Shown here: positions 1-6,010 of the stretch, in pieces
How the letters are laid out: each line of letters starts with the position of its first letter
How positions within the stretch are numbered: position 1 is the stretch's first letter
NCBI RefSeq assembly: GCF_006345805.1
Contig: NW_021829535.1
Location: forward strand, 1 to 6,010
DNA from: Octopus sinensis
Lineage: Eukaryota
Reading direction: 5' to 3'
DNA length: 6,010 nucleotides
The notes under the pieces: model-generated
What the model was told of the DNA's origin: nothing
The model's database searches: none
The model's input: only the letters and a program-made list of their open reading frames with translations
Translations under genes and position numbers: made by a program

Positions 1-538
1 TAATTTAACTCACAAAAGTTTGGGGGTAATGACATCGAAAAATCACATGCTAAGGTATTCGAGAACGTACGTTTCAAGATTAGTCAAAACAACATTTCTA
101 TCATCGGCTCGGAAATTCCTTGTTTGGATTTGGAAATACTGAAAATAAGAACATACCTCTCGAAGATCTGCTCCCAACTAACAGTGTCAACAAATTCAAA
201 ATAAGCAAGCGAAGAATCTCTGTTCTCCCCTTTCCACCAGCGTGGGTTAACATCATCAAACTCTATGCTTATTTCGGTAAAGTCCGAAGCATTAATCAGA
301 GGGATTAATTATAATTTCAACAATTGAGGGGGCAAAATTAATTAATTATAATCATTTCACCAAGTGTTCAGTATGCAAAGGGACCATTCAAGGCGAATTC
401 AAATTATTACATTATATAAAGGGCTTAGTAAAATAAATACTTTGCCGCATACTGAACTCATTAGAAATAGCAGCTAAAAAACTTTTTTAAGGCTATTTCT
501 AATACTTAAAGAAATCTCTCTCATATATAGTGTTTGCA
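1..538 (+). repeat. Unit copy F1 (full, arbitrary phase)
   Basis: Aligns with 539-901 over its first ~360 bp and with the reverse complement of 1014-1557 over its full length. Confidence 0.95.
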
Positions 539-901
539 TAATTTAACTCACAAAAGTTTGGGGGTAATGACATCGAAAAATCAAATGCTAAGGTTATTCG
601 AGAACGTACGTTTCAAGATTAGTCAAAACAACATTTCTATCATCGGCTCGGAAATTCCTTGGTTTGGATTTGGAAATACTGAAAATAAGAACATACCCTC
701 TCGAAGATCTGCTCCCAACTAACAGTGTCAACAAATTCAAAATAAGCAAGCGAAGAATCTCTGTTCTCCCCTTTCCACCAGCGTGGGTTAACATCATCAA
801 ACTCTATGCTTATTTCGGTAAAGTCCGAAGCATTAATCAGAGGGAGATTAATTATAATTTCAACAATTGAGGGCAAAATTAATTAATTATTAATCAATTT
901 C
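539..901 (+). repeat. Unit copy F2 (partial, truncated at the inversion junction)
   Basis: Matches F1 up to ...TAATCAATTTC, then the sequence switches strand instead of continuing with ACCAAGTG. Confidence 0.95.
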
Positions 902-1777
902 CGAGCCGATGATAGAAATGTGTTTTGACTAATCTTGAAACGTACGTTCTCGAATAACCTTAGCATTTGATTTTTCGATGTCATTACCCCCAAACTTTTG
1001 TTGAGTTAAATTATGCAACACTATATATGAGAGAGATTTTCTTTAAGTATTAGAAATAGCCTTAAAAAAGTTTTTTAGCTGCTATTTCTAATGAGTTCAG
1101 TATGCGGCAAAGTAATTTATTTTACTAAGCCCTTTTATATAATGTAATATTTGAATTCGCCTTGAATGGTCCCTTTGCATACTGAACACTTGGTGAAATT
1201 GATTAATAATTAATTAATTTTGCCCTCAATTGTTGAAATTATAATTAATCTCCCTCTGATTAATGCTTCGGACTTTACCGAAATAAGCATAGAGTTTGAT
1301 GATGTTAACCCACGCTGGTGGAAAGGGGAGAACAGAGATTCTTCGCTTGCTTATTTTGAATTTGTTGACACTGTTAGTTGGGAGCAGATCTTCGAGTGGG
1401 TATGTTCTTATTTTCAGTATTTCCAAATCCAAACCAAGGAATTTCCGAGCCGATGATAGAAATGTTGTTTTGACTAATCTTGAAACGTACGTTCTCGAAT
1501 AACCTTAGCATTTGATTTTTCGATGTCATTACCCCCAAACTTTTGTGAGTTAAATTATGCAAACACTATATATGAGAGAGATTTTCTTTAAGTATTAGAA
1601 ATAGCCTTAAAAAAGTTTTTTAGCTGCTATTTCTAATGAGTTCAGTATGCGGCAAAGTAATTTATTTACAAGCCCTTTTATATAATGTAATAATTTGAAT
1701 TCGCTTGAATGGTCCCTTTGCATACTGAACACTTGGTGAAATTGATTAATAATTAATTAATTTTGCCTCAATTGTTG

Positions 1778-1785
<8 letters not shown>
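896..1785 (-). repeat. Inverted unit copies R1 (896-1013, partial), R2 (1014-1557, full), R3 (1558-1785, partial, ends in a (TA)n tract)
   Basis: Reverse complement of the F copies; 896-901 AATTTC is the reverse complement of GAAATT at 651-656; the last matching bases GTTGAAATTATA end at 1785. Confidence 0.95.
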
Positions 1786-1841
<56 letters not shown>

Positions 1842-1894
1842 TGTATGTATGTATGTATGTATGTATATATATATTGTATGTGTATATATATATA

Positions 1895-1945
<51 letters not shown>

Positions 1946-1968
1946 TGTGTGTGTGTGTGTGTGTGTAT
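1782..1968. repeat. Compound microsatellite (TA)n-(TATG)n-(TA)n-(TG)n
   Basis: Directly visible: TA ~1782-1813, TATG ~1812-1865, interrupted TA to ~1936, TG ~1945-1966. Confidence 0.98.
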
Positions 1969-2319
1969 ACATGTTATATGTATTTATGAGAATTTTTTTG
2001 CGTAATGAGATAAAAGGCTGTGAATTTTAGAATATCTATAAATAGAAGGTCTTACAGCGCTTTCCAGGATATTTTTTAATTATATCCCTTCATCGGAGAC
2101 GGTGCGAGAGGATAGTTAAAGTAATAGCTAATTTAGATAGGATAAAAAATAGAGAGTGAGGTGGAGGAAAGAAAATAGATGCAAGATATGCAGGGATATT
2201 GAATTTGTAGATCCATTATTTAGGCAGAATAGTATATATGTAAGATTCCAATACCTTATGAGTAAAATCCAACATTATTTAAAATTGGTCATTCCAGGTA
2301 TAGACTCTATACACAGTGC

Positions 2320-2391
2320 ATACATATATATGTATATATATATATGTGCGTGTGTGTATGTGAGTGTGTATATCTATATATGCGTATGTAT
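2320..2391. repeat. Degenerate TA/TG low-complexity tract
   Basis: Alternating TA/TG dinucleotides directly upstream of SINE A copy 1. Confidence 0.85.
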
Positions 2392-2607
2392 AGAAACCTT
2401 AGCACGCTGGGCGAAATGCGTAGCCGTATTTCGTCTGCCGTTACATTGTGAGTTCAAATTCCGCCGAGCTCGACTTTGCCTTTCATCCTTTCGGGGTCGA
2501 TAAATTGAATACCAGTTGCGCACTGGGGTCGATATAATCGACTTAATCCCCTTGTCTGTCCTTGTTTGTCCCCTCTGTGTTTAGCCCCTTGTGGGTAATA
2601 AAGAAAC
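2392..2607 (+). mobile_element. tRNA-derived SINE family A, slightly 5'-truncated copy, tail type 1
   Basis: Aligns with 4572-4790; B-box-like GAGTTCAAATTCC at 2450-2462; shared core GACTTTGCCTTTCATCCTTTCGGGGTCGATAAA and tail TGTCTGTCCTTGTTTGTCCCCTCTGTGTTTAGCCCCTTGTGGGTA. The core resembles, from memory, the conserved central domain of octopus SINEs and Sauria/Meta-type SINEs; family name unverified. Confidence 0.88.
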
Positions 2608-2639
<32 letters not shown>

Positions 2640-2915
2640 TATATATATATATATATATATATTTTATATATGTGTGTGTGTGTATGTGATTGTATATATA
2701 TATATATGTGTATGTATACACACACACATATATAATACATATATTTATATACATACATATATTTATATACATGCATGCATGTGCGCGCGCGCGTGTATAT
2801 TGGTAGATGTATATATTTTTAGTAAATGTAAACGTATGTCTGTTTGTCTCTGTGTCTGTATGTTTGTGTGTGCCTATGTTCATGCATGCTTGTATGTATA
2901 TGTATGCGTGCGTTT
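2608..2915. repeat. Compound/degenerate TA, TG, CA, GC microsatellite region
   Basis: (TA)n 2608-2665, (TG)n ~2669-2683, (GC)5G 2783-2793, degenerate TGTA/TGTC beyond. Confidence 0.9.
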
Positions 2916-2959
2916 CATGCTATAGCTTCGAAGTTACTTACGTCACAGTATACAAACAC

Positions 2960-3363
2960 GTGTAGGAGTGGCTGTGTGGTAAGTAGCTTGCTTCCCAACC
3001 ACATGGTTCCGGGTTCAGTCCCACTGCGTGGCATCTTGGGCAAGTGTCTTCTGCTATAGCCCCGGGCCGACCAATGCCTTGTGAGTGGATTTGGTAGACG
3101 GAAACTGAAAGAAGCCTGTCGTGTATATGTGTATATGTGTATGTGTGTGTGTCTGTGTTTGTCCCCCTAGCATTGCTTGACAACCGATGCTGGTGTGTTT
3201 ACGTCCCCGTTACTTAGCGGTTCGGCAAAAGAGACCGATAGAATAAGTACTGGGCTTACAAAGAATAAGTCCCGGGGGCGATTTGCCCGACTAAAGGCGG
3301 TGCTCCAGCATGGCCGCAGTCAAATGACTGAAACAAGTAAAAGAGTAAAGGAGTAAAAGAGTA
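2960..3363 (+). mobile_element. tRNA-derived SINE family B (CORE-SINE-like), apparently full length, with internal TG tract and 8-bp tandem tail
   Basis: A-box-like TGGCTGTGTGGT 2969-2980, B-box-like GGTTCAGTCCC 3012-3022, then CTTGGGCAAGT resembling the MIR/CORE motif; internal (TG/TA) tract ~3121-3160; 3' end AGTAAAAG-AGTAAAGG-AGTAAAAG-AGTA (3336-3363), typical of retroposon tails. Confidence 0.85.
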
Positions 3364-3439
3364 TAAGCACGCACGCGCGAACCTGTGCACACCCACACCC
3401 GTATACACGCGAATGATACTCCATGCATACACACAAACA

Positions 3440-3540
3440 CTCCTTCTCTTTCTCGTTTTCTCACATTCACTAACTCTCTCTCTCTCTGTTTTTCTGTCTC
3501 CCTCTCTCTCTTCCCGTCTCCGTCTCCTTCCTCTCATCCC
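3440..3540. repeat. Polypyrimidine (CT-rich) tract
   Basis: Nearly G-free and A-poor CT/TC-rich stretch. Confidence 0.85.
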
Positions 3541-3569
3541 ATACAAACAGGAGCTTGACCGCACTCAAA

Positions 3570-3981
3570 CATACACACACACTCACGCACACACATACAT
3601 CACTTTCAACAACTTACACATACTCGTATTCATACACACACACACACACACACACACATCAATTTCAACAGCTTACACATACTCGTATTCACACAACACA
3701 CACACTGGCACACACGCACACACTCACACAGACAGCCATACACACAGCCACACACACACACAGCCATACACACACACATACATCACTTTCAACAGCTTAC
3801 ACATACTCGTATTCACACACACACACACACGCGCACACAGATACACTCACACACAACCACACACACACACATACACGCACACACACACACACGCAAGCGC
3901 GTGCTTGTACTCCCTGTTTGTCTCTCTCCTCCTACGTATGTCACATATACATATACTCAGACATACACTCCTTCACCTACC

Positions 3982-4019
<38 letters not shown>

Positions 4020-4025
4020 TACACA

Positions 4026-4066
<41 letters not shown>

Positions 4067-4140
4067 ACACACACACCGACACACCTACATGCATATAAAC
4101 ACGCACTCTTGCCGTCCTGCACACACGCACACTTACATAC
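3570..4140. repeat. Long degenerate (CA)n region containing three copies of a 35-bp motif
   Basis: CA/CATA runs throughout; CATCA[C/A]TTTCAACA[A/G]CTTACACATACTCGTATTCA at 3598-3632, 3657-3691 and 3781-3815. Confidence 0.95.
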
Positions 4141-4143
4141 AAC

Positions 4144-4168
4144 CTCCGACTCCCCCTTTCTCTCATTG

Positions 4169-4212
<44 letters not shown>

Positions 4213-4295
4213 CCTCACTCTCTTTACCTTCCTCTCTCACTCTCTCCTGCTTTCTCCATCCTTCTCTCTTTCTCCCTTTCACCTTTTTCCACACA
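4144..4295. repeat. Polypyrimidine tract with a pure (TC)n core at 4179-4207
   Basis: Directly visible; followed by (TA)n at ~4319-4338. Confidence 0.93.
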
Positions 4296-4444
4296 ACTAT
4301 ACACCCATCACCCACTTAATATATATATATATATATATAAATATGTTTGTACTGCACTGAGGAGTCATATCCGTAGAAAGCAGCTGGCCAGATGAGTTTG
4401 CTACAAGAAATCAGGTAATGTCCCATTTATTAATCATTTAATAC

Positions 4445-4535
4445 GTGAATGTGCATGCGTGTGTACACGTGTGTGTATGTATGTGTGTGTGAGAGACAGA
4501 GAGTTTCTGTGTGTTTGTATGTGTTCGTTTTTGTG
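4445..4535. repeat. Degenerate (TG)n/(GA)n tract
   Basis: TG-rich alternation directly upstream of the composite SINE. Confidence 0.8.
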
Positions 4536-4557
4536 TCTTAATAGTCCTTCCCTAAAA

Positions 4558-5256
4558 GGCGGTGAGCTGGCCGAATTGTTAGCACGCCAGGCGAAATACT
4601 TTGCGGTAGTATTTCGTCTGCCGCTGCGTTCTGAGTTCAAATTCTGCCGAGGTCGACTTTGCCTTTCATCCTTTCGGGCTCAATAAATTAAGTACCGGTA
4701 ATCACTGGGTTCGATGTAATCGACTTAATCCGTTTGTCTGTCCTTGTTTGTCCTCTCTGTGTTTAGGCCCTTGTGGGTAGTAAAGAAATAGGTATTTCGC
4801 CTGCCGCTACGTTCTGAGTTCAAATTCCGCCGAGGTCGACTTAACCTTTCATCCTTTCGGAGTCGATTAAATAAGTACCAGTTACGCACTGGGGTCGATG
4901 TAATTGACTTAATCGTTTGTCTGTCCTTGTTTGTCCCCTCTATGTTTAGCCCCTTGTAGCTAAACATAGAGGGTCGATTAAATAAGTACCAACTACGCAC
5001 TGGGGTCGATATAATCGATTTAATCCGTTTGTCTGTCCTTGTTTGTCCTCTCTGTGTTTAGCCCCTTGTGTGTAGGAAAGAAATAGGTATTTCATTTGCC
5101 GCTACGTTCTGAGTTCAAATTCCACCGAGGTCGACTCTGCATTTCATCCTTTCGAGGTGGCTAAATTAAGTACCAGTTGCGTACTGGGACCCATCTAAAT
5201 GACTGGCCCTCTCCCCCAAAATGTCGGGCCTTGTGCCTAGAATAGAAAAGAGTATT
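4558..5256 (+). mobile_element. Composite SINE family A: head+body+tail1 (4558-4790), headless body+tail1 (4791-4957), short inverted insert (4959-4973), partial body+tail1 (4971-5085), headless body+tail2 (5086-5256)
   Basis: Head GGCGGTGAGCTGGCCGAATTGTTAGC with A-box-like 4568-4578; B-box-like motifs at 4633, 4816 and 5111; junction AAAGAAATA|GGTATTTC at 4790/4791 and 5085/5086; last unit has a different 3' tail (GACTGGCCCTCTCCCCCAAAATGTCGGGCCTTGTGCCTAGAATAGAAAAGAG). Confidence 0.88.
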
Positions 5257-5263
5257 ATATTAA

Positions 5264-5430
5264 GGCAACGAGCTGGCAGAATCGTTAGCACCTTGGACGA
5301 AATGCTTAGCGGTACTTCACCAGTCGCTACGAGGTCGACTTTGCCTTTCTTCCTTTCGGGGTCGATAAAATAAGTACCAGTTGAACACTGGTACTGATGT
5401 GATTGATTTGTTCTCTTCCCTCAAAGCTGC
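5264..5430 (+). mobile_element. SINE family A, more diverged copy with the B box deleted
   Basis: Head GGCAACGAGCTGGCAGAATCGTTAGC; GCTACG|AGGTCGAC at 5331/5332 lacks TTCTGAGTTCAAATTCCGCCG (21 nt) found in the sibling at 4812-4832; core CTTTGCCTTTCTTCCTTTCGGGGTCGATAAAATAAGTACCAG retained. 3' boundary approximate. Confidence 0.85.
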
Positions 5431-5481
5431 TGTCCTTGAGGAAACTTTTAAAGGCATTAAATCATATCATATTGAACGGGA

Positions 5482-5484
<3 letters not shown>

Positions 5485-5565
<81 letters not shown>
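5485..5565. repeat. Perfect (AGT)27 trinucleotide microsatellite
   Basis: 81 bp uninterrupted, followed by GGTTGTAGTAG. Confidence 0.98.
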
Positions 5566-5568
<3 letters not shown>

Positions 5569-5621
5569 TGTAGTAGAGGAATGTTCATTGCAAAAAATAG
5601 AGGTACACGTCTGAATGCAGA

Positions 5622-5850
5622 GTATGTACGCATGTATGTATTTATGTATGCATGTATGTGTGTATGTATTTATGTATGCATGTATGTATGTATGTATGTA
5701 TGTATGTATGTATGTATGCGTATATTTATGTGTATGTAACTATGTAAGCATGTACGTTTGTATGTTTGTATGTATGTTTGTATGTTTGTATGTATGTTTG
5801 TATGTTTGTATGTATATTTGTATGCATGTATATATGTATGCATGCATATA
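5622..5850. repeat. Degenerate (TATG)n tetranucleotide microsatellite with TTTG/CATG variants
   Basis: Directly visible 4-bp periodicity. Confidence 0.95.
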
Positions 5851-6010
5851 TAATTTTATAGATTAGATTAATAAGATTAAGCGTTACACATTGTCGACTC
5901 CATTATTCAATGAACATTCGTTGTATTCATATTAGTTTTACGCTGAGATAACACAGACCGCCGCCATTAGTTTTCATGTTTTGCCGATTTCCAAGCCATG
6001 GGTTTCGTAA

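What the first reader, a model, noticed from the sequence alone, without database searches (positions are those of the whole stretch)
539..1557. Tandem array flips orientation at a 6-bp microhomology, making a large interrupted palindrome
Seen: the forward unit reads ...TAATC-AATTTC-ACCAAG and the reverse unit reads ...AAGG-AATTTC-CGAGCC; the junction reads TAATC-AATTTC-CGAGCC (896-901), so the strand switch lies inside a shared AATTTC whose partner is GAAATT at 651-656. Arms can pair in two registers: 1-656 with 896-1557 (239-bp spacer) or 310-901 with 1195-1785 (~293-bp spacer). Established: this geometry is the signature of fold-back template switching (FoSTeS/MMBIR, inverted-repeat amplification, breakage-fusion-bridge) and also of phi29/MDA or long-read chimeras. 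Inference: either a real satellite polarity switch, potentially unstable, or an artefact.
Basis: partly seen in the sequence, partly recalled or inferred. Interest (0 to 1): 0.72.

Follow-up and report, generated by a model that had tools for sequence, protein, structure and literature searches.

The report
Head-to-head retroelement insertion in (TA)n
The orientation flip is real, but it is not a one-off fold-back or an artefact: it is the joint between two converging arms of a mobile 546-bp repeat that inserts into (TA)n microsatellites all over this genome, a build already described for Penelope-like retroelements.

Summary
A ~546-bp unit runs forward over 1-901, shares AATTTC at 896-901, then runs in reverse to 1785 and ends on a (TA)n tract. 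The window is a whole 6-kb unplaced contig of a 2.72-Gb animal assembly.

The same unit occurs about 1,600 times on all large scaffolds. All 25 orientation switches seen are forward-then-reverse; none is the opposite. Each junction read in detail is private, with more microhomology than chance gives. Each arm starts next to (TA)n at one of two TA-palindromic unit sites (ATTATAAT or TTATATAA) and runs inward in one sense: 1,467 ends against 1 at the first site. In short loci the arms are not copies of each other. All 12 two-armed loci with both ends read carry one start site of each kind. One-armed, truncated copies also exist.

This suite is the published signature of Penelope-like element (PLE) insertions: tandem plus inverted 5'-truncated copies, an extension at one end, a (TA)n target, and cleavage and priming on both strands. 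PLEs are abundant here and some are intact.

The RNA template and the PLE enzyme are inferred; no autonomous partner was linked. Verdict: a new member of a known kind, of moderate-low interest.

The parts
1..901 (+). Forward arm: unit copy 1 (1-538, many 1-bp indels, low-quality contig end) and truncated copy 2 (539-901, unit positions 1-363). Its outer start is cut off by the contig end.
896..901 (.). AATTTC, the 6-bp microhomology shared by the inner ends of both arms (head-to-head joint).
   Evidence: The junction 20-mer is unique in the 2.7-Gb assembly.
651..656 (+). GAAATT, the complement of the junction hexamer inside the forward arm. It marks the unit position (112-117) at which the reverse arm begins.
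896..1785 (-). Reverse arm: unit positions 118 to 1 (896-1013), one full unit (1014-1557), then 546 down to 315 (1558-1785). Read on the window's + strand, this is the inferred sense of the template RNA.
1775..1785 (-). Outer end of the reverse arm, ...GTTGAAATTATA, inside the palindromic ATTATAAT site of the unit. This is the inferred start site of synthesis. Identical ends are found at 1,467 places in the genome.
1782..1975 (.). (TA)n / (TATG)n / (TG)n microsatellite abutting the arm: the inferred target tract and primer.
   Evidence: The same (TA)n abutment is seen at every resolved outer end in other loci.
1135..1142 (-). Internal copy of the alternative start site TTATATAA (also at 412 and 1678). 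In other loci, arms begin here (unit position about 416).
460..503 (.). 44-bp near-perfect palindrome inside each unit (also 1049-1092 and 1594-1637). Two other loci end or switch strand inside it.
   Evidence: D19; L003 ends at unit position 492; L037 joint 493|470.

Best explanation
The flip is the inner joint of a two-armed insertion of a non-autonomous, ORF-less retroelement with a 546-bp period.

Proposed mechanism:
1. A (TA)n microsatellite is cut on both strands.
2. Each 3' end primes synthesis on a single-stranded template of one sense, most likely RNA.
3. Priming occurs at one of two internal TA-palindromic sites, ATTATAAT or TTATATAA.
4. Each nascent strand runs for a variable distance, from about 12 nt to more than 7 kb, going round the 546-nt unit repeatedly.
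5. The two converging strands are joined at a few bases of microhomology, here AATTTC.

This is the complex tandem/inverted insertion described for Penelope-like elements (PLEs). The enzyme is therefore most likely a PLE RT/GIY-YIG protein acting in trans.

Shown: the architecture, the polarity, the two start sites, the private joints, the independence of the arms, and the abundance of PLEs in this genome.
Inferred: that the template is RNA, that the enzyme is a PLE protein, and how repeated units arise (multimeric transcript, circular template or template jumping).
For: - Family size: the unit marker occurs 834 times forward and 799 times reverse across all large scaffolds.
- Order of arms: 25 forward-then-reverse switches and 0 reverse-then-forward.
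- Polarity at the first start site: (TA)n followed by TATAATTTCAAC... gives 1,467 hits. The opposite direction from the same palindromic site gives 1 hit.
- Second start site: 144 against 25.
- Joints: all 13 two-armed loci mapped (the window included) have different junctions, and so do the two further ones in L037 and L038. One has templated inserts. Mean microhomology is 2.67 against 0.67 expected, and 9 of 12 have at least 2 bp (p about 8e-6).
- Arm independence: in L032, L033 and L035 each arm holds unit segments absent from the other.
- Start-site pairing: 12 of 12 two-armed loci with both ends read have one end at about unit position 315 and the other at about 416. This is a ~100-nt extension at one side only.
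- One-armed copies have a fixed start end and a random far end.
- A diverged subfamily has the same build.
- Literature: PLE insertions show heavy 5' truncation, partial tandems, an adjacent inverted 5'-truncated copy, a tail at one end, and a (TA)n bias. The Naiad clade lacks hammerhead ribozymes and is present in Octopus (PMC8557442). A purified PLE protein cleaves and extends both strands and starts reverse transcription at two adjacent internal RNA sites that delimit the tail (PMC11167929).
- This genome has 4,846 GIY-YIG candidates. It also has an intact 781-aa RT-GIY-YIG frame flanked by (TA)n.
Against: - No autonomous partner sharing sequence with the unit was found. The one PLE examined shows no similarity.
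- No ribozyme was found in the unit, even at E up to 10.
- No clear target-site duplication and no empty site could be shown.
- The extension between start sites is about 100 nt, against 30-40 bp reported for PLEs.
- Here the start sites resemble the (TA)n primer, whereas the anole PLE starts at a site not homologous to the cut DNA (PMC11167929).
- The window's private variant, fixed in all three units that hold that position, has no source locus in the assembly. A simple multimeric-transcript model does not predict this.
- No RNA data were available.
Confidence: 0.72

Rival explanations
1. Insertion from a single-stranded DNA intermediate. Examples are Helitron-like rolling-circle transposition, or rolling-circle copies of a monomeric satellite circle captured at broken (TA)n tracts.
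For: This would give polarity, a fixed start end and variable far ends. It would also give many identical units per locus. Substitutions are either fixed in all units of a locus or singletons, and the window variant 254A>C is in 3 of 3 units and nowhere else in the genome. Helitrons target AT dinucleotides.
Against: The ends lack the Helitron termini (5' TC and 3' CTRR with a hairpin). Two alternative start sites 100 nt apart, both TA palindromes, look like primer annealing rather than site-specific nicking. The whole suite, including a partner arm from the other start site in 12 of 12 loci, is what is published for PLEs. Double-stranded circles would give both polarities.
Confidence: 0.1
2. 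A local fold-back inverted duplication of a pre-existing tandem array (FoSTeS/MMBIR, hairpin-primed synthesis, breakage-fusion-bridge).
For: There is a 6-bp microhomology, and the arms are near-identical (389 of 390) and share private variants.
Against: The order of arms is the same at 25 of 25 loci. The reverse arm ends at the canonical start site against (TA)n instead of mirroring the left flank. In sister loci the arms hold segments that the other arm lacks, so neither was copied from the other. Flanks are not mirrored.
Confidence: 0.05
3. A chimeric read or assembly artefact confined to this small contig.
For: The contig is 6,010 bp, unplaced, and has many 1-bp indels near its start. The junction 20-mer and the far flank occur nowhere else, so no second copy supports it.
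Against: A missed-adapter palindrome would be symmetric about its centre. Here the arms are offset by about 240-300 nt. The structure obeys every rule of the family: correct arm order, a start-site end on (TA)n, and a microhomology joint. The same build sits inside chromosome-scale scaffolds with distinct flanks.
Confidence: 0.05
4. A Foldback-type DNA transposon (like FB or Tetris) whose long terminal inverted repeats are built of tandem subrepeats.
For: The element has long inverted arms made of tandem units, variable arm lengths, AT-rich targets, and arms of one element more alike than arms of different elements.
Against: Cut-and-paste copies would share their internal structure, but every joint is private. 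The two outer ends are never the same site (12 of 12 have one of each kind). Many copies have one arm with a random truncated end. No target-site duplication and no transposase frame were seen.
Confidence: 0.04

Closest known systems
Complex tandem/inverted insertions of Penelope-like elements (Penelope/Poseidon, Neptune, Naiad; PMC8557442, PMC11167929)
   Same: Heavy truncation at the far end. Head-to-tail repeats. An adjacent inverted truncated copy placed head-to-head. An extension at one end that is delimited by two start sites. A (TA)n or AT-rich target. No hammerhead ribozyme, as in Naiads. PLEs are present and abundant in the host genome.
   Different: The element has no RT/EN frame and is only 546 bp per unit. 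It makes up to 14 or more full units. The extension is about 100 nt, not 30-40. The start sites look complementary to the (TA)n primer. No partner has been identified.
Non-LTR (animal) retrozymes and non-autonomous Chlamys elements such as MRC1 (PMC7229834; bioRxiv 10.64898/2026.07.22.740005; PMC8557442)
   Same: Short non-coding units found as dispersed tandem arrays. They are thought to be mobilised in trans by PLEs, possibly through rolling-circle copying. They give multicopy head-to-tail insertions.
   Different: Retrozymes are defined by a hammerhead ribozyme, and none was found here. The unit is larger than the 170-400 nt typical of them.
Twin priming (5' inversion) of LINE-1 insertions (established knowledge, Ostertag and Kazazian 2001; not read here)
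   Same: Two target 3' ends prime on one RNA sense. The two cDNAs are joined at microhomology. The arm order is fixed relative to the element sense.
   Different: In L1 the second primer anneals at arbitrary internal sites, and only a minority of insertions are inverted. There are no tandem units and the tail is poly(A).
Foldback transposons (FB of Drosophila, Tetris; PMC4079207)
   Same: Inverted arms composed of tandem repeats, which can seed satellite DNA.
   Different: See the rival explanation above: private joints, unlike ends, one-armed truncated copies, and no transposase.

Membership tests
PLE-type insertion (product of PLE RT/GIY-YIG machinery) | High degree of truncation at the end far from the start of reverse transcription | tested here: met
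   Arms range from about 12 nt and 50 nt to 14 or more units. There are 1,467 start-type ends against about 1,633 copies of an internal marker.
PLE-type insertion (product of PLE RT/GIY-YIG machinery) | Partial or multiple head-to-tail tandems (pseudo-LTR build) | tested here: met
   Seamless head-to-tail units in every longer arm.
PLE-type insertion (product of PLE RT/GIY-YIG machinery) | Inverted truncated copy directly adjacent, head-to-head | tested here: met
   25 of 25 switches have the same order. 15 joints were read.
PLE-type insertion (product of PLE RT/GIY-YIG machinery) | Tail: an optional extension at one end, equal to the stretch between two adjacent RT start sites | tested here: met
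   The two start sites are at unit positions of about 315 and about 416. All 12 two-armed loci with both ends read have one of each. The length is about 100 nt, longer than the published 30-40 bp.
PLE-type insertion (product of PLE RT/GIY-YIG machinery) | AT-rich or microsatellite target, (TA)n for Naiads | tested here: met
   All resolved start ends abut (TA)n.
PLE-type insertion (product of PLE RT/GIY-YIG machinery) | Autonomous RT + GIY-YIG element in the same genome that shares the region needed in cis | tested here: inconclusive
   PLEs are abundant and some are intact. However, 30 GIY-YIG loci and one intact copy share no sequence with the unit. A full search was not possible.
PLE-type insertion (product of PLE RT/GIY-YIG machinery) | RNA intermediate | not testable with these tools
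   No transcript data. Only the single-strandedness of the template is inferred, from the 1,467:1 polarity at a palindromic site.
Retrozyme (non-LTR, animal) | Hammerhead ribozyme in each unit | tested here: not met
   No Rfam family at the gathering score or at E up to 10.
Foldback DNA transposon | Identical terminal inverted repeats and an internal structure inherited by copies | tested here: not met
   The two ends are of unlike kinds in 12 of 12 loci. Every joint is private.
Helitron | 5' TC and 3' CTRR termini with a subterminal hairpin, inserted between A and T | tested here: not met
   Ends read TATAATTTCAAC... or TATATAAAAGGG... The far ends are random.

The most novel reading that the evidence does not exclude
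The arrays may be copied from a unit-length template, either a ribozyme-less circular RNA or one RNA reused by template jumping, rather than from multimeric transcripts. If so, the family would be a hammerhead-free, retrozyme-like element. The argument is that substitutions are fixed in every unit of both arms of a locus yet are absent elsewhere in the genome. In addition, the strict rule that each two-armed insertion uses one start site of each kind would reveal an unknown, coordinated step of PLE integration by a dimeric enzyme. This family would then be a natural set of over 1,000 events for working out that step.
Probability: 0.2. Interest if true: 0.6.

Novelty: new member of a known kind. 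Interest (0 to 1): 0.35.

Why it matters
Large inverted repeats in assemblies are often read as fold-back rearrangements, as sources of instability, or as chimeric reads. Here the flip is instead the regular product of a retroelement integration mechanism. It should therefore be annotated as a mobile element, not as a structural variant or an error.

For people who study Penelope-like elements, the steps after first-strand synthesis are untested (PMC11167929). This very young, short, ORF-less family offers many independent events with readable starts, joints and arm lengths. They include two regularities that bear on mechanism: one start site of each kind per insertion, and private variants fixed across all units.

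It also shows how a retroelement can seed dispersed satellite-like arrays next to microsatellites.

Tried and rejected
- Retrozyme or ribozyme idea: Rfam found nothing at the gathering score or at E up to 10.
- tRNA or SINE origin of the unit: ARAGORN found nothing.
- Coding capacity: the longest stop-free frame is 92 aa. An 80-aa minus-strand frame has no Pfam hit. It gave only a weak match to a bacterial repeat protein that looks like a discoidin-type domain (my reading of the sequence; E 4.7e-7, 33% identity). I judged this match irrelevant.
- Haplotig idea: the window's end flank is unique, so the contig is not a duplicate of a placed locus.
- Empty site: the flank of an insertion on another unplaced contig has no second copy.
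- Target-site duplication: none is convincing at C4:115.95M. An 8-mer shared by both flanks of L032, and similar interrupted (TA)n motifs on both sides of L002, are suggestive but not decisive.
- Partner search: 30 GIY-YIG loci lack the unit's start-site motif. One intact PLE shows no similarity. The supplement of PMC8557442 is not held.
- Species identity was not confirmed by any tool. The size, the 30 large scaffolds and the repeats recall an octopus assembly (my own knowledge). A literature search did not settle it.

Full report
**What is in the window.**
- The window is the whole of contig C6006 (6,010 bp) of a 2.72-Gb assembly with 13,516 contigs and about 30 chromosome-size scaffolds.
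- A unit of about 546 bp, whose canonical form was taken from other loci, runs forward over 1-901. The first copy is 1-538 and the second is 539-901, truncated at unit position 363.
- The reverse arm runs over 896-1785. It goes from unit position 118 down to 1, then through one full unit, then from 546 down to 315.
- The two arms overlap in AATTTC at 896-901, and its complement GAAATT lies at 651-656.
- Arms 512-901 and 1195-1584 match at 389 of 390 positions.
- The reverse arm stops at ...GTTGAAATTATA and passes straight into (TA)n, (TATG)n and (TG)n up to about 1975.

**It is a family, not a single event.**
- The unit gives 303 or more scored matches on many scaffolds at 96-97% identity; most of the difference is 1-bp indels.
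- A 27-mer marker from the unit occurs 834 times forward and 799 times reverse.
- Twelve other loci, and twelve further ones in the first 100 rows, hold both orientations. With the window, that makes 25 switches that are all forward-then-reverse and none the other way. Reverse complementing does not interconvert these two orders, so this is a real polarity.
- The window's junction 20-mer is unique in the assembly.
- The contig's far flank is also unique, so the contig is not a second copy of a placed locus.

**Anatomy across loci.** I read or mapped about 25 loci.
- Outer ends. Every arm begins next to (TA)n at one of two sites of the unit, both of which are TA palindromes.
  - One site is ATTATAAT; arms then begin TATAATTTCAAC..., at unit position about 315.
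  - The other is TTATATAA; arms then begin TATATAAAAGGGC..., at unit position about 407-424.
  - From either site the arm runs inward in the same sense.
- Inner ends differ at every locus. Written as forward end | reverse start in unit positions:

| Locus | Forward end \| reverse start | Note |
|---|---|---|
| Window | 363\|118 | 6-bp microhomology |
| C11586 | 223\|32 | |
| C8:43.2M | 105\|96 | |
| C20 | 173\|187 | |
| C10 | 450\|186 | |
| C19 | 432\|32 | |
| C10046 | 543\|284 | |
| C3:75.2M | 454\|171 | two short templated inserts |
| C3:139.7M | 105\|102 | |
| C2:93.4M | 199\|60 | |
| C2:169.3M | 138\|136 | |
| C3:164.1M | 92\|190 | |
| C12 | about 325\|382 | forward arm only about 12 nt long |

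- Microhomology averages 2.67 bp against 0.67 expected for random joining. Nine of 12 simple joints have at least 2 bp (p about 8e-6).
- Arms differ in length, for example 2,854 against 830 bp at C3:75.2M.
- In short loci the arms are not copies of each other. In L032 the reverse arm holds unit positions 315-415, which the forward arm lacks altogether, and L035 is similar.
- Flanks beyond the (TA)n are unique and not mirrored.
- One-armed copies exist.
  - C4:115.95M has 14 or more units, with a random end at unit position 433 in unique DNA and a start-type end on (TA)33.
  - Others are C4:113.1M, C2:12.8M and C1:10.09M, and a 50-bp fragment.
- A diverged subfamily keeps the same build.

**Polarity test.** Both start sites are palindromes. 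A (TA)n 3' end could therefore anneal to either strand of a duplex template and extend either way.
- Genome-wide, (TA)n followed by the unit in the observed direction from the first site occurs 1,467 times (699 forward, 768 reverse). The opposite direction occurs once.
- At the second site the counts are 144 against 25, for one strict form of the boundary. The 25 are best read as far-end joints made by TA microhomology, as in L027.
- The template was therefore available in one sense only: it was single-stranded, or the process is otherwise strand-specific.

**Within-locus uniformity.**
- Substitutions relative to the canonical unit are either fixed in all units of both arms of a locus or seen in one unit only. 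The sole exception is 243G>T at C4:115.95M, which is in 2 of 7 units.
- Fixed examples are the window's 139C>T and 254A>C (3 of 3), C10046's 190T>C (7 of 7), and C4:115.95M's 160C>T and 468T>C.
- The 24-mer carrying the window's 254C occurs only in the window.
- All units of a locus thus descend from one unit-length sequence.
- Possible causes are a circular or reused unit-length template, a homogeneous source locus missing from this haploid assembly, or later homogenisation. I could not decide among these.

**Start-site pairing.**
- In all 12 two-armed loci where both ends were read, one arm starts at about unit position 315 and the other at about 416.
- If the two kinds were chosen independently and equally often, this would have a probability of about 2e-4.
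- The extra ~100 nt therefore appears on one side only.

**Comparison with what is known.**
- Craig et al. 2021 (PMC8557442) describe PLE insertions as follows.
  - They are highly 5'-truncated and often in partial tandems.
  - They often have an inverted 5'-truncated copy immediately adjacent.
  - They have a tail extension, often present at only one end.
  - (TA)n is a preferred target of the Naiad clade, which lacks hammerhead ribozymes and occurs in Octopus species.
  - Non-autonomous relatives make multicopy head-to-tail insertions.
- Frangieh et al. 2024 (PMC11167929) found these properties for a purified PLE protein.
  - It cleaves and extends both DNA strands, unlike R2 and L1.
  - It prefers AT-rich DNA.
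  - It starts reverse transcription at two adjacent internal RNA sites whose spacing equals the tail.
  - Their model has it acting on transcripts holding several element copies.
- Every structural feature found here matches this description.
- The host genome has 4,846 first-look GIY-YIG candidates, 147 of them scored above the Pfam cut-off.
- One copy has an intact 781-aa RT plus C-terminal GIY-YIG frame bounded by (TA)n on both sides.
- Beside it lies an unrelated family of ~535-bp period with the same forward-then-reverse build in (TA)n.

**What is not shown.**
- I found no PLE that shares sequence with the unit.
- I found no ribozyme, no coding capacity, no clear target-site duplication and no empty site.
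- The RNA nature of the template and the identity of the enzyme rest on the match of features to the literature.
- A single-stranded DNA route remains possible. It would account for the uniform units, but not for the rest of the suite.

**Rivals for the window itself.**
- A local fold-back of an existing array would not be expected to end at the family's canonical start site on (TA)n, nor to show a fixed arm order across loci.
- A missed-adapter or amplification chimera would be symmetric about its centre or lack the family's rules. Here the centre is offset by about 240-300 nt and all the rules are obeyed.
- A Foldback-type DNA transposon would transmit its joint to its copies and have like ends. 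Here joints are private and the two ends are of unlike kinds.
- Without reads, an artefact in this one contig cannot be excluded. I rate it at about 5%.

**Verdict.** The feature is a PLE-type tandem/inverted insertion of a new non-autonomous family: a known kind of structure, with a few mechanistically useful regularities.

Noticed in passing
window 1975-2335: A second interspersed element of about 350 bp lies directly after the microsatellite. It has 64 matches at 80-95% identity. Several are forward-then-reverse pairs (C20:28.01M, C18:30.43M, C8:18.41M). Others have a short partial tandem of its last ~80 bp. This is the same PLE-like build in an unrelated family.
   Followed up: partly
L070:5763-6867 (C6:12.735M): An unrelated family of ~535-bp period sits in (TA)n, with two arms 99% complementary and a private joint. 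It lies next to an intact PLE copy.
   Followed up: partly
L070:1720-4065 (C6:12.73M): A 781-aa stop-free frame with RT and C-terminal GIY-YIG motifs, bounded by (TA)n on both sides. Many copies score identically, which suggests a very young PLE family.
   Followed up: partly
12 two-armed loci (e.g. L011+L031, L007, L012, L032-L035, L037, L038): Each insertion has one arm starting at ATTATAAT and the other at TTATATAA, never two of the same kind (12 of 12). I know of no published statement of such a rule.
   Followed up: partly
window 240-263, 781-804, 1292-1315: The private substitution 254A>C is present in all three units of both arms that hold the position, and nowhere else in the assembly. 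139C>T is likewise fixed locally. No source locus is known.
   Followed up: partly
window 460-503, 1049-1092, 1594-1637: A 44-bp near-perfect palindrome lies in each unit. One locus ends inside it (L003, unit position 492) and one switches strand inside it (L037, 493|470). It may be a pause site.
   Followed up: no
window 2395-2600, 2950-3330, 4560-5450: Short interspersed repeats are present, including a partly tandem set of 183-bp period at 4609-4957. ARAGORN and Rfam call no tRNA. In this genome one such repeat borders TA- or TGTA-rich microsatellite at one end.
   Followed up: no
window 1214-1450 (+ strand): A 79-aa stop-free frame in the inferred RNA sense gives a phmmer match (E 4.7e-7, 33% identity over about 50 residues) to a bacterial protein made of repeats that look like discoidin-type domains (my reading of the sequence). 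There is no Pfam support, so it is probably chance.
   Followed up: yes
window 3430-4290, 5485-5576, 5622-5844: The window has a very high microsatellite load: (CA)n, (TC)n, (AGT)30 and (GTAT)n.
   Followed up: no
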